A stretch of DNA of 64,000 nucleotides from Candidatus Heimdallarchaeota archaeon (GTDB taxonomy: Archaea; Asgardarchaeota; Heimdallarchaeia; Heimdallarchaeales; Heimdallarchaeaceae): assembly GCA_021399345.1 (NCBI GenBank), contig JAAFKI010000045.1, positions 160,001 through 224,000 on the forward strand, written 5' to 3'. The position numbers and the translations under genes were made by a program. The notes beneath the pieces were generated by a model. That model did no database searches. It saw only the letters and a program-made list of their open reading frames with translations, and had not been told where the DNA came from. Positions 1-64,000 of the stretch are shown here, piece after piece (positions within the stretch are counted from its first letter, which is position 1; every line of letters begins with the position of its first letter).

Positions 1-731
1 GTTGTGTTGAAAATAATAGAAGTTGTAGTTGTATTCCCTTCTTGCCAATCCATTTCAATAAATGTTACATCACCATTAAAAACACCTAAAGCGACATCAG
101 TTATTGGATCTCTGTATTTCGACAATGCTAAAGTTACAGTATCATTTTCTGTGCCCCCATAGATTTCGTAACGGACAGTTATTGTATTATTTGTTTGGTT
201 AGAAGGAGTATAGTAAATGTAACTGTTTTGTGTCACAGTTGCATTATCAATACTATGAAAATCAGGAGGTGTCCCTTCTTCTGTAACATATAGATAATGC
301 CATGGTCCTAAATGATTAAAATTTTCTAATTCTTCATAGGTTCCATTAGTGATATCACCAATCCAAGCATAACCCTTGAATGTAGTTAAACCTGTTAAAC
401 TGAAAGTTCCTTTATAATATAAACGGTCAACTAGAGAGGAGGAGTAATTCAATGCTAAGCTGGTTTCGGGGGTTAGACTCAGGTTTGAACCAGAACCTAC
501 AATCACTATTCCACTGATACCTATGAAACGATCTACGGAATATTCAACTGTTATTAAAGTGAGATTTGGGAAATTGATTCCTTGGAAATCTTCAAGCCCT
601 TCAGCTACTAGGCTTTCTAAAATCGGTTCTGTAGGACTAGCGGCATGCATTTTAGGATCGAATGATCCAAGTCCCAATGAAAGTGTTATCAGTACTATAA
701 CTACAAAGGTATATGTCTTTTTGCTGTTCAT
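1..731 (-). CDS. Secreted/surface protein, truncated by window edge (not in ORF track)
   Basis: Manual translation from ATG at 731: MNSKKTYTFVVIVLITLSLGLGSFDPKMHAASP..., a signal peptide then a Thr/Asn-rich region; no stop in the ~165 codons I translated, appears to run off the window. Confidence 0.75.
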   Translation of the reverse strand, partial: MNSKKTYTFVVIVLITLSLGLGSFDPKMHAASPTEPILESLVAEGLEDFQGINFPNLTLITVEYSVDRFIGISGIVIVGSGSNLSLTPETSLALNYSSSLVDRLYYKGTFSLTGLTTFKGYAWIGDITNGTYEELENFNHLGPWHYLYVTEEGTPPDFHSIDNATVTQNSYIYYTPSNQTNNTITVRYEIYGGTENDTVTLALSKYRDPITDVALGVFNGDVTFIEMDWQEGNTTTTSIIFNT

Positions 732-818
732 ATCTCTTCACTTCAGCCTTGCTTGGTTGTGGTATTTTAAAGCTATTTTTATGCTTTATGTATTGTGTTT
801 TTTGTTTTGGAGTCTTTT

Positions 819-1376
819 TCATTCATTCCGATACGTAAATGGGTCGAAGACAACAAATGAAATTGAGCAACCAAAATTTTTAGTGATTTCTAAAAATGAG
901 CTTATAGTTTTAAAGCCAGATAAACCCCAGGAAGAATCAATTTTTGCCCTTCTTTCTTGAACCATTGATTTCACGCCCTCTATAGCCATAGTCTCAGTTT
1001 TATCTAAAGTCTCACCCTTGCTTTCAAAAGCTAACATACATGGAATTTGTTCCTCTCTGATTTTTACAAAGACTTTTGCTAAAGCAATGCATGTTGCATG
1101 TTTTTGTCCAACAGACCCTTTAGAGAGAGATTTAACAACATGAATATTTGTACTAAATGGAATCATTATGAATTTATCATCAACGTCTATGAATGTAATC
1201 CCTTTCGCTCTATCTATTTCAGGTATTATCTCTACAACAGGAGGAATGGAGGACACAGTAATATGGTTTTGATAACCTAATCCTGAATTCATGAATGCTT
1301 TATCAATTGCATCTAGTTCAGATGTATCAGATTCACCTATACCGGATGTAAACCAAAATCTCGTTGGGCTGCTCAT
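819..1376 (-). CDS. pdaD: Pyruvoyl-dependent arginine decarboxylase family protein
   Basis: N-terminal PTRFWFTSGIGE...AIDKAFMNSGLG..NHITVSSIPP with Ser-Ser autocleavage site; AFE catalytic Glu position. Confidence 0.7.
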   Translation of the reverse strand: MSSPTRFWFTSGIGESDTSELDAIDKAFMNSGLGYQNHITVSSIPPVVEIIPEIDRAKGITFIDVDDKFIMIPFSTNIHVVKSLSKGSVGQKHATCIALAKVFVKIREEQIPCMLAFESKGETLDKTETMAIEGVKSMVQERRAKIDSSWGLSGFKTISSFLEITKNFGCSISFVVFDPFTYRNE

Positions 1377-1522
1377 TTTTCAATGAAAAAATCTTTGCGG
1401 ATTATATATAATTGTCGAACGAGCATAAATTATACGGAAATCTACAGAGTAAATACTTTCACAAAAGCATATATATTAATTTAGATTTTTCTTCTTTACA
1501 ACCAAATGGTATGGTATATCTC

Positions 1523-2818
1523 ATGGATGAACTGAAAGAGTTTTTCAGAAAAAATAATATTGAATTTATTCAATTTCAATTTACAACTATATTTGGAGAT
1601 CTAAAGTCAGTCGAATTTCCCTCAGACATCTGGGAGGAAATGAAAGATGGAACTGGAGTGGATGGATCTTCCTTAGGATTCTTAAAAACTGAACAGAGCG
1701 ACATGAAGATAGTTCCTGATCTATCAACTTTAGCTGTTTTTCCCTGGGAACCAAGAATGGCAAGATTCATTTGTGATATTTATGGAAATGATGGAAAACC
1801 CCATCCGACTGATCCTCGGAGCATTTTGAAAAAAGTAATTAAACAGGCTAAAAATTTAGGGTATGAATTCAAGACACGACCTGAACTTGAATGGCACTTC
1901 CTAGACTCAGATCTTGAACCATATGAATCTGGTGAATACATGGATACTCTCCCTTATGATGAATTAGGATATCTTCGACGAAGTATTGCAAGCGATATGC
2001 AAGAAATGGGCATTGCAGTTAAAACAATTCACCATGAAGTTGGTAATGGTCAACAAGAGATTGAATTCGCTGCTTTAGAAGCGTTAAAGCAAGCAGATGA
2101 CACACAAACTGCGAAAATGATTGTCAAAGCAGATTCTCTTTTTAATGAAATTTTTAGTACTTTCATGCCAAAACCCTTTGCAGATCAAGCTGGAAATGGA
2201 ATGCATGTTCATCAATATCTTACCAAAGATGGAAAGAATATCTTTGCTGATGAAGAAAAAGGAATCAGTGATACATTACGCTATTTTGTTGGAGGAATTT
2301 TGAAACATGTAGATGCAATGACTGCACTCTTCAATCCAACAACAAATTCTTACAAAAGATTGGTTCCTGGTCATGAAGCTCCTGTTTACAAATCCTGGGG
2401 AGTTGCCAATAGAACAGCTTTAATTCGAGTTCCAGGATACGAAAAGAAAGCAAGAATCGAATTTCGTGCAACAGATGCTGCTTCAAACATCTACCTAGCT
2501 ACAGCTTTACTTCTAGCTTCAGGTTTGGATGGAATCAAGGATAAGATTGAACCAATTCCTCCTACAACTAAAAATATTGAAACTTTATCTATTGAGGAAA
2601 GGAAAAGTATGGGGATTGTACAATTACCTAGTAGTTTATCTGAAGCTCTGGACCACTTGGAAAAAAGCTCTTTCGTAAAAGAAACCCTTGGTCAAGACAT
2701 TCTCGAGATATTTCTAGCCGTTAAAAGAATGGAATGTAAGGAACATGCTGAAGCTAAGAACAAAGGCGATGAAGAAGAATGGGAATGGGAGTATGAAACC
2801 TATCTTGACAGAACATAA
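1523..2818 (+). CDS. glnA: Glutamine synthetase type I
   Basis: DGSS, ELEW, HHEV..GQQE, TFMPKP...AGNGMHVH, NSYKRLVPGHEAP, NRTALIRVP, RIEFR; start moved to ATG 1523 (MDELKEFF). Confidence 0.9.
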   Translation: MDELKEFFRKNNIEFIQFQFTTIFGDLKSVEFPSDIWEEMKDGTGVDGSSLGFLKTEQSDMKIVPDLSTLAVFPWEPRMARFICDIYGNDGKPHPTDPRSILKKVIKQAKNLGYEFKTRPELEWHFLDSDLEPYESGEYMDTLPYDELGYLRRSIASDMQEMGIAVKTIHHEVGNGQQEIEFAALEALKQADDTQTAKMIVKADSLFNEIFSTFMPKPFADQAGNGMHVHQYLTKDGKNIFADEEKGISDTLRYFVGGILKHVDAMTALFNPTTNSYKRLVPGHEAPVYKSWGVANRTALIRVPGYEKKARIEFRATDAASNIYLATALLLASGLDGIKDKIEPIPPTTKNIETLSIEERKSMGIVQLPSSLSEALDHLEKSSFVKETLGQDILEIFLAVKRMECKEHAEAKNKGDEEEWEWEYETYLDRT

Positions 2819-2925
2819 CTAAATGAGCTGTTTTTTATTCTATCCGCTAAATTCTTGTTTTCAATAAGGTAACTTTAATAAGTCATGTAATGCTAAATAA
2901 AACTAATTGGCTGGGGTAGTTTCAA

Positions 2926-4992
2926 CTGAGTTATGAACGTGAAGATATTGTCGAATTAGACTTCCAAGAATTGGATCTTCCTACAGTAACTCTGTCTAAA
3001 ACAAGGAAATCACAAATAATTTCACAACTCTATCTGTATAGAGAAATTAACTTAAAATTGTTTTCTGAGCAGACTGGCGTTGCCATTGTAACAATCAAAG
3101 ATTATATTCAGTTACTCATTCAAGCTCTTATTCTGAGGGGGTATTACAGAAAAGACAGGTTTGTTCTAGTATCAGCATACAGGTATCCAAGGGTGAATCC
3201 AGGAAGATTAAGTAATCTTAGAAGAAATTTGTTAGGAGTACTAGTAAGCAATAAAAAAATCAATATCCATTTTCTTCGCAAAATTTTGAACATTTCTTCT
3301 GAGGAACTAATATCGCATCTTCTATTCCTCACAGTTAGAGGATTATTTATTGGAAGTCTGAAAAATCAAGAGATATCAGTTCAAAAAATATGGGTGCCTT
3401 TCGAGAAAGTAAAAATCAGTTCTGATGATACATTTATCATAGGAACATGCATGCTTCTGCGAGATGCAGATTTAAGCAAAGTAGCAAAACTAACAGGTTT
3501 CACTAAGGATGAAGTATTTAACACAATTACCAATCTTATGTTATATAAAAAATTGGAAGCTTCATTTGAAGTTTCTGGAGGAATTGTTGGTTCGAGTAAA
3601 ATTTCCGTAAACGTCAAAAAGTATCTGATTGCTCCCCGCACTTTACCTATGGAAGCTCTTCAAGGTGATGAAAGATCTGTAGTTGGGTACAGTATATTGA
3701 AGAAAGAAGCTGATATAGAGGAATTAGCAAAATATCTTGACAAAAAAGAAAAAGAAGTAGTCAAAATTATTGCCGTCTTAACTGCAAGGGGTACTTTTCA
3801 ATTTATATTTAATGAAAAAAATAAGATAGTACCAATTATCATTCCTGATACACAACCGAATCAAACAATAGAAGAAATGGCTGCATTATCATTTTTCAAT
3901 TACGAAGCATTGTTTGGTCTATTATCGACTCAAGAAAGAATTCCTCTTAGGAAACTTGCTACTTTAATGAATAGAGAAGTTGACGAAGTCTTAGAAGGTG
4001 TAATGAATCTATATCTAGAGGGATTTGTTACTTGTACATTAAAGGGTGCCACAATTCATGTAGATAGCCTCAAAAGGTATAGTAGAACTCAAGAAGGAAC
4101 CCTTGAAAGATGGGAAAAAATTGTACTAGGTATGATAATTGCAAAAACATCTATCACCACTAAAGATATCGAGGACGCATTAGGTATTGACAAAAATCAT
4201 GCTAAAGAAAGAATGTATGGATTTTATGGAAAGGGTTTAATCAAAGGCACTATCACAGGAAATAAACTTGAACCTGAAGAAATACCTATATTTCCTCCTT
4301 TAGTTCAACTAGATGATCTTCCTATTCATTATCAGGAAATTTATGGTTACATTATTTCAAACTCCAGAGTTTCATTTAGGAATATAATGAAATTCTGGGA
4401 GAAAACACTTATTGCATCAAAGAACATAGTTTACGAATTAACAGGTTCTGGTCTGATGAATATATCTTCACGTGGAAGTACTGTAACAATAGTTTCAAGC
4501 CAAAAATTCCTACCAAATAAGCAATTGAACGAACTAGGTGATATTTACACCAGAACTGTAAATGAGATTGAAAAATCAAGAAGAAAAAGGATTAAGTTAA
4601 CAACAATTGCAAATTCTGTTGGAATGGAATCTTTAGATTTGTTCAAAATGTTATGCCAGTTAATCGCCCATGGGTATTATAAAGGAGTTTTAACTTCAGC
4701 TTATTTTGAAAGAGTTGGTAAAATAGTATTGCCAAAGGGTAAAAATTATTGCCTCAATTGTGGGTATGTAATAAAATCTTCAACTGAACCTTGCGATAAT
4801 TGTAAACAATTGCATCAGAAGTGTATGGTTTGTCAAGGATTAATTAAGAAGGGTGATAATGTGAAAGAATGCCCAACTTGTAACAATATTGCTCATGATG
4901 ATCATTTGGAACAATGGATGAAGATAAAGCAAGAATGTCCGATATGTAAAACTAGAATTTCGAAAAGAAATCTAAAAAAATATTCAGTATAA
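2926..4992 (+). CDS. Winged-helix (PCI-like) repeat protein with C-terminal zinc finger + RING finger; putative E3 ligase
   Basis: Repeated ~60-75 aa helical units ending GLFIGSL/GLIKGTI/GYYKGVL/GFVTCTL; C-terminus CLNC-CDNC-CMVC-CPTC-HxxH-W-CPIC; start CTG 2926 or TTG 2971. Confidence 0.7.
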   Translation: MSYEREDIVELDFQELDLPTVTLSKTRKSQIISQLYLYREINLKLFSEQTGVAIVTIKDYIQLLIQALILRGYYRKDRFVLVSAYRYPRVNPGRLSNLRRNLLGVLVSNKKINIHFLRKILNISSEELISHLLFLTVRGLFIGSLKNQEISVQKIWVPFEKVKISSDDTFIIGTCMLLRDADLSKVAKLTGFTKDEVFNTITNLMLYKKLEASFEVSGGIVGSSKISVNVKKYLIAPRTLPMEALQGDERSVVGYSILKKEADIEELAKYLDKKEKEVVKIIAVLTARGTFQFIFNEKNKIVPIIIPDTQPNQTIEEMAALSFFNYEALFGLLSTQERIPLRKLATLMNREVDEVLEGVMNLYLEGFVTCTLKGATIHVDSLKRYSRTQEGTLERWEKIVLGMIIAKTSITTKDIEDALGIDKNHAKERMYGFYGKGLIKGTITGNKLEPEEIPIFPPLVQLDDLPIHYQEIYGYIISNSRVSFRNIMKFWEKTLIASKNIVYELTGSGLMNISSRGSTVTIVSSQKFLPNKQLNELGDIYTRTVNEIEKSRRKRIKLTTIANSVGMESLDLFKMLCQLIAHGYYKGVLTSAYFERVGKIVLPKGKNYCLNCGYVIKSSTEPCDNCKQLHQKCMVCQGLIKKGDNVKECPTCNNIAHDDHLEQWMKIKQECPICKTRISKRNLKKYSV

Positions 4993-5004
4993 TGGTTGAT
5001 TTTG

Positions 5005-5316
5005 ATGGAACTTCAAAAAATACAAGATGAAGTATATAATTTCTTAAAAGATAGAGATTGGTTCAAATATTCTCCAAATGATGTTCTTATTCATCTGTAC
5101 GAGGAATTAAGTGAAATTGGAAAACACCTACTATTCAAATCAAAGTATAAAGAAGAAGGTGGCCATTCAAAGCCAGATGGAGAAGAATTACCAAGGGAAT
5201 TTGCTCAAGCATTTTCGTTGTTCTTACAACTCTGTATTCTGCTAGATGTCGATTTGGAACAAGCGTGGAAAAATGAGATAAAAATAATGAGAGAAAGATT
5301 TCCAATAGATAAATAA
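5005..5316 (+). CDS. MazG-like nucleotide pyrophosphohydrolase
   Basis: LQKIQDEV..F...RDW, HLYEELSEI, EFAQ, VDLEQAW..; ~100 aa all-alpha. Confidence 0.75.
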   Translation: MELQKIQDEVYNFLKDRDWFKYSPNDVLIHLYEELSEIGKHLLFKSKYKEEGGHSKPDGEELPREFAQAFSLFLQLCILLDVDLEQAWKNEIKIMRERFPIDK

Positions 5317-5343
5317 AAATATCAATTAGGGAGAAGTTAGTAA

Positions 5344-6078
5344 ATGAGTGACAAAAAGAAGAGCAAACCTCAAACGAAGAAAACCACAAAAAAAATCTTT
5401 GTTGATGTTAAAGGGGTATCAAAAAGCTATCAAATGGGTGAGGTAGAGGTTCAAGCTCTAAAGAATGTGTCACTTGTTTTAGGTTTAGGAGAAATAGTTT
5501 CAATTATTGGACCTTCAGGAAGCGGTAAGACGACTCTTTTGAATGTTATTGGAGCTTTGGATTATGTTGATTCTGGATCCATTAGCATTAATCGGAAAAA
5601 ATTAAGTTCAATGAGTGATAAAGAATTAAGCTTTCTTCGAAGAGACACCATAGGTTATATTTTCCAAAATTTTAACTTGCTAGAGGAAATTAATGCTGAA
5701 AAAAATATTGAAATGCCTTTAATTCTAGCGAAGTTAGAAAAAGAAGATCGTAAAAAGAGAGTAGAGGAATTGTTAGAAAGTGTTGATCTTATCGAGAGAA
5801 GATCACATAATCCTGATCAACTATCTGGAGGAGAACAACAAAGAGTTGCAATAGCAAGAGCTTTAGCTAACAACCCAAAATTACTCCTTGCTGATGAACC
5901 CACAGGAAATCTAGATTCTATAACAGGAGAAAAAGTTCTAAAATTACTTATAGACCTAAGTAAAAATCAAAATAAAACACTAATTTATGTTACTCATGAC
6001 GTAGAATCAGCTACTTTAGCTGATAGACAACTATACATGAGTGATGGTAAAATAGTAAAAGATACTTCCACTAAATAG
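5344..6078 (+). CDS. ABC transporter ATP-binding protein (LolD/MacB-like)
   Basis: [38 protein letters not shown]. Confidence 0.95.
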
Positions 6079-6181
6079 AGATAGAGTGTTCTTTTACAAT
6101 TAGAAATAACTTTTAAAGCTGTTACTTGACAGAATTATAAAAATAAATTTTATTTGTAAAGAAGTAGAGATTTGAAAGTTA

Positions 6182-7945
6182 GTGAAAAAAATGGGTTATA
6201 AACGCTGGTTTCTGAAACATCTACTAAAAGAGAAATTACTATCCACAATATTACTAGTATTTCTCTTAGTATTTATTGGAACAGTCTCTATAACCCCATT
6301 ATTTATAGGGAATATTTTTAATGAATTAGCTAGTGAAAATAGCTCATTTAAAGCCATAGTGAGTATTGCTTTATTTATCGCAGGGGCGGGAGTAATCAGA
6401 GCAGTTGCAGATTTTACACAGAGTTATGCAAATGAGGTTTTAGCTCATAAAATTACCAAAAATGTTACTGAAGAATTCTATGGAGATATGCTCGAGAAGA
6501 GTCAAGAATTTCACGATAGAATTAGAATAGGAGATATAATGGCAAGAGCTACATATGATACACGTCAAATGAATATATTCATTTCTCCTGGAATAAAATT
6601 TCTATTTGAGGCAGCTTTTACACTTCTCTTTTCGGTTTCTCTAATGATTTGGATCAGTCCAAAATTAACACTTCTTCTAGTAGCAGCTCTGCCTTTCTAT
6701 GTCATAGTAATGTATGATTATAATAAAAGATTGCGTCCAATTTCTAAAGCTCAAATGGAACAGAATAGTCTTTTGAATGCCAGATTACAAGAAAGTATTA
6801 CAGGAATCAGAGTGATTAGGGCTTTTGTGAAAGAAGAGAAAGAGATAAATGAGTTTGATGATGAAACAGATAAATTACGAGATATAAATACTCGAAGAGG
6901 AATTCTTAGTGCTCGTTATTTTGGAGTTGTGGTAACAGTGTTGATCATCTCTTTCAGCTTCTTATGGGGATCATATGAAGTAATTAACGGAGATTTAGCT
7001 CTTGGTTATCTGATTACCTATGTCTTTCTAATGATGACTTTGATGATGCCTACTTGGCAAATTGGTTGGGGGATCACACAATTTCAAATAGGAATGGCAG
7101 CTGCAAAAAGAATTTTTGAAATGAAAGAGAGAGAGGAGTACGTCCCAGAATCTTCATCACCTATAGAATGGCATAGTAAACAAGGAGCAATCAGTTTCAT
7201 GAATGTCTCTTTCTCTTATAATGGAGGAAGTAGTAGAAAAAAAGCGCTGAGCAATATAAACCTAGAAGTCCCTGGAGGATCCACTGTAGCAATCATTGGT
7301 AATCCAGGATCAGGAAAATCCACACTGATAAAATTACTAATGAGACTTTATGATCCCACACAAGGGAGTATATTCATTGATGGGGTTAATATTAAAGACA
7401 TACTTCTATCCAATCTCAGAGATCACATAGGTGTGATTGAACAAGAGGTATTTCTGTTCAGTAAATCAATTAGGGAAAATATAGCATATGGAAAACCAAA
7501 TGCAACTAAGGAAGAAATAGAAGAAGCATCAGAATTAGCACAAGCTCATGAATTCATAATGGGTTTTGAAAAAGGATATAATACAATTATCGGAGAAAGA
7601 GGAGTTACCCTTTCGGGGGGACAAAAACAAAGAATTGCAATTGCTAGAGCATTGCTAGTTAATCCTTCATTTTTAATTCTTGATGACGCAAGCAGTGCCA
7701 TAGATGCAGAAACGGAAAGAAAAATCCAAACTGCAATAGCTAATGTATTAAAAAATCGAACCACCTTTATTATCACACACAGGTTAGCTACAATTAAGCA
7801 TGCTGACCTAATCATAGTTTTGAGAAATGGTTTACTTAAGGACAGTGGATCCCATGATGAACTTATTCTAAGAAATATCGATTACAGAAGATTGTTTGAA
7901 AGGTTTTCTGAGCTTCCACCAATGACAAAAATGGAGGAGAACTAG
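6182..7945 (+). CDS. ABC exporter, fused permease/ATPase (heterodimer subunit 1)
   Basis: TM domain + GNPGSGKS, LSGGQKQR, ILDDASS (degenerate Walker B typical of heterodimeric exporters). Confidence 0.92.
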   Translation: MKKMGYKRWFLKHLLKEKLLSTILLVFLLVFIGTVSITPLFIGNIFNELASENSSFKAIVSIALFIAGAGVIRAVADFTQSYANEVLAHKITKNVTEEFYGDMLEKSQEFHDRIRIGDIMARATYDTRQMNIFISPGIKFLFEAAFTLLFSVSLMIWISPKLTLLLVAALPFYVIVMYDYNKRLRPISKAQMEQNSLLNARLQESITGIRVIRAFVKEEKEINEFDDETDKLRDINTRRGILSARYFGVVVTVLIISFSFLWGSYEVINGDLALGYLITYVFLMMTLMMPTWQIGWGITQFQIGMAAAKRIFEMKEREEYVPESSSPIEWHSKQGAISFMNVSFSYNGGSSRKKALSNINLEVPGGSTVAIIGNPGSGKSTLIKLLMRLYDPTQGSIFIDGVNIKDILLSNLRDHIGVIEQEVFLFSKSIRENIAYGKPNATKEEIEEASELAQAHEFIMGFEKGYNTIIGERGVTLSGGQKQRIAIARALLVNPSFLILDDASSAIDAETERKIQTAIANVLKNRTTFIITHRLATIKHADLIIVLRNGLLKDSGSHDELILRNIDYRRLFERFSELPPMTKMEEN

Positions 7946-7946
7946 T

Positions 7947-9824
7947 ATGTCAGAAGAAGATGATTTCAAGAAATCATATGATAGACAATATGGAGATATT
8001 GAACTATTAACACGATTTTGGAGATATCTGAAAGTATACAAAAAATATCTTCTCTTTATAATAGTAGGTATTTTAGTAACAGCTGTTGTTACTATTCTCC
8101 CCCCATCTATGGTTCAAAGTGCTTTTGAATCTTTGGCAGATAGAACCAAACCTTTCCCTCAAGCAATCGATTTTATGCCAACATCTCTATTCTTATGGAA
8201 ATTTCAAATAAACTTGTGGAGAGCTGTTTACCCTTATGCAATTGGATATGTTCTTCTATCGTTATTCTTATGGTTAGCCCAAGTACTTCTAGGGATCGTT
8301 GTAACCATTGTTTCACAAAAGATAATCAAACGTATTCAAATGGAAACCTATGAGAGTTTACAAGAACATGATTTGATGTATTTTGACACGCAGTCAACAG
8401 GTCAAATAATGAGCAGAATAACAAATGATTCCCAAGAACTGAATGATATGATCAATGTTGTTTCACAGTTTGTAGCTAATTTCTTCATACTATTTGCAGT
8501 ACTGATATGGATGTTCGTTGTAAATTGGAGACTGACATTTATCACCCTTGGAATGGCTCCTTTTGTCTTTATTGTTGCTTTTTTCTTCAGAAGAATAACA
8601 AGATTAACCACTGGAAAATGGAGAGAAGCAATTGGAGAAGTGAATGCTTCTTTCCAAGAGAGCGTAGCGGGAATTTCAGTAGCTAAAGCATTTGGAAGAG
8701 AAAAGAAATCTAAAGAAGAATTCGAAGTAATAAATCAAGCAACTTTCTATCATGCGAAGAAAAGAGCATTTGCGGTTATGGGAATCTGGCCCCTTATGGA
8801 CGGTATAAGCACAATTGGTGTTTTTGGAATCACTCTTTACGGTAGTTGGTTATTTTTTGGAAATTTGGCTTCATCAGATGTTATTTTATTGTTCCTCCTA
8901 CTGCTAAATAGATTCTTATATCCTCTTGTTAGAGTAGCATCTCAGTTTTCAATCATCCAATCTGGTTTCGCAGCTATGGAACGTATTTTCAGTATAGTTG
9001 ATGCTAAAAAGGAAATTGTTAATCCAGCTAATCCAATCAGTAAAGAGATGCAAGGACAAATCACTTTCGAGGATGTTTATCATCAATATGTTCAAGGAGA
9101 ACTTGTATTGAAAGATATCAACCTTAAGATTCAACCAGGTGAGTCTATAGCTGTCGTTGGCCATACTGGCGCTGGCAAGACCACTATTGCTTCCTTGTTA
9201 ATGCGGTTTTACGATATTTCCAAAGGTTCAATTAAAATCGATAATGTTGATATTAGAGAATATGACTTACACAATCTCAGATCTCAGATAGGTTTGGTGA
9301 GTCAAGATGTTTTCCTTTTTAGTGGAACAGTTTTAGATAATATACGATATGGTAATCCTGAAGCAAGCTTATCTGAAGTTCAAAAGGTGATAGATATTGT
9401 ATCAGCACAAGAATTTATTGACGCTTTACCTGATGGTTTAGAAACTGAATTAGGTGAACGAGGTAAGGGTCTTTCATCTGGACAGCGTCAAATGGTTTCA
9501 TTTGCTAGAACATTATTAATTGATCCTAAGATATTAATATTGGACGAAGCTACAGCTGCAGTGGATGCTTACACTGAATGGAAAATCCAAGAAGCACTCG
9601 ATAAGCTTCTAGCTGACAGAACTTCGATAGTAATAGCTCATCGTTTAACAACTATAAAGAATTCAGACAGAATCATAGTTCTTGATCATGGTAAAATAGT
9701 TGAAGAAGGTAATCATGAGAGTCTTATGAATAAAGGTGAATTATATTCTGAACTTTATGAAACATATTTCAAACATCAATCTGCTGAATGGATTTCAGAA
9801 ATCAGTGATGTATTTACTGATTAA
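7947..9824 (+). CDS. ABC exporter, fused permease/ATPase (heterodimer subunit 2)
   Basis: GHTGAGKT, LSSGQRQ, ILDEAT; 1-bp gap from partner. Confidence 0.92.
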   Translation: MSEEDDFKKSYDRQYGDIELLTRFWRYLKVYKKYLLFIIVGILVTAVVTILPPSMVQSAFESLADRTKPFPQAIDFMPTSLFLWKFQINLWRAVYPYAIGYVLLSLFLWLAQVLLGIVVTIVSQKIIKRIQMETYESLQEHDLMYFDTQSTGQIMSRITNDSQELNDMINVVSQFVANFFILFAVLIWMFVVNWRLTFITLGMAPFVFIVAFFFRRITRLTTGKWREAIGEVNASFQESVAGISVAKAFGREKKSKEEFEVINQATFYHAKKRAFAVMGIWPLMDGISTIGVFGITLYGSWLFFGNLASSDVILLFLLLLNRFLYPLVRVASQFSIIQSGFAAMERIFSIVDAKKEIVNPANPISKEMQGQITFEDVYHQYVQGELVLKDINLKIQPGESIAVVGHTGAGKTTIASLLMRFYDISKGSIKIDNVDIREYDLHNLRSQIGLVSQDVFLFSGTVLDNIRYGNPEASLSEVQKVIDIVSAQEFIDALPDGLETELGERGKGLSSGQRQMVSFARTLLIDPKILILDEATAAVDAYTEWKIQEALDKLLADRTSIVIAHRLTTIKNSDRIIVLDHGKIVEEGNHESLMNKGELYSELYETYFKHQSAEWISEISDVFTD

Positions 9825-9865
9825 AAATACTGGAAGAAAGATACTAAGATAACAGAAATAAATAA

Positions 9866-11287
9866 TTAGATGACGCAAATTCGTTCTTCTTTTGAGTATA
9901 GAAATATCATTACATACATTTCCTCTAGAAGTGAAAAACAAGAATAATTCTGATAAACTTTTGTACTAAATGCATGACCAATTATAGTTTTACCTTCACA
10001 CCTTATATTTTTCTTCATATCCACTGATATGTTTGCTTCAAGAAGTGATGATATTGGTATTCTATTATAATATTGGACACTATTTGGATGATAAAACCAT
10101 TCAGATCCAGAGTTTTTAGTTGTAGTCCATGTATAATGGAAGTAATTTTCACCTATATCACAATTTGCCCAGCGCTCATATAGTTCATCTGTTTGAGTTA
10201 TCTGGAATTCAAGATACATATAACCATCATAAGTACCCATATACAAATCTGAAATGTCATATGTATCATTCTCATGTTTTGAATAAAGAAAAACAAAATT
10301 ATTGTCTCCAAAAGAGCAAATAGAATCTTGGTGGAAATCAATTATACCTTCTATTTCCACGATTTGACTAGTTTCATAATAACTAGAATTATATACTTCA
10401 ACAGAATATATCGTAGTATTACCGCTTATACTCCCACTATCGTAGAAGAAAGCATTAAAATGGTCATTAGTATAGAAAATTGATAAAGGTATGAATTGAT
10501 CTTCATCGGTTCCTAATTCAAAGAGAGTCCAATTTTTATCTTCCCACTCAATAGCCAGAATAGGATAATAGCTAGTACTATTTAGATATCTCTTCCAAAT
10601 CAAAGCCGTTCTATTTGATTCAATTCTGAAATCTCCAGGAGTATAATTCTTGTAATCTTTAATTTGTGGAAAAATATCACTAAGAAATACAAAATTACTG
10701 TCTTCCTCATAGAAGATTGTTGGTTCTATATTTTCTCCCCAACAACGAGAAGCTAATCTAATTTTGTTAAATTGATTGAAATTAAGATTGAACAATTTAC
10801 CCATAGTCCTTCTAGTGGTGGTATTATCAAAAAAAGCAGGAATTACCCATATTTCATTGTTAAGTGTATAATACCGCTCCACCAGAGCGATTTGACCATC
10901 ATAGAAATACCAGTAAATAAGAGGTGTTTTATTTTGATCCAAGAATATTCGTAGTTCACGATTATCACCAGAAAATTGTCTCTTAATAAGCTCAAACGTG
11001 AAAGAATGATTAGAAAAATCTTGTAGGTCTAGAAATGCATAAACAGGGCCCCAATTCGAAAAATCATAACTCATAATAGAAAAATGTACTTTATCATCTT
11101 CTTCAACAACCAGATCAGAAAAAGTACCATTGTTAAATATGGGAGTTGGGTATAAGTAATTAAATGAAGAAGGTTCATTAACTGTATTATCTGGAATAAG
11201 GAAAAACACAGGTAACAATATACTTCCAAGAATAATAATAACCAAAGTAACAGTTATTATAATCCATTTTGTTCTCAAATTAAGCAC
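9866..11287 (-). CDS. N-terminally anchored extracellular protein, unknown function
   Basis: N-terminal TM helix, beta-rich aromatic sequence, several NxS/T sequons. Confidence 0.6.
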   Translation of the reverse strand: MLNLRTKWIIITVTLVIIILGSILLPVFFLIPDNTVNEPSSFNYLYPTPIFNNGTFSDLVVEEDDKVHFSIMSYDFSNWGPVYAFLDLQDFSNHSFTFELIKRQFSGDNRELRIFLDQNKTPLIYWYFYDGQIALVERYYTLNNEIWVIPAFFDNTTTRRTMGKLFNLNFNQFNKIRLASRCWGENIEPTIFYEEDSNFVFLSDIFPQIKDYKNYTPGDFRIESNRTALIWKRYLNSTSYYPILAIEWEDKNWTLFELGTDEDQFIPLSIFYTNDHFNAFFYDSGSISGNTTIYSVEVYNSSYYETSQIVEIEGIIDFHQDSICSFGDNNFVFLYSKHENDTYDISDLYMGTYDGYMYLEFQITQTDELYERWANCDIGENYFHYTWTTTKNSGSEWFYHPNSVQYYNRIPISSLLEANISVDMKKNIRCEGKTIIGHAFSTKVYQNYSCFSLLEEMYVMIFLYSKEERICVI

Positions 11288-11580
11288 CCCAAGTTTCTAG
11301 CAATAGAAAATCAGCGCACCAACACTTATAATGGTTTTGAAAATAAGCATTTCAAAAAACCAATAAGATCTATTGCATTTTAATGCAAAAGCATATGTCT
11401 TCTAATATCAACCACCTTTTTAGAAGAGTGTAGAGCTTACTCCTTAGTAGTCTAGATATGTTACTCCACCTTATTAGAAAACCCTTTCTCATATAATACT
11501 CCCAGCTTACATTAATAATACACTCAAACTTTTATTGTTTGAAAAAACAATTTTATAGCTCTACGAGAAAATAGTGAATA

Positions 11581-11976
11581 ATGATAAAAATAGTTATCCT
11601 AGTTGGAAGCATGATTACACTTGGATTTGCTGTTTGGCATTTTCTAGTTCCTTGGAAACATAAGTGGTCTAATTACATGCCTAACATCTCTAAGGATTTA
11701 GAAAATTCAATTAAAGCTACAAATTTCTTCTTCGCTCTTTCATTACTACTACTGGGAAGTTTGTCCTTAATAGTTACAAGCTGGTTATGGGAAGATACTC
11801 TAATTGTAAAAATAGTATTAGTAATGATGTCTATTCTATGGACTGCTAGAGTTGTTTATCAAATCATTAAACCACAAGGAAAGATGCTTCAGCACGTCTC
11901 CACAATAATATTAGGAACCTATATCATAACAGATCTGTTGTTCGTTATCCCAATGTTCATCGTATTCTTCAAATAA
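11581..11976 (+). CDS. Hypothetical 4-TM membrane protein
   Basis: Four hydrophobic segments in 131 aa. Confidence 0.7.
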   Translation: MIKIVILVGSMITLGFAVWHFLVPWKHKWSNYMPNISKDLENSIKATNFFFALSLLLLGSLSLIVTSWLWEDTLIVKIVLVMMSILWTARVVYQIIKPQGKMLQHVSTIILGTYIITDLLFVIPMFIVFFK

Positions 11977-12029
11977 TTTAGAAATGTTAATATAGAAAGC
12001 AAGGTGTTAGAAATAATAGAGATGATATT

Positions 12030-12410
12030 ATGCCTCGTCCAGCAGCTTTCTTAGGCGGAGCTTTAACAGCTATAGGTATTTTTGGTGTTATTATTTCGAT
12101 AGTCCAGTTAACAGATAAGTATTGGTGGCTACTGTTTTATCTAGCTATAGGGATAATTGGTGGTTTCTCCCTTGGATCAGTTTCAGCATCTTTCAAAGAG
12201 CAAGAAAAGAATGCTTATTTGACGCTAACCGGATTTATGCTAGCAGCATTAATTTTGTTAACTGTTTTTCTAGGGATATGGCAAAACAGTAATCCTGCTT
12301 TAAACACCGAATTAAGCGGTATTTGGGTAATTATCATTGCCGCAGCTTCAGGTTTAGTCACATTTATTGGAACGACTTTAATGTCAGTTGGCGAAGGTTT
12401 CAAAAGATAA
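12030..12410 (+). CDS. Hypothetical 4-TM membrane protein
   Basis: Four Gly/Ala-rich hydrophobic segments in 126 aa. Confidence 0.7.
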   Translation: MPRPAAFLGGALTAIGIFGVIISIVQLTDKYWWLLFYLAIGIIGGFSLGSVSASFKEQEKNAYLTLTGFMLAALILLTVFLGIWQNSNPALNTELSGIWVIIIAAASGLVTFIGTTLMSVGEGFKR

Positions 12411-12496
12411 TTTTCTCGTTAACACTTCCACAATCTTTTTTTTCCCATAAGACTTAATATCTTCTAAGTAACTATAATATTAAAAAAAAGAGAACG

Positions 12497-13651
12497 ATGT
12501 TTATGAAAAATATAAAATTCTTTCATCTTGGACAATTTTTCGGTAAAAGAGCCTTGATTGCGACACTTCTCGGTGCTGGACTTGCCGTTGTAACAGAATA
12601 TGTTCTTCCAAAGTTCGGAATTCTTGCTATACCCGCTATTCAATCCTGGATTACCCCCGCAACCATAACATTTACTCTTGCAGTAATTATCATATTTAGT
12701 GCAATTGCGAAAAACTTAGTAGCATCTATTTTTATAGGAACAGCAGCTATTCTTTCTTTCTATAGTCCTTACATAGCAGGAATTTACGATTATGGCTTTT
12801 GGTCAGTTGTAATAATTTACCTAGTCACCGCATTTTTCTCAGGATTATTTGCAGCAATAGAAATGTCTGGAAGAACAGCTCTGTTAGTTGTCGGAATTGT
12901 ATATGGAATACAAGGATTCATTGGTGCAGGGACTAGTATGTTCCTTAGTTTAACTAATATGCAACAACCGTTTCTCGATAATAATCTCGGAATTGCATTT
13001 GGTGAGACGATGGGTTCATTTCCATTGTATGATGTGATAGTAGGAGGATTTTCATTTATCTTCATGTTAGTTTTTATCATTCTTTCTCGTAGAAGATATT
13101 CAATTGATGTTGATAACAAAAAACGTGAAATAATTGGTCAAATCATAATATTTCTAGCAATAGTTGGAGCAATACTTTTCATTGTTTTATCTAACGTTAT
13201 GTTTGATCAGACTTCTGCAGAGTTAATTTTTGGTGAAAAAAATACTAGATTCATGAATCTTCTTTTTGCTAAGAATCTTACAGGTGGATTTATGGCGATT
13301 AGATTGCTTAATGTGTTCTATATTCTACCCATTGTAGGTTTTGCTATTGGAATTGGAATGCTTTTCATCATACATGGAAGAGCAGAAGGTACAACCGGTC
13401 ACTTTAGAATGAATTTTGAAGGACCTTTATTACTCCTCAATGTTGTCCCATTCTTAATAATTGCATTCTATAGTTATCCTGTTCAAAGATTCTTTGCAGG
13501 AGATGCTCCAGTAACAAATTTCTACCTTGAGATGCCTACTTGGTTTACACTATTCACCGAATATACAAGTCTATTACTCATAAATCTATTAGTTGCATAC
13601 ATAATTTTCAAAATAGTTTCTTTAATTAGAAATTTGATTCAGAAGAAATAA
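12497..13651 (+). CDS. Polytopic membrane protein, unknown function
   Basis: About 10 hydrophobic segments in 384 aa. Confidence 0.7.
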   Translation: MFMKNIKFFHLGQFFGKRALIATLLGAGLAVVTEYVLPKFGILAIPAIQSWITPATITFTLAVIIIFSAIAKNLVASIFIGTAAILSFYSPYIAGIYDYGFWSVVIIYLVTAFFSGLFAAIEMSGRTALLVVGIVYGIQGFIGAGTSMFLSLTNMQQPFLDNNLGIAFGETMGSFPLYDVIVGGFSFIFMLVFIILSRRRYSIDVDNKKREIIGQIIIFLAIVGAILFIVLSNVMFDQTSAELIFGEKNTRFMNLLFAKNLTGGFMAIRLLNVFYILPIVGFAIGIGMLFIIHGRAEGTTGHFRMNFEGPLLLLNVVPFLIIAFYSYPVQRFFAGDAPVTNFYLEMPTWFTLFTEYTSLLLINLLVAYIIFKIVSLIRNLIQKK

Positions 13652-13678
13652 TCAATTTATTTCTTTCTTTTATCTTTT

Positions 13679-14926
13679 TCAGGTAACGATAAACTCATGG
13701 CCATCATATGAAGCAGTTTGATCTCCGCTATTTCTCTGTATTAATCTTTCTTTCATTTTGGGATTGAGACCAAATAAGTAAGATCTTCCTTTTTGACCTT
13801 TTAGAACGACTATATTTTTCTCTTTTAATCGTTTAAGAAAGCTCTTAGTCCCCATATATTTGCTTCGGTATTCTGAGGAAGGTAATTCTCCATAGAGATA
13901 AAGGGTTATTTCCTTTGCAGAAGCATCTTTGTGAATAAGATACTCACACACTTGTCTTTCTCTATGTGGTAAGCTATTCAAGACTTGTTGGTATAAAAAT
14001 TTCTCATGGTCATCCATACCATCTTGCACAGTAGAACGGGAGAAGAGATCTATTACATCAATAACATCTTCATGGCTTACACTTTTCGAGCCTTTTTTCT
14101 GGGAATACGAGTAAGCGTCAGATAGAATAGAAATTAAAATCCATGGATTTCCTTTTGATTTGTTCCATGCTTCCTCTATTGCCAACTCCGAAAAGACCTC
14201 TGTCACTTTAAAGGATGATTGATTTAATGCATAACACATCCGAGAACGAATTAATTCTTTCGCTTCCTGAAGTGACAATTCAGAAACTTTAATCGAATAT
14301 GTAAAATGATCCCACCCACCATTTTTTAAGCCGTTTAAACTTATTGGCATATCACTGAGATTGAATGATATGACACAAGAAAAGTTTTCTCGTAGTAATT
14401 TTAGTATTTTGGCTGAATATTGGGAGATAGCAAAAAGATTATCTCCTGTGAAATTATCAAGTAAAACTACAAGTAGTGAGTTTGTACTCATAACGTATTT
14501 TTTTAACTCTACTATTATTTGCTCTTTTGTGGAGTAATATTTTCCAAGTACTTGATCTGCAATATTTTGAAGAAAATTAGTTAGAGTATATTCTTTGAAC
14601 TCGTCGGAAGTGAAATTCACAATGAATATTTTATCAAAATCTGCATACTTCCAAAGAGATTCTTTTAACCCGTCATTTAACAAATTCATCAGATAAGATT
14701 TTCCTGATTTAATATCCCCCATTATAGAACAAACAGATTTACCGTTTTTTATTATCTGTACTAGACGTGCAACTTGAATGTTGAGTTTTTCTGATGATAT
14801 ATACAATTCTGGAAGAGGGTTCATTGTCCAAGGATCACGTCTAAACTCCTGATCCTGTACATTGAAATTTTCATCAGTTATATATTGTGAAATTTTGAAC
14901 ACTTTATCTAGTAGGTTTTCTAACAA
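13679..14926 (-). CDS. AAA+ ATPase (ExeA/Cdc6-like) with C-terminal winged helix
   Basis: Walker A GDIKSGKS, Walker B LVVLLDN, SKGNPW lid motif, C-terminal wHTH. Confidence 0.7.
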   Translation of the reverse strand: MLENLLDKVFKISQYITDENFNVQDQEFRRDPWTMNPLPELYISSEKLNIQVARLVQIIKNGKSVCSIMGDIKSGKSYLMNLLNDGLKESLWKYADFDKIFIVNFTSDEFKEYTLTNFLQNIADQVLGKYYSTKEQIIVELKKYVMSTNSLLVVLLDNFTGDNLFAISQYSAKILKLLRENFSCVISFNLSDMPISLNGLKNGGWDHFTYSIKVSELSLQEAKELIRSRMCYALNQSSFKVTEVFSELAIEEAWNKSKGNPWILISILSDAYSYSQKKGSKSVSHEDVIDVIDLFSRSTVQDGMDDHEKFLYQQVLNSLPHRERQVCEYLIHKDASAKEITLYLYGELPSSEYRSKYMGTKSFLKRLKEKNIVVLKGQKGRSYLFGLNPKMKERLIQRNSGDQTASYDGHEFIVT

Positions 14927-15060
14927 TGTATCCCCATTGAGTATTCACGAATTTTCTATATATAGTTTATTAATAAGGAAATGGTGGAAAACACTAGTTT
15001 AAACCTGTGGATTTAATCGGAAAAGATATTAAGCTAGTTATTGATTTATCACGAAAATCA

Positions 15061-16137
15061 ATGTACTTTTCATCAGCACCTGCCAGAGTTTGTTTGTTTG
15101 GAGAACATCAAGATTACTTGGAATTGAAAGTTATTCCCGCAGCAATTAATTTACGTCTTCAAATAACTTCACAAAAAATAAGCGGAAACGTAATTAAGGT
15201 ACACAGTCAAGATTTGGATGAAACAACCCAAATTAGAATGAATATCAAATATTTAGAAGCAGAAAAAGGTTCTCTAAAATCATATCTAGAAGCTGGAATT
15301 CTTGCTCTGAAAATGCTCAAACAAGATATTATCATTCCTCCTTTAAACGTAACTGTAAGAAGTCAAATTCCTATCGCAAGCGGTCTTTCCAGTTCAGCAG
15401 CTCTTCTAGTTGGATGGATAAAACATTTGGCAGGAATATTAGAGCTAAACTTGGATGAAAGAACAATCGCCGAGTTAGCTTATAATGCAGAACATAATAT
15501 CTTAAAAATACCATGTGGAAGAATGGATCAATATGCTTCATCATTCGGGGGAATTTTTAGCTTAATATGTAAAGAAAAACCTACTTTGAGCAGATTAAAG
15601 TATCCAAATTTAGGCCTGATTATAGTAAATAGTCAAATTCCCAAATTAACTAGCACTGTTCATGGGGAAAAAGTTGCAAAGATTAAGCAAGTTGTTGATA
15701 ATTTCAATAAAATGTTTAATAAGAAACTAGAAGACATTACTACAGATTTTCTTCAAGAATCGAAAGAAAAAATAAAATCAGATGAGTTCAAAATACTGAA
15801 AGGTGTTGTTTCAATAAAAGAGAATACTTCAATAGCAGAAAAAGAATTATTGAAACCAACTCCTGATTTAGAACTACTTGGTCAGCTTCTAACAACACAG
15901 CATAATTTATTGAAAAACAATATACAGGTTTCTCTACCATTACTAGATAAAATTGTTGAAAAGGGAATAAAAAATGGTGCGATGGGAGGAAAATTAACTG
16001 GAGCAGGATTAGGCGGAAGTGTAGTTCTTCTCATTGAGGAGACAAATGAAAAAATTGTTGAAAAGATTAAAAATGATTTGAAACTTCCCGCATATTCAGT
16101 GAGAATAGATAAAGGAGCTGTTTTTGAAGTAATTTAA
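15061..16137 (+). CDS. GHMP kinase, galactokinase-like
   Basis: SAPARVCLFGEHQDY, PIASGLSSSAA, CGRMDQ, KLTGAGLGG. Confidence 0.85.
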   Translation: MYFSSAPARVCLFGEHQDYLELKVIPAAINLRLQITSQKISGNVIKVHSQDLDETTQIRMNIKYLEAEKGSLKSYLEAGILALKMLKQDIIIPPLNVTVRSQIPIASGLSSSAALLVGWIKHLAGILELNLDERTIAELAYNAEHNILKIPCGRMDQYASSFGGIFSLICKEKPTLSRLKYPNLGLIIVNSQIPKLTSTVHGEKVAKIKQVVDNFNKMFNKKLEDITTDFLQESKEKIKSDEFKILKGVVSIKENTSIAEKELLKPTPDLELLGQLLTTQHNLLKNNIQVSLPLLDKIVEKGIKNGAMGGKLTGAGLGGSVVLLIEETNEKIVEKIKNDLKLPAYSVRIDKGAVFEVI

Positions 16138-16148
16138 AAGAAAGAATC

Positions 16149-17006
16149 TTAGATTTCGTAATGCAGAATGGTTTGTGCTACTTTAACAGCTTCTAAAGTA
16201 GGCTTTACATCGTGAGTTCTAATGATGTGAGCACCATTTACAAAAGCAATTATAGTTGCACCCAATGTCCCAAAAAGCCTTTGATCAGGAGGTGCATCAT
16301 TTAGTACCTTGCCTATTGATGTTTTTCTGCTTATACCAACATAAACAGGTTTGTTCAGTATCCTGAGTTCTTCTAAATTCTTTATAATTACATAATCATG
16401 ATGGTAATCTCTAGCTTCCCAGCTACCAATACCAGGGTCAATAACGATTTTTGTTTCATCAATACCGTATTTAATACCAATTGCAATACTTTTTCTTAGT
16501 TCAGTGATGATATCATTAATTAGATATACATCGCCTGGCTCAGTTCTAGCGGCCATAACAACAGCTGTTCCATCAAAATCAGCAATACATTTAGCTATTT
16601 TTTCTTCTTTCTTAAAACCAGAAATATCGTTTATGATGTTAACTCCCTTATTCAATGAATGTTCAGCAACTGCTGAACGTTGAGTATCAACTGAAATTTC
16701 AATACTGTTGTAACTACTTAGAACATCCATTGTTACTTCCAATGTTTCCTTAATAATTTGAAGTTCTTTTATTTCATCTACTCTACCTTCACCACCATAA
16801 ATCTGAATAGGTCTAGTAGATTGAGCGCCTAAATCAATGCCATGCACACCTTCGTTTATCATGTTGGCAACCATTTTTTCTAAATCATCTGATGAAGAAA
16901 CTATTGATCCTAGATAGAATGATGCCTCTGATAGATTAACTACTCCAATAATTTTTGCAGGATGTTTATCTCCAACTAATAATTTGCCCAAAAATCCTTC
17001 AATCAT
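16149..17006 (-). CDS. folP: Dihydropteroate synthase
   Basis: GVVNLSEASF, IDLGAQSTRP, ISVDT, INDISG, IDPGIG, GISRK, IRTHDV. Confidence 0.92.
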   Translation of the reverse strand: MIEGFLGKLLVGDKHPAKIIGVVNLSEASFYLGSIVSSSDDLEKMVANMINEGVHGIDLGAQSTRPIQIYGGEGRVDEIKELQIIKETLEVTMDVLSSYNSIEISVDTQRSAVAEHSLNKGVNIINDISGFKKEEKIAKCIADFDGTAVVMAARTEPGDVYLINDIITELRKSIAIGIKYGIDETKIVIDPGIGSWEARDYHHDYVIIKNLEELRILNKPVYVGISRKTSIGKVLNDAPPDQRLFGTLGATIIAFVNGAHIIRTHDVKPTLEAVKVAQTILHYEI

Positions 17007-17018
17007 AACAACATCTCT

Positions 17019-17810
17019 TTATTCATTTGTTTTGCTAATATAAGGTCCCATAAACATACATTCTTCAGGAGAGATAAGAGTGTTGAGATCCATTTCTTCA
17101 TCTTTGGATATTCTTACCATCGGAAAACCTCTGATTATTGCAAAAGGAATCATTTCATCTGTTTCTCCCATTACAATTTCTGCAGCTGTTGCTAGTTGAT
17201 CAGCTATTGCTCTAACTGTAATATGCATGGGTCTTCCAAAGAGATCATTTTTCCCTCTCACATCAAGAATTGATAAAAAACCATAAGTAGCTAATGCGCA
17301 ACCCACTGTCCCTAATCTCAAAGGTGTAGTTCTTGAATCAGCTATGATAATCCCAACATGCTTTTTCACTTTTTCAAAAATTCGTTTGTGAATATTCTCT
17401 GCTGATTTCTTGCAATTTCTTGGTAAAAGGATTATCTTCTCTTTTCCAGAATTCGATTGATCTGCTCCCGCATTTGCTAATAGACCATACTTGTTAATGG
17501 TAGTAATTGCCCCAGGAACAGCCCCCGTATAATTACCATTAGATTCATCTAGTATAACTTGAGCAAATTCCGGTTCCATATGGGCATTCTTAGCAAGTTC
17601 AATTGCTTCTTTAGAAGGTTTAATAGATGAATATGACACGATACCATCTTCGACAACTGCAACTACTTTACTTGCAATGACAAGAATATCATCATCTCTG
17701 AACTCTATTTCACTTACTCTAAGTGACTCCTCAAGAATAGAAAGTAAATCATCACTTTCTTCTACTAATTTGTAAGAGGGTATAGGTATAATCTCCAAAT
17801 TTGGCATCAT
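17019..17810 (-). CDS. cofE: CofE family gamma-glutamyl ligase (F420-0:L-glutamate ligase-like)
   Basis: DDILVIASKVV, ANAGADQSN, IIIADS.TTPLRLG, DLFGR, AIADQLA, MGETDE..P. Confidence 0.88.
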   Translation of the reverse strand: MMPNLEIIPIPSYKLVEESDDLLSILEESLRVSEIEFRDDDILVIASKVVAVVEDGIVSYSSIKPSKEAIELAKNAHMEPEFAQVILDESNGNYTGAVPGAITTINKYGLLANAGADQSNSGKEKIILLPRNCKKSAENIHKRIFEKVKKHVGIIIADSRTTPLRLGTVGCALATYGFLSILDVRGKNDLFGRPMHITVRAIADQLATAAEIVMGETDEMIPFAIIRGFPMVRISKDEEMDLNTLISPEECMFMGPYISKTNE

Positions 17811-17877
17811 GTTACTATGAATTATATACTTAAAAAAATTCTTCGGCTGATGTTAGTTTTAAATAAGATTCTGGAAT

Positions 17878-18717
17878 TTAAGCCAGAAAAGCTGCTAGTA
17901 ACCACGAAATTGCTATGATAATTACAGCAACCACATTCAGAACAGCATATAGATTGGATGTTTCTTCATTGTAAATGTGATTAACATCTCTTACTATTTC
18001 ATTCAATTTTGTATCAATAGATTCAAGAATGTCTTTACCTTCTCCTCCTTCAGTAAACTGTTCAGTTGAGGTGCTTAAAACATCAATAAATCCATGTAAC
18101 ATTTTTTTGTCAACTTCAAGCAAAGTAGGCGATGTAATTGTATGCAGTTTTTCGTGTAACCGTTTAACTTCTTCTAAAGTTAACTGTGGTATTTCCCATT
18201 TTATATTAAATTCAACTAAATTTGCTAGATGAGTGGTTAAATTATCATAATATATTCCAAAAGGTATGGCCTTGTAATCTAATTCATTAACCAATCTAAA
18301 GAATTTTATTTCTAAATCCTCTTGTTTTGATGATTTATAATATTTCGAAGGGTCAACAACCAATGCTACAGCTTGAGGGAATAGGTTCTGATAGGTTCTT
18401 TGAGTTCCTTTATCTGTTCCTGAGAGGAAGCAACCATATGAAGGATGAGTATGAGCCCAACCAACAATGGTTTCATCCTTATCCCTTTTGTACAAATCTT
18501 CAACAATCTGAACCAGAGCTTCATCACTAAGAACTACATATGTTGATGTTTGTTCTTGTCTTCCAGTATCAAAATCAGTAATTACTAATGTTCCCTCATC
18601 ATTAACATAACCTAACAATAAACCCGCTGATTCTTTTGATTTATCTAACGAATCAACTGCTAGCATCTTAGCTAAAACATATGCGGAAATTAGAATCTCC
18701 TTTTTTGAGTGAGTCAT
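17878..18717 (-). CDS. JAMM/MPN+ metalloprotease (Rpn11-like) with C-terminal transmembrane anchor
   Basis: ESAGLLLG...GWAHTHPSYGCFLSGTD, ALVVDP; ends LYAVLNVVAVIIIAISWLLAAFLA. Confidence 0.88.
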   Translation of the reverse strand: MTHSKKEILISAYVLAKMLAVDSLDKSKESAGLLLGYVNDEGTLVITDFDTGRQEQTSTYVVLSDEALVQIVEDLYKRDKDETIVGWAHTHPSYGCFLSGTDKGTQRTYQNLFPQAVALVVDPSKYYKSSKQEDLEIKFFRLVNELDYKAIPFGIYYDNLTTHLANLVEFNIKWEIPQLTLEEVKRLHEKLHTITSPTLLEVDKKMLHGFIDVLSTSTEQFTEGGEGKDILESIDTKLNEIVRDVNHIYNEETSNLYAVLNVVAVIIIAISWLLAAFLA

Positions 18718-18765
18718 CTCTCAAATATCCATTGTTTTCGTCTATAAAATATTTACCCTTCCCTT

Positions 18766-19812
18766 TCATATAAAACTATTGATTTCCTTTCCTATAGGTT
18801 GCTCTGTCAGGAAATAGTAAGCGAAATCTTTGAGAAGTTCAATATTTGGATTGTCAGCAGGTAAATTTTGGACTGTGGTTTTATCCAATATATCCATTAA
18901 TGCCCAGATTGCCAAGAATAGGTCTAGAGGAAATCCTTTTGGATAGAGTGTTTCCAACGGTTGAGAGTTTATTTCTCTCAAGTGTACACTGTATCCCAAA
19001 ATGAACTGTTTGATGTCTTCTATGGTGACAGGGATTCCTTTTGATTCTCTATATTCAAGAAATGCTTGTCTCCCGAAAAATGTACCAATATCTTCAAACC
19101 TATCAAATGCCCCTTGCATCCAAAAAGTTGGATCTATGAGAGCTATGTTTAATACTTCGTTCTGAGGAGAAGCTCTAATCATAAGATTACTCTGATGAAA
19201 ATCTCCAAAAGCATCACTTCCACCTTGTGATGAGGATATCATTTCTAGTAAGATTCTTGATTTATCCATTATCTCATGCTCATTTGTTTGACCACCAAAA
19301 ATGGCTAGAACAAGTCTTCGATATAGTTCTTCATAAATGTCTATCATTACAGGACGAGGTTTTCCTTCATGAATTATAGATAAAACATATCCACCCCAGA
19401 AACTCTTATCGTTTACATCATGAGCATCCTCATAATTAATACCTGTAACTCCTTCATAAGCAATGAAAGTTGGAGATTTTAAGTTCACATAGATGTATCG
19501 AGGAATTTTAACAACTGATCTAGTTGAAAACTTTTTCTCCAAAAAAGAAGAATTTCTGATTTCAGTAATAACTTCTGTAGGACTTTCCATGAATTTAATT
19601 GCTAGTTTAGTTTTATGGTTTCCTAATTCAGAACTATAAAAAACATCAATAACATAAACATCACCAAACCTTCCACTTGCCTTATGATATTCAATATCAT
19701 TTATTTTAACTTCTAAAATATCTTTTCCAAATTCTCCGCGTGCTTCATCAATTAAATAATACGAGAAGGAACTGACAAGCTGAATTAATAGAGGTTTGAG
19801 TGATTCACTCAT
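18766..19812 (-). CDS. Protein kinase-like (APH/phosphotransferase) family protein
   Basis: GRFGDVY, AIKF, GDFHQSN, IDP, DRFEDIGTFF. Confidence 0.75.
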   Translation of the reverse strand: MSESLKPLLIQLVSSFSYYLIDEARGEFGKDILEVKINDIEYHKASGRFGDVYVIDVFYSSELGNHKTKLAIKFMESPTEVITEIRNSSFLEKKFSTRSVVKIPRYIYVNLKSPTFIAYEGVTGINYEDAHDVNDKSFWGGYVLSIIHEGKPRPVMIDIYEELYRRLVLAIFGGQTNEHEIMDKSRILLEMISSSQGGSDAFGDFHQSNLMIRASPQNEVLNIALIDPTFWMQGAFDRFEDIGTFFGRQAFLEYRESKGIPVTIEDIKQFILGYSVHLREINSQPLETLYPKGFPLDLFLAIWALMDILDKTTVQNLPADNPNIELLKDFAYYFLTEQPIGKEINSFI

Positions 19813-20026
19813 GAGAGAACAATTACATTTTAGGTTATTAAATTTTAGTTTATAAGTAGCTAGTTAAGTTAAAAGTACGTGTTTATTATTTCTTCAAAAT
19901 TAGATCCAAATTTGTCTCATTAATCTTCTAAAAGTTTAATGAAACGGATACTTAAGAAAAGTTAATAAGATATGAAAGGTAGTATGGCTTGAGATTCTCG
20001 CTCACTCCTCAACAAGTGGTTACTGT

Positions 20027-21046
20027 ATGAATAACGAAGAAGATTCAAATGAAATGCTAGATTGGAACAAAAAAAATGTTACAAGATTTGCTCAATTTTT
20101 GTATGATTTAGCTAAAGAAAGAGTTCAAACAGATAGAGATACAACAGAATCTACAGAGGAGGACGAAGTTGTTGAAGAATTGATTCAATTAAATGAATCT
20201 TTAGAACAAGAGTTACTTGATGAGCCTCTAGACACACAGAAAGTTGAGGAAGAGATTTTTGAAGAAGAAGATCTAGAAGTTGAAGGAAATTTAGAGCAAG
20301 AATTAGAGGAAGTAACAATTGGATTAGCTAAAGCTGTTTCTGGAGAAGATGTAGGAGAAATTGATGTTAGTGATGAAGAAGAGATTAAGGAAATAATAGA
20401 AAAAGAGCAAATACCTATTCCTTCTGAGAATATTACAATTTCTACTGAAGTTACATTACAAAAAGAAATACTTGAGACACAAGCAAGTATAGAACAAGTC
20501 CAGGAATTCGAAATAGAACAACAGATTGAAGAGCTAGAATCTGTAGATCTCTCGCAACCTATTGTTACTGATCCAGTTATCAATAAGGAAGTTTTTGTGC
20601 AACCCGAAAACATACCTATAGATATTCATAATTTAGTTTTTGTTGAAGAAGCTACAAGTATCCCAATTACTAAAGATGAAATGACAATTACAGATAGTGC
20701 CCAAGAGGCAGAGATTGCCCAAGAGGCAGAGATTGCCCAAGAGGCAGAGATTGCCCAAGAGGCAGAGATTGCCCAAGAGATAGAAGTAATTCAGGAACCA
20801 ATTGCTGAAACTGATTTAGATTTTGAAGCTTCCAGTCGAAGACAAAAAATAATTGATAGCATGTTAGCAGAAACTAAGAAACGAGAAGATGAAGAAGGTT
20901 TCAAAGTAAGAGAACTAGGTGAAACCGAAGGTCGAGCTTATTCTGCTGTTGTCTTCGGAAATGAATCTAATAGGAATATCAAAAAATGGAGAAGATGGGA
21001 GAAAAGAAGATTAAAGGAAGAAAAGAAGAAACGAAAAAGAAAATAG
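20027..21046 (+). CDS. Highly acidic low-complexity protein with basic C-terminal tail
   Basis: Glu-rich throughout; AQEAEI repeats; ends KKWRRWEKRRLKEEKKKRKRK. Confidence 0.7.
   Translation: MNNEEDSNEMLDWNKKNVTRFAQFLYDLAKERVQTDRDTTESTEEDEVVEELIQLNESLEQELLDEPLDTQKVEEEIFEEEDLEVEGNLEQELEEVTIGLAKAVSGEDVGEIDVSDEEEIKEIIEKEQIPIPSENITISTEVTLQKEILETQASIEQVQEFEIEQQIEELESVDLSQPIVTDPVINKEVFVQPENIPIDIHNLVFVEEATSIPITKDEMTITDSAQEAEIAQEAEIAQEAEIAQEAEIAQEIEVIQEPIAETDLDFEASSRRQKIIDSMLAETKKREDEEGFKVRELGETEGRAYSAVVFGNESNRNIKKWRRWEKRRLKEEKKKRKRK
20699..20779 (+). repeat. Perfect 18-bp coding tandem repeat (GCCCAAGAGGCAGAGATT x4.5)
   Basis: Four identical units plus 9 bp; encodes (AQEAEI)4-AQE. Confidence 0.97.
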
Positions 21047-21148
21047 AATAACAGAAGTTCTTCACACAGTAAAATATTAAATGAAGTAAATAATTGAAAA
21101 TAATGTGAGAATAGAATAAACAACTCACATTCAAGATGTGGATTTAAG

Positions 21149-22180
21149 ATGAGTGACTTTGAATTACCATGGAACACGTTTGTAGGATTTAGTCTTTTTA
21201 CTTTAGAAGAAGATATGATATTTGATAAAGTTATTAATACAAAAACTGCATTTTCCACGGTTTATCAAGTCATAGATACAAGTACAAAAACAAGAGAAGA
21301 ATTAAAAAAATCTCAAACAATAACTCTAGTTAATGAAGTTTTTAGAGTTGATTATCATTTATTCTACAATATAGTTTTAGCCTGTATGTTTAAACCTGAA
21401 ACTGATGAAAATGTAGCTTTAAACATGATACAGATTATTAAGAATAAGCTTATTGAACAGCTTCAAGATTACGGAACAATTGAAAAAATGGAACCAAGAT
21501 CACAAACTGCATTAATTAAACGTTTGGGAAATTTAATTTCTGAAAGAGCTGCAAGTCAGGTTAAGTATGATTATTTCCCAACTAAAAAACCGCAGGAAAT
21601 AGTATCAGAACCAGTGGAACAACCCAGAGTTGTAGAAGAGAAACCAGTCTACTCACAACCAACATCACAAGCACAAACCTCCACACCTGAAGCACAAGGA
21701 ACGGGTCAAGTAGAAGATTTACTCGAATATATAGGCCACAAAACCGAACCATTATTTCAAGGTGCTTCCGATAGTAAAAAAGTTGAACTTGCTCAAGAAT
21801 TATTAGAACAAGCAAAGAGAGATTCAATTGTAAAAGTAATATCTTCAATTGTCAAGGGTTTATCAACAAAAACAGGTGTTTGTTTTGTTTTTACTGGAGA
21901 CAAAGGTGCTTTAGAAACAATAACCTATGGTATGTCAGAAAAACATGCAGAATTTGTTCTAGGGATTTTATCTAAATATCCAGAAGTTGTTAAACAAACT
22001 ATAGAATCACCAGGTGAAGAAAAAACACTAGATGCTGGTGATGGTGTGGTGATACTTGAAGAAACAGAAAGTGGTATGTTAGTGAGTATCACTAAAAATC
22101 GTGAAGAGATTAGCACAATCTCCAAAAGAATGAAACTTGTAAAAACTATGATTTCTGAGTTCCTAAAACCATCCTTTTAA
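21149..22180 (+). CDS. Longin-like + roadblock-like domain protein (paralog A)
   Basis: N-terminal alpha/beta domain, Pro/Gln linker, C-terminal domain homologous to those of 22917-23522 and 23687-24652. Confidence 0.55.
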   Translation: MSDFELPWNTFVGFSLFTLEEDMIFDKVINTKTAFSTVYQVIDTSTKTREELKKSQTITLVNEVFRVDYHLFYNIVLACMFKPETDENVALNMIQIIKNKLIEQLQDYGTIEKMEPRSQTALIKRLGNLISERAASQVKYDYFPTKKPQEIVSEPVEQPRVVEEKPVYSQPTSQAQTSTPEAQGTGQVEDLLEYIGHKTEPLFQGASDSKKVELAQELLEQAKRDSIVKVISSIVKGLSTKTGVCFVFTGDKGALETITYGMSEKHAEFVLGILSKYPEVVKQTIESPGEEKTLDAGDGVVILEETESGMLVSITKNREEISTISKRMKLVKTMISEFLKPSF

Positions 22181-22244
22181 TAACCAAATTAAGATTATTT
22201 TGCATAATGCTGTCTCAATATTATTAGGAGAGTGATTAATACTG

Positions 22245-22892
22245 ATGAAAGGAAATCAGTCCAAAGAGATATTTGTTTCAGAAGTTATACGTAGTAATAC
22301 AAAGGATATATTGTCCTTTTTCAAATATATTGAAAAAAACCTACAAAAAGAGAAATTGCATTTAAAAGAAGTCAGTCAAAAGCGTATATTATTAAGTAAA
22401 AAAATCTCCGGAAAATCGATCTATTTTGAGTTTCAAGATACTGAAAATGAAAATTTCTTTCTACTAGAAATCTTTTCCTATAAATTTGTTTTAAATACCT
22501 CTTTACCCAAATGGGTTCAATGGAATTTTTTGGGATTAAAATTAGGAATTTGGTTATTTCTTATTTTAATTGGTGGATTATTGACTCCCCTAATCATATA
22601 TCTTGGATTTAGAGATAATCTTCCTGAAGAATTTCAAAGTATTCTTTTGATTGTTGGGATCATTTTAATGTGTAGTGGTGTAATAGCTTCAGGAGTATTG
22701 TTTATTGCAAATCATATCAGAAGAAATAGAAAGTTTCGAAGAAAATCTGAAGTAGAGAAATTATCAGCTAAAATTTCCAGGTTGATTATGGAATACTCAG
22801 AAAGCACATCAAACAAAATGATTTGTTGGAAATGTTTCAAAGAAATAAGTGTAGGATTGAAAAAATGTCCTGAATGTGGTACAAATACATAG
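22245..22892 (+). CDS. 2-TM membrane protein with C-terminal zinc ribbon
   Basis: Two TM helices; CWKC-x10-CPEC at C-terminus. Confidence 0.7.
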   Translation: MKGNQSKEIFVSEVIRSNTKDILSFFKYIEKNLQKEKLHLKEVSQKRILLSKKISGKSIYFEFQDTENENFFLLEIFSYKFVLNTSLPKWVQWNFLGLKLGIWLFLILIGGLLTPLIIYLGFRDNLPEEFQSILLIVGIILMCSGVIASGVLFIANHIRRNRKFRRKSEVEKLSAKISRLIMEYSESTSNKMICWKCFKEISVGLKKCPECGTNT

Positions 22893-22916
22893 ATATGTTA
22901 AGTAAACCAAGAAAGG

Positions 22917-23522
22917 TCAAATATCTTCTAATAATAGAGTATTTTCAATAACTACATTTTGCACATGTCTCAGCTTTCTAGAGAGTTCATCCACGTCTTT
23001 TTGTTTTTGAACAATCCCAATCAGATAGTTATCTTTTTGGCAATTTTCTAGAACTACAAAGCCGATTCCAGTATCAAGAACTTTGACTTCTTCATCTGAT
23101 CCCAATAAATCATTGACAACGGGTGGATATCTTCTAAAAATTTCCAATATTTTCTTTACTATATCTCGTTCAAGGGGCCCTCTAACTATGACTCTTACGT
23201 CTGAACTTTCTGGATGTGGCACAAGTGCTGCAGCTGAGAGAGATTTAAAATCTGAAGAAATACTATCAAGTAAGGCATCAATGGTAACTCGTATGGCTTC
23301 CTTAACATCTTCACTTGTAGAAGTTTGTGTTAGAAAATCACGTAAATACTGACCTGACTTGAGTTTCTTTGCTGAAATATTTAAGGCTTCATATGCAATT
23401 TCTTCCATTTCTACGAAAACATCCTTTATTGCAGGTTTTCTTTTTCGTGATGAAATCCTTGAGGAAGGAGAATCACTAGAATCTTTTTGCCTTGTCATTA
23501 TTTTACCACAAAGATAAGTCAT
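22917..23522 (-). CDS. Roadblock-like domain protein (paralog B)
   Basis: RYPPVVNDLLGSDEEVKVLDTGIGFVVLE motif shared with neighbours; start could be ATG 23498. Confidence 0.55.
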   Translation of the reverse strand: MTYLCGKIMTRQKDSSDSPSSRISSRKRKPAIKDVFVEMEEIAYEALNISAKKLKSGQYLRDFLTQTSTSEDVKEAIRVTIDALLDSISSDFKSLSAAALVPHPESSDVRVIVRGPLERDIVKKILEIFRRYPPVVNDLLGSDEEVKVLDTGIGFVVLENCQKDNYLIGIVQKQKDVDELSRKLRHVQNVVIENTLLLEDI

Positions 23523-23686
23523 CTTAAAACTCTAAAAAGATTTCCTTATTCTTAACAGCTTTTAGAAATTGGAATCTAAAGGTGGAAGAAGTGTTTTTCA
23601 CAAATTTTCACAATTCATTAGCCAATTAGACACTTGGGATATGTTTATTAGCCAACAATAAGATAATAATATCTAGTTGAGGTCTT

Positions 23687-24652
23687 ATGCCTTTTCGTAG
23701 AAGTGAAATCAATCCATTGGTAGCTGTAATTATCTATGATTTGATAGGAAACAATATCTTTGAGATTGAAAATACAAAAGATGAAATTGAAAAATCAGAA
23801 ATTCATAGTTATTTCATCCATCCTATTGAATTTTACCAGTGGGTCAGAAGATATAATGAAATAACAATTTTTCGAGGAAAGTTCAGAGCCACTTATATTA
23901 CATTTATTGATTTAACTCTATTATTCGTATCAAACGTAGAAAATATCGCAGCTGAGGTTCGTCCTACAATATTAGAATATGTTCAAAAGTTTGGGGAAGA
24001 TGTAATCAAGCATCTTGTTACAGAAGAAAATGTTGATCTTCTAATCAAAACTTGTGGTTCAGATTTTAATAAGAACAAAGAAAGTATCAAGATTCATATT
24101 GATAAAATATTCTCGCGACTTGGAATTGAAAAAATCGAAATTGAATCCATTAAACCTGTTGAAGTAGAAGTTATTCCAGAAACAACAATTACTCAGACTA
24201 AAGCTGAGGTGTATGAAGAAATTCGTCCTTTTGAAACTGTTCCAAAGATTGCAGTCAGTGAGATGACACAAGAAATACTTGATGAAGCAAATAAAAGAGC
24301 AATAACTTCCTTGCTTTTTTCATCCATCAGAGGGTGTAATTTTCCTTCAGCTGCAGCTTATATTTTCCCAAAAGATGATGGATCAATGGGAGAACTATAT
24401 GCAGGAAATCTAGAGGAGAAGAAAATTGTATATGTTTTAGAAACCATTACAAGATTTCCAAAAGTTATTTACGAGATGATAAATTCAGAGGATGAAATCA
24501 AAGCTTTAAATGCAGGAGTTGTTCAGATTATTGTAGAAAATTGTTCTGAAGGCAGAATACTAGTTGGAATGACAACTAATGTACACGATGTTATGAATGT
24601 AGGATACAAATTTAAAATTATCAAACACATTCTAAAAACCATGGGCTTTTAG
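23687..24652 (+). CDS. Longin-like + roadblock-like domain protein (paralog C)
   Basis: AVIIYDLIGNNIF N-terminus; C-terminal RFPKVIYEMINSEDEIKALNAGVVQIIVE; GAGGT Shine-Dalgarno upstream. Confidence 0.55.
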   Translation: MPFRRSEINPLVAVIIYDLIGNNIFEIENTKDEIEKSEIHSYFIHPIEFYQWVRRYNEITIFRGKFRATYITFIDLTLLFVSNVENIAAEVRPTILEYVQKFGEDVIKHLVTEENVDLLIKTCGSDFNKNKESIKIHIDKIFSRLGIEKIEIESIKPVEVEVIPETTITQTKAEVYEEIRPFETVPKIAVSEMTQEILDEANKRAITSLLFSSIRGCNFPSAAAYIFPKDDGSMGELYAGNLEEKKIVYVLETITRFPKVIYEMINSEDEIKALNAGVVQIIVENCSEGRILVGMTTNVHDVMNVGYKFKIIKHILKTMGF

Positions 24653-24724
24653 TAGAAATACAAAAAAATTCCTTTTTCTCTCCTTCAAAAAACTTTTAGA
24701 AATTATAGATTTCTAGTATTATTA

Positions 24725-25771
24725 ATGGAAGAAGGTAAGCTAGAGATTTCTCTTTTAAGAGAGATACTCAAACTAAAAGGGTCTGAAAATAAAGGAATTG
24801 TAACTTCAGGGCATATAGGTGGGGATTCAGCAATTATAGATATATCTAAAGCTCATGTAAAAGCTCAGAAATTTTATAACAATAATTCGAACCCGCTCCT
24901 TGTTGTGAAATCTGATCCAATAACATTTCCAACAGCTGAACCAGGACGATATGCAGTAATTGTGAATGCAAATGATATAGCATGTGCTGGGGCATTACCC
25001 TTTGGATTTCTTTCTTCAATTATTGTTCCAATTAATACATCATTCGATGAAATCAAACGCATTCAGGAACAAATACATCAACAAAGTATTGAACTTGGAA
25101 TAAGCATTTTAGGAGGACATACAGAGATTTCTCAATCAGTCAAAACCCCCCTTGTATCGGGTCACATGCTGGGTTTTGTTCCTCAAGACTTTGCTGTTCC
25201 CAATAAGCTGACTGAAGAGGAGATTATTCTAGCAATTGGTTTCACAGGGGCAGAGGGAACAGGAATAATTATTTCAGAATCTGGGGACTTAATACACTCT
25301 ATACTCAATAATAACGAAATAGAAGAAGGAAAAAGGATAGGGGCACAACTACGAATTGTAGATTTAGCTTTGGATTTAAATAGGAAGTTTCAACCTTCAT
25401 TAATCCACGATGCTACTGAAGGAGGGGTTTATGGTGCGTTATATGAAATTATAGCATTCAGTGAACTAAGTATTGAACTTAATAATCAACCGAGAATATC
25501 TAATGTTACGAAAAAACTATCCTCATGGCTTCAGTTTAATCCCTTTAGACTCATCTCTTCTGGAATGATCATTGTTTCAGCAACAGAGAAAAAAGCTCTA
25601 CATATTTTAGATTATCTAAAGAAAGAACAGATACCTTGTGAGAAGATTGGAAGAGTAGGAACTAATAAAGGAATCTTGACTCTCAACGGTCAAGTGCTGG
25701 ATAAACCAAAAGGTGATGAAATTTCAACTGCTCTGAAAAATCTTGCAATAATCAAAAAAGGAAAAAAGTGA
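24725..25771 (+). CDS. AIR synthase-related (PurM/HypE/ThiL-like) protein
   Basis: IGGDSA, KSDPIT, VNANDIACAGA, ILGGHTE, HDATEGG, LISSG. Confidence 0.85.
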   Translation: MEEGKLEISLLREILKLKGSENKGIVTSGHIGGDSAIIDISKAHVKAQKFYNNNSNPLLVVKSDPITFPTAEPGRYAVIVNANDIACAGALPFGFLSSIIVPINTSFDEIKRIQEQIHQQSIELGISILGGHTEISQSVKTPLVSGHMLGFVPQDFAVPNKLTEEEIILAIGFTGAEGTGIIISESGDLIHSILNNNEIEEGKRIGAQLRIVDLALDLNRKFQPSLIHDATEGGVYGALYEIIAFSELSIELNNQPRISNVTKKLSSWLQFNPFRLISSGMIIVSATEKKALHILDYLKKEQIPCEKIGRVGTNKGILTLNGQVLDKPKGDEISTALKNLAIIKKGKK

Positions 25772-25784
25772 AAGGCTGATAAAT

Positions 25785-26450
25785 TTGTTAAACAAAGAGA
25801 ATGAATGGGGAGCAGAAGCAGTTCTTCTCAAGGATGAGTGGCTAGGATTTCAGGTATTGAAAAAAATTCGTTTACCGAAGTCATATAGAATCAAGCAAAT
25901 TGATGATGAATTAAGGAATAGCAGAACAATCTCTGAATCAAAGCTAATCATGGCTTCAAGAGATGTGGGAGTAAAAACACCAATTATCTTCGACATTGAT
26001 TTAGATTCATCGACAATAACAATGGAATTAATTGAGGGAAAACTAGTTAAAGATGTTTTGAACAGTGAAGACACTTTAGAAGAAAAATTACATTATGTTG
26101 AATTGATTGGAGAACAAGTAGGAAAATTACACAATAATGACATCATACACGGAGACTTAACAACCAGTAACATTCTAATAAAAAATCGAGAACTTGTCTT
26201 CATTGATTTTGGTCTCGGTAAATTTTCACAGGCTTTAGAAGACAAAGCTGTTGACATCTTGTTGATTAAGAAATGTTTTACAAGCACTCATACTAGATTT
26301 GAAAGTCACTTCTTTACTACATTTCAAAAAGGTTATATGAGTACTATGAGCGAGGCTAAAAGTATTTTTCGTCGTGCAATAAAAGTAGAGGCTAGAGCAA
26401 GACATTTGAAAGAAAATCAAATTATTGGCGACTATCTTCTCTCTGAATAG
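25785..26450 (+). CDS. bud32: KEOPS complex kinase/ATPase Bud32
   Basis: GAEA, K.R.PKSYR...D..LR..RT..E, HGDLTTSN, IDFGL, EDKAVD. Confidence 0.93.
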   Translation: MLNKENEWGAEAVLLKDEWLGFQVLKKIRLPKSYRIKQIDDELRNSRTISESKLIMASRDVGVKTPIIFDIDLDSSTITMELIEGKLVKDVLNSEDTLEEKLHYVELIGEQVGKLHNNDIIHGDLTTSNILIKNRELVFIDFGLGKFSQALEDKAVDILLIKKCFTSTHTRFESHFFTTFQKGYMSTMSEAKSIFRRAIKVEARARHLKENQIIGDYLLSE

Positions 26451-27729
26451 GAGTCACATTAGCAATTCGCTGATTGAGTTTCCAAGCATCCAACGCATAC
26501 CGTTCTTGGTGTGTCCAATTTCCTTCAATTTTGCCAAGAGAACTTAGTTTTCCAAGAATCTTCTTTATTTGAGGATAAACTGGTTTGAATTTTGCGCCTT
26601 CAAGGTTAGTTCCTGGTAAAGGCATGAAAACATGTGCTCTTATTATAGAGTTTCTTCTTATTAGATCCTTTATAACCTTGATTGTTTCCATTTCATCATC
26701 CTCAGTAGCAGTTGGTAATCCTATTATTATATCAACAACAGGTGTAAAACCTGTATCATCGAGAATCTCTATTGCTTCAATCCCTTCCTCAACTGTATGT
26801 CCTCTTTGAATTTCTTTGAGAACTCTATCACTACCTGATTGAAGACCAATAGATATTCGAGAATTTGAAATAATTGGCTTAATGTCCTTCATCAAACTAG
26901 AAGATACAGTTTCAGGACGCACTTCTCCAGGAAATGTACCAAAATAAACATTATCAATTCCAGGGGTTGATTTAATTGATGATAAAAGATAGAGGATTGC
27001 ATCTTTATTGACTTCTTCAGGTTTTGAAGACATATAACCAAAGGAATTAGGGGTAATAAAACGGATATCGTTTAGCTTTTGAGTTCCCATCCATTTTATT
27101 ACATCTAGAATTATTTCAGGAGATCTATGTCTTGTTCTATGCTTGAAAAGTTTCGGAACTTGACAAAATGTACACCCAAAAGAACACCCCCTGCTTATCT
27201 CCAATGGTGGATAAAGCCTCCTTTTCGGGGATAGGAAGGGATAATCATCCAGAACTATGGGGTCAGGTCTTTTAGTTAAACGTAATGAATTATCTTCCAA
27301 AAACCCAATACCAGGAGTTCCAAATAAGTCTTCATTGTCCTTAAATCGTCTAACAAAATCAGTAAATGAGTATTCTGCTTCCCCAATAAAAACAAAGTCA
27401 AAACCAGATTTTAATGTTGTAAGAGGGCTACCAGAAGGATGACTTCCACCTGAGATGAAGGTTACTTTATCTAGTTCTGATTTATTTAGTGAGGAATAAA
27501 TTGTTTTCATCCGAGCATAAATATCTTCAAATTGCGCAGTTCTAAAAGAAAAACCTACAATGAGTTTTTCATATTTTTCCAAGAGCTTTCGGATTTTTAA
27601 TGGATTAAGATTTTTTTCAAGTAAGAAATCTAAATTACGTAAATTAGTATTGGCATCTATAGTTGCAACTAAAGGTGTAAGACTGTAGAAATTCTTCTTA
27701 GTAAAATCAAAAACAATTGCTGATGTCAT
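26422..27729 (-). CDS. B12-binding domain/radical SAM protein (TIGR04013-like)
   Basis: GGSHPSG, GEAE, EISRGCSFGCTFCQ (CxxxCxxC), FPGEVRPE, GLQSGS, HVFMPLPGT; ATG 27729 preferred. Confidence 0.85.
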   Translation of the reverse strand: MTSAIVFDFTKKNFYSLTPLVATIDANTNLRNLDFLLEKNLNPLKIRKLLEKYEKLIVGFSFRTAQFEDIYARMKTIYSSLNKSELDKVTFISGGSHPSGSPLTTLKSGFDFVFIGEAEYSFTDFVRRFKDNEDLFGTPGIGFLEDNSLRLTKRPDPIVLDDYPFLSPKRRLYPPLEISRGCSFGCTFCQVPKLFKHRTRHRSPEIILDVIKWMGTQKLNDIRFITPNSFGYMSSKPEEVNKDAILYLLSSIKSTPGIDNVYFGTFPGEVRPETVSSSLMKDIKPIISNSRISIGLQSGSDRVLKEIQRGHTVEEGIEAIEILDDTGFTPVVDIIIGLPTATEDDEMETIKVIKDLIRRNSIIRAHVFMPLPGTNLEGAKFKPVYPQIKKILGKLSSLGKIEGNWTHQERYALDAWKLNQRIANVTPIQREDSRQ

Positions 27730-27740
27730 ATAATCACAAT

Positions 27741-28736
27741 TTATCTCCAAGTAACTTCCACATCTTCAGGTCTGAAATGTTGGTCCACTATTGTGTCCTC
27801 AAATTCAGTCGTCACACCTGATTGCTTCATTAAAATCCCTAACCATGCTATCATTACACCATTATCTAGAGCTAGATCAGCATTAAGACCTCTAAAAGAA
27901 GCATCATGGGAACTGGCCATTTCTTCAAGCATTTTCTTTAATCGCGAATTAGCTGCTACCCCACCACACACTAAAACTTCTTCCTTCTTTGTATGAGCTA
28001 AAGCTCTTTCTGTAACTTCAACTAACATAGAGAAAACTGTTTCTTGGAGACTAAATGCGATATCTTCAAGTGGGTGTTTCTTACTATTTAACAATCGGGT
28101 AGCATGAGTAAGAATACCTGAAAAGGATACATCCATTCCTTTTATCACATATGGGATGGAAACATAGGTTGAACTTTTCAATGCTTCTAGCTCGATCATT
28201 CTCCCCATTGGATTCTCTTTGTCACTTAAACCAGCATTTCTTCCAAAGACATCTAAACAATTTCCTACTGGTATATCTATTGTTTCACCAAATACCCTGT
28301 ATCTTCTTTCAGAGAACGCAATGACTTGTGTATTTCCTCCAGATACATACAGAACAACAGGATCATCAAGTTCTCCAACTAATCTTCCAATTTCAACATG
28401 TGCAATTGGGTGGTTCACCGCCATTAGTGGTTTACCCAAGGATAAAGAAAGAGTTCTTGCAGTAACGGCACCTATTCTTAAACAGGGTCCCAATCCCGGT
28501 CCTTTTGTAAAAGAAATCAAATCGATTTCCTCAGGTTTAATGCCTGATTCATGGAAGGCATCTTCTATTGCTTTGGGCATTGTAGAGGAGTGATATTCCG
28601 AAGCTTCTCTAGGATGAATTCCACTTCCATAAGGGGGTTTGTAGGTTCTTCGAACATTTGATAACACATTTCCTTTGTCATCTATAATACCAACGCCCAA
28701 TTTATCAGCAGAACTTTCTATTCCTAAAGAAATCAT
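27741..28736 (-). CDS. kae1: tRNA N6-threonylcarbamoyltransferase Kae1
   Basis: LGIESSA, GIHPREA..H, GPGLGPCL, VNHPIAHVE, YVSGGNTQ, GETIDI..GN, GGVAAN, DNGVMIA. Confidence 0.96.
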   Translation of the reverse strand: MISLGIESSADKLGVGIIDDKGNVLSNVRRTYKPPYGSGIHPREASEYHSSTMPKAIEDAFHESGIKPEEIDLISFTKGPGLGPCLRIGAVTARTLSLSLGKPLMAVNHPIAHVEIGRLVGELDDPVVLYVSGGNTQVIAFSERRYRVFGETIDIPVGNCLDVFGRNAGLSDKENPMGRMIELEALKSSTYVSIPYVIKGMDVSFSGILTHATRLLNSKKHPLEDIAFSLQETVFSMLVEVTERALAHTKKEEVLVCGGVAANSRLKKMLEEMASSHDASFRGLNADLALDNGVMIAWLGILMKQSGVTTEFEDTIVDQHFRPEDVEVTWR

Positions 28737-28820
28737 TGATATCACTCTGACTACGTTAGTTTAAAGGTTTCTTTTTGAAACTATTTAGTAATCTTTAATA
28801 TGTCTGAATTGTAGTTCTTT

Positions 28821-29756
28821 ATGATGCCCCCCATGATAGAAGCTGTTTTTCCTTGGGAAAAACAAAAGAAAGCTGTTATGAAGAAAAATCAAGAATTGGG
28901 TAATCTACTTAAGATTAATTTTGTATTCATGTATTTCCTACTCTTTGTATTCACAGTTTTAGGGAAACTCTATCCTTTACTCAGAATCTTCGATATGAAT
29001 TTATTAGGGTATAAAAGTTGGTTAGTAGAATCCTTAGGATATTTAGTGTACAACTGGTGGATTAGCATAGTTTTGTTCTTCAGTTCTTTAATAATTTCTA
29101 TTTTTCTTTCACTGTTAATAACAAAAACTAGTATAGGGGTGTTTAGAGGTTACTTGGAATATTTAAAAATTGACTTCAAAGATAAAAAACGAGGTTTAAT
29201 AGTTAAAACAGTCATCAAAGATATCACAATTATAGCTGGTTTTTCTCTTATAGTTTTTCTAATTTTAGAATTCATAACGTTCGCAGTCAGCTCTCTAATA
29301 GCATCATTTGTTCTTCCAATTGTTTATACTTTAGATGAAACTTCTCTTGCTAATGTTTTTCTCTCTATATTAATATCTCATATCATCTTCTTTCCTTTAT
29401 TTGTCTTTATTTACCAAAGAATGATAAACAAAAAACTAATCCCAACTGAAACATTTAATTTTAAAGAATTTATGAAGGAAGACGGGGAGGTTGATATGGA
29501 AAAGTGGAGATTAAGAACTTGGGGGAAAAAACCATATACATTTAATTGGGAGGAAGAAGAAGTATTTCCAATTACATGTTTTTCATGTGGTTCTATTATA
29601 TCAAGCAATTTAACTGTCTGTCCTATATGTGATGCGGATTTAGTCAAGGAAATTGAAGAAATTGATACTGAATATTCGGCTGAAAATACTGAAGCAGATA
29701 ATAATCTAGACATTGTTAATGACAATAATCATGAAGAAGAAAAAAACAATTCTTAA
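28821..29756 (+). CDS. Membrane protein with C-terminal zinc ribbon and acidic tail
   Basis: About 4 TM helices; CFSC-x10-CPIC. Confidence 0.7.
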   Translation: MMPPMIEAVFPWEKQKKAVMKKNQELGNLLKINFVFMYFLLFVFTVLGKLYPLLRIFDMNLLGYKSWLVESLGYLVYNWWISIVLFFSSLIISIFLSLLITKTSIGVFRGYLEYLKIDFKDKKRGLIVKTVIKDITIIAGFSLIVFLILEFITFAVSSLIASFVLPIVYTLDETSLANVFLSILISHIIFFPLFVFIYQRMINKKLIPTETFNFKEFMKEDGEVDMEKWRLRTWGKKPYTFNWEEEEVFPITCFSCGSIISSNLTVCPICDADLVKEIEEIDTEYSAENTEADNNLDIVNDNNHEEEKNNS

Positions 29757-29778
29757 ATTAAACCAGACAGTTATTTCA

Positions 29779-30054
29779 TCAATTAACTCCGAATATAATG
29801 CCTGCTACAATCATACCTAGAATTAAAATTAATAAGAATCCAGGGAAGAAACCATTACGTATCCTTGTCTTTCTTAAGCAACCAGGGCACAAAGTTATTT
29901 CTTCTTGCTGGTGTGTTTGTGATTGAAACATCGCTAATAATGCATTTGTTTGCCAGTAAGTTTTAGAGCATTCATCACAAATAGGAAGCTTACACCTATT
30001 ACATTCATTGACTGCAGTATATTTTGTATGAATATAACATGTATTTTCTGACAT
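29779..30054 (-). CDS. Small B-box-like zinc finger protein with C-terminal TM helix
   Basis: CYIH-x8-CNRC-x4-CDEC...CPGC; FFPGFLLILILGMIVAGIIFGV tail. Confidence 0.7.
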   Translation of the reverse strand: MSENTCYIHTKYTAVNECNRCKLPICDECSKTYWQTNALLAMFQSQTHQQEEITLCPGCLRKTRIRNGFFPGFLLILILGMIVAGIIFGVN

Positions 30055-30158
30055 TTTAATCACTTTATTGCCTCAGCCAAAAGTCGATCATCAATGATCA
30101 GGTCGTTGCAACTACATCATTGGCAAATAAGGATTATTTTGTTAATTTTAAAGAATTC

Positions 30159-31052
30159 CTATTGCGATGAAACTAATGAAACAATTTTATCCACTACAAG
30201 TTCTCGAAGTTTTTTTATTGTATTTTCACCTTTGATTGTTTCAATTAAAGGCAATTTGCGTATTTTAGTTTCATTAATAAGGAGCTCATGAATCTTTCTG
30301 ATATTCTCGAAATGATTGAGTAAATCTTCCTTTTCTTGAGTATATTGAGAACTTAGGTTTTCTCTATGCATCTCAGGATCTGGAACAGCTATTGTGATGT
30401 AAAGCACATTTGGCTTATTTAGAATAATTTCATCAAAGAATGCTGGTAGTAAATGTTCCCCCTCTACAACAATCGATACTGACTCTTTTTCAGCCCTCGA
30501 TAAAATTGCATCAACACCTATGTTAACTAGTTTTGAGTGATTCTCAAATCCTATAAGTACTTCATCAAAACGACTGCTGTAAATTGGTCGAAGAGTCTGA
30601 TAAGCCTTATAGGATGAAGAATGAAGCTCAGGCATTACATCTGCTGAAAGAACCTTTCTTAAAACATCACGAACTACTTGAGTTCCCACAACATGTTGAA
30701 TACCCAAGTCTCCAGCTATTTGTCTGGATAGAGTGCTTTTTCCAGCACCAATGGCACCAGATATAAGTATCCACAGAGGAATATTGGAATCTCTCCATTG
30801 TTCAATCATCAAATATTTGTTGCCAGCACTAATATCTTGTAAATTAGTTAAATGAGAAGAAACAATTTCATCTAGTCTCTGTTTACTAATAGTGTTTTTC
30901 TGGAGATTTGCTAAATCATTATAAATTTGAATCGAGAATTCATAACCTTCTGAGAGTGAAAAACCAATCATTCTTAGTTTTTGGGCTAAAATCCCTCTAG
31001 AAAATAACTTCTTCGTTTTTCCTTGAATATAGATTTGAGGTCCTTTCTCCAT
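30159..31052 (-). CDS. 2-phosphoglycerate kinase family protein (paralog 1)
   Basis: FSRGIL ATP-cone-like start, GAIGAGKS, PELHSSSY, VEGEHL. Confidence 0.85.
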   Translation of the reverse strand: MEKGPQIYIQGKTKKLFSRGILAQKLRMIGFSLSEGYEFSIQIYNDLANLQKNTISKQRLDEIVSSHLTNLQDISAGNKYLMIEQWRDSNIPLWILISGAIGAGKSTLSRQIAGDLGIQHVVGTQVVRDVLRKVLSADVMPELHSSSYKAYQTLRPIYSSRFDEVLIGFENHSKLVNIGVDAILSRAEKESVSIVVEGEHLLPAFFDEIILNKPNVLYITIAVPDPEMHRENLSSQYTQEKEDLLNHFENIRKIHELLINETKIRKLPLIETIKGENTIKKLRELVVDKIVSLVSSQ

Positions 31053-31100
31053 TTTTTTATCACGGTAAATTAACTTTAAAGAAAAGTATAATTAAACTGT

Positions 31101-31118
31101 TAAAAAGTTAACTTTTTA
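31101..31118. promoter_or_regulatory. 18-bp perfect palindrome in divergent promoter
   Basis: TAAAAAGTTAACTTTTTA equals its own reverse complement. Confidence 0.4.
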
Positions 31119-31143
31119 GATAAGATTGTTATTATTATGCTTA

Positions 31144-32061
31144 ATGACTAGTAATAATTCCGACAATTTTCTTAGAATTAAAACGAAGAAAGACAAGTAT
31201 GAGTACTTCTCAAAAGGTATATTGTCTTCATCTTTGTTTTCTATCGGAATTAATGCTAATCTTGCTTTAGAGGTAGCAAATCAAGTAGAAGAAGAAATTA
31301 GTTCAGCTTCTGAAACACCCTCTAAGAAAAAGCTGATTAAAATCATAACATCAGCAATTGAAAAAATAGACAAACGTTTAGCTGAGAGATATATAGTTTT
31401 TGAAGGAGAGGAGAAATACAAACCCATCATTGTCTTATTAGCTGGAGTCCCCGGAATTGGTAAAAGTACTCTCTCTGTAGATCTTTCAAAGAGACTTGAA
31501 ATAACAAACATAATTGGGACCGATATGGTTAGAGAGATTCTAAGACAGACAATTTCTTCTAATCTAATACCAGAATTACATAGTAGTAGCTATGATGCTT
31601 ACAAGCACTTGAAACCAACGATAAATCCAATCTTACGACAATCAATAGTTGGTTATGAAGAACAATGCAGGCATGTGATTGTTGGCGTGGAAGCTGCTAT
31701 TCAATCAGCTTTGTACTCTAGAGAAAACACAATTATTGAAGGGGTTCATCTCGCACCCAATATTCTAAATCGGTCTATTCTTGAAGAATCACACGTCTTG
31801 ATGATACTTTTATATTTAGAAAATGAAGAAGAACATCTGAGAAGAATTAGATCAAGAGGTTCAGAAGTCAAACAAAGAGGTGCAGACAGATATCTTAGCT
31901 CATTTCAAGAGATAAGAAAAATACAAACTTATCTAGTTGAAGAAGCAAATAAACTCAATATCCCTATAATAGAGACTTCAGATGGAACAATTGCTATAGA
32001 GAAAATTATGGACATTGTCTGGGAAAGAGTTTTGTTTCTTGAAAATAAGGTAAAGGAGTAA
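31144..32061 (+). CDS. pgk2: 2-phosphoglycerate kinase (paralog 2)
   Basis: FSKGIL, GVPGIGKS, IGTDMVREILR, PELHSSSY, IEGVHL; ATG 31144. Confidence 0.85.
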   Translation: MTSNNSDNFLRIKTKKDKYEYFSKGILSSSLFSIGINANLALEVANQVEEEISSASETPSKKKLIKIITSAIEKIDKRLAERYIVFEGEEKYKPIIVLLAGVPGIGKSTLSVDLSKRLEITNIIGTDMVREILRQTISSNLIPELHSSSYDAYKHLKPTINPILRQSIVGYEEQCRHVIVGVEAAIQSALYSRENTIIEGVHLAPNILNRSILEESHVLMILLYLENEEEHLRRIRSRGSEVKQRGADRYLSSFQEIRKIQTYLVEEANKLNIPIIETSDGTIAIEKIMDIVWERVLFLENKVKE

Positions 32062-32070
32062 AAAGCTATT

Positions 32071-33765
32071 TTAGTCTGTGCTTTTAACTTTGCATTTCAA
32101 ACTAGGAATAAGTGGTAATTCTATTTCAAAACCGACTACAGGAACCCAAATCTGATTATTCTCAAGTATACTTGGATGAATTTCTCCTATAATTCCACAT
32201 ACTTTGTTCTCTATTATTATCCGCCCACATCTTCCTTCAGTAAATGAAGGATGATTGACTTGTTTTATTTCATAGTCAGTATCTAATAAAGATAAAAGTT
32301 GATTCAATCTTTTATGGGTATCTTCAAAACTAGCTTCTGCGTCAGCACAGAGAAAAGCGGCATTACTTTGTGTGATAACCTTTTTGTCTATTAATTTTAC
32401 AATTTCTCCTACTTCAAAAAGCATCTGCGGGTAAGTTTCATGTGTATTCTTAGAAAGAACATTAATTAAAAGTGGATATATCATTTTACGCATAACACTA
32501 TAAGTAGATGTAACAGGATTCTCAATTTTTACATAATTTTGTTTGTCAATATTTACTCTAGTAGTTAAAATTTCAGGATCAGTAAGAATGTTTGTAAGTA
32601 CCTCAGTTCCTCCAGCACCTACAAGTATATTTCGTACCAAATTCTCGCTTTCAGTTTCAGGTAAAAGCCCCCCAGTAGTTAGAACCTTCCATTTTGTTGG
32701 ACCAATTTTGTTATAGTCTAAAGCGATTGCTAACTCCTCAGCTATATCGACCCAGTGGAGAATATCTTTTCTGTAAGGAGGAATTTCAATGGTTAAAATA
32801 TTGTTATCAATTGAATTGCAATTGAATCTTCTTTTTACAACTAACTTTGCAGCATCTTTTGGTTTCATTTCTGTTCCAAGATATTTGTTTACTACATCTA
32901 GATTAATCTCAATCTCCTCTTTATCAAAAAGGGGAGTTATCACACTCCTTGTGTAAATATCTGGCGGGTATTCTATTTTAACACTATAAATTTCAGCACC
33001 ATGAGTTACTAAAACCTGACATAATATGTTCAAAACCACATTAACTGTTTCAAAATTGGTTCCAGTTACTTCTATTAAACTGCCAGTAGTTTCTTCTGTA
33101 ATTTTACCTACGTCATTGCTGTTAATTACTGGTGGTAAGGATAAAGTTGTACCATCTGCAGAAAGAAGAATCGGATAGTGACCATATTCTTTAACGATAT
33201 GTCCAAATTCCTTTCCCTTTTCATGTTCTTCCAATATTCTTTCTAAAGACATCTTTTCTGTAGATTCAAGTGGGATAAATTCATGGGTTTCCTCTATCAC
33301 TTTGTATTCAATTGGACTCTTTATCATCGAGAGATTATAGAAACCTATAGAAGACCTTTTTCTTCGTCTCCCATAGGAGTAATCAATTTTTTCTGAGAGT
33401 TGCATAATTTGTTTGATATAATAATCTGTTAGGGAGATGTTTTTTGCAACTGCACAAGCTATGTATGGTCTTGTAGAAGCTAACTGTGAATCTACTTTCA
33501 CCACATAACCACTTTCTTTCACCTCATATTCTGGGATACCACTCTCTTCCTCAAGAATGCCTTTTATCTCTCTTATCATTCCCTCTGGTGACCAAAGATC
33601 TGGTCGATTACTGGTTTTAATGTCAATCACAAGCATATCTTCTTCTTCGATGTATTGATCAATTTCTGATTTAGTATACGAAAGTAAATCTTCTAATTGC
33701 TCAATTGATAATTGCTTACCTAACATTTCTTGCATTTTTTTGTAACTTGCTTTTATTGATACCAT
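32071..33765 (-). CDS. pheT: Phenylalanine-tRNA ligase beta subunit (archaeal type)
   Basis: NRPDLWS.EG, RPYIACAV, LSLPPVINS, PPYRKDILHWVDIAEE, GEIHP. Confidence 0.96.
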   Translation of the reverse strand: MVSIKASYKKMQEMLGKQLSIEQLEDLLSYTKSEIDQYIEEEDMLVIDIKTSNRPDLWSPEGMIREIKGILEEESGIPEYEVKESGYVVKVDSQLASTRPYIACAVAKNISLTDYYIKQIMQLSEKIDYSYGRRRKRSSIGFYNLSMIKSPIEYKVIEETHEFIPLESTEKMSLERILEEHEKGKEFGHIVKEYGHYPILLSADGTTLSLPPVINSNDVGKITEETTGSLIEVTGTNFETVNVVLNILCQVLVTHGAEIYSVKIEYPPDIYTRSVITPLFDKEEIEINLDVVNKYLGTEMKPKDAAKLVVKRRFNCNSIDNNILTIEIPPYRKDILHWVDIAEELAIALDYNKIGPTKWKVLTTGGLLPETESENLVRNILVGAGGTEVLTNILTDPEILTTRVNIDKQNYVKIENPVTSTYSVMRKMIYPLLINVLSKNTHETYPQMLFEVGEIVKLIDKKVITQSNAAFLCADAEASFEDTHKRLNQLLSLLDTDYEIKQVNHPSFTEGRCGRIIIENKVCGIIGEIHPSILENNQIWVPVVGFEIELPLIPSLKCKVKSTD

Positions 33766-33769
33766 CTGT

Positions 33770-35266
33770 TTAACCTCTCGACATCTTAGCTGTTCTCAAC
33801 CAGTCAAACTTATGACTGAATAGTTCCCTTATGTCCGTAATTCCATTTTTAACCATAAACAGTCTTTCTATCCCTAAACCCCAAGCTATAACAGGTGCTT
33901 CAATTCCAAAGGGTTTTGTTACTTCAGGTCTGAAAATCCCTGCACCTCCAAATTCAATCCAACCTAGGTTTGGATCAAGAACATCAAGTTCTACAGAAGG
34001 TTCTGTAAAAGGGTAATAATCAGGCTTAAATTTAAAATTCTCATTTTCAGCTATATCCACTGCAAATGCCTTTAAAATCCCTAATAAATCTCTAAATGTT
34101 ATAGATGGATCCACAACAATTCCTTCAACTTGAGTAAATTCAGAGAGATGTGTTGCATCTACGGTATCAGGCCTATAACAACGAGATATTGAAAAATATT
34201 TAGATGGAACTTCTAAGTCTACTAAGGTTCTTGCACTAACAGATGTTCCATGAGCACGTAGAACTAGTTGAGCACTTTTTAATGGGTCCCACTTATATCG
34301 CCAACCCTTGCTTCCAGTATCATAACCATTTTCATGAGCTTTTTTCACATTTTCTACATAATCTGCTTTTGGTAATTTGCCTCGTTTTGGGTTTGATACC
34401 TGATATACATCAGACCACTCTCTTGCTGAATGATTTTGAGCTTGAAATAAAGCATCAAAGTTCCAAAATTCTAATTCAACTATTGGACCTCTCATCTCCT
34501 TAAAACCGAGAGCACACAGTTTTTGCTTAACTTCATCGAGAAACTCAGCATATGGTTGTTTTCTCCCACCATAAAAAGTAGGGGGGGCGGCCTTTAGATT
34601 ATATTCCCTTAGTCTTGTATCTCGCCAAGAACCATTTCTAATCATTTCAGGAGTTAATCTACTTACTTCGTTCATTTTTTGAATGGATGAAGATACTTTC
34701 TTGTAAGGAATTAGAATTTCCAAAAGAATATCTTTAGCTTCTTCCAAAGAAGCTAAATTTCTTTGAAGTAATATTTCGTTGAAATCACTTGTGTCTACTG
34801 TTTCGCCCGATAAAAGTTGTTCTAAGATTATCTGAAGATCTTTGTTAACTTCTTTTTTCTTGTCGATTATGCTAATTTGACCCTTGTCTATCTTAATCAA
34901 GCCTTGTTTTTTCAAAAGACCAACGCCAGCGTTCATCTCTTTGTTATCTGTTTTAACTAATTTTGAAAGGTCAGCAAAAGAAACGCTCACTTTCTCTTTA
35001 AGAATCTTAGTAATTCGCCTTTCTACTAATTGATTTTCAGCAGCTTCTTTTCCGTTATTTGTAAGAGATATTTGATGACTTACAATTTCAAGACGAGAAA
35101 TTAATTCATTGGCAACTAGAAAACCGAGATAATATTCCAATTTTCCACGATCTAATTTTGTTTGTTTCTCTAATTCTCTGATTGAAATATTGTCATTTTC
35201 ATCAATTATCTGATAAATCTTTGCTGCTTCAGAAGGCAAAGATATTTTCTTCTCTGAATTACTCAT
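33770..35266 (-). CDS. pheS: Phenylalanine-tRNA ligase alpha subunit (archaeal type)
   Basis: FWNFDALFQAQNH, DATHLSEFTQVEG, YYPFTEPSVE, GAGIFRPE, AWGLGIERL. Confidence 0.97.
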   Translation of the reverse strand: MSNSEKKISLPSEAAKIYQIIDENDNISIRELEKQTKLDRGKLEYYLGFLVANELISRLEIVSHQISLTNNGKEAAENQLVERRITKILKEKVSVSFADLSKLVKTDNKEMNAGVGLLKKQGLIKIDKGQISIIDKKKEVNKDLQIILEQLLSGETVDTSDFNEILLQRNLASLEEAKDILLEILIPYKKVSSSIQKMNEVSRLTPEMIRNGSWRDTRLREYNLKAAPPTFYGGRKQPYAEFLDEVKQKLCALGFKEMRGPIVELEFWNFDALFQAQNHSAREWSDVYQVSNPKRGKLPKADYVENVKKAHENGYDTGSKGWRYKWDPLKSAQLVLRAHGTSVSARTLVDLEVPSKYFSISRCYRPDTVDATHLSEFTQVEGIVVDPSITFRDLLGILKAFAVDIAENENFKFKPDYYPFTEPSVELDVLDPNLGWIEFGGAGIFRPEVTKPFGIEAPVIAWGLGIERLFMVKNGITDIRELFSHKFDWLRTAKMSRG

Positions 35267-35457
35267 TGTTCACATTTCCTAACGCCATAGTTTAAAAAAA
35301 TAGTTACTACTAACTTAGTTATAACTGAAGGATTAGAGGGAGTTAATGAAATTCCAAGTCACGTTACGCCCCATTCAGGTTTTTGTAATATAAAAACTAA
35401 AAATTATTTAAAACTTTCGAGGTCAAGCATAGAGATTCAAATGTCTTTGGAGGTCTT

Positions 35458-35940
35458 TTAATAGTTGAAATCCTCATCTTCATCGAGATTGTCGACCTTG
35501 TCTTCATCATCTTCATCGAAATCTTCATCTTCAGTTTCTTCGTGGAAGCTATCAAGAACATCATTATAATCCATTAGACTATCTAAATCATCTTCAGCTC
35601 CAATCTCTAATTCCAATATCCATCCATTTTCATAGGGGCTTTCATTCAATATTTCAGGATCTTGCCTTATTTCCATATTTATTTCATCGATTGTTCCACT
35701 AATTGGTGCGTGAATATTTAACGTATCTTCAATAGAATCTATCGAGACGATTTCTTCATCCTTTTCAACAAATATTCCTTTTTCAGGTAAACTAATCGAT
35801 ATGATATCATCAAGTACATATTGTCCATAATCAGTTAAGCCTATTCTAAAGACGCCTCTACCTCTATCTTCTACCCACACAGAAGTAGAATAGTACAAGT
35901 GGCTTTCTGGGAATACGAAGTTTCGTTTCATTTCAGTCAA
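35458..35940 (-). CDS. Glycine cleavage H-protein homolog lacking the lipoyl lysine
   Basis: RIGLTDYGQ..L.DI, APISGTI.EIN, PEILNESPYENGWI; IDSIED at the ESVKA position. Confidence 0.85.
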   Translation of the reverse strand: MTEMKRNFVFPESHLYYSTSVWVEDRGRGVFRIGLTDYGQYVLDDIISISLPEKGIFVEKDEEIVSIDSIEDTLNIHAPISGTIDEINMEIRQDPEILNESPYENGWILELEIGAEDDLDSLMDYNDVLDSFHEETEDEDFDEDDEDKVDNLDEDEDFNY

Positions 35941-36053
35941 GTCAATCGTTTCTAATCCATTTTTGAAGTTTTCCTTATTTATCTTTTTTCAAGAACTCAA
36001 AACAATGATTATAAAACATCAAAAAATAAGAGAAAAAGAGGTTATGAGAAGAT

Positions 36054-39000
36054 TTATCTTAATCTCATTCTCAACAAGTATTTTTCATCAATCATATTGA
36101 ATAATGTTGATAGTGTTTCTTCTAATGGAGTTTTGTTGAAGTATTCAAGTGCTACACTAATTGTAACTTCTTTATAATCTTTGATAAAATTGAATATCTT
36201 CTGACCAAAAGAATTAAGCTTTTGAACGTCTTTTTCTTTTAAGGTATTTATGGATAGAGGATGTAATGTCCAGATAAAGAGCTCCTCACTAAGAGTATCA
36301 ATAATTTGTCTAGAATTATTAGTAAACTCATCTGTTACACCACCCCAATCATGTAAGACTGATTTGAATCGTTTCTCAAACCATTCAACAAAACCAGCGA
36401 GACCAGTTTCTACATCAATCGAAACCTCACTTGTACTGAAGAGATAAGCACAAATACAATCTTTTGAAGCACTAGATACTACAAATTGACCATAGTCAAG
36501 CTTTTTTATAGCACCAGTTTGCCCACCACTTATTTCACTCCCCATACCAGCTACTGCTTGAAGGAAGCCAGTTACTAGTGAAGAATCAACAGTAATCTCA
36601 CCACCGAGATCCCATTCATAGATAGGTAGTCCTGATTCAGTGTGAACTATTATGACTTTTCTCAAAGAAAGAACACTAGTTAAGATTTTGGAGATTTTAT
36701 CTAGATACTTCCTCTTACCCTCTTTCTTCCTCTGCTTCCTGGGTCTAACTATTGTAAATTGAATGATTATTATTGCAATTACTATGAGTGCTATAGCAAC
36801 TATTCCAATAATCATGTAGAGTGTGTATTCTCTAAAGAAATAGGTTAAAAGTGCTACAAATGTTGGGTTCGCAACTACTGTTTGATTTTCAGCAGATGAT
36901 TGTGCTACTATAACGTATTGATTAGTTCCTCCGGGGGCGTATGTTACAAAATAAGAAATGTTTGTTACATGCCACGGAATATAAACTTCATATGTTGCTA
37001 TGAAACCCCCTGAACCATTTGGAGTTAATTGAACTAGTTCCCAATAGGTTACTATTGTTCCATTAGCGTAAGTAAAAGTATAAGTAATATTTACAGAATC
37101 ACTATAAGGTGTAGGAGCTACATGTATAATTGCATCAGAGCCTTCTGCCATTATTTCTGCAGTTAGGTTTTCTACTAAAACTACAAATTCTATTGTTTCA
37201 AGTTGTCTGATATCACCTTCTACAATTATATCTATATCGTAATCCCTAGCAGGAGGGAAAGTTATTCGAATGATAATGGTTTGTGATTGATAGCCATATT
37301 TTGAGAACGTGATTTCAAGTATGTAAACTGTTCCAACAGCTACTGAAGGGTCTACATTGAACGATACTATGTAATAATCACCAAATGTTGTATTTGTGAT
37401 AGAATTAAAGTAATCATCTATCTCTAGGGAACTGTTATCTTGAGCAAATAATGCACTTACTAAAGCTGAGTCAATGCTTATATTTCCTCCAACTACATCT
37501 CTAAAGTCAAATGATAAATCTATTTCTTCACTTGCATATTCAGTAGTATTCACATCACCAGCGTTTATTATTAAATCCGTCACTCTTTCTTCTATTGTAA
37601 TCAAAATTTGTATCATTTGTGGCGCATAACCAGGTTTGATAATCGTGATATTCAGGTAAAACGTTCCTACAGAGTATATTGGATTAATCGTAATGGTGGT
37701 TATATTATCAGCAAAAGTGTCTCCGAAGGTTACAGAAATGTTTCCATCAATAAAGATGTCAGGGGTTGTTATGTTATCCCCAAGTATGTCATCCCAATAA
37801 AGAACTTCTACTATTGTTCCTTCACCAAAGTATATTGTAATGTCTTGATCTGCACTATCTACTAATTGTGAATCTGTGTTAATTGAAATCACTTGAATTT
37901 CGAAGAACATGCTTGCTGATTCATACCCTGTCCTTCCGATAGTAATTGTGATATTTATTCCTGGCATGGTATAATCATTATTAATGAAAGATACATTATA
38001 CTGACCGCCACCAAGAAAATCAGTATCTACATAAGTAATCAGCATAGTTGCATTACTTGTAACTATTACAAACAACCCATCACCACCAATTTGATTGATG
38101 TCTTCAGAATGGGTGGTATCTTCAAAATAAACAACAATAGAAGTTACATAACCCACATATACTTCAGTTGGTACCAAAACGTCTGTTAAACTTGTTTCAA
38201 TAGTTAAAACACTTAAACTTCCTAATTGATAACTTGTTACAGCTTCATAATTTGTTAAATCTATGTCAATATAGATATCAAATGAACTAACAGATGGATT
38301 GTTATTGGTCACTGTTACAAAATAAGTATCACCTACTCTATTGATATTGACGATAATGTTTGATTCGCTTGCTGATCCTGAATAGGATGCTGTGATCAAA
38401 GCTGTTGAATGATTTGTATCCAGATATCTAAATGAAAAAACAGCATCATGATAAACATAGATTGTAGTAGCATCACCTGTTTTCTCAATAGATGTTTTAG
38501 GAGCTGTTATCTCGAAAGTATAGACATCTGAGACATATGCAGCAGAATAACTTGCCCGATAGTTATTCAAATAGATGGAAATTTCGACAGAATAAAAGCC
38601 TGTATACAGATTATTCGTTGATGTACTAATATTGAGAACCCATTGTTCTGTTTGGTTGTCAAAAGTATAATCAACTGGAGAAGAAAGTGGAAAATCTGTT
38701 CCGTTAGTTATGGTCACAGTCATATCATTAGGAGCCAGACTCAAATTTGCAGATGCCGTTACATCATACAGATTCATATAATATGATACATTGTTTGTAT
38801 AATTCGTTTGATAATTTGTATATTTAGGAACAAGAACTAGTTCATAGAAAACAGTTAGTGTAAAACTTGTTGAGTTATTCTCAAGGAAAGCACCTGTACC
38901 AAGAAAATCAACTGTGTAAGTACCAACATCTATGTTTGCATCAATTAATATTGAAGTATTATAATCAGGAGCATAATCATTGAAAACATCATTCTTATTC

Positions 39001-41054
39001 CAAGTAGCATTATTAACTGTATAAGATACAGTAGCAGAAGGTATTAGATTTTTAGTTCCAATTGTATATGGCTCACTAATATTGTAATATGAACCTCTGA
39101 CTAAAATTGAATCTAACCCTTTTCTTGTAATATCAGTTGTAATCCAATTATCATTTGAAGGTTCTTCTTCCCACTCTAAAACTAATTCTGTTTGTGTTTG
39201 TACTACTATTCTTTGTGAATAAAAACCTACTTCTGTACCATTTTGCCACATTACAGCAGCAGTCCAGAAACCTGGTAAATCAGACCCACTTGCTGAAGGA
39301 TCAAAATGAATCTCAGGAGTATAGAAACCAGCACTTACTTGAGTTATTCCAGACAGACTATAAGATGTTGTATCAGTGTAGATTAGATTTGCTGGTAAGG
39401 AACTCTTCAAAGGAATTATATTTCCATTAATATCATATAATGTATAATTCAAGCTTCCAGTTATCTCGTTGTAAGGAGTTCCTCCTCCATCTCCTTGTAC
39501 TAGAGTATTAGCAACTATTTTGGATCCAACATACCCTGTTGAATCAGTAGCTCCTCCTACCCAATATCCAAGGAAAAATCTTTCTGATGGAGTAATATCA
39601 TCCAATAGTTCTAAATTACTTAGATAATTCGGACTCGTTGTTATTAATAACCAGTTGCCTGCAGAATCATTTGAGCCAAGGTTTAATTCATAACCATTTA
39701 CTTCCCTTGAACCTGGCATTGTATTAGTATCATTATAATAGAAAGTGAAACTACTGTGCCAATCATCTGGTGTATAAATTAGCTGATTTCTATCTAGATT
39801 TGTATAAGGAGATATATCAACTGCTGATGTTGACCATGTCAGATTCCAAGTAGCACTGTAGCTCCAGTAAGTGGAGTTTGTTACATCGAATAACGAACTA
39901 GCACTGAGTGTTTGTTTGAATGTATAAGAATTCGCTAATGTAATTTGAACAGAAGTATTGGATGTTATTGTATGCAAACCTGATGTGGAAATGCTTGATG
40001 AAAAAGAAGAAACAGAATTTGAATTGTCTCTCAAATCAATCGCTTCTGGATCAGTAAATTTGTAAGCTGTTCCATTACTAAAAGATGGTAATAATTGTGG
40101 GATTAGATTATAATCGTAATTTACTATTTGCGTCCATGAAGAAGATCCATAGCTTTTTCTGAAGGAGTTTCCACCTAAATCGCCTCCTAGTTTTTTATGC
40201 CATGCAAAATGTTTGTATGTACCAGGATCGCCTGTATCAACAACAGATAAGTTAGCTACAATAAAATACTCTCCTTTCAATAATACAACATCTGTAAAAT
40301 TATAGAAATGAATATTGTCGATTGAACTACTTGGTAGTATATTAGCACTATTATATGGATCATTAATATCACTGGATAGTATATCACTCATATTTGGTTC
40401 AAAAGGTGATGATGTTTCAGCACTAACCAATAACAAATCTAATGCATATATTCCCCAAGGCCCTAAATTGACTTGGTCTAAATAGATTTTTGCTCCTGTA
40501 AAATATGCGTAATCCCATTTTATCTCAAACCCTTGTGCAACTTGTATATTATCATAATAGGATAACTGATCCACTAAATAATCTGTACTATTTTCAATTT
40601 GATAATAATCTTGAACTGCTTCAATTTTTTGTATTCCAAACTTCAAATCATCAGAAGTATAACTAGTTGGTTCTGTAATTGTAAAGCCATCTGTTATTGT
40701 ATTAGATATCTGTGAATATTCAAGATCTAAAACATCATTATGAGTTACTCCTATAATATCATCAACTGCAAAATTGCTACCCGGATTTGAATCACCTTGA
40801 ACAGGATCGTAGTCAAATCCCACTTCTTCAGGACGTATAACTTTCTTTGTAATTGGGTCTACTATGATTATTTCTGTTTCCACTCTAGTATTACTCTGAG
40901 ATGAATCATCACTAAACCAAGGATTGTTTCCTAAAGAAGTTGACGCTGCATAAATCTGCGGAACTGGTGAAAACATAACTAAAATAAGCACATAAAATGC
41001 TAATGAGTATACTGTAAACCTTCTAAGTTTACGTAAATGAGAAGGAAGCTTCAT
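36054..41054 (-). CDS. Giant single-pass surface protein with cytoplasmic longin-like + winged-helix domains
   Basis: Signal peptide, ~1380 aa Thr/Ser/Asn-rich beta repeats (K.GY motifs), TM YMIIGIVAIALIVIAIIII, basic stop-transfer, then VIIVHTESGLPIY...DSSLVTGFLQAV. Confidence 0.8.
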   Translation of the reverse strand: MKLPSHLRKLRRFTVYSLAFYVLILVMFSPVPQIYAASTSLGNNPWFSDDSSQSNTRVETEIIIVDPITKKVIRPEEVGFDYDPVQGDSNPGSNFAVDDIIGVTHNDVLDLEYSQISNTITDGFTITEPTSYTSDDLKFGIQKIEAVQDYYQIENSTDYLVDQLSYYDNIQVAQGFEIKWDYAYFTGAKIYLDQVNLGPWGIYALDLLLVSAETSSPFEPNMSDILSSDINDPYNSANILPSSSIDNIHFYNFTDVVLLKGEYFIVANLSVVDTGDPGTYKHFAWHKKLGGDLGGNSFRKSYGSSSWTQIVNYDYNLIPQLLPSFSNGTAYKFTDPEAIDLRDNSNSVSSFSSSISTSGLHTITSNTSVQITLANSYTFKQTLSASSLFDVTNSTYWSYSATWNLTWSTSAVDISPYTNLDRNQLIYTPDDWHSSFTFYYNDTNTMPGSREVNGYELNLGSNDSAGNWLLITTSPNYLSNLELLDDITPSERFFLGYWVGGATDSTGYVGSKIVANTLVQGDGGGTPYNEITGSLNYTLYDINGNIIPLKSSLPANLIYTDTTSYSLSGITQVSAGFYTPEIHFDPSASGSDLPGFWTAAVMWQNGTEVGFYSQRIVVQTQTELVLEWEEEPSNDNWITTDITRKGLDSILVRGSYYNISEPYTIGTKNLIPSATVSYTVNNATWNKNDVFNDYAPDYNTSILIDANIDVGTYTVDFLGTGAFLENNSTSFTLTVFYELVLVPKYTNYQTNYTNNVSYYMNLYDVTASANLSLAPNDMTVTITNGTDFPLSSPVDYTFDNQTEQWVLNISTSTNNLYTGFYSVEISIYLNNYRASYSAAYVSDVYTFEITAPKTSIEKTGDATTIYVYHDAVFSFRYLDTNHSTALITASYSGSASESNIIVNINRVGDTYFVTVTNNNPSVSSFDIYIDIDLTNYEAVTSYQLGSLSVLTIETSLTDVLVPTEVYVGYVTSIVVYFEDTTHSEDINQIGGDGLFVIVTSNATMLITYVDTDFLGGGQYNVSFINNDYTMPGINITITIGRTGYESASMFFEIQVISINTDSQLVDSADQDITIYFGEGTIVEVLYWDDILGDNITTPDIFIDGNISVTFGDTFADNITTITINPIYSVGTFYLNITIIKPGYAPQMIQILITIEERVTDLIINAGDVNTTEYASEEIDLSFDFRDVVGGNISIDSALVSALFAQDNSSLEIDDYFNSITNTTFGDYYIVSFNVDPSVAVGTVYILEITFSKYGYQSQTIIIRITFPPARDYDIDIIVEGDIRQLETIEFVVLVENLTAEIMAEGSDAIIHVAPTPYSDSVNITYTFTYANGTIVTYWELVQLTPNGSGGFIATYEVYIPWHVTNISYFVTYAPGGTNQYVIVAQSSAENQTVVANPTFVALLTYFFREYTLYMIIGIVAIALIVIAIIIIQFTIVRPRKQRKKEGKRKYLDKISKILTSVLSLRKVIIVHTESGLPIYEWDLGGEITVDSSLVTGFLQAVAGMGSEISGGQTGAIKKLDYGQFVVSSASKDCICAYLFSTSEVSIDVETGLAGFVEWFEKRFKSVLHDWGGVTDEFTNNSRQIIDTLSEELFIWTLHPLSINTLKEKDVQKLNSFGQKIFNFIKDYKEVTISVALEYFNKTPLEETLSTLFNMIDEKYLLRMRLR

Positions 41055-41118
41055 TATAATTAGTACTTTATATTGGCTTTAAAAAATCCTTCGAAAAAGG
41101 CTGTCTTATTTCCATAGT

Positions 41119-42669
41119 CTATTTGGTGGTTTCCTTATTATTGTCGGTTTCAATCCCCGGAAATATACCTAAGATTCTTCTAAATCCAGAAGGAACATTT
41201 ATTTCCGATACAACCATTGCACCTTCTGTAGATATATCTATTAAGTTGAAACTATTTTCAGATGAGGCAGTGTGTTGAGATGAAAGGGTGTTGCAGTTAA
41301 CAAAAGCTGTTTTTTCGACTCTTGTACAGAATGCTCTTCCCAAATGACCACTAAGTGCAAGATTTACTCCCGTATCAGAGAGCAATCGTAAAACATCCCC
41401 AGCATCTTCAAGAGCAGAAGTTTCTCTTGTTCCTGGAATTGGTATAAGATGATGATGCATAACAACGGTGTGGAATTTATCTCGAGATTGTTGTCTAGTA
41501 TGATAGACATATGCCTCAAGTCTATGTTGAGTTGTTCTGCCAACTACACCTATTTCTGTTTCAGGTGCTGATGTGTTCAGGACATAAAATAGCGAATTAT
41601 TTTTCTCTATTGTGTTTTCGATATCAAAATACTTATGTAGTAATGTTTCACCAAAACCTCTCAAATCATTAGGTCCAGGACAAAATATTAACTTGTCTGA
41701 ATATGGTAAAAAAGCTTCAACAGCTGATTCGTAATCAGAAGTTCTCCCTTTTGAGGTCATATTTCCACAATGAAGAATTAAATCGGGATTGGTAATATTG
41801 ATCAAATTTATTCCTTTCTGAAACAGTTCTTTTTGATTATTACCAGCTCCAAAATCTGTACCAGCAATTTGGGCTAGTCTGAGCCATATTCCACCTGTTG
41901 AATCTACCATTCTAAATCGTCTGGTTATGGTCTTTAATTCATTCCTGATTGTATCGCCATTTGTTTTCATTATCTTAACTTTAACTTCTTTTTCGGGAGT
42001 TATTTCCACATAGTTGAATGATCTTGAACCCCCACTACGAGTCTTGTAACTAGAAACACTTCCAGCCGAAATTATAATAGTATCTTCTACTTTGTAGACA
42101 TTAGGATGATGTTTGTGACCTGTGAAAACTGCATCAACGTTATGATCTAATAGAACTGAAAGCATATCGCCTGCATCAACAGCGTTTGACCTTTCCCTTC
42201 CTGTTTTGGGAATTGGTAATATATGGTGATGAAATCCTACAAGCTTTATCTTCGCATCTCCATACTTCATAAGTATCTTTTTTGTATAGTCAAGAGCTTC
42301 TCTTCCGAATCTCCCCCCATCTCTATCAGGTATACAAGAATCCAAACCTATGAAAAGAATATCTTCAGAATATTCTCGAAATTCTCTAGGTCCAATCTTT
42401 TTCTCCCATACTTCAAATCCACCAGACCGAGAATCATGGTTACCAATAATCCAATAAATCTTAGGCGAAATGATTTCTCTCCGCAATGTATCAGCTAGTT
42501 CATATTCGTCAATTAACCCATCCTGTGTTAGATCACCTGAAAATACCGCAAAATCGTGTGGAGTCTTGTTTATTACAGAAACTGCTTCATCATAATTACT
42601 TCTAATGAATTGGGCACGTGGAGTGAAGTGTATATCACTGAAATGAACTATTTTTACAGATTTATCCAT
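41119..42669 (-). CDS. Metallophosphoesterase with two calcineurin-like domains
   Basis: SDIH, GDLT, GNHD, HHH, GHKH in domain 1; degenerate copies in domain 2; ATG 42669. Confidence 0.88.
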   Translation of the reverse strand: MDKSVKIVHFSDIHFTPRAQFIRSNYDEAVSVINKTPHDFAVFSGDLTQDGLIDEYELADTLRREIISPKIYWIIGNHDSRSGGFEVWEKKIGPREFREYSEDILFIGLDSCIPDRDGGRFGREALDYTKKILMKYGDAKIKLVGFHHHILPIPKTGRERSNAVDAGDMLSVLLDHNVDAVFTGHKHHPNVYKVEDTIIISAGSVSSYKTRSGGSRSFNYVEITPEKEVKVKIMKTNGDTIRNELKTITRRFRMVDSTGGIWLRLAQIAGTDFGAGNNQKELFQKGINLINITNPDLILHCGNMTSKGRTSDYESAVEAFLPYSDKLIFCPGPNDLRGFGETLLHKYFDIENTIEKNNSLFYVLNTSAPETEIGVVGRTTQHRLEAYVYHTRQQSRDKFHTVVMHHHLIPIPGTRETSALEDAGDVLRLLSDTGVNLALSGHLGRAFCTRVEKTAFVNCNTLSSQHTASSENSFNLIDISTEGAMVVSEINVPSGFRRILGIFPGIETDNNKETTK

Positions 42670-42770
42670 CAAGAACAGTAATGATTGAAGGGTAATTATC
42701 TTTATCGCTTGTCTTAACTTTGATTGCACTTTACAAAATCTTTAATTTCTGAGTAGCGTAGATAATCTAG

Positions 42771-43154
42771 ATGACACTTAGAACCTACGAAATTGACGAC
42801 CCAGTTTCGAGTGTGATGACCAAAGGAGTTCTTTTTGTAAAATCTTCAAAGAATCTATCTGAAACTGCTTCTATCATGGCAGATTTCGATGTGGGATCCT
42901 TGTTAGTAGGAGATAATGGAAATGCGGTTGGTATCGTAACAAGTAAAGATATCATCAAAGTAATTTCTGAAGAAAAAGAATTGAAGAAAATAAAAGTTAG
43001 AGATATTATGCAAACGCCATTAATAAAAATCAATGCACATGAAACTATTTCTTCAGCACTTATAAAAATGAAAGAACAAAAAATTAACCATCTAATAGTT
43101 GTAGATGGAGATAAAATAATCGGAATGATAAATCCTCTAAACTTGTTGATTTAA
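42771..43154 (+). CDS. CBS domain pair protein
   Basis: VSSVMTK, VGSLLV, GIVTSKDII, VRDIM, INHLIVVD. Confidence 0.9.
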   Translation: MTLRTYEIDDPVSSVMTKGVLFVKSSKNLSETASIMADFDVGSLLVGDNGNAVGIVTSKDIIKVISEEKELKKIKVRDIMQTPLIKINAHETISSALIKMKEQKINHLIVVDGDKIIGMINPLNLLI

Positions 43155-43226
43155 TAGAAAAAGACTAAATTACTAGGGGTAAGTTTTTCAGTAGGTTTTT
43201 GTTTGTTCTATTATACAATTTAGAAA

Positions 43227-44330
43227 GTGAGTTTTTTGAGTGAAAAAGAAGAATCTTTCTCTCCTGATTCAGTAAGAAAGAAACAGAAATTAAAAACGAT
43301 TCTTACAATGATTGGAGAAAGTCTTGACTCATATTTTAAATCACAAATTTTAGAAACAAAAGGTGAGTTACCTTCTTTGATATCTATAAAAGAAGTAAAC
43401 ACAATAGAAAAAAATACCTCAAAATCCAAAGTTCATTTTGTCACATACTACTTGAATACCGATGTTGGTGAACAATCAATCAATCTAGTTGTTAAGTTTT
43501 CAGCTGACGAAATAAGATATAATAAAGAGATAAAAAATTACGAAACAATCTCAAAAGCTGCTGAAAGATTTCCAGGCATTTATATTCCTAAGATAGTCTA
43601 TAAGAGTCACCCAAATAGGAGTATTATCTACGAAGGTATAACAGGGAAGAGTTTTAGGGAAACAAGTATTGATAAGAATTTTAAATATCAATTAGCTGGT
43701 CAAACCTTAGCTGCAATCCACGGAACAGAGACTGATAAATTTGTTACTGAACCCTATAAGAAATTGATACTATATCTTTTATCTACTCTAAAAGATTCAG
43801 ATTTAGAAGAAGAGATATTAGAAGCAATGCTCCCCTCATTTCACTCATTAGAGAAATCACTAGGTTCAACATTGATTCATGGAGATTTTCATCAAGGGAA
43901 TCTGCTCTTTTCTTCAGAAGCTACTTCACCAGTAAGTGAAATGATAGAAGAGTTTCCACCAAGGATAAAAGTATACATTATTGATCCAGAATTTGTTATG
44001 TCAGGTAGAGATAGAGCAGAAGATATTGGAACTTTTTTTGCTAAACCATTAATTAAGGAATTTCAAAAATATGGTACATTTGATGAAACAAAAAAGGACA
44101 TTAGTGCATTCATTAAGGGATATGATTTTGCACTTTCAAAGATGGAATCCAAATATGCTCTTCAAGATCTTTACTCTGGGGGCTTAACAATCGACTTTCA
44201 CGTATCTTCCTATATTCTATATAATATCAGTGAAAGGATTGAAAACAATAAAAGTAAACTTGAAGATGAAGATATGCAGAATAAAATCAATCTTCTTCGA
44301 AAAATATTGACTGATAAACTAGTCGAATAG
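43227..44330 (+). CDS. Protein kinase-like (APH/phosphotransferase) protein, paralog of 18766-19812
   Basis: VVKF, IYEGITG, HGDFHQGN, IDPEF, DRAEDIGTFF. Confidence 0.78.
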   Translation: MSFLSEKEESFSPDSVRKKQKLKTILTMIGESLDSYFKSQILETKGELPSLISIKEVNTIEKNTSKSKVHFVTYYLNTDVGEQSINLVVKFSADEIRYNKEIKNYETISKAAERFPGIYIPKIVYKSHPNRSIIYEGITGKSFRETSIDKNFKYQLAGQTLAAIHGTETDKFVTEPYKKLILYLLSTLKDSDLEEEILEAMLPSFHSLEKSLGSTLIHGDFHQGNLLFSSEATSPVSEMIEEFPPRIKVYIIDPEFVMSGRDRAEDIGTFFAKPLIKEFQKYGTFDETKKDISAFIKGYDFALSKMESKYALQDLYSGGLTIDFHVSSYILYNISERIENNKSKLEDEDMQNKINLLRKILTDKLVE

Positions 44331-44350
44331 ATCGATGGGATTCATTTATT

Positions 44351-44809
44351 CTATTTTATGAATGTTTTAGACAAAGCCCATTTTGTTCTAATGAAATTTA
44401 AAAGCTCGAAATATAATTTACTTTCAGAGGTTGATATTAGCTCCAAACCATTAGTTGATGGATTATACGAAACAACCACAAAGTATGTTTCTCCTTGATA
44501 ATTAACTTCTACTAGAGCTGTTATTCCATCTAGAGCAGAAAGATCTCCGAGGATTAAACTGATGCTATGAAGAGTGTTGATTATTTCCAGCATGTCTCTT
44601 CCAGAAATCTGTTCAAGAATTATCATATCAGATTTAAATTTACCAATTCCTGTTGAGTCTGCAAACATTGCATCTAACTCTGTTTTTTTATCTTCAGGTA
44701 TGAATTCAAACTCTATTTGTATTGTTTGTACATTCCCAAGATAGTTGATTCTTTGCAACTGATTTGCTAGATGGTATATTTCAGGAGAGCTTTCAACTTT
44801 GTGACTCAC
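44351..44809 (-). CDS. Hypothetical protein
   Basis: 152-aa ORF, GTG start preceded by GAGGT Shine-Dalgarno. Confidence 0.7.
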   Translation of the reverse strand: MSHKVESSPEIYHLANQLQRINYLGNVQTIQIEFEFIPEDKKTELDAMFADSTGIGKFKSDMIILEQISGRDMLEIINTLHSISLILGDLSALDGITALVEVNYQGETYFVVVSYNPSTNGLELISTSESKLYFELLNFIRTKWALSKTFIK

Positions 44810-45027
44810 AATAACCTCACTAAGAAATACATATGCCTATTTGACCATTATAAGCTTTATTATGATTTGTTCGAAAATTAGAACTAATTAAGTGTATTAC
44901 CATAGAAAAGCTATGTGTTTAAATAGCAATTTAATCATATTTCCTCCAGAAGAAAAATTACTCGGCACATATTAGTTCGGTATTATGAGAAAAATATCTA
45001 AGAATATAAGTAAAACACAGAATACTC

Positions 45028-45108
45028 TATCGCGGATAAATTCCCTAGAAACTTTCTAGCAATCGCGGATAAAATACTGAGATTGCTTTTATAAGAGTAA
45101 CATATCCG
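45028..45108. promoter_or_regulatory. Operator-like array and TATA box upstream of wHTH regulator
   Basis: ATCGCGGATAAA at 45029-45040 and 45062-45073 flanking CTAGAAA-C-TTTCTAG (45045-45059); TTTTATAA 45087-45094; inverted half-site TATCCG 45103-45108. Confidence 0.6.
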
Positions 45109-45139
45109 TATTACTTACATAGCAAGGGGATAAACAAAA

Positions 45140-45355
45140 ATGGCAGATGAAGAAATACCAGTTTCGGGAAAAAAGCTTCTTTCTATTTTGGAAAAAAAGG
45201 GACCATTAACTCAAAAGCAACTAATTAAAGCTTCTGCGATCCCTGCAAGAACTGCAAGATACGCTCTAAGAAGATTAATAGAGTTAGGGTTAATAATTAA
45301 AAGAAGTAATTTAAACGATATGAGGTCAGTATTCTACTTTATTGTGGATAACTAA
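45140..45355 (+). CDS. Small winged-helix (MarR/Lrs14-like) DNA-binding protein
   Basis: GPLTQKQL...IPARTARYALRRLIELGLI...DMRSVFY. Confidence 0.85.
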   Translation: MADEEIPVSGKKLLSILEKKGPLTQKQLIKASAIPARTARYALRRLIELGLIIKRSNLNDMRSVFYFIVDN

Positions 45356-45482
45356 GCCCTTTTTTCCTTTTTCCATCTTTTATTTTTCGCTTTTTCAAAG
45401 TTAAAATATATACGATTTTCACGATTATTTTTTAGGTTTCCTTATCAACAAAGTTTTTTTATTTTAAACTATTACTAATCAT

Positions 45483-46508
45483 ATGGATAACGTAATTTGT
45501 GACTTGGCAATTATTGGTTCAGGTTTAACTGGCTTATCTGCGGCAATTGCTGCTTATTGTAAAAATCCAGATATAACGATTAAACTATTTGGTATTCCAT
45601 TTGATTCAAGTACTGCTAAAAAGGGAGAAATCGAAAATATACCTGGTACAAGTAAAGTAGTTGGTGTAGATTTCATCCAGCAACTTATTGAACAAGTGCA
45701 GAGTCTTAACACAGAATTTGTCCATGACAAGATTACTTCTGAACACGTGGAAGGAATCCCTCATGAAGATATCTCTTCTGAAATAAAACAAGATTTTCCA
45801 ATATTAGATATTACAAATGAGATAGTTAAATCGATATCTAAAAGTGAAAAAGGATTCAAAATTATTACTGAGCAACAATCTATTGAAACTAAAACAGTTA
45901 TTGTCTCAACTGGTCTTCCTGAGCTTGAACACACAATTAAGGGAGAGGATGAATTTGTTAACAAGGGTGTATCTCACTGTGCAGTATGTGATGGTGCTCT
46001 CTTTCGTGGGAGGAAAGTTGTTATAATAGGCATAGGGAACTTTGTTGCAAGGGGAGCTCTATTTCTGCGCAAATATTGTAAAAAAATAACACTTCTATGC
46101 CCAAATGATAATTTAGGTTGTGATAAAAGATTCTTAAAGAAATTGAATGCATCACCGAATATTAAAATAAAAAATAGTATTGATCTTGACAGTATAGAAA
46201 TTTATGGAAATCAAACTGTTGAAGGGTTAAAATATCAAGAAGAAAGTGAGATAAAAGAACTGTCAATAAATGGTGTTTTTATAGAGTTAAAGGATAAACC
46301 TGATTTGTCAATATTGGGGGATCTGAATATTGAAGAAACAGAAGAAGGATTCATTAAAACTCAAGCGAATAATTCAACAAATTTAAAAGGATTATTTGCC
46401 GCAGGAACAATTCGAGGAGAGATGGATTATATTCCAATTCTAATGGGAGATGGATATAAAACTGGAATTTATGCTATCAATTATCTTGAATCTAACAAGA
46501 AAGATTAG
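45483..46508 (+). CDS. Thioredoxin reductase-like FAD-dependent oxidoreductase
   Basis: IIGSGLTGLSAA, IENIPG, GEDEF..KGVSHCAVCDG, GLFAAG. Confidence 0.85.
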   Translation: MDNVICDLAIIGSGLTGLSAAIAAYCKNPDITIKLFGIPFDSSTAKKGEIENIPGTSKVVGVDFIQQLIEQVQSLNTEFVHDKITSEHVEGIPHEDISSEIKQDFPILDITNEIVKSISKSEKGFKIITEQQSIETKTVIVSTGLPELEHTIKGEDEFVNKGVSHCAVCDGALFRGRKVVIIGIGNFVARGALFLRKYCKKITLLCPNDNLGCDKRFLKKLNASPNIKIKNSIDLDSIEIYGNQTVEGLKYQEESEIKELSINGVFIELKDKPDLSILGDLNIEETEEGFIKTQANNSTNLKGLFAAGTIRGEMDYIPILMGDGYKTGIYAINYLESNKKD

Positions 46509-46552
46509 CATTCTGGGAATTCTTTTTATATTCTGTTTCACACATCATAGTT

Positions 46553-47203
46553 GTGAAATTAGCATTTGTTTTCGCTCACCCTGATGATGAAGCTTTGAGT
46601 TCAGGTGGAACCATTGCTAAATATACTACTTTGGGACATGAAGTTAGTACTTTGTGTTTATCATCAGATTCCGTGCGAAAAGAGGAGTACTTTAACGCAA
46701 CCAAGATACTAGGAGTTCAAAAGCCTATAATTTTTGATTATCCAAATGTAGAAAGTAAAAAACAAGAGATAACAAAAGATTTCATTGATTATTTACTCAA
46801 TTTTAGGCCAGAAATCGTTGTCACTCATCTAGAAAATGATTATCACATCGACCATAGAGCAACTTACAGCATTGTTTTGGAAGGAATCGAATGGGCAGCT
46901 CATGAAACACAGCATAAGAACCCTCATCTTGTAAATAAATTATATGTTGTTGAAACTACAATCTTGATTCCAAATCCACATATTTTAGTTGATATTAGTG
47001 ATTATTATGATCAAAAAGAAGAAGCAATAAAATGCTATAAATCACAGCTTTCCAAAGGAGGGGATAATTTCTACATTAATTTTCATAAAAATAGAACACA
47101 GATGAGGGGAGCTCAAGCTTCAACAAAACATGCAGAGGCATTTCTTAAAGTTTCATTAAAGCAAAACAGCCCTTTTTATGAAAAGAAGCATTCAGAGCTT
47201 TAA
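46553..47203 (+). CDS. PIG-L/LmbE family deacetylase
   Basis: AHPDDE, GGTIA, R..E, DYHIDH, VDIS, K..AI.CYKSQ, AEAF. Confidence 0.9.
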   Translation: MKLAFVFAHPDDEALSSGGTIAKYTTLGHEVSTLCLSSDSVRKEEYFNATKILGVQKPIIFDYPNVESKKQEITKDFIDYLLNFRPEIVVTHLENDYHIDHRATYSIVLEGIEWAAHETQHKNPHLVNKLYVVETTILIPNPHILVDISDYYDQKEEAIKCYKSQLSKGGDNFYINFHKNRTQMRGAQASTKHAEAFLKVSLKQNSPFYEKKHSEL

Positions 47204-47237
47204 ACTGGTTGATTCAGGGAGAGAAATAAAAAAGATT

Positions 47238-47313
47238 TGGCGAGCCAGAACGGATTCGAACCGTCGACCAACTGCTCCGCAGGCAGCCATTCTATCCACT
47301 GAACTACTGGCTC
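47238..47313 (-). tRNA. tRNA-Arg(GCG), CCA encoded
   Basis: Reverse complement folds as GAGCCAG/CTGGCTC acceptor, anticodon loop CT-GCG-GA, TTCGAAT T-loop; 76 nt. Confidence 0.96.
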
Positions 47314-47385
47314 ATTTTATAGCTAAATCTAAACTGTTGTTTTCTAATACCCTCTCCTCTTTATATTTTTCGATTAAATATTAGT

Positions 47386-47751
47386 TCAAGTAAGATAGTT
47401 AATGTTCTTATATCTTTCAATAATCTTTTTGTTAATATCAGCTTGTTCTTTTTTGTGATAAAAATCCCAAACATTTATTTCCTTTATCTGACCAGCTTCT
47501 AAAATAGTCATTTTTGCAGGTCTAAGATTTTTTTCTGAATCAATTACTATTTTGGCTTCATCTTCAAGCTCTTCCAACCTTATGTTGATTTTAAGATAGT
47601 GCTCAAAAAGATGATAATCATTCCATAGCAATTTAATCAATTCTTCTACTGAAATCTGACCCTTTTTTGTAGTAATAGTATGTAAATGCTGCTCGATAGT
47701 TTTCTTTGCAATATCCTTAGATTCCTTGGTATATCCCCAAAAGCTAGACAT
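47386..47751 (-). CDS. Hypothetical protein
   Basis: 121-aa ORF filling the gap between tRNA-Arg and the next gene. Confidence 0.6.
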   Translation of the reverse strand: MSSFWGYTKESKDIAKKTIEQHLHTITTKKGQISVEELIKLLWNDYHLFEHYLKINIRLEELEDEAKIVIDSEKNLRPAKMTILEAGQIKEINVWDFYHKKEQADINKKIIERYKNINYLT

Positions 47752-47934
47752 ATCACTTTCATCAATCTCAGTCTATCAAACCTATTTAAGCTCCACAAAA
47801 AATTATTCTTTGAAAACTATGGTTTGAAACCTTTAAATCAATAAATGGCACTTATTGCATGTGAAGTTTTATTAATGACGTGTTTGGTTTAAGTGTATAC
47901 TGCTTGAAATTTAATAATTTCTGAGGTGAATTAA

Positions 47935-49137
47935 ATTACTGACATTACAGATAATCATAGAATTAAGGAGTTACTGAAGAGAATAAAGAACATGAGAAGA
48001 ATTGGATTAGATACATATATGCTACCAATCCAAGGTGCTGCTTCAAGCAAAGTGCTTATCGATGGTCAAGAATATTTAATGCTTGGTTCTTATAGTTACT
48101 TAGGACTCATAACCCATCCAGATATAATTCAAGCAGGTCATGAAGCTTTAGATAAATATGGTACTGGAGCGGGAGGGGTTAGATTATTAACAGGAACTAC
48201 AGATTTACATCGTTCACTGGAGAAAAAAATTGCTAGTTTTAAGAGGACTGAAGATGCTTTAGTTCTGAGCAGCGGTTACGTAACAAATATGACAGTAATA
48301 TCAACCTTGTTTGGGAAGGATGATTTGGTTGTAATTGACAAATATGATCATCAAAGTATTTATGATGGTTGTATTCTTTCAAAATCAGATTGGAAAAGGT
48401 TCAATCATAATGATATGGATGATTTATCGAGGGTTCTTGAAGAGAATAGAGAAAACTATAAACGTGTGATAGTTATTGTTGATGGAGTTTATAGTATGGA
48501 TGGAGACATAGCTCGAATGCCTGAGATTATCGAAATAGCAAAACAATATGATTCTTCAACAATGGTAGATGAAGCTCATTCAATTGGAACAGTGGGCCCA
48601 AATGGAAGAGGAGTTGATGACTATTTTGATCTTGAACCTGGTGCTGTCGATATCTACATGGGAACTTTAAGCAAAGCAATTCCATCAATTGGAGGGTATA
48701 TTGCTGCGAAAAAGGATGTGATTACTTATTTGAAATTCACTTCCAATGCGTTTATTTTTAGTGCAGCTCTTCCACCAGTTTCAACAGCAGTCGCTCTCAA
48801 AGCACTTGAGATTATTGAAACAGACAAAGATCGTATAAAATCCCTACAGAAAAACTATACTAAGTTCATTAATGGTGTTAAGGGAATAGGTTATGACACA
48901 TTAAAGAGCAAGGACACACCAATTGTTCCTGTTGTAATTGGAGATGATGTTAAAACATTTCGCTTTGCTAAGCAAATGAAAAAGGAAGGAATTTTAGTTC
49001 CACCAATTGTATTTCCTGCAGTTCCTAGAGACAAAGGAAGATTAAGATGTTGTGTTATGGCAACCCATACTGAAGAGGAAATCGATTATATTATAGAAAC
49101 CATGGAAAAAATAGGTAAAAGCCTAAAAGTTATCTAA
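47935..49137 (+). CDS. PLP-dependent alpha-oxoamine synthase (BioF/KBL/SPT family)
   Basis: GSYSYLGL, SGYVTN, HQSIYDG, FNHND, DGVYSMDGD, DEAH, GTLSKA; start ATT 47935 (after GAGGTGA) or ATG 47992. Confidence 0.9.
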   Translation: MTDITDNHRIKELLKRIKNMRRIGLDTYMLPIQGAASSKVLIDGQEYLMLGSYSYLGLITHPDIIQAGHEALDKYGTGAGGVRLLTGTTDLHRSLEKKIASFKRTEDALVLSSGYVTNMTVISTLFGKDDLVVIDKYDHQSIYDGCILSKSDWKRFNHNDMDDLSRVLEENRENYKRVIVIVDGVYSMDGDIARMPEIIEIAKQYDSSTMVDEAHSIGTVGPNGRGVDDYFDLEPGAVDIYMGTLSKAIPSIGGYIAAKKDVITYLKFTSNAFIFSAALPPVSTAVALKALEIIETDKDRIKSLQKNYTKFINGVKGIGYDTLKSKDTPIVPVVIGDDVKTFRFAKQMKKEGILVPPIVFPAVPRDKGRLRCCVMATHTEEEIDYIIETMEKIGKSLKVI

Positions 49138-49201
49138 ATTCTCATTTAGTAATTAGGAACTTTAACAGTTACATTTATCTACATTGAGCATATTTTCTAG
49201 A

Positions 49202-49529
49202 TGGACGAAGCGAAAGGGCAACTTTCGGCATATTGCTGAGGAACCTCCTGACTCCGAAAAACGATGTGGATGCAAATCCACCATATGAGAATATGGCTCT
49301 TGGAACAGAAACGAACGCCCCATTTTCGTAAACAATGATGCGATAAATAGAGTGGTAACATTTCTAGAAGTAAATTGCTGAGAAGAAATTGGGATACGAT
49401 GAAACGGCCAAACATTGTGGAGCAAGCTTAAGTAGAGTTCATATGAACTGGGTAAAGCGCTTAGATGAATGTTGCCAGGAAGATCCTAAAGGCTTCCGAA
49501 CAGAATCAGGGGTATTTCTGCATCGTCCA
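49202..49529 (+). ncRNA. rnpB: RNase P RNA (archaeal)
   Basis: P1 TGGACGA.../...TCGTCCA; CR-I GAGGAACCTCCTGA pairing with CR-V AACAGAATCAGGGGTAT (P4); ACAGAAAC, TGAAACGGC, GGAGCAAG, AGATGAAT in canonical order. Confidence 0.93.
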
Positions 49530-49534
49530 ACAAA

Positions 49535-49547
49535 TTTCTTTTTTTTT
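49535..49547 (+). terminator. Oligo-T terminator after rnpB
   Basis: TTTC followed by T9 immediately 3' of P1. Confidence 0.65.
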
Positions 49548-49627
49548 AGATGCTGAAAATTGCTTACAGTAAGTTTATTAAACCTCTTCTAAGATGTTAC
49601 TTCGAATAAAAAAATAGACGTGTATAA

Positions 49628-51388
49628 ATGCTTAGGAGGTTATCGAACAGTAGCATTCTATCTATACTTGTAGGATTTTCCCTTTTTATTACAATATTAA
49701 ATCCTGCATCTAATATAGCGATAGCTATGAAACCTCCTATAGGGGACAATTCTCAAATTATTTATCAGAGCTATGAAAATGCTACTTTCATTTTTTATCC
49801 ATATTTTGAAGAAATAACAAGAGGAGAGGATGACCTCAATCTAACCATGAAATTCTGTTATGAGAATATTACTTTGATTCCAGATTCAAACATTTATTAT
49901 AATATTACAAACATACTGGATGAAAAAATTTTCGAAGAGAAAGTATGGGTTAATACAACTGCAGAATTTAATCGTACAATTCCATGGCAGACATTTAATG
50001 GTCAAGATGATGGAAACTATACAATCACTGCTGTTGCGAATAGTACTACAACTACATCTTATAACATTACAACTTATTTTACTCTCATAGTTCCTGATTT
50101 TGGACAAGTAAGGATGTTCTTTCCATCAAATCCTGCATTTCTTATTAGGAATCAAGATAATCAAGTTTCATGTGTTATTTCGAATGTAGGTGGAACTACA
50201 GTAACTAATGTCTCAGTAACTAATGAAATTACAAAAACTGGAACAGTTGGTTCAATTACAAGATCTTATTCTATTTACAATTTAGAAATAGCTGAAGGAG
50301 CATTCCACGAAGATATAATAGGTTTTTATCCAGATACTTATCTCTATCAAAAACACTCTTTCACTATCACTTATCGAACAATAGGTGATCCAGAGACGCT
50401 TAGAGTGTATCTTAGTGACCCCATTAAAATAATTGTGATGCCCGATATTGTCGTTGAAAATTTTCAGTTACCAATAAATGTGACCATGGGAGAGAAATAT
50501 ATTATTACGACTAATATAAATAACAGTGAAGAAGAATCACTAATTATTATTCCAAAGATTGTTTGTGATCAAATCAGTTTTTATGATGAATCTGCTATAT
50601 CAATTCCAAAAGGTAATAATATAATCTCTATTTCAGGAACTCCTCTAGTAGATGGAGCATCTTCACTCTACTTTGGTTTTGATTTAGAATGGACTACTGT
50701 TTCTGAAACAAAGTGGTATTCTATCTTACTTTTTACACAGTATCAACTTATATATATCATTCCACTAGAAATCCCCCCCATTATTCTACATCCTGGTGTA
50801 TTTTTTGGTATTGTTTTTTCATCTCTTTTCATAGGATTAGCTTACTTTTCAAGAGATATTATACTTGGTATTGCTAGAAGAACTAGAACAACAAGTTCTC
50901 GGATTTTCCCTGAAGTTTCTTATCCTTTGGAAACAGTAATTCTTGATGGTTCAAATATTGCTTGGGAAGAGAAGAACGACTCTAACAAACCACAAATTAA
51001 CAACATTGAATCCATGATTAACCGATTGAGTAGAGCCAATTTTAAGAAAATTATAACTGTAGCGGACGCAGCATTACGCTATCAGATAGATGAACAAAAA
51101 AGATTAGACAGATTAGTTAAGGAAGGAGCTATGAAAATGTTACCCGCAAGAGTTGATGGAGACAAGTTCATTCTAAGGATAGCAGAAGAGGAAAATGCTA
51201 TGATTGTAAGTAATGATATGTTTAAGGAATTCAGAGAATCAACTCCCTGGATTGATGAAAGAAGGATCCCTTACACTATTTTAGATGGAGAAGTATACTT
51301 GCACCCAACTTCAGTTCTTCCCTCAATTGAAATAGGTAGTAAAGAGAATAAAGAGAGAAAAGAAAACGATAATACCTTTGAAACTTAA
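49628..51388 (+). CDS. Single-pass membrane protein with ectodomain and cytoplasmic Zc3h12a/Regnase-type NYN ribonuclease
   Basis: Signal peptide, beta-rich ectodomain with ~12 NxS/T sequons, TM GVFFGIVFSSLFIGLAYF, then VILDGSNIA, DAALRY, DGDKFIL, IVSNDMFKEF, RRIPY. Confidence 0.85.
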   Translation: MLRRLSNSSILSILVGFSLFITILNPASNIAIAMKPPIGDNSQIIYQSYENATFIFYPYFEEITRGEDDLNLTMKFCYENITLIPDSNIYYNITNILDEKIFEEKVWVNTTAEFNRTIPWQTFNGQDDGNYTITAVANSTTTTSYNITTYFTLIVPDFGQVRMFFPSNPAFLIRNQDNQVSCVISNVGGTTVTNVSVTNEITKTGTVGSITRSYSIYNLEIAEGAFHEDIIGFYPDTYLYQKHSFTITYRTIGDPETLRVYLSDPIKIIVMPDIVVENFQLPINVTMGEKYIITTNINNSEEESLIIIPKIVCDQISFYDESAISIPKGNNIISISGTPLVDGASSLYFGFDLEWTTVSETKWYSILLFTQYQLIYIIPLEIPPIILHPGVFFGIVFSSLFIGLAYFSRDIILGIARRTRTTSSRIFPEVSYPLETVILDGSNIAWEEKNDSNKPQINNIESMINRLSRANFKKIITVADAALRYQIDEQKRLDRLVKEGAMKMLPARVDGDKFILRIAEEENAMIVSNDMFKEFRESTPWIDERRIPYTILDGEVYLHPTSVLPSIEIGSKENKERKENDNTFET

Positions 51389-51459
51389 TTTTCTATAACA
51401 AAAATCTGATAAAACCAAGTCATTATAAAGTACTATGATTATATAATTTTGATAATACT

Positions 51460-52176
51460 ATGAATATGGACCAAGGATATCAAGATTTTTCTAACTTGAA
51501 AACAGGTTATAATGATAACATAAAGTTAGAAAATCTTCCAAAGGATTATTTCTATAGTACAGAATATGATTACATGACGCTACCAGAGGTCCAGTTATTA
51601 TTAACTTTGTCAGATTCGAATATCGCCTACAGTTTTTCAGGATTAAGAAAAACAACACTGCTGCATCAACATCAACTGGCTAAGGCTCTAAAGAGATTAA
51701 TTGATAGAAACTATCTATCCAAAAGAGACAATGGTACATATGAAACAACTAATACTGGTAGCAGATATACAACAGAATTAATCAAAGATCTAATCAGTAA
51801 TAAAGCAGTAAATATTCAGAATAATAGCTTTTACTCTCAGTGGAAAGAAATTCATCTAATTCCACCTCTAAAATCTGAATTATTAGTATCAGTTTTTGAA
51901 AAAAGATGGTTTGGAGGTTTTAGATTCCTATTCAAAAGAGAAAACAGAGATGGAACTGAGCTATGCTGGGAAGATAATGACAGTAATAGAGTCTACTTGT
52001 ATATTCAAAGAAGAGGTTCAATCAAATTTGAATATAGAGCTACTGTTCCTAGTTACAGTAAAATGGAAGAAGCTACAAACTGGATAAGTAATGAAATTCT
52101 AAATCTAGGTGAAGTTAATATAGAAATTGAAGATTATGAAATTGTTGACGATTTTGAGAAAAATACATACAATTAG
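51460..52176 (+). CDS. Winged-helix DNA-binding protein
   Basis: YSFSGLRKTTLLHQHQLAKALKRLIDRNYLSK..NGTYETTNTG. Confidence 0.7.
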   Translation: MNMDQGYQDFSNLKTGYNDNIKLENLPKDYFYSTEYDYMTLPEVQLLLTLSDSNIAYSFSGLRKTTLLHQHQLAKALKRLIDRNYLSKRDNGTYETTNTGSRYTTELIKDLISNKAVNIQNNSFYSQWKEIHLIPPLKSELLVSVFEKRWFGGFRFLFKRENRDGTELCWEDNDSNRVYLYIQRRGSIKFEYRATVPSYSKMEEATNWISNEILNLGEVNIEIEDYEIVDDFEKNTYN

Positions 52177-52239
52177 GTAAATCATTCATAGAACGCTAAA
52201 TATTTAAACAAAATAAAGAAAAAATAATGAGGAATTAAA

Positions 52240-52905
52240 ATGAATAATCCGAATTTTAATGGAATGGGAAATAATAATCCATTTATGGATCCCAAGCACG
52301 GAACAACAACTGTTTCTGTAAGATTTAAAGGAGGAACAGTTGTAGCGGCAGATAGAAGAGCTTCTATGGGCAGTTTTATTGCTTCAAAGAAAGCTCAAAA
52401 AGTCCATGAACTTAATGAATTCACTGTTGCCACAATTGCTGGGTTGGTTTCAGATGCTCAATATCTGGTTCATCTGACAAGAGCTAATCTCAACCTATTC
52501 GAACTTGGTAGAGGATATGCTCCTACTACAAAAATGGCAGGTAATCTATTAGCCTCTATCATGTATGAACAATATAGGGCATATTTTCCATATTATGTCT
52601 CTATGATTGTTGCAGGTTTGGATAAAGATGGTCCTCATATCTATACTTTGGATATGGCAGGTGGAATCACAGAAGAAGACTTTGCTTCCACTGGTTCAGG
52701 TTCTCTAGTTGCCTATGGTGTTCTAGAATCAACCTGGAAAGATGGACTGACTGAAGCTGAAGGACTCAAAGTTACAATAACTGCTTTGGCTACAGCTATT
52801 AGTAGAGATGCAGCAACAGGTGATGGAATGGATGTTCTAGTAGTGAACAAAAAAGGTGTCAAAAGGATGGCATCTGATGAAGTAAAAGGTTACTTGGAGG
52901 CATAA
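52240..52905 (+). CDS. psmB: Proteasome beta subunit
   Basis: Propeptide then HG/TTTV, AADRRAS, SKKAQKV, AGLVSDAQ, STGSGS, RDAATGDG. Confidence 0.95.
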   Translation: MNNPNFNGMGNNNPFMDPKHGTTTVSVRFKGGTVVAADRRASMGSFIASKKAQKVHELNEFTVATIAGLVSDAQYLVHLTRANLNLFELGRGYAPTTKMAGNLLASIMYEQYRAYFPYYVSMIVAGLDKDGPHIYTLDMAGGITEEDFASTGSGSLVAYGVLESTWKDGLTEAEGLKVTITALATAISRDAATGDGMDVLVVNKKGVKRMASDEVKGYLEA

Positions 52906-52909
52906 GAAA

Positions 52910-53566
52910 ATGTTAGGACCACAATCAATGGGTTACGATAGATCACCTTTAATGTACTCTCCTGAAGGGCGTATCATTCAAACAGAATATGCTAGAGAAT
53001 CAGTTAGAAGAGGAAGTATAGCAATAGGAATTAAAAGTAAACACGGTGTTGTTTTAGCTGGATTGTTAAGAGTAGTGGATCTTAATGAACCTGATTTGAA
53101 AATCCATAAAATCTCTAATACTATTCAAGCAATTTTCGCAGGTGTTGCTGCTGATGGTCGTATTTTGATAAATCGAGCTCGCCTTGAAGCAGAAATATTC
53201 AAGCTAACATATGCTGTTCCAATGGATGTCAGAGGTTTAGCTGTTAAGACTGGCGACTATGTCCAGATGTTTACTCAACAAGGTGGATTAAGGCCTTTTG
53301 GAGTTGGAATGTTGTATGGAGGACTAGACGATACTGGATCAAGTTTACAATTTGTAGATCCTGGTGGTGGAGTAGTCTCTTGTAAAGCAAAAGCTATGGG
53401 TGAAGGAGATTCTGAAGCTATTGCTTATCTAAAGGAAAAATATTCTGATGAATTAACAACCGATGAAATGATTCAAATAGCTAAAGACGCTATTCACAAA
53501 GCTGCTAGAGATGTAGAATTAACAGATGACAACATAGCTATTGAAATTATGCCTTATGAGGCATAA
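52910..53566 (+). CDS. psmA: Proteasome alpha subunit
   Basis: GYDR....YSPEGRIIQTEYA, RGSIAIGI, GVAADGR, TQQGGLRPFGV, DPGG. Confidence 0.93.
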   Translation: MLGPQSMGYDRSPLMYSPEGRIIQTEYARESVRRGSIAIGIKSKHGVVLAGLLRVVDLNEPDLKIHKISNTIQAIFAGVAADGRILINRARLEAEIFKLTYAVPMDVRGLAVKTGDYVQMFTQQGGLRPFGVGMLYGGLDDTGSSLQFVDPGGGVVSCKAKAMGEGDSEAIAYLKEKYSDELTTDEMIQIAKDAIHKAARDVELTDDNIAIEIMPYEA

Positions 53567-53632
53567 TCTATCTTTTTCTATTTATTTACGCCAAATTTAT
53601 ATTCGCAAAACTTTATTTTTGTGAAGAGGATT

Positions 53633-54649
53633 ATGAAAGTTTTTCTGTCAAAAGCTATTAGAGTAAACGGAAAAGATTGGAAATTAGCTTGTGATAGTAC
53701 TAACTCACAACACTATCCTCTCGTTTTTTATAGTCATGCTCATTCAGACCATATCCCAAGAAAATTACCAAAAACAGATATAATAACATCACCCGTAACA
53801 AAGATTCTATTGAAGAATTTTGTGTCAAATTTTGATGATGGAAATTTCTTCGATTCTTACTCTATTGATGATGTTACTTTCAAACAAAAATCCAGCGGCC
53901 ATATTGTGGGCTCTACTGCATTGAAAATTGAATCTTCTGAAGGAAAACTAGTTTATACAGGAGATGTTTCAATACGAGATAAGGGATTCTTAGAACCTTT
54001 TTCACCAGAAAAGTGTGATATCTTAATCATTGAAAGTACATTTGGTTCGCCAGATTACGTCTTTCCATCTTATGATGGTGTTATAAAGGAAGCACAAGAA
54101 CAAATATCCCATTATTTGGATAACAATATCCCCGTAGTTTTGATGGGTTATGCCCTAGGAAAAGCACAAATGTTGTATAATGCTTTTTCCCATCTTTCTG
54201 AAAATATAGTTATGCATGGAGCTAATTTCAAGATTAATTCCCTACTTCTAGCTGAGAAAATTAAGGGAGCCATAACTGCAATGGATTATATCGAAGCAAA
54301 AGAATCTAATTTCCTTGGACAATCTAATAAATGGATTCTTTTTACACCTCTGAAATCTGGGCGAGATTTCTTTTTTTCTTATTTGAAGAAAAAATATAAC
54401 GCGAAATTGTTTGCATTCAGTGGTTGGGCAATATCAAGCAGCTATAAATTCAGAATGTCAGTTGATCATAGTTATCCTATAAGTGACCACGCTGATTACA
54501 ATGAATTATTAGAGATTTGCAAAAAAAGCAACCCAAATCAGATTTATACAATCTATGGACATACAACAAGATTTGCAGCAGAGTTAATAAAACATGGATT
54601 TAACGCAATACCCCTTTCTAAGCAGACTATACTAGATTCATTCTTCTAG
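53633..54649 (+). CDS. MBL-fold beta-CASP nuclease (SNM1/ligase-associated exonuclease-like)
   Basis: SHAHSDH, GHIVGS, YTGD, ESTFG.P, YALGKAQ, SGW, SDHADY. Confidence 0.88.
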   Translation: MKVFLSKAIRVNGKDWKLACDSTNSQHYPLVFYSHAHSDHIPRKLPKTDIITSPVTKILLKNFVSNFDDGNFFDSYSIDDVTFKQKSSGHIVGSTALKIESSEGKLVYTGDVSIRDKGFLEPFSPEKCDILIIESTFGSPDYVFPSYDGVIKEAQEQISHYLDNNIPVVLMGYALGKAQMLYNAFSHLSENIVMHGANFKINSLLLAEKIKGAITAMDYIEAKESNFLGQSNKWILFTPLKSGRDFFFSYLKKKYNAKLFAFSGWAISSSYKFRMSVDHSYPISDHADYNELLEICKKSNPNQIYTIYGHTTRFAAELIKHGFNAIPLSKQTILDSFF

Positions 54650-54656
54650 ATATTAA

Positions 54657-55022
54657 TTAACTTGCAATTAAATCTTCAATTCTCCTTTCTTTATAGAGTA
54701 TTTCATTCAAATGTACAACCATTATTGGGATATCTCGTCTTGCGAGGAAATCCCTTGCATTAGAACTAATAGAATTACAGATTAAAACCAACTTCTTCAG
54801 ATTTAGTGAAATAATTATTTGTTCCAATTGGAGTAATTTGTTTGTAGGAATTGTACGTTTCCAATTCATTGTCACGATACCAATATCGTGACTTTCGAGA
54901 TAGAAATCTATCACATATTTCCTTCTACCAAGCTTAAAAGCAGCATTTTCTCTAACTGGTACATTTCTTGATTCTAATTCATTTCTAAGCACATGATTTA
55001 TGATAGATTCTTCACTATTCAT
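54657..55022 (-). CDS. Small restriction-endonuclease-like fold protein
   Basis: ELESRNVPVREN...YVIDFY..., alpha/beta pattern; catalytic ExK not evident; ATG 55022. Confidence 0.4.
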   Translation of the reverse strand: MNSEESIINHVLRNELESRNVPVRENAAFKLGRRKYVIDFYLESHDIGIVTMNWKRTIPTNKLLQLEQIIISLNLKKLVLICNSISSNARDFLARRDIPIMVVHLNEILYKERRIEDLIAS

Positions 55023-55166
55023 TAGAAGAAAGAAAGAGACTTTATTAAAAACAAGGGTTAATATCAGCATAATATACTGGAAACATCTAAGAACGCAATG
55101 TATTGACAAAAATCATGAAACTAGGAAATTTGAAAAAATGTAAAAAGAGAGTTTTTGGCTAAAAAC

Positions 55167-57716
55167 TCAACTGAAAATGTACTTCATGTCCCTTATATTG
55201 GAAATACGCATAAGTATCCTATCGAAAAACGAAATATGTTTCTTTACCATAAACTTAGGTGTATCTGTGTAAATATAGATATAATCAATTTTCTTTCTTT
55301 CAATTTCAAATTCTTTATCTTTGATTTTATAGGCTACTTTGTCATCTTTTAAGCTAGTTAATATGCAAGCAATTCCTGTTTCAATTTCCTCTTTCGTAAA
55401 GAGAACAACAGATTTTCCTATGGTTGATTCTATAAGTCCTGTTTGATTTTCCTTTTTATCATAGTTTAATCGTACTAATACAGGTGGTAAATCAATAATA
55501 ATTTCTTTACCATTCAATTCAAATGTTTTCATTTTTCCATTATCATCTGTTTTCAGAGTAATTGAGGAAGAAGCGAGATTATTTTCAAATGAGAAATTCT
55601 CCAATACCGCTTTTCTATCTAATCCGTCATTGTAACTAAATATTTCCTTACCAACAAAATCTACGAGATATGATATTGGTTTACCTGTATAATCTCTTTC
55701 AAATGTTTTCAAAGGATTGTCTGTCTGTTGAAAAGTAAAAGTTGGTTGTTGAGTTTTTTCATCTTTCTGCCATGAAATCAATTTACCTATTTTTCCATTT
55801 TTTAAGACATACTTGTCATTTACTATAGCATCATGTATAACATAATCTGTAAAGAGTATTTTTTTAGCTTCATCCTTTGTTTGAATATTCAATAAAAGAG
55901 GTCTAACAATGGTATTACTTATTTCAATGTCAGTCACTTCACCTTCAATACAATCATCAAAAACACGGTCATATGCAACGACATATCTCCCCTTTAGCAT
56001 TGAAATCAAGTCGTTCATTCTTGTGATCTCTAGAAATGATTCTACTCCTTTTTCCCCGTGATATTCAGTATATCTCTCAGAAATAAGTTTGGAGAATTCT
56101 TCTCTCTTATTACTCAATTTCTTAATCGATTTTTTTCTTATGAAATTTGGAAGAATAAACCAAAAGGGTAATAGTGCGCCCTTAACTGGAGAATAATCAT
56201 CACTTATAACAGCAACTATCCTGTATGCAGTTCGGGGATGAGACATGAACATATTGGCTATCATATCCCACCTACCAGGTCTGTAAAGATGTCTGTAAAG
56301 TTTCATTGCAGCTTCACCTTGGAATCTTTGTTTTTCTTCAGGAGTAAATTCTCTACCAGTCAACAATTGGACATTTAAACCAAAATCTCCAGCTATGCCT
56401 TGATAAAAACCCTCAAGTTTATACAATACTTGAGCAAGTTCCGTACCATAACCTGCTTTCTTTGCTTGTAAATCGGCATCACCTTCCATGATTCTAACGA
56501 AAATATAGAGAACGACAATTATTCCATAACTAATTAAGAAATACAATCCAAATGGGATAAGACCTTTCACTGCAGCATAATCTAGTGTTGTAGCGGGTAG
56601 TAGGAATCCCTTTTTGATAATCATCTCTATCCAAGCTAGTAATTGTAACCAGACAATATGAGCTCGCTTATTATGGGCTAACTCATGTGCAACGATTCCG
56701 CGTATATCGTCATCGCTAAATTCATCTAAACTAGAAGATATTAGTGCAACTCTTTGATCAAAAAGAGGACCATATGCCATTGCATTCAAAATAGGCGCTT
56801 GAACAAAACCTACTTTGAGTTTTTTATTAATCCCTAAACGAACTCTAACTTCTTCAACAATCTTTAGAACTCGTTTATCATCAGTAGGTTTAATTCCCAG
56901 CAAAAATGTGAGCAACCAACCTGAAATGAAATACATAAAAATTGAAAGAAGGATAACTATCTCCCAGGGTCCAAGAGAAAGGAAAATAGTACGCTGTACT
57001 ATAGGAGAATCTGTTTTTACTAACCCCCCTAGATGATTACCTACACTAGGTAAAAGAGTACTACCGCTAATTGTGAAGAAATTAGATAATGTAAAAGAAT
57101 ATAAACCGATGTAATTCCAGGTAAGGTTATCAAATCCTGGAATTAATTTACCAACACCATAGAGTGCCACATATGCTAAAGCAAAAAGTGTCAAGTATAA
57201 AATTTGAGGTGACATTAAGCGACTAACAAGTACGAATTTTTTACCAAAGAATATCAAGGCAAGAATTATGAAAACATAAATCATAAGGTTATAAGCCCAA
57301 CCTGTAAACAACTCGTTTTTTTCACCAGTAACAAGTTCCCATATTTTATCTCCAACAGTCCCAACTAGAAAAACAAAGTAAGTTACAACTGAAATAATCA
57401 TCATTTCCCGCCAAACTGGAGATTCTCTTAAAATATATGTTTGATAAACAGCTAAAACAAATAATCCTAAAGCAATAGCTATTAACCAATTGCTAAGAAA
57501 GATTAACACCAAACCGAAAGTTAAAGCTATAAATGCCAACATGAGATTTTCAGAAGTTGTTCCATGCCTTACTTTAGTAACAATTTCTGAAATTAGAAAA
57601 ACTAACCCTAACAACGCTATGAGGATACCTATACCTATATTGGGATCATTTTTGATTAATCCCCATAACAGATTCCAATAATCGATAAGTGACATATTAT
57701 CAGTGGCTTTGAACAT
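55167..57716 (-). CDS. M48 (HtpX-like) membrane metalloprotease with extra N-terminal TMs and C-terminal beta domains
   Basis: PILNAMAYG, GIVAHELAH, MEGDAD, FMSHP...RI. Confidence 0.85.
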   Translation of the reverse strand: MFKATDNMSLIDYWNLLWGLIKNDPNIGIGILIALLGLVFLISEIVTKVRHGTTSENLMLAFIALTFGLVLIFLSNWLIAIALGLFVLAVYQTYILRESPVWREMMIISVVTYFVFLVGTVGDKIWELVTGEKNELFTGWAYNLMIYVFIILALIFFGKKFVLVSRLMSPQILYLTLFALAYVALYGVGKLIPGFDNLTWNYIGLYSFTLSNFFTISGSTLLPSVGNHLGGLVKTDSPIVQRTIFLSLGPWEIVILLSIFMYFISGWLLTFLLGIKPTDDKRVLKIVEEVRVRLGINKKLKVGFVQAPILNAMAYGPLFDQRVALISSSLDEFSDDDIRGIVAHELAHNKRAHIVWLQLLAWIEMIIKKGFLLPATTLDYAAVKGLIPFGLYFLISYGIIVVLYIFVRIMEGDADLQAKKAGYGTELAQVLYKLEGFYQGIAGDFGLNVQLLTGREFTPEEKQRFQGEAAMKLYRHLYRPGRWDMIANMFMSHPRTAYRIVAVISDDYSPVKGALLPFWFILPNFIRKKSIKKLSNKREEFSKLISERYTEYHGEKGVESFLEITRMNDLISMLKGRYVVAYDRVFDDCIEGEVTDIEISNTIVRPLLLNIQTKDEAKKILFTDYVIHDAIVNDKYVLKNGKIGKLISWQKDEKTQQPTFTFQQTDNPLKTFERDYTGKPISYLVDFVGKEIFSYNDGLDRKAVLENFSFENNLASSSITLKTDDNGKMKTFELNGKEIIIDLPPVLVRLNYDKKENQTGLIESTIGKSVVLFTKEEIETGIACILTSLKDDKVAYKIKDKEFEIERKKIDYIYIYTDTPKFMVKKHISFFDRILMRISNIRDMKYIFS

Positions 57717-57752
57717 AAAATATATTTAAAGCCTTTGTCTTCTGAAAAACTT

Positions 57753-58364
57753 CTAAGATATTGGAACTTGACGAATCACATTCTTATATAATAAATCATT
57801 AGTAGCTCTTTCTGCATCATTTTCAGTTAATTTCATCAATTTTACTATATCACTTAGAGTAGCTGACCCCTTGTATTTCAATAAAGAGATCACCTTTTGT
57901 TGCTGATTACTAAATTTATTACCGATATCTCTATTAATAATCTGAGGATTAAGCTCTAGCTTGGAATAAGACAGATTTGCTATTGGAATACTATACTTCT
58001 TAAGCTGAGTGTCTACATATTCAGTCATATTAGCAAAATGTTCTACCCTACCTCTCCAATCCTTCAATTCATCTGCAAAACGGGAATGAAACTCATTCTG
58101 AATTTTATGTAGATCCTGTCTAACAGTTGTGTCATCATCGCTGTTATCGATACAAGCAACAGTTACTGTTTGATTAGACGTTTTATATATGAATTTGTAA
58201 CTAGTTGTTTGCAAGAAATCGCAACCCCCATCGACATTTTGTGCAAAAATCTCAATTGCACTGAGAAAACTAGTAATGAGGTTTTCATCATGTTCTATGC
58301 TACCGTACTTACGATGAAAGAGACATTCTCCTGTATCTTTAGCAATCCAAATATTATGAAGCAT
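57753..58364 (-). CDS. Longin-like domain + winged-helix protein
   Basis: MLHNIWIAKDTGECLFHRKY...DENLITSFLSAIEIFAQ; C-terminal wHTH (GSATLSDIV...LLYKNVI); ATG 58364. Confidence 0.7.
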   Translation of the reverse strand: MLHNIWIAKDTGECLFHRKYGSIEHDENLITSFLSAIEIFAQNVDGGCDFLQTTSYKFIYKTSNQTVTVACIDNSDDDTTVRQDLHKIQNEFHSRFADELKDWRGRVEHFANMTEYVDTQLKKYSIPIANLSYSKLELNPQIINRDIGNKFSNQQQKVISLLKYKGSATLSDIVKLMKLTENDAERATNDLLYKNVIRQVPIS

Positions 58365-58514
58365 AGAGTTCAAGAAATTAAAATCGCTTGAACACAAAAA
58401 CTCACATAATACATGGGTATTTTCACATGCACACTAAAATAAATTGAAAAGTGAATTAGAAATCTTTAAACAACTGAATTTCAGGAAATTGACTATTTAA
58501 ATTTGTTTTACCTC

Positions 58515-58979
58515 TTATCCTAAATCAAAATCACTTTTTTTTACAAGAGTAAAACCACATCGACCACACTTTAAGATATAAGAATCGTCTTTTGTTCCTC
58601 GCCCAGCATGCTTTAAGTTATATCTACAGTTTGGACACAAAATATCACCAGGTTCAAGGGATAAAATTCTATCCATTTCTAGAGTGAAGTGATGTTGTTG
58701 TTCTATAATCTCAGATGTTGAAGACAAATAATATCCTTCAGAATATTTGGAAATAATAATTGTATCTCCACTCTTTACTGGATATTCGTTAAACCATTCA
58801 TCAAGTCCAGTTAAATGGTTAGCCTCAGTAATATGGCTTCCGTAGGTATCATTATATGATTCTATAAAAAAAAGAATCCCTTCTTTAGGAAACATTTTTC
58901 TATCTTTTTCTGGAATAATGATTACATCACTTTTAACTTCATCATTAGATAGATGCTGAATTATGAATCCTACATGCAT
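58515..58979 (-). CDS. B3/pseudobarrel-like domain + zinc ribbon protein
   Basis: IIIPEKDRKMFP...HLTGLDEWF..YPVKSGDTIII; CPNC-x16-CGRC. Confidence 0.55.
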   Translation of the reverse strand: MHVGFIIQHLSNDEVKSDVIIIPEKDRKMFPKEGILFFIESYNDTYGSHITEANHLTGLDEWFNEYPVKSGDTIIISKYSEGYYLSSTSEIIEQQHHFTLEMDRILSLEPGDILCPNCRYNLKHAGRGTKDDSYILKCGRCGFTLVKKSDFDLG

Positions 58980-59080
58980 CGATTGAACCTCATTGGGGAA
59001 TTCTTGTTTATAGAAAATGATCTAATAAATAAGTAAGAGATAAGCGTTTATCTCTTTTTCGACAAATTAGCAGTAAATCA

Positions 59081-60007
59081 TTAAGATAATTCTTTCTGTA
59101 AATCCAAGAATTCTTGTGGAACAATAGTTTTCATTGGTTTAGGAGCCACTTCAAATGAAATATCAGTCGCAGCAAAATTGACGATTTCACCTTCAACTTC
59201 CACTGGTAAGCCTTTTTCCAATTTTAAACTAATTTTCTTAGCTCTAATGTACTCAACACCTTTTGTACCTATGTGTTTTCCTGATTTTAAAATATTCAAT
59301 AAGTAAAATTGTCTCGTTTTTTTGAGGTTAAATGCATAACATACTGCAAAGTCCTTAAAGAAGTGATAATTACCTGGAAGAATCTGAAATCCACTACCAA
59401 AACGACTACCTACACCAGCAGCAATTATAACTAGTTTTCCTTCCAATTCATCTTGATCATCAATTTTTATCACACAATTAACTAAACGATATTGTAGTAA
59501 TTTTTTTACTGCAAGATAATAATATTTCACAAAACCCCTTAACCATTTGGCTTCTGTAAAAGATGCAACTGAAACAGTTGCTCCAACACCAGTATCAACA
59601 ATATTAACAAAATATCTTTGATCTTCATCGGCTTTTGCTATACCAACAGTTAAATCACAGGTTGAACCTTTTTCAAGGATATCCAGACTCTTGTGATAAT
59701 TATCATCAAATTTGATACCCCTTGCAAAATCGTTACCATTTCCGAGGGGGAGCAATGCAAACGTAGCATTTAAACCATATAATCCATTTGCTACTTCATT
59801 TACAGTACCATCGCCACCAGTAGCCACAACAACGTCAAATTCTTCACCTCTTGATTTGGCGATTTCGATGGCATGATTAGGTTCTTTTGTCATTTCAACA
59901 GTATAATTCAAGCCACGTTTAACTATTTCTTCTTCAACTTCTGGCCACATCTCCCCTATATCGCCATTTCTAGCCTTAGGATTTACAATAAAAAGATATG
60001 AGGTCAT
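59081..60007 (-). CDS. Diacylglycerol kinase family lipid kinase (YegS/DgkB-like)
   Basis: FIVNP, GGDGTVNEVANG, LPLGNGNDFAR, YFVN, EGE. Confidence 0.92.
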   Translation of the reverse strand: MTSYLFIVNPKARNGDIGEMWPEVEEEIVKRGLNYTVEMTKEPNHAIEIAKSRGEEFDVVVATGGDGTVNEVANGLYGLNATFALLPLGNGNDFARGIKFDDNYHKSLDILEKGSTCDLTVGIAKADEDQRYFVNIVDTGVGATVSVASFTEAKWLRGFVKYYYLAVKKLLQYRLVNCVIKIDDQDELEGKLVIIAAGVGSRFGSGFQILPGNYHFFKDFAVCYAFNLKKTRQFYLLNILKSGKHIGTKGVEYIRAKKISLKLEKGLPVEVEGEIVNFAATDISFEVAPKPMKTIVPQEFLDLQKELS

Positions 60008-60057
60008 AATATTTTAGATTTTTTGCATGTATTTAAACTTTCAGCCAAAAGGAAAAA

Positions 60058-60148
60058 TGGAGCCCTGAGGGGGATTTGAACCCCCGTTCTGCGACTTTCT
60101 CGACTTTGTTACGAGATCGCCGCTCTAGCCAGGCTGAGCTATCGGGGC
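60058..60148 (-). tRNA. tRNA-Thr(CGT) with 13-nt intron (60097-60109), CCA encoded
   Basis: Cloverleaf after removing ACAAAGTCGAGAA at 37/38; CTCG/CGAG central helix; U73 discriminator. Confidence 0.93.
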
Positions 60149-60266
60149 TTGTTGTTGCATTTTATAACTTTTCAATTTATTTTTTTTTCTGTATTCTTTA
60201 GCGACCAAAGTCATATTGAGGACAATAAAGATATTACTAAAAGAAAATCAACAGGTGTTTTTAGAA

Positions 60267-61511
60267 TTAATCAAGTGGGAAAGCTGCATATCCTCTAAAT
60301 TCAATCCAATCTCTTAGTTGATTCTCAATTATTTCTTGTACAGTATCCTGGTCAAGATTTGTTGCCATTTCTTCATCTTGCGTCAGTACTGCCATTATAT
60401 AGATATCCCCACTGAAATGCAAGTCTCTTAAAATAAATATCTCATTGGTATCATCTTCAAGAGTATACCTACGTATTCGTAAAAATGGTTCGCGAATATT
60501 CACTATCGTTTCAATGGCCTCATAATATGCATTGTGTGCAATATCTACATACTGATCACCTGTTGTGTATTGAGCAAAACAGACATTACTTCTTGAATCA
60601 TAAAGACCAAAGAAATCAGCATTTAGCTGCTCTGCAACTTTTTGAGATGCTTCTTGAGTACCTTGTTCAATTAAGGAAATTCCCCTAAATATGTGAGAAA
60701 AGGCCCCAAGAATTGACGAACGTATCTTTACACTTGTTCTGAAAAAGTCTTTTGCAGGATTGAAAAAAGAACAGTTTTTTGACATATACTCAATTATTGA
60801 ACCAAAAATTTCAGTGCTTTTCTCGTCTATTTCATAATCAGGATCAGATTTATGGAAAAATATTTTCCAAGGAACTTTAAGTTTTAGAGCATTTGCTACA
60901 TTAGTTATTTGCTTCAGATACTCAAAACTCTCTTCAAACCTATCTTTAGCTTGCACATCAATAACGAATATAATAACATCAGTTCCAATGAAATATTGTT
61001 GAGGATTGTTCAAATAGTCTTCACGGTATATACTTTGTCCACCTAATTCATGCATGTGAATATCCATTCCAAAAACCTCGATTTTGCTTCTTAATAATCC
61101 TCTTGTAGGAGTAAGAGCATATAATTTTTGGAATAACAATGACAAGGCTCCTCTGTGCTTTAATGCAATTGAAAGAGAAGTTTTTCCTGCATTATCGATC
61201 CCTACCATGATTATCTTTGCACCTGAAGTAACTTTTTCAGTTTCTTCTAAAGATACTAAACGACTCGCCGCTATCCAGCTATTTACTCTTTCTTTTGGAA
61301 TCTTTTTAACCATTTTATCATATTGTTCATTCCATTTGTTTGCAAGATCTTCAATGGTTTCTAATCCTAATTCTTTAAGAAACTTTGATTCATCTTCAGA
61401 AATATCTAATAGAGCTTGAACTGGAAAATTTTTGATATTCTTTTGCTTTTGGTACTCTTCTTTTAGAAGCTTCTCTTTTAATTCAACCATGGTTTTCTTC
61501 TCCGGAGACAT
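60267..61511 (-). CDS. Arf/Rag-like small GTPase with N-terminal HhH-like and C-terminal longin/roadblock-like domains
   Basis: G1 GIDNAGKT, G2 PT, G3 ELGGQ, FVID, G4 HKSD, G5 TSV. Confidence 0.85.
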   Translation of the reverse strand: MSPEKKTMVELKEKLLKEEYQKQKNIKNFPVQALLDISEDESKFLKELGLETIEDLANKWNEQYDKMVKKIPKERVNSWIAASRLVSLEETEKVTSGAKIIMVGIDNAGKTSLSIALKHRGALSLLFQKLYALTPTRGLLRSKIEVFGMDIHMHELGGQSIYREDYLNNPQQYFIGTDVIIFVIDVQAKDRFEESFEYLKQITNVANALKLKVPWKIFFHKSDPDYEIDEKSTEIFGSIIEYMSKNCSFFNPAKDFFRTSVKIRSSILGAFSHIFRGISLIEQGTQEASQKVAEQLNADFFGLYDSRSNVCFAQYTTGDQYVDIAHNAYYEAIETIVNIREPFLRIRRYTLEDDTNEIFILRDLHFSGDIYIMAVLTQDEEMATNLDQDTVQEIIENQLRDWIEFRGYAAFPLD

Positions 61512-61668
61512 CTCACGATTTTAAACTGAGCTACGTTAACATAGTTGTATCTCATTCAAATAAGTATTTTGCTAATGTTGCATCAACAGTATTTTATTCT
61601 TCTTTGCAGAAATAAAGTTTAAAAAGGCAAAAGCTAGCGCTTAATAAACCCTTATGGAGTAGACTCAA

Positions 61669-63705
61669 GTGCGAACACATAATCTTAGAAAACTAATGGT
61701 CGTATCTATATATATTCTCAGCTTAGTTACAGCAAGTTTTGTAGGTATATCATTCACTACTGCAACTATTGATGAAAACAGAAATCCAACATATTCTCCT
61801 CTAGTCGACATATTGCTATATAATAACACTCCACCCATTATTGATGGAGATTTAGAAAGCTATGCCGGAGAGTGGGAAAACGCCACAATACAAGAAAATA
61901 GTTTTGGAGTTGGACCAAGTAGAATAACTATAACAATTCGTGTTCAAACAAATGTAACTCACTTATTCATGGGTATTAGTTATGTTAGTAGCATCTTTGT
62001 TCCAATAAATGCAACAATTCCAGTTGGTGATTCCTACAATAATGAATCCCATACTTGGTATGCTATTATATTTGATAACAACTTTGATGAAAGAATTGGA
62101 TATAGTAATGATGCCGCAGACGATGTTGCTTTAATCAATTATAGACAAGAGGGAGCACAAGATGCGTACATAAATGGTACAGCAACAAATTCATTGGTAT
62201 TGGATTTAAATATGACAGGACAAGAAAATACTGTTTCTGCATTAACTACTGAACTGGATGATTTTAACGACTATATTGTTTCATATGAAGTTGTTAAAGA
62301 ACTTGATTCACAAGATACTATTGGAAAAGACATCTCAGTAAAGGAAGGGGAACCCCTACGATACATGTTTATCATACATCAAAACGACACAGCATTATAC
62401 AATCATACCATTATAAATAATAAAATTACAGCATGGAATACAATCAGGCTAGAAACTGTCCATGACTATTTTTCATACGTAGATGATCCTTCAGAAATTA
62501 ACATTCTAGTATATATTTCAGATTCTTCTAGCACAGTAGAAAGAAATCTCACTAATATAGCAACACTAATTCGAGCTTATGGTTTTAATGAATCAGTAAA
62601 GAAGGCTTCAGAAGGTTTTGTAATTACTTATGACAGAATGAAAGATATGGATTTGGTCATTCTAGTTGGTTCTCATATTGATTTAACAAAGGATGAAATT
62701 GATGATACGAGATATTATGTAGCTTCAGGAGGAAGTTTGTATATTCTTGGAGATACAACTAATCATGATAGTAAAATAAATGATCTACTAAGTAACTTCG
62801 GTTTCCAAACATACAATGACACACTTTATTCAAAAGACATTGGTATCAATTCAACAATTGAAATCGATGTGAACGCCATAATCAATCTTCCTTACTTTAC
62901 TGAAACAAATATACTAACAAATCAATCAATTAATACAATAGAATATCAAGGATCAGCCATTATATTTGATGATGATAATGGAACTCTTATCTTGGGTGAG
63001 GGATACTATCAATTCCAGGAAGGAGACCTTTATGCTTCAATAAACAAATCTGGTGAGTTTTATATTGATCAAGTGAAAGATGGTGTTTTCAACAGTTCAG
63101 AGGATATTTCTTTGAATAGCTCTGCATCAATTCAGGCAGCTTTAGAATTGCAAAGAGGTGGAAAGCTTTTAGCATTTGCTTCAGCTGATATTTTCAATTC
63201 AACTAATATTCTTAAAGCTGATAACAAATATCTATTCCTAAGACAAATTCAATGGTTACTTAATCTACAACATCAAATCTCATATGACAACTTCGTTGTA
63301 GATGATTTGACTATATTCGAAGGGGATAACATTACTGCAAGTATCACTGTTAGAGGAGACGAAAACAGTACAATAGCAGATGTTCAAGTTTGGATTGTTG
63401 TGCTAGAATTGAAAGTAGATACTAACAAATCACTTCTAATCAATTCTGGTGATGGTATAAACTTCAATGGAAGAATTGTTCCAGATTCAAGTATTAAAAC
63501 TCAGTTTATCGATGTTTCAATTCGTATGCATAAGAGAGGGTATGGTTACAATGAAACCAATCTAGTTGAAGTTTTCATGGAGCCAGTTCTCAATACAAGC
63601 ATCAGGATTGATATCATAGCTCTGATCATATTTATCACATCTATTGGTCTCGCTGTTATCGGTGGTTTGGCTATAAAAAGATTTAAAATTATTAAAGAAG
63701 AGTAA
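61669..63705 (+). CDS. Surface glycoprotein: DOMON/CBM9-like + GIFT (GldG/IFT52/DUF4350-like) domain + C-terminal TM
   Basis: Signal peptide; PIIDG......EW; DLVILVGS...T.DEID....YVASGGSLYILGD...INDLLSNFGF; GKLLAFASADIF; TM then KRFK. Confidence 0.7.
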   Translation: MRTHNLRKLMVVSIYILSLVTASFVGISFTTATIDENRNPTYSPLVDILLYNNTPPIIDGDLESYAGEWENATIQENSFGVGPSRITITIRVQTNVTHLFMGISYVSSIFVPINATIPVGDSYNNESHTWYAIIFDNNFDERIGYSNDAADDVALINYRQEGAQDAYINGTATNSLVLDLNMTGQENTVSALTTELDDFNDYIVSYEVVKELDSQDTIGKDISVKEGEPLRYMFIIHQNDTALYNHTIINNKITAWNTIRLETVHDYFSYVDDPSEINILVYISDSSSTVERNLTNIATLIRAYGFNESVKKASEGFVITYDRMKDMDLVILVGSHIDLTKDEIDDTRYYVASGGSLYILGDTTNHDSKINDLLSNFGFQTYNDTLYSKDIGINSTIEIDVNAIINLPYFTETNILTNQSINTIEYQGSAIIFDDDNGTLILGEGYYQFQEGDLYASINKSGEFYIDQVKDGVFNSSEDISLNSSASIQAALELQRGGKLLAFASADIFNSTNILKADNKYLFLRQIQWLLNLQHQISYDNFVVDDLTIFEGDNITASITVRGDENSTIADVQVWIVVLELKVDTNKSLLINSGDGINFNGRIVPDSSIKTQFIDVSIRMHKRGYGYNETNLVEVFMEPVLNTSIRIDIIALIIFITSIGLAVIGGLAIKRFKIIKEE

Positions 63706-63788
63706 TCGCTTCTTCTCTTTTTATTTTATATTCCTTGAAAAAATCTTATTACTGTGTTCATTAATATTTATCTGAAGTTGATAATTTT

Positions 63789-64000
63789 ATGATAACTCTG
63801 GCGATATTTTCAGATGTACATTCTAACTTAGAAGCTCTAAATATTGTTACAGACCATATTAAAGACTCATCTCCAGATATTATTATCTACCTTGGAGACA
63901 CTGTTGGTTATGGTCCCAATCCAAAGGAATGTATAGAAATTGTGGAAAACCTGGCTCAGATCCATGTTGTTGGAAATCACGATTACGCCATCTGGAAAGA
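63789..64000 (+). CDS. Metallophosphoesterase, truncated by window edge (not in ORF track)
   Basis: Manual translation MITLAIFSDVHSNLEAL...YLGDTVGYGPNPKEC...VGNHDY. Confidence 0.9.
   Translation, partial: MITLAIFSDVHSNLEALNIVTDHIKDSSPDIIIYLGDTVGYGPNPKECIEIVENLAQIHVVGNHDYAIWK

Follow-up and report, generated by a model that had tools for sequence, protein, structure and literature searches.

A putative tail-anchored, Rpn11-like JAMM deubiquitinase conserved across most Asgard classes

Introduction

The origin of the eukaryotic ubiquitin system is at present best studied in Asgard archaea, whose ESCRT modules have been found to bind ubiquitin. Among the eukaryotic enzymes that remove ubiquitin close to membranes, AMSH is a soluble protein that depends on its MIT domain and on STAM for recruitment, while USP19 of animals is a tail-anchored deubiquitinase of the endoplasmic reticulum and belongs to the cysteine proteases with the USP fold. 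Inactive scaffolds are also common among eukaryotic MPN proteins, for example Rpn8, CSN6 and eIF3f/h.

The archaeal JAMM enzyme CsRpn11 of Caldiarchaeum subterraneum is a proven hydrolase of ubiquitin precursors and conjugates (PMC6043591). It is a 202-aa protein without the Ins-2 insertion, its crystal structure was solved at full length, and a membrane is not mentioned in the paper; many other prokaryotic JAMMs serve non-ubiquitin roles (PMC6043591). In the published work on Asgard ubiquitin and ESCRT genes, the JAMM deubiquitinase figures as a soluble component of the ubiquitin operon.

Here we analyse a gene from a Candidatus Heimdallarchaeota archaeon, located in a 64,000-nucleotide stretch of contig JAAFKI010000045.1 (hereafter the window). 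Its product, referred to as TA-JAMM, combines an Rpn11-like catalytic domain with a helical stalk and a predicted transmembrane helix at the extreme C-terminus. Features of the locus, and of a second JAMM gene of the same genome, are collected in Table 1.

Table 1. Coordinates and basis of the features discussed in the text (window positions unless a contig is named)
Feature	Position	Strand	Details	Basis
TA-JAMM, whole gene	17878..18717	(-)	279 aa; stop codon 17878-17880	ORF listing and translation
TA-JAMM, JAB/MPN+ catalytic domain	18250..18705	(-)	residues 5-156	Pfam, phmmer against the PDB, Foldseek
TA-JAMM, codon of putative catalytic Glu29	18631..18633	(-)	glutamate of the JAMM motif	invariant in alignments A1 and A2
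TA-JAMM, zinc-binding and catalytic motif	18412..18453	(-)	H89-T-H91-x7-S99-x2-D102	invariant in alignments A1, A2 and A3
TA-JAMM, predicted helical stalk/linker	17953..18249	(-)	residues 157-255	AlphaFold2 model, low to medium confidence
TA-JAMM, predicted C-terminal transmembrane tail anchor	17881..17952	(-)	residues 256-279, no residue after	hydropathy
Spacer between kinase-fold gene and JAMM gene	18718..18765	(-)	48 bp	read directly from the sequence
Kinase-fold gene (APH/choline kinase type)	18766..19812	(-)	348 aa; no Pfam match	AlphaFold2 and Foldseek
Soluble operon JAMM of the same genome	contig C136, L003:8054-8773		239 aa, MPN+, intact motif, N-terminal extension, no transmembrane helix	

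Results

Catalytic domain and its nearest relatives

TA-JAMM matched the Pfam JAB family PF01398 over residues 5-114 with 58.7 bits and an E-value of 6.1e-16, the curated cut-off of this family being 22.5 bits; Prok-JAB was a second, weaker match. An earlier note on this DNA had described an intact Rpn11-like motif of the form E...HTH-x7-S-x2-D, and all of its residues are indeed present, namely E29 followed by H89-T-H91-PSYGCFL-S99-GT-D102. The motif string quoted there, GWYHSHPGFGCWLS, turned out to be Rpn11's own sequence, and the gene itself encodes GWAHTHPSYGCFLSGTD. The five residues E29, H89, H91, S99 and D102 are invariant among 32 members of the TA-JAMM family (alignment A1) and among 26 sequences from across the Asgard phylum (alignment A2). 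AlphaFold2, given the 32 family members as input alignment, modelled the core confidently from residue 8 to residue 156. By its profile match, its complete motif and its modelled MPN fold, TA-JAMM is thus a member of the JAMM/MPN+ class, and it would be expected to act as a zinc-dependent isopeptidase.

When TA-JAMM was compared with the PDB by phmmer, the best match was CsRpn11 (6FJU/6FJV, E 4.7e-24), which shares 35-37% identity with the core. Eukaryotic Rpn11/PSMD14 (8.7e-18) and CSN5 (4e-14) came next, and AMSH (about 2e-11) and BRCC36 (1.7e-3) were weaker. The Foldseek ranking of the structural model agreed with the sequence ranking, and CsRpn11 and Rpn11 were both retrieved with a probability of 1.0 and target-normalised TM scores of 0.75-0.84. 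Similarly, the nearest clusters in a shape search of the ESM Atlas were eukaryotic Rpn11, aligned to residues 2-235 with a TM score of 0.59. The Rpn11-like nature of the catalytic domain, as proposed earlier, is therefore borne out by sequence and by fold. Residues from about 46 to 70 align to CsRpn11 without a gap and many of these positions are invariant, the label Ins-1 for this segment being our own placement; no Ins-2 insertion is visible in the core aligned to CsRpn11.

Domains and partners of the eukaryotic complexes were also searched for. TA-JAMM did not match RPN11_C (PF23594) at E <=0.01, whereas eukaryotic Rpn11 representatives do, and neither a CSN5_C nor an MIT domain was found in it by Pfam. 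The genome, which is 88.6% complete, yielded no MPN- partner of the Rpn8 kind and no PCI lid subunit, and both of its JAB genes are MPN+.

Stalk and C-terminal hydrophobic helix

The region behind the core was modelled with pLDDT values of 39-76 and comprises helices at residues 159-167, 181-193, 201-216 and from 226 onward. The last of these continues as a single unbroken helix through residue 278 in the AlphaFold2 model, so that it includes both stalk and tail. The stalk string given in the earlier note, ILESIDTKLNEIVRDVNHIY, was located at residues 231-250, and the stalk sequence is conserved within the Heimdallarchaeaceae. Neither Pfam nor an ESM Atlas feature search with residues 157-279 returned anything usable for stalk and tail.

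A terminal hydrophobic helix of about 23 aa with nothing behind it had likewise been noted before. The last 24 residues (256-279) read LYAVLNVVAVIIIAISWLLAAFLA, are uncharged and are followed immediately by the stop codon. A Kyte-Doolittle mean of 2.68 over 19 residues (KD19) marks the tail as a transmembrane helix by hydropathy, as had been anticipated. Y257, N261 and W272 are invariant within alignment A1. The N-terminus of the protein is helix 1 of the MPN fold. With one predicted transmembrane helix at its C-terminus and no signal peptide, TA-JAMM is a fit to the tail-anchored layout as far as its sequence tells, and it would be inserted into the membrane with its N-terminus inside. Such proteins are infrequent in this genome: by the same criteria, 24 of 2287 ORFs (1.05%) of at least 150 aa carry a single C-terminal hydrophobic helix. 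It should be pointed out that the hydropathy rule mis-flagged one eukaryotic Rpn11-like sequence (P0163) as tail-bearing, with a KD19 of 1.92.

Conservation of the tail across Asgard archaea

A collection of 5.8 billion proteins contained 47 homologues of TA-JAMM, nearly all of them 277-294 aa long at full coverage and, where full-length, labelled Heimdallarchaeota, Heimdallarchaeaceae or Heimdallarchaeum. Every full-length homologue, at identities from 53% to 98%, has the same helix as its very last segment. In a profile search of 1.84 billion representatives, most of the next-best matches (210-300 aa) also carried a terminal hydrophobic helix.

The same was seen at the level of genomes. In a scan of 400 Asgard genomes, all 30 genomes of the family to which the window belongs had a full-length orthologue, and clear orthologues (E 1e-24 to 1e-47) were found in most other Asgard families. 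ORFs cut from representative genomes carried the tail in nearly all of those families. A scan of named species genomes, for which the broad alignment A2 was too divergent and a narrower one was used, gave 57 archaeal loci, under titles that include Heimdallarchaeota, Ca. Heimdallarchaeum, Freyarchaeota, Jordarchaeia, Odinarchaeota, Hermodarchaeota, Baldrarchaeum, Thorarchaeota and Promethearchaeota as well as a few evidently mislabelled MAGs. All 57 encode proteins of 218-312 aa with an intact motif and one C-terminal hydrophobic helix. Their tails have KD19 values of 2.0-3.25 (median 2.77) and uncharged runs with a median of 24 residues, the chain ends 0-11 residues past the helix, and elsewhere the 19-residue mean stays below 1.6 in all 57. 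Conservation of the transmembrane helix in Asgard homologues, which the earlier note had proposed as a check, thus holds for every full-length homologue and for 57/57 archaeal relatives. Neither of the outcomes named there as refuting, a helix that is not predicted or one that homologues lack, was obtained, the prediction being by hydropathy.

Linkers vary from roughly 40 to 130 aa across Asgards, and the sequences of linker and tail diverge between classes. A layout that is kept while its sequence diverges is the pattern that selection for architecture, not for a motif, would be expected to leave. On these alignments the same predicted tail-anchored layout is kept in most Asgard classes; it is nearly pan-Asgard and no local oddity.

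Soluble relatives were found as well, among them those from bacteria (Planctomycetota and others, with E about 1e-12). Of five closed genomes searched in three Asgard families (f19, f20 and f5), the four whose JAB ORFs were examined carry 3-7 JAB genes each, all of them soluble; in these closed genomes the best match to TA-JAMM was the JAMM of a Ub-E1-E2-JAMM-RING operon. Because these four genomes possess a ubiquitin operon but only soluble JAB proteins, the anchor is dispensable for a working system.

Phylogeny of JAMM cores

A quick maximum-likelihood tree was built from 94 JAMM cores over 160 columns. Operon JAMMs, the paralogues of f19 and f20 and the soluble proteins of f5 split from all others with an SH-aLRT of 93, and the soluble operon JAMM of the window's genome groups with the operon JAMMs of these three families. 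The tail-anchored proteins form a clade of the Heimdall order (96, starred) and a large clade of most other classes (87). Three soluble proteins (L065, L066 and L069) are nested among the tail-anchored ones and look like secondary losses of the tail in this tree. The clade of eukaryotic Rpn11 and CSN5 (100, starred) and the small operon JAMMs join the same unresolved polytomy as the tail-anchored groups, and the eukaryotes are not placed inside the tail-anchored group.

The ubiquitin system in this genome and in the phylum

The genome contains exactly two JAB genes, and that of TA-JAMM lies outside the ubiquitin operon. The operon on contig C136 has the order E2-JAMM-membrane RING-Ub-E1, with the ubiquitin-like gene and E1 a few genes downstream; its RING protein is a multi-pass membrane protein of 357 aa with a C-terminal RING finger. 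The operon JAMM is less Rpn11-like than TA-JAMM, with E-values of 2e-10 vs 5e-24 to CsRpn11 and 3e-9 vs 9e-18 to Rpn11. Small soluble JAMMs of 140-149 aa occur in compact ubiquitin operons of two other Asgard families, and the small operon JAMMs of other Asgards match TA-JAMM at 1e-27 vs 1e-11 for the operon paralogue.

A second ubiquitin is encoded on contig C123. It has 78 aa and ends in KGG-L, one residue beyond the di-glycine. Its module includes an E1-like protein and a UEV/E2-Vps23-Vps28 fusion and adjoins ESCRT-II, two ESCRT-III genes and Vps4; no JAMM gene was found in this ESCRT-ubiquitin cluster. A Get3/ArsA homologue is also present in the genome (3.7e-81), a family that was likewise matched in 14 of 14 control genomes.

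Across the 400 Asgard genomes, the JAB profile was found in 294 and E2 in 296, with agreement family by family. The families without E2 (f8, f22, f23, f25, f30 and nearly all of f24) also lack JAB, both are likewise missing from most of the last three Asgard groups, and no family with a tail-anchored JAMM is without E2. Two Odin genomes (97-98% complete) and one Baldr genome contain E2 together with a single JAB gene, the tail-anchored one. Because the genomes are related and the counts cover all JAB types, including those without a tail anchor, we treat the co-occurrence as a supportive pattern rather than a statistical test.

Gene neighbourhood and the kinase-fold partner

The neighbours of TA-JAMM in the window are a kinase-fold gene, directly upstream on the same strand, and cofE and folP (Pfam). 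In the spacer before the JAMM gene, about 25-35 nt ahead of the ATG, there is an A/T-rich, TATA-like sequence, ATATTTTATAGA, so that the JAMM gene may in addition be served by a promoter of its own. A scan for sigma-70 promoters and terminators gave nothing above shuffled sequences and is uninformative for an archaeon.

Relatives at 76, 65, 60 and 53% identity keep the kinase-JAMM pair side by side on one strand, even those in which the downstream cofE-folP pair is inverted. Over the Heimdall order, the kinase-fold family was found near the tail-anchored gene in 12 loci, with JAMM identity down to about 30%. The two genes are adjacent and co-oriented in most of the loci examined; in two loci, L091 and L093, they are separated by a T2SSE-type ATPase gene, and L091 also has its kinase-fold gene on the opposite strand.

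A sequence profile built from the kinase-fold protein did not lead to any solved relative, and the protein was placed by fold search alone. Its AlphaFold2 model (pLDDT 87) retrieved PsiK, macrolide and aminoglycoside phosphotransferases, MTR kinase and choline kinase by Foldseek with E-values of 1e-7 to 4e-9. K73, D204, N209 and D227 are invariant in the family, and we take these positions to be the catalytic lysine, the catalytic loop and the metal-binding aspartate of APH enzymes. Judged from the model, the protein is probably an active kinase. It may have a role together with TA-JAMM, perhaps a regulatory one; its likeness to small-molecule kinases is not an obvious fit for a deubiquitinase.

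Other lineages have other neighbours. In Frey, Jord and Odin genomes, proteins of 410 aa and 255 aa are encoded upstream of the tail-anchored gene. They were considered as remote kinase-fold relatives and rejected (hhalign probability <1%), and no homologue of either was found in the window's genome. In a group labelled Hermod/Thor, a convergent Roadblock/LC7 gene lies downstream. Ubiquitin, E1, E2 and RING genes were absent from the examined flanks of tail-anchored genes in every lineage, and the idea that the gene is an operon member in other lineages was dropped. The link of TA-JAMM to ubiquitin therefore rests on homology and co-occurrence.

Discussion

We consider TA-JAMM to be best read as a membrane-tethered, cytoplasm-facing deubiquitinase of the Rpn11/CsRpn11 kind with a C-terminal tail anchor, with a probability of about 0.6. 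The earlier reading of a membrane-integral, deubiquitinase-like enzyme is thus supported by sequence and model. The single transmembrane helix and the helical stalk would hold the MPN+ domain at the cytoplasmic face of the membrane, where the enzyme would remove ubiquitin from proteins. Ubiquitin is the presumed substrate and membrane cargo the presumed target: candidates are the targets of the multi-pass RING ligase of this genome and the cargo of its ubiquitin-binding ESCRT-I/II module. TA-JAMM may in addition process precursors of ubiquitin, the ESCRT-linked one ending in KGG-L among them, and its insertion into the membrane could perhaps proceed via the Get3/ArsA homologue. It would form the membrane-bound half of a pair with the soluble operon JAMM, and would be the sole JAMM deubiquitinase where no paralogue exists.

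The most serious alternative concerns the substrate. TA-JAMM might be an anchored JAMM peptidase acting on a non-ubiquitin target, either a SAMP, Urm1 or ThiS-like modifier or a peptide bond outside any modifier, in which case the kinase-fold partner would point to a small-molecule or lipid-linked pathway. Its gene lies in neither of the two ubiquitin gene clusters, its conserved neighbour has the fold of a small-molecule kinase, and non-ubiquitin roles are documented for many prokaryotic JAMMs (PMC6043591). However, the nearest characterised relative over the core is an enzyme that processes ubiquitin, the presence of JAB follows that of E2 family by family down to its absence from families without E2, and the tail-anchored gene is the sole JAB gene in the checked Odin and Baldr genomes that have E2. 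We therefore regard a non-ubiquitin target as unlikely, though it deserves more weight than the other rival explanations. The tail itself could instead be buried in an assembly, as are the C-terminal helices by which Rpn11 and CSN5 are locked into the helical bundles of their complexes, and TA-JAMM would then be a soluble complex subunit. Alignments of full-length Rpn11 and CSN5 with the model do span about 260-300 columns, albeit with high rmsd, the ESM Atlas Rpn11 cluster reaches well into the stalk, and P0163 shows that a eukaryotic Rpn11-like sequence can be wrongly called tail-bearing. But the Asgard tails are far more hydrophobic, with long uncharged runs, and always sit at the extreme C-terminus; between classes their hydrophobicity is kept and their sequence is not, which is the look of a lipid-facing helix. 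Together with the missing RPN11_C match and the lack of an MPN- partner or lid subunit in the genome, this makes a buried helix quite improbable.

Two further explanations carry still less weight. Since inactive scaffolds are frequent among eukaryotic MPN proteins, TA-JAMM could in principle be a catalytically silent scaffold that binds ubiquitin without cleaving it; this was rejected because the five catalytic residues are conserved phylum-wide, which is the signature of an active MPN+ enzyme, and we hold it to be very improbable. The slightest chance of all is given to an artefact of assembly or gene calling, by which the tail would have arisen from a frameshift or from fusion to an adjacent ORF. 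It is refuted by the conservation of the tail, as the same frame and tail recur in dozens of independent assemblies, closed Heimdallarchaeum chromosomes included.

The proteins themselves are already in databases, under names such as 'Mov34/MPN/PAD-1 family' and 'proteasome lid subunit RPN8/RPN11'. No description of a membrane anchor on an Asgard JAMM was found in the searchable literature, the coverage of which is incomplete but includes the main Asgard ubiquitin-ESCRT papers. What is new here is the tail anchor on a putative JAMM deubiquitinase, kept in most classes of Asgards. As the tail-anchored layout occurs in most of these classes, much Asgard ubiquitin removal probably takes place on a membrane. 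Should membrane tethering hold for the Rpn11-like enzyme that is most widespread in Asgards, then ubiquitin removal was linked to membranes before there were eukaryotes, and ubiquitin signalling probably was as well; the multi-pass RING ligases and the ubiquitin-binding ESCRT modules point the same way.

The tail-anchored JAMM also offers a testable idea on how Rpn11 and CSN5 came by their C-terminal helices. More speculatively, the ancestral Asgard ubiquitin system might have operated at the membrane with a tail-anchored enzyme as its principal Rpn11-like deubiquitinase; soluble Rpn11 and CSN5 would then have descended from it by losing the transmembrane helix, the stalk helices being reused as the C-terminal helices that dock onto the lid and the signalosome. 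We put this forward as a long shot.

Comparison with known systems

Within the same genome, the operon JAMM, also MPN+ and intact in its motif, is a paralogue of TA-JAMM that presumably serves the same ubiquitin system. Unlike TA-JAMM, it has an N-terminal extension and no transmembrane helix, and its gene stands between those for E2 and the membrane RING protein.

Among eukaryotic enzymes, Rpn11/PSMD14 and CSN5 resemble TA-JAMM in that C-terminal helices follow an MPN+ core. They are, however, soluble complex subunits without a membrane span, and TA-JAMM carries neither RPN11_C nor CSN5_C. AMSH (STAMBP) is a JAMM deubiquitinase that works at the membrane beside ESCRT, and its likeness to TA-JAMM is one of functional analogy: TA-JAMM has no MIT domain, matches AMSH less well than it matches CsRpn11, and would contact the membrane directly through its transmembrane helix. 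USP19 and TA-JAMM share the design of a cytoplasm-facing deubiquitinase, putative in the latter, with a C-terminal anchor; as their folds are unrelated, the likeness is of convergent architecture only.

CsRpn11 (PDB 6FJU, 6FJV and 6FNN; PMC6043591) remains the best match of TA-JAMM in both sequence and fold, with an identical JAMM motif, no Ins-2 insertion and short helices after the core. The solubility that the earlier note had assumed for its comparators holds for this 202-aa enzyme (PMC6043591), which is encoded inside a Ub/E1/E2/RING operon, whereas the 279-aa TA-JAMM is encoded outside such an operon and adds to the common core a stalk of about 100 aa and a predicted terminal transmembrane helix.

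Genes adjacent to the tail-anchored JAMM

The kinase-fold gene lies upstream of the gene for the tail-anchored JAMM, the Rpn11-like protein that ends in a transmembrane (TM) helix. A confident model gave its product an APH/choline-kinase-type kinase fold, the catalytic-type residues were invariant, and in the searches made here matches to this family were confined to the Heimdall order. The very acidic protein encoded divergently from this pair contains tandem AQEAEI repeats followed by a lysine/arginine-rich C-terminus, and Pfam returned no family for it.

Other genes accompany the tail-anchored JAMM in other Asgard classes. A Roadblock/LC7-domain protein was found directly downstream, in convergent orientation, at L118 and at 16 similar loci of the Hermod/Thor-labelled group. 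Genes of this kind are common among Asgards, so this proximity may be coincidental. In Frey, Jord and Odin genomes, two proteins were observed upstream on the same strand; neither has a Pfam family, neither has a homologue in the source genome, and a relationship of either to the kinase-fold partner was ruled out.

Two public MAGs with the tail-anchored gene (loci L098 and L123) are titled Bathyarchaeia and Thermoproteota. They correspond to genomes (G090 and G115) that are assigned to the class and phylum of the window, and the two records are probably mislabelled.

Locations of the features described in this section
Feature	Location	Strand	Remarks
Kinase-fold protein, 348 aa	window 18766-19812	-	no Pfam family
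Very acidic protein, 339 aa	window 20027-21046	+	divergent from the kinase-JAMM pair
Roadblock/LC7-domain protein	L118:3772-4470		
Upstream proteins, ~410 aa and ~255 aa	L094:869-2098 and L094:2102-2866		also at L096, L108, L133, L138
RING E3 of ubiquitin operon, 357 aa	L003:8796-9869, source genome contig C136		multi-pass membrane protein
Second ubiquitin, 78 aa	L191:15526-15762, source genome contig C123		C-terminus KGG-L
Neighbours of second ubiquitin	L191:8367-15386		
Soluble JAB paralogues of genome G188, group f20	L166, L175, L179, L181, L184		

Ubiquitin loci of the source genome

The C-terminal part of the RING E3 in the ubiquitin operon forms a RING-H2-like finger, and homologues of this membrane protein occupy the equivalent operon position in Asgard genome groups f19 and f20. 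The second ubiquitin is linked to ESCRT genes; its neighbours comprise an E1-like gene, a UEV/E2-Vps23-Vps28 fusion, ESCRT-II, two ESCRT-III genes and Vps4, and JAMM is absent within this cluster. With its leucine after the KGG, this ubiquitin would need C-terminal trimming.

Other architectures among the JAMM relatives

A second membrane architecture was seen in seven matches from the representative library (P0106, P0115, P0125, P0143, P0146, P0155 and P0165). There, an N-terminal JAMM domain precedes a single TM helix near residues 170-190, and a large C-terminal region of 250-570 aa, presumably extracellular, comes after it.

Where the tail-anchored form was missing from the genomes examined, each had 4-7 soluble JAB paralogues. 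Several of these are 400-530 aa proteins with long C-terminal extensions, and they may be adaptor-recruited substitutes for the tail-anchored form.

Follow-up and report, generated by a model that had tools for sequence, protein, structure and literature searches.

A predicted membrane-tethered Regnase-type NYN ribonuclease with a dedicated ectodomain in Heimdallarchaeales

Signalling pathways whose direct end point is RNA cleavage are known chiefly from eukaryotes, in IRE1 and RNase L, and we are aware of no description of a prokaryotic transmembrane receptor whose output is an RNase. Asgard archaea are the prokaryotic group nearest to eukaryotes. We know of no well-characterised membrane-bound RNA-decay enzyme from archaea, nor of biochemical evidence for any prokaryotic member of PF11977, the domain family of eukaryotic Regnase-1/MCPIP1. 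The acidic residues D141, D225, D226 and D244 of MCPIP1 were shown to be essential (PMC3413151), and the function of bacterial PF11977 proteins was listed as unknown by Matelska 2017 (PMC5499597). Here we describe a gene in which such a domain is placed behind a large ectodomain and a single membrane helix. It lies in a 64,000-nucleotide stretch of DNA (the window) of a Heimdall-group Asgard archaeon; the initial annotation, made from the letters alone, had correctly proposed an archaeal host. It had also put the locus forward as an undescribed system, and in the searchable literature we found no paper describing the 586-aa ectodomain-TM-NYN protein.

Architecture and membrane topology

The open reading frame, whose boundaries are exact according to the ORF list and the translation, encodes 586 amino acids and has the following parts.

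49628-51388, + strand: whole gene including the stop codon; encodes a protein of 586 aa that crosses the membrane once and has its NYN domain in the cytoplasm (ORF list, translation, homologues)
49628-49726, + strand: signal peptide, aa 1-33; MLRR followed by a hydrophobic core, with AIA preceding M34 (hydropathy)
49781-50092, + strand: beta-sandwich domain 1, aa 52-155; holds the majority of the conserved sequons, N80, N92, N138 and others (AF2 model, sequons, dN/dS 0.08-0.5)
50093-50440, + strand: beta-sandwich domain 2, aa 156-271; its weak match of CARDB/TRAP_beta type lacks significance (Pfam, AF2 model)
50441-50764, + strand: beta-sandwich domain 3, aa 272-379; next to the membrane, and more variable than the other two (AF2 model, sequons, dN/dS)
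50780-50854, + strand: TM helix, aa 385-409, with the conserved interface motif YFSRD (406-410) at its end (hydropathy, model, charge statistics)
50855-50932, + strand: basic continuation of the helix next to the membrane, then a short linker, aa 410-435, 26 aa (model, family alignment)
50933-51313, + strand: Zc3h12a-type NYN (PIN-like) nuclease domain, aa 436-562, cytoplasmic (Pfam, PDB matches, model, conservation, dN/dS)
51314-51385, + strand: C-terminal tail, aa 563-586; charged, of low complexity and unconserved (low pLDDT, tail listing, dN/dS about 1)

Close homologues of the protein number 65, and the same layout recurs in over 80 full-length homologues, which come from independent assemblies, so that the fusion is present in relatives, a point on which the initial annotation had made its case depend. 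This repetition, together with dN/dS values far below 1 in every folded domain, indicates that neither the reading frame nor the fusion arose by chance. NCBIfam gave no match for the protein.

Hydropathy analysis revealed two hydrophobic stretches, at aa 5-33, where AIA precedes M34, and at about aa 385-409, followed by RDIILGIARRTRTTSSR. The N-terminal segment is retained throughout the family, and we infer cleavage after residue 33. If this segment were an uncleaved N-terminal anchor instead of a cleaved signal peptide, the rest of the protein would have the same topology.

The ectodomain of about 350 aa forms three beta-sandwich domains in the AlphaFold model (pLDDT 90.7), and the nearest atlas neighbours of this model are CARDB/NPCBM_assoc surface proteins. 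Membership of the CARDB family by sequence was rejected (E 0.66, not significant), the CARDB/Ig likeness being one of fold only. As this fold is generic among archaeal surface proteins, the ectodomain need not be a sensor. The protein bears 14 NxS/T sequons: 12 within aa 51-300 and two elsewhere, of which one falls in the signal peptide and the other in the NYN domain; about a dozen had been claimed for the ectodomain. Among 58 members, nine sequon positions are conserved in 60% or more, and N138 is found in all 58. Every one of 45 ectodomain homologues carries the NYN domain, except one record marked as partial; thus, the ectodomain was not found on any other cytoplasmic domain within this set, and the window's own genome holds no paralogue of it.

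The membrane helix is continuous over aa 389-422 in the model. Across the family, the distance from the end of the TM segment to the catalytic Asp has a median of 32 aa and is mostly 26-39 aa; the 61-aa linker of the outlier P0056 may reflect misassignment of its TM segment. Statistics over 80 family members place the NYN domain in the cytoplasm. Sequons per 100 aa amount to 3.24 outside and 0.31 inside, against 1.54 and 0.57 expected from composition, and the count of K+R within 15 aa of the TM segment is 0.36 outside and 3.74 inside, with 77 of the 80 members obeying the positive-inside rule. The initially annotated topology, with a signal peptide, a glycosylated Ig-like ectodomain, one TM segment and a positively charged inner flank preceding a cytoplasmic NYN domain, is thus in agreement with hydropathy, sequons, the model and the homologues.

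The NYN domain and its predicted active site

The PF11977 (RNase_Zc3h12a) profile matches aa 434-553 with E 3.5e-18 and 66.2 bits, over profile positions 2-135 of 154, against a gathering cut-off of 23 bits; the profile search proposed at the outset therefore gave a clear result, and in the genome scan the score was 69.8 bits. The AF2 model of the TM and NYN parts has a pLDDT of 87.5, exceeding 93 through most of the NYN core. Its top 22 PDB matches in Foldseek are structures of ZC3H12C, ZC3H12B, ZC3H12A and KHNYN (target TM 0.57-0.72; rmsd mostly 2.4-5.0 A, with one KHNYN chain at 6.6 A), and PRORP structures rank after these as weaker fold matches (E 4e-6 and above).

All three acidic motifs named in the initial annotation were located: DGSN (440-443), DGD (510-512) and SND (528-530). 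Five of their residues, D440, N443, D512, N529 and D530, do not vary across the family. The acidic or polar residues of the site are D440, N443, D480, D512, S528, N529, D530 and E534, of which D440, N443, D480, D512, N529 and D530 are invariant in 41 of 41 clade members and E534 is present in 39 of 41. By alignment, D440, D512, D530 and E534 correspond to D141, D226, D244 and D248 of MCPIP1, and D440 also aligns with the Asp that is read as Asn in the 'PIN catalytic mutant' of ZC3H12C (7ndk). The position of MCPIP1 D225 is Gly in this protein and Gly or Ala throughout the clade. Thus, the assignment to the Regnase type stands as regards family, fold and acidic motifs, but not as regards the D225 equivalent. 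An Asp of the D480 type occurs in 91 of 113 PF11977 sequences of the prokaryotic branch, and to judge from the alignments the invariant D480 appears to stand in for the missing residue, or may do so.

Conservation extends over nearly the whole NYN surface, beyond the active site, and W446, R517, P548 and H559 are invariant residues specific to the Heimdall clade. The cytoplasmic part contains no cysteine, and Pfam found in it no domain besides PF11977, no regulatory domain and no zinc finger after the NYN domain, which is followed only by the 24-aa charged tail. A docking motif at the extreme C-terminus (F-E/D-x) was considered and dropped, as it occurs in only 16 of 88 tails. By homology, the domain is likely to be an active RNase.

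Distribution, selection and genomic neighbourhood

The window's own genome has one copy of PF11977. The full-length fusion is present in 26 of 30 genomes of the same family and in 13 of 16 genomes of three sister families of the same order; elsewhere among 400 genomes of the phylum we did not find it, only matches at the level of the NYN domain. The fused proteins group together as a single clade in the NYN tree (SH-aLRT 99). This tree, whose eukaryotic sampling consists of one sequence among the best 150 matches, a long-branch N4BP1, shows no specific sister relationship of the Heimdall NYN domain to eukaryotic ones, and the node has an SH-aLRT of 78. Purifying selection acts very strongly on the NYN domain (dN/dS 0.01-0.04) and less so on the ectodomain (0.08-0.5 in the Ig domains, a rate about 10 times that of the NYN domain); the C-terminal tail is at about 1. 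Ectodomain dN/dS stays below 1 except in one noisy pair (L017-L018 D2, 2.8 at dS 0.026), and these comparisons gave no consistent sign of diversifying selection. We regard as shown, with high confidence, the domain architecture, the topology, the conservation of the active site, the vertical descent of the gene as a single copy within one order, and how strongly selection acts on it.

The gene is surrounded by rnpB and by genes for a wHTH protein, proteasome subunits, an aminotransferase and a PIG-L protein. The first of these is a separate neighbour.

49206-49525, + strand: archaeal RNase P RNA (rnpB), 102 nt upstream of the ORF (Rfam, 151.8 bits)

A run of T at 49535-49547 follows rnpB, and a TATA-like element, TTTATTAAA, at 49574-49582 precedes the ORF. 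In metatranscriptome contigs from four runs and studies, only rnpB is covered within the region 49150-51450, the contigs ending at its borders, and in one run adapter sequence lies directly past the border. Across the four runs one 151-nt contig of depth 2 is all that reaches the ORF; it has nine differences and probably comes from a relative. Adjacency to rnpB is seen in the window and two members of its family and is missing at 11 loci across the order. Hence rnpB is a transcript separate from the ORF, its adjacency is limited to one family, and a functional link or co-transcription as a general feature was rejected. The wHTH gene and the proteasome pair adjoin the gene in its own family and, in another orientation, in one genome of a sister family. 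In other subclades the neighbours are an alkaline phosphatase, a MOFRL/DUF4147 protein or a PIN-like 605-aa protein, and no operon partner is universal across the order. PADLOC-DB returned no match for the protein, and no defence island was seen among its neighbours.

Possible function and relation to described systems

The reading that we consider the best explanation as a whole, with a probability of roughly 0.45, is that of a type I membrane glycoprotein with a catalytically competent NYN domain at the membrane, coupled to its ectodomain; its functional side is predicted from sequence and model. The three Ig/CARDB-like domains would face outward, and the single TM helix with its short linker of near-constant length would hold a metal-dependent NYN endoribonuclease at the cytoplasmic face of the membrane. 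There it would most likely cut RNA near the membrane, for example mRNAs under translation there, which is a guess as to the substrate. The activity of the RNase would probably be linked to the ectodomain dedicated to it, and the most plausible mechanism is that the ectodomains drive the RNase domains to cluster; the protein would then be a one-component outside-in device with an RNase as its output. No ligand for the ectodomain was found. A receptor is favoured by the conservation of the dedicated ectodomain and by the purifying selection on it. That an outside signal is coupled to the RNase, as the architecture and the reuse of the NYN domain behind other ectodomains suggest, we hold to be a conjecture of somewhat less than even chance.

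Such reuse was encountered in other archaea. Promethearchaeota proteins P0223, P0155, P0232 and P0233 consist of a signal peptide, a PQQ-like beta-propeller, a TM segment and a NYN domain, and P0112 of Thermofilaceae of a signal peptide, about 220 aa, a TM segment and a NYN domain. They resemble the Heimdall protein in having a signal peptide, an extracellular module, one TM segment and cytoplasmic PF11977, with basic residues on the inside flank (K+R about 3 versus 2 and 5 versus 3). Their ectodomains, a propeller and a 220-aa region, are unrelated to the Heimdall one, and these proteins, which are rare (a few clusters), branch apart from the Heimdall clade in the NYN tree. From this position and the different ectodomains, the P0223-type fusions probably arose independently of the Heimdall one; the same may hold for P0112. 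The PQQ-like propeller type is also found on Ser/Thr kinase domains (Pkinase Pfam entries; P0318, P0326). Coupling of different ectodomains through a TM segment to the same NYN domain in other archaea makes a sensor-plus-output arrangement more plausible. One may go further and suppose that PF11977 NYN is the output of an unrecognised class of archaeal transmembrane receptors, in which an outside cue, or contact with a cell or the envelope, clusters the ectodomains and thereby switches on RNA cleavage on the cytoplasmic side of the membrane; this idea is speculative. Equally tentative is the view of the Heimdallarchaeales protein as the conserved, order-wide representative of this class, performing IRE1/RIDD-like outside-in RNA decay with a Regnase-type domain.

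A plausible but doubtful alternative is that the protein is a constitutive, membrane-tethered housekeeping RNase for local RNA turnover or processing, akin to RNase Y or membrane-bound RNase E of bacteria, whose ectodomain transmits no signal and only anchors or positions the enzyme or integrates it into the envelope. Single-copy presence in most genomes of the order, the dN/dS of the NYN domain, typical of core enzymes, and the housekeeping neighbours rnpB, the proteasome pair and the aminotransferase are all consistent with it, and simple N-terminally anchored NYN proteins that have no ectodomain (P0186, for example) indicate that selection favours membrane placement by itself. However, a 350-aa, three-domain ectodomain with conserved sequons, held under purifying selection and never seen without the NYN domain, far exceeds the needs of an anchor; the near-constant linker suggests a defined geometry, and other lineages join different ectodomains to the NYN output. 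It is quite improbable that the NYN domain is non-catalytic and serves, within a scaffold or surface protein, to bind RNA or a partner protein, membrane-bound ribosomes for instance. The lack of the D225 equivalent, essential in MCPIP1, and a domain surface conserved almost entirely, as many binding contacts would require, speak for such a role. Nevertheless, D440, D480, D512 and D530, acidic positions of the prokaryotic branch, are invariant, E534 is nearly so, and the direct Mg2+ ligand of MCPIP1 (D226, here D512) is retained, whereas inactive PIN-like domains usually lose acidic residues of the site.

Still less probable is an antiviral or abortive-infection sensor, whose ectodomain would detect virus attachment or envelope damage and whose NYN domain would degrade cellular or viral RNA. 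PF11977 NYN does occur at the C-terminus of STAND/AAA_16 NTPases (P0102, P0151), an architecture typical of conflict systems, the ectodomain evolves faster than the NYN domain, and the eukaryotic relatives Regnase-1, KHNYN and N4BP1 act on viral RNA (PMC5499597; PMC13084044). Yet a single-copy, vertically inherited core gene, syntenic with housekeeping genes across its family, outside any defence island and unmatched in PADLOC-DB, weakens a role in virus or stress defence, as does the absence of consistent diversifying selection.

The ectodomain-TM-NYN layout is a strongly conserved core gene of one Asgard order, and in other archaea the NYN domain stands behind two or more further types of ectodomain. 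If the coupling is true, it would constitute a new output class for archaeal signalling and a simple model of membrane-localised, signal-dependent RNA decay in the prokaryotes closest to eukaryotes. If the protein is instead a tethered housekeeping RNase, a membrane-bound RNA-decay enzyme would have been identified in archaea, and the prokaryotic PF11977 branch would gain its first testable function.

With eukaryotic Regnase-1/MCPIP1 (ZC3H12A), ZC3H12B-D, KHNYN and N4BP1 the Heimdall protein shares the PF11977 family and fold, the Asp residues of DGSN, of the Mg2+ ligand and of SND, an acidic residue at the D248 position, and an alignable C-terminal beta-hairpin segment (RRIPYT...YLHP versus eukaryotic ERLLxYSF...FMxP). 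It differs in having Gly/Ala at D225 and the extra invariant D480. These relatives are soluble proteins with CCCH zinc fingers, KH or UBA domains; the Heimdall protein lacks a zinc finger, including the CCCH finger that directly follows the NYN domain in the Regnase/MCPIP subfamily, and has a signal peptide, ectodomain and TM segment instead. With the prokaryotic PF11977 branch it has 35-40% identity in the NYN domain and in common the signature DAxLR[HY], which contains D480, along with Ala/Gly at D225. Members of that branch are mostly soluble proteins of 130-230 aa or fusions to cytoplasmic modules, to which the Heimdall clade adds a signal peptide, three Ig-like domains and a TM helix. PRORP has PPR repeats and a zinc-binding module before its NYN domain, and the Heimdall protein gave no PPR or PRORP match in Pfam. 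Bacterial RNase Y, RNase E and PIN.COG4956 (PIN-TRAM with four TM segments; noted in PMC5499597) likewise hold an RNase or PIN-like nuclease at the cytoplasmic membrane face, but they have anchors only, with no large extracellular domain, and their catalytic domains come from other families (HD, RNase E and VapC-like PIN). The kinase and KEN RNase of IRE1 are unrelated to the domains described here, and neither was found by Pfam; the likeness to IRE1 is one of layout, in which a non-cytoplasmic sensor domain is joined through one TM segment to a cytoplasmic RNase near membrane-bound translation.

Parts and topology of the membrane NYN protein

The gene at 49628-51388 (+) is an ORF of 586 aa, in which hydropathy marks an N-terminal hydrophobic segment (aa 5-33, with an AIA end before M34) and a second one at about aa 385-409, followed by the basic RDIILGIARRTRTTSSR. 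There are 14 NxS/T sequons, twelve of them within aa 51-300, and Pfam places RNase_Zc3h12a (PF11977) at aa 434-553 (E 3.5e-18). The initial annotation had proposed a receptor-like transmembrane ribonuclease with a signal peptide, a sequon-rich ectodomain, a TM segment with a basic flank and an NYN domain; all these parts are present, and the HMM check it suggested returned 66 bits with a cut-off of 23 bits. The CARDB match in the Pfam search was not significant, and the protein had no match in PADLOC or NCBIfam.

The AlphaFold model of the ectodomain (aa 34-383, drawing on 58 homologues; pLDDT 90.7) has three beta-sandwich domains in a row, which span approximately aa 52-155, 156-271 and 272-379. 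Foldseek matched it in the PDB only to generic tandem Ig/MG-like proteins, and its ESM Atlas neighbours are archaeal and bacterial CARDB/NPCBM_assoc surface proteins. In the model of aa 385-586 (pLDDT 87.5), aa 389-422 form one long helix, made of the TM helix and a cytoplasmic extension, and a short linker leads to a compact alpha/beta domain. The best PDB matches of the latter (target TM about 0.7, rmsd mostly 2.4-5 A) are ZC3H12C, ZC3H12B, Regnase-1/MCPIP1 and KHNYN, with PRORP next.

Topology was evaluated over 80 family members. Sequons per 100 aa amount to 3.24 in the ectodomain (1.54 expected from composition) and 0.31 in the cytoplasmic part (0.57 expected). The 15-aa flanks of the TM helix contain on average 0.36 Lys and Arg residues on the outside and 3.74 on the inside, and 77 of the 80 proteins follow the positive-inside rule. 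Among 58 members, nine sequon positions are retained in 60% or more (N138 in all 58). The spacing between the TM end and the catalytic Asp hardly varies (median 32 aa), unlike the length of the C-terminal tail (3-44 aa). Jointly, sequon density, charge bias, conserved sequons and spacing place the NYN domain in the cytoplasm and close to the membrane; an outside location, which would have spoken against the annotation, is not what these statistics indicate.

Active site, distribution and selection

In the profile-to-PDB alignment, D440 of DGSN corresponds to the Asp that is changed to Asn in 7ndk, the ZC3H12C 'PIN catalytic mutant', D512 to the latter Asp of the DD pair and S528-N529-D530 to SND. 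Each of the MCPIP1 residues D141, D225, D226 and D244 is essential, and D226 binds Mg2+ directly (PMC3413151). The Heimdall protein retains equivalents of D141, D226 and D244, and has the acidic E534 at the position of D248, whereas the D225 position is occupied by Gly. Among 154 aligned NYN sequences, this position is Gly or Ala in 41/41 members of the clade of fused ectodomain-TM-NYN proteins and Ala in 84 of the 113 other relatives; D480, which belongs to the DAxLR[YH] motif, occurs in every clade member and in 91/113 others. With the retained Asp/Glu equivalents and D480, the protein has the full set of acidic residues of the prokaryotic PF11977 branch, and its NYN domain is therefore likely to be catalytically competent. 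Matelska et al. regard that branch as separate in evolution and its function as unknown (PMC5499597).

A homologue search of 5.8 billion proteins yielded 65 proteins of 455-648 aa, plus partial records; all named ones bear the name Heimdallarchaeota or Heimdallarchaeaceae, bar one partial record labelled as Thorarchaeota. When the NYN domain alone served as query in an exhaustive search, 32 representatives scored E <1e-30; in the full-length ones DGSN is preceded, at about 32 aa, by a TM helix, and the ectodomain carries 9-15 sequons. Beyond them identity drops sharply to about 38%, where the matches are soluble NYN proteins. Absence of the fusion from relatives, another outcome that would have counted against the annotation, was not observed: full-length matches occur in 26/30 genomes of the Heimdallarchaeaceae and, within the same order, in 13/16 from three sister families. 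The rest of the 400 phylum genomes searched gave only matches at the domain level, in proteins of other architecture. The gene is single-copy in its genome, and in the NYN-domain tree the fused proteins and five short fragments form one clade (SH-aLRT 99). No ectodomain lacking the NYN domain was found in the ectodomain homologue search, and no ectodomain paralogue in the genome. The analysis shows the architecture, the topology and the conserved active site, and also that this is a core gene of one order.

Nei-Gojobori estimates of dN/dS between orthologues are 0.01-0.04 for the NYN domain, 0.08-0.5 for the three Ig-like domains (with one noisy value >1, at very low dS) and about 1 for the tail. 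Both halves of the protein are functional, and the RNase half is constrained across its whole surface.

Genomic neighbourhood

The following features surround the gene.
47241-47313 (-): tRNA gene (Rfam, 65.5 bits)
47992-49137 (+): 381-aa class I/II aminotransferase-fold protein (PF00155, E 2e-55)
49206-49525 (+): archaeal RNase P RNA, rnpB (RF00373; Rfam, 151.8 bits)
51460-52176 (+): protein of 238 aa in which aa 38-106 give a weak MarR/SarA-like winged helix (wHTH) match and the C-terminal half has no assigned domain
52240-53566 (+): co-oriented pair of genes for the proteasome beta and alpha subunits, directly downstream
53621-54649 (+): 342-aa metallo-beta-lactamase/RMMBL protein

The end of rnpB lies 102 nt upstream of the NYN gene on the same strand, an adjacency shared by two family members and absent at 11 sister-family loci. 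Behind rnpB there is a T-run (49535-49547), the NYN start codon is preceded at about 50 nt by a TATA-like element, and metatranscriptome RNA contigs from four studies, near-identical to rnpB, span it and stop at the Rfam borders. Because of these signals, the contig ends and the 11 loci, rnpB is a separate unit whose linkage to the NYN gene is local synteny.

The wHTH gene and the proteasome pair adjoin the NYN gene in its own family, in either orientation (the pair is retained in the relatives' loci L001 and L004), and are rearranged but adjoining in one sister-family genome (L010); in other subclades its neighbours are unrelated. The aminotransferase-fold gene, just 5' of rnpB, is also found upstream in L004. 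For the RMMBL protein, the best NCBIfam match is TIGR04122 (ligase-associated DNA damage response exonuclease), at 138 bits versus a cut-off of 325, with weaker matches to aCPSF1-type beta-CASP RNases. A 68-aa ORF at 47178-47384 was rejected as a mirror reading of the tRNA gene on the opposite strand. Immediately 5' of the membrane NYN gene, one sister subclade encodes a conserved protein of 605 aa whose N-terminus gives a weak PIN-like match (L013, 4340-6154, +; homologues in L009, L012 and L014).

Possible function and related architectures

Judged from sequence, RNase activity of the NYN domain is probable. A non-catalytic role would fit poorly with the invariant acidic residues, and we regard it as improbable; a role in defence, at odds with single-copy vertical inheritance, is more improbable still. 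The reading that we favour, in which the RNase is coupled to the ectodomain, has a probability of roughly 0.4. Its main rival, a constitutively active tethered RNase, we hold to be rather unlikely.

Among more remote NYN relatives, membrane tethering of the RNase domain recurs in archaea. In Promethearchaeota proteins (P0223, P0155, P0232, P0233), a PQQ-like beta-propeller bearing eight sequons stands between the signal peptide and the TM helix, and a PF11977 NYN domain follows, an arrangement confined to few clusters; in other proteins the same propeller type is joined to Ser/Thr kinase domains (P0318, P0326). Proteins of Thermofilaceae MAGs (P0112, P0222) have about 220 aa between signal peptide and TM helix, the helix has a basic inside flank, and NYN follows. 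A simple N-terminal anchor precedes NYN in P0186, five TM helices in P0135, and a two-TM hairpin in P0228 (Hodarchaeales) and in P0141 and P0165 (Heimdallarchaeota MAG), one of these with a weak Prok-RING match. The metagenomic P0102 and P0151 (about 900 aa), predicted to be cytoplasmic, bear a STAND/AAA_16-type NTPase and a C-terminal PF11977 NYN domain, a layout resembling sensor-effector proteins of conflict systems.

An NYN output behind differing extracellular modules is the pattern of a receptor family. Since one output domain recurs in this way, such modularity raises the odds of a sensor function for the Heimdall protein, without being proof of it. As the annotation had supposed, our literature search found no paper describing this protein. 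It is a real variant architecture, so far undescribed, within a known nuclease family and, by its predicted parts, receptor-like in form.
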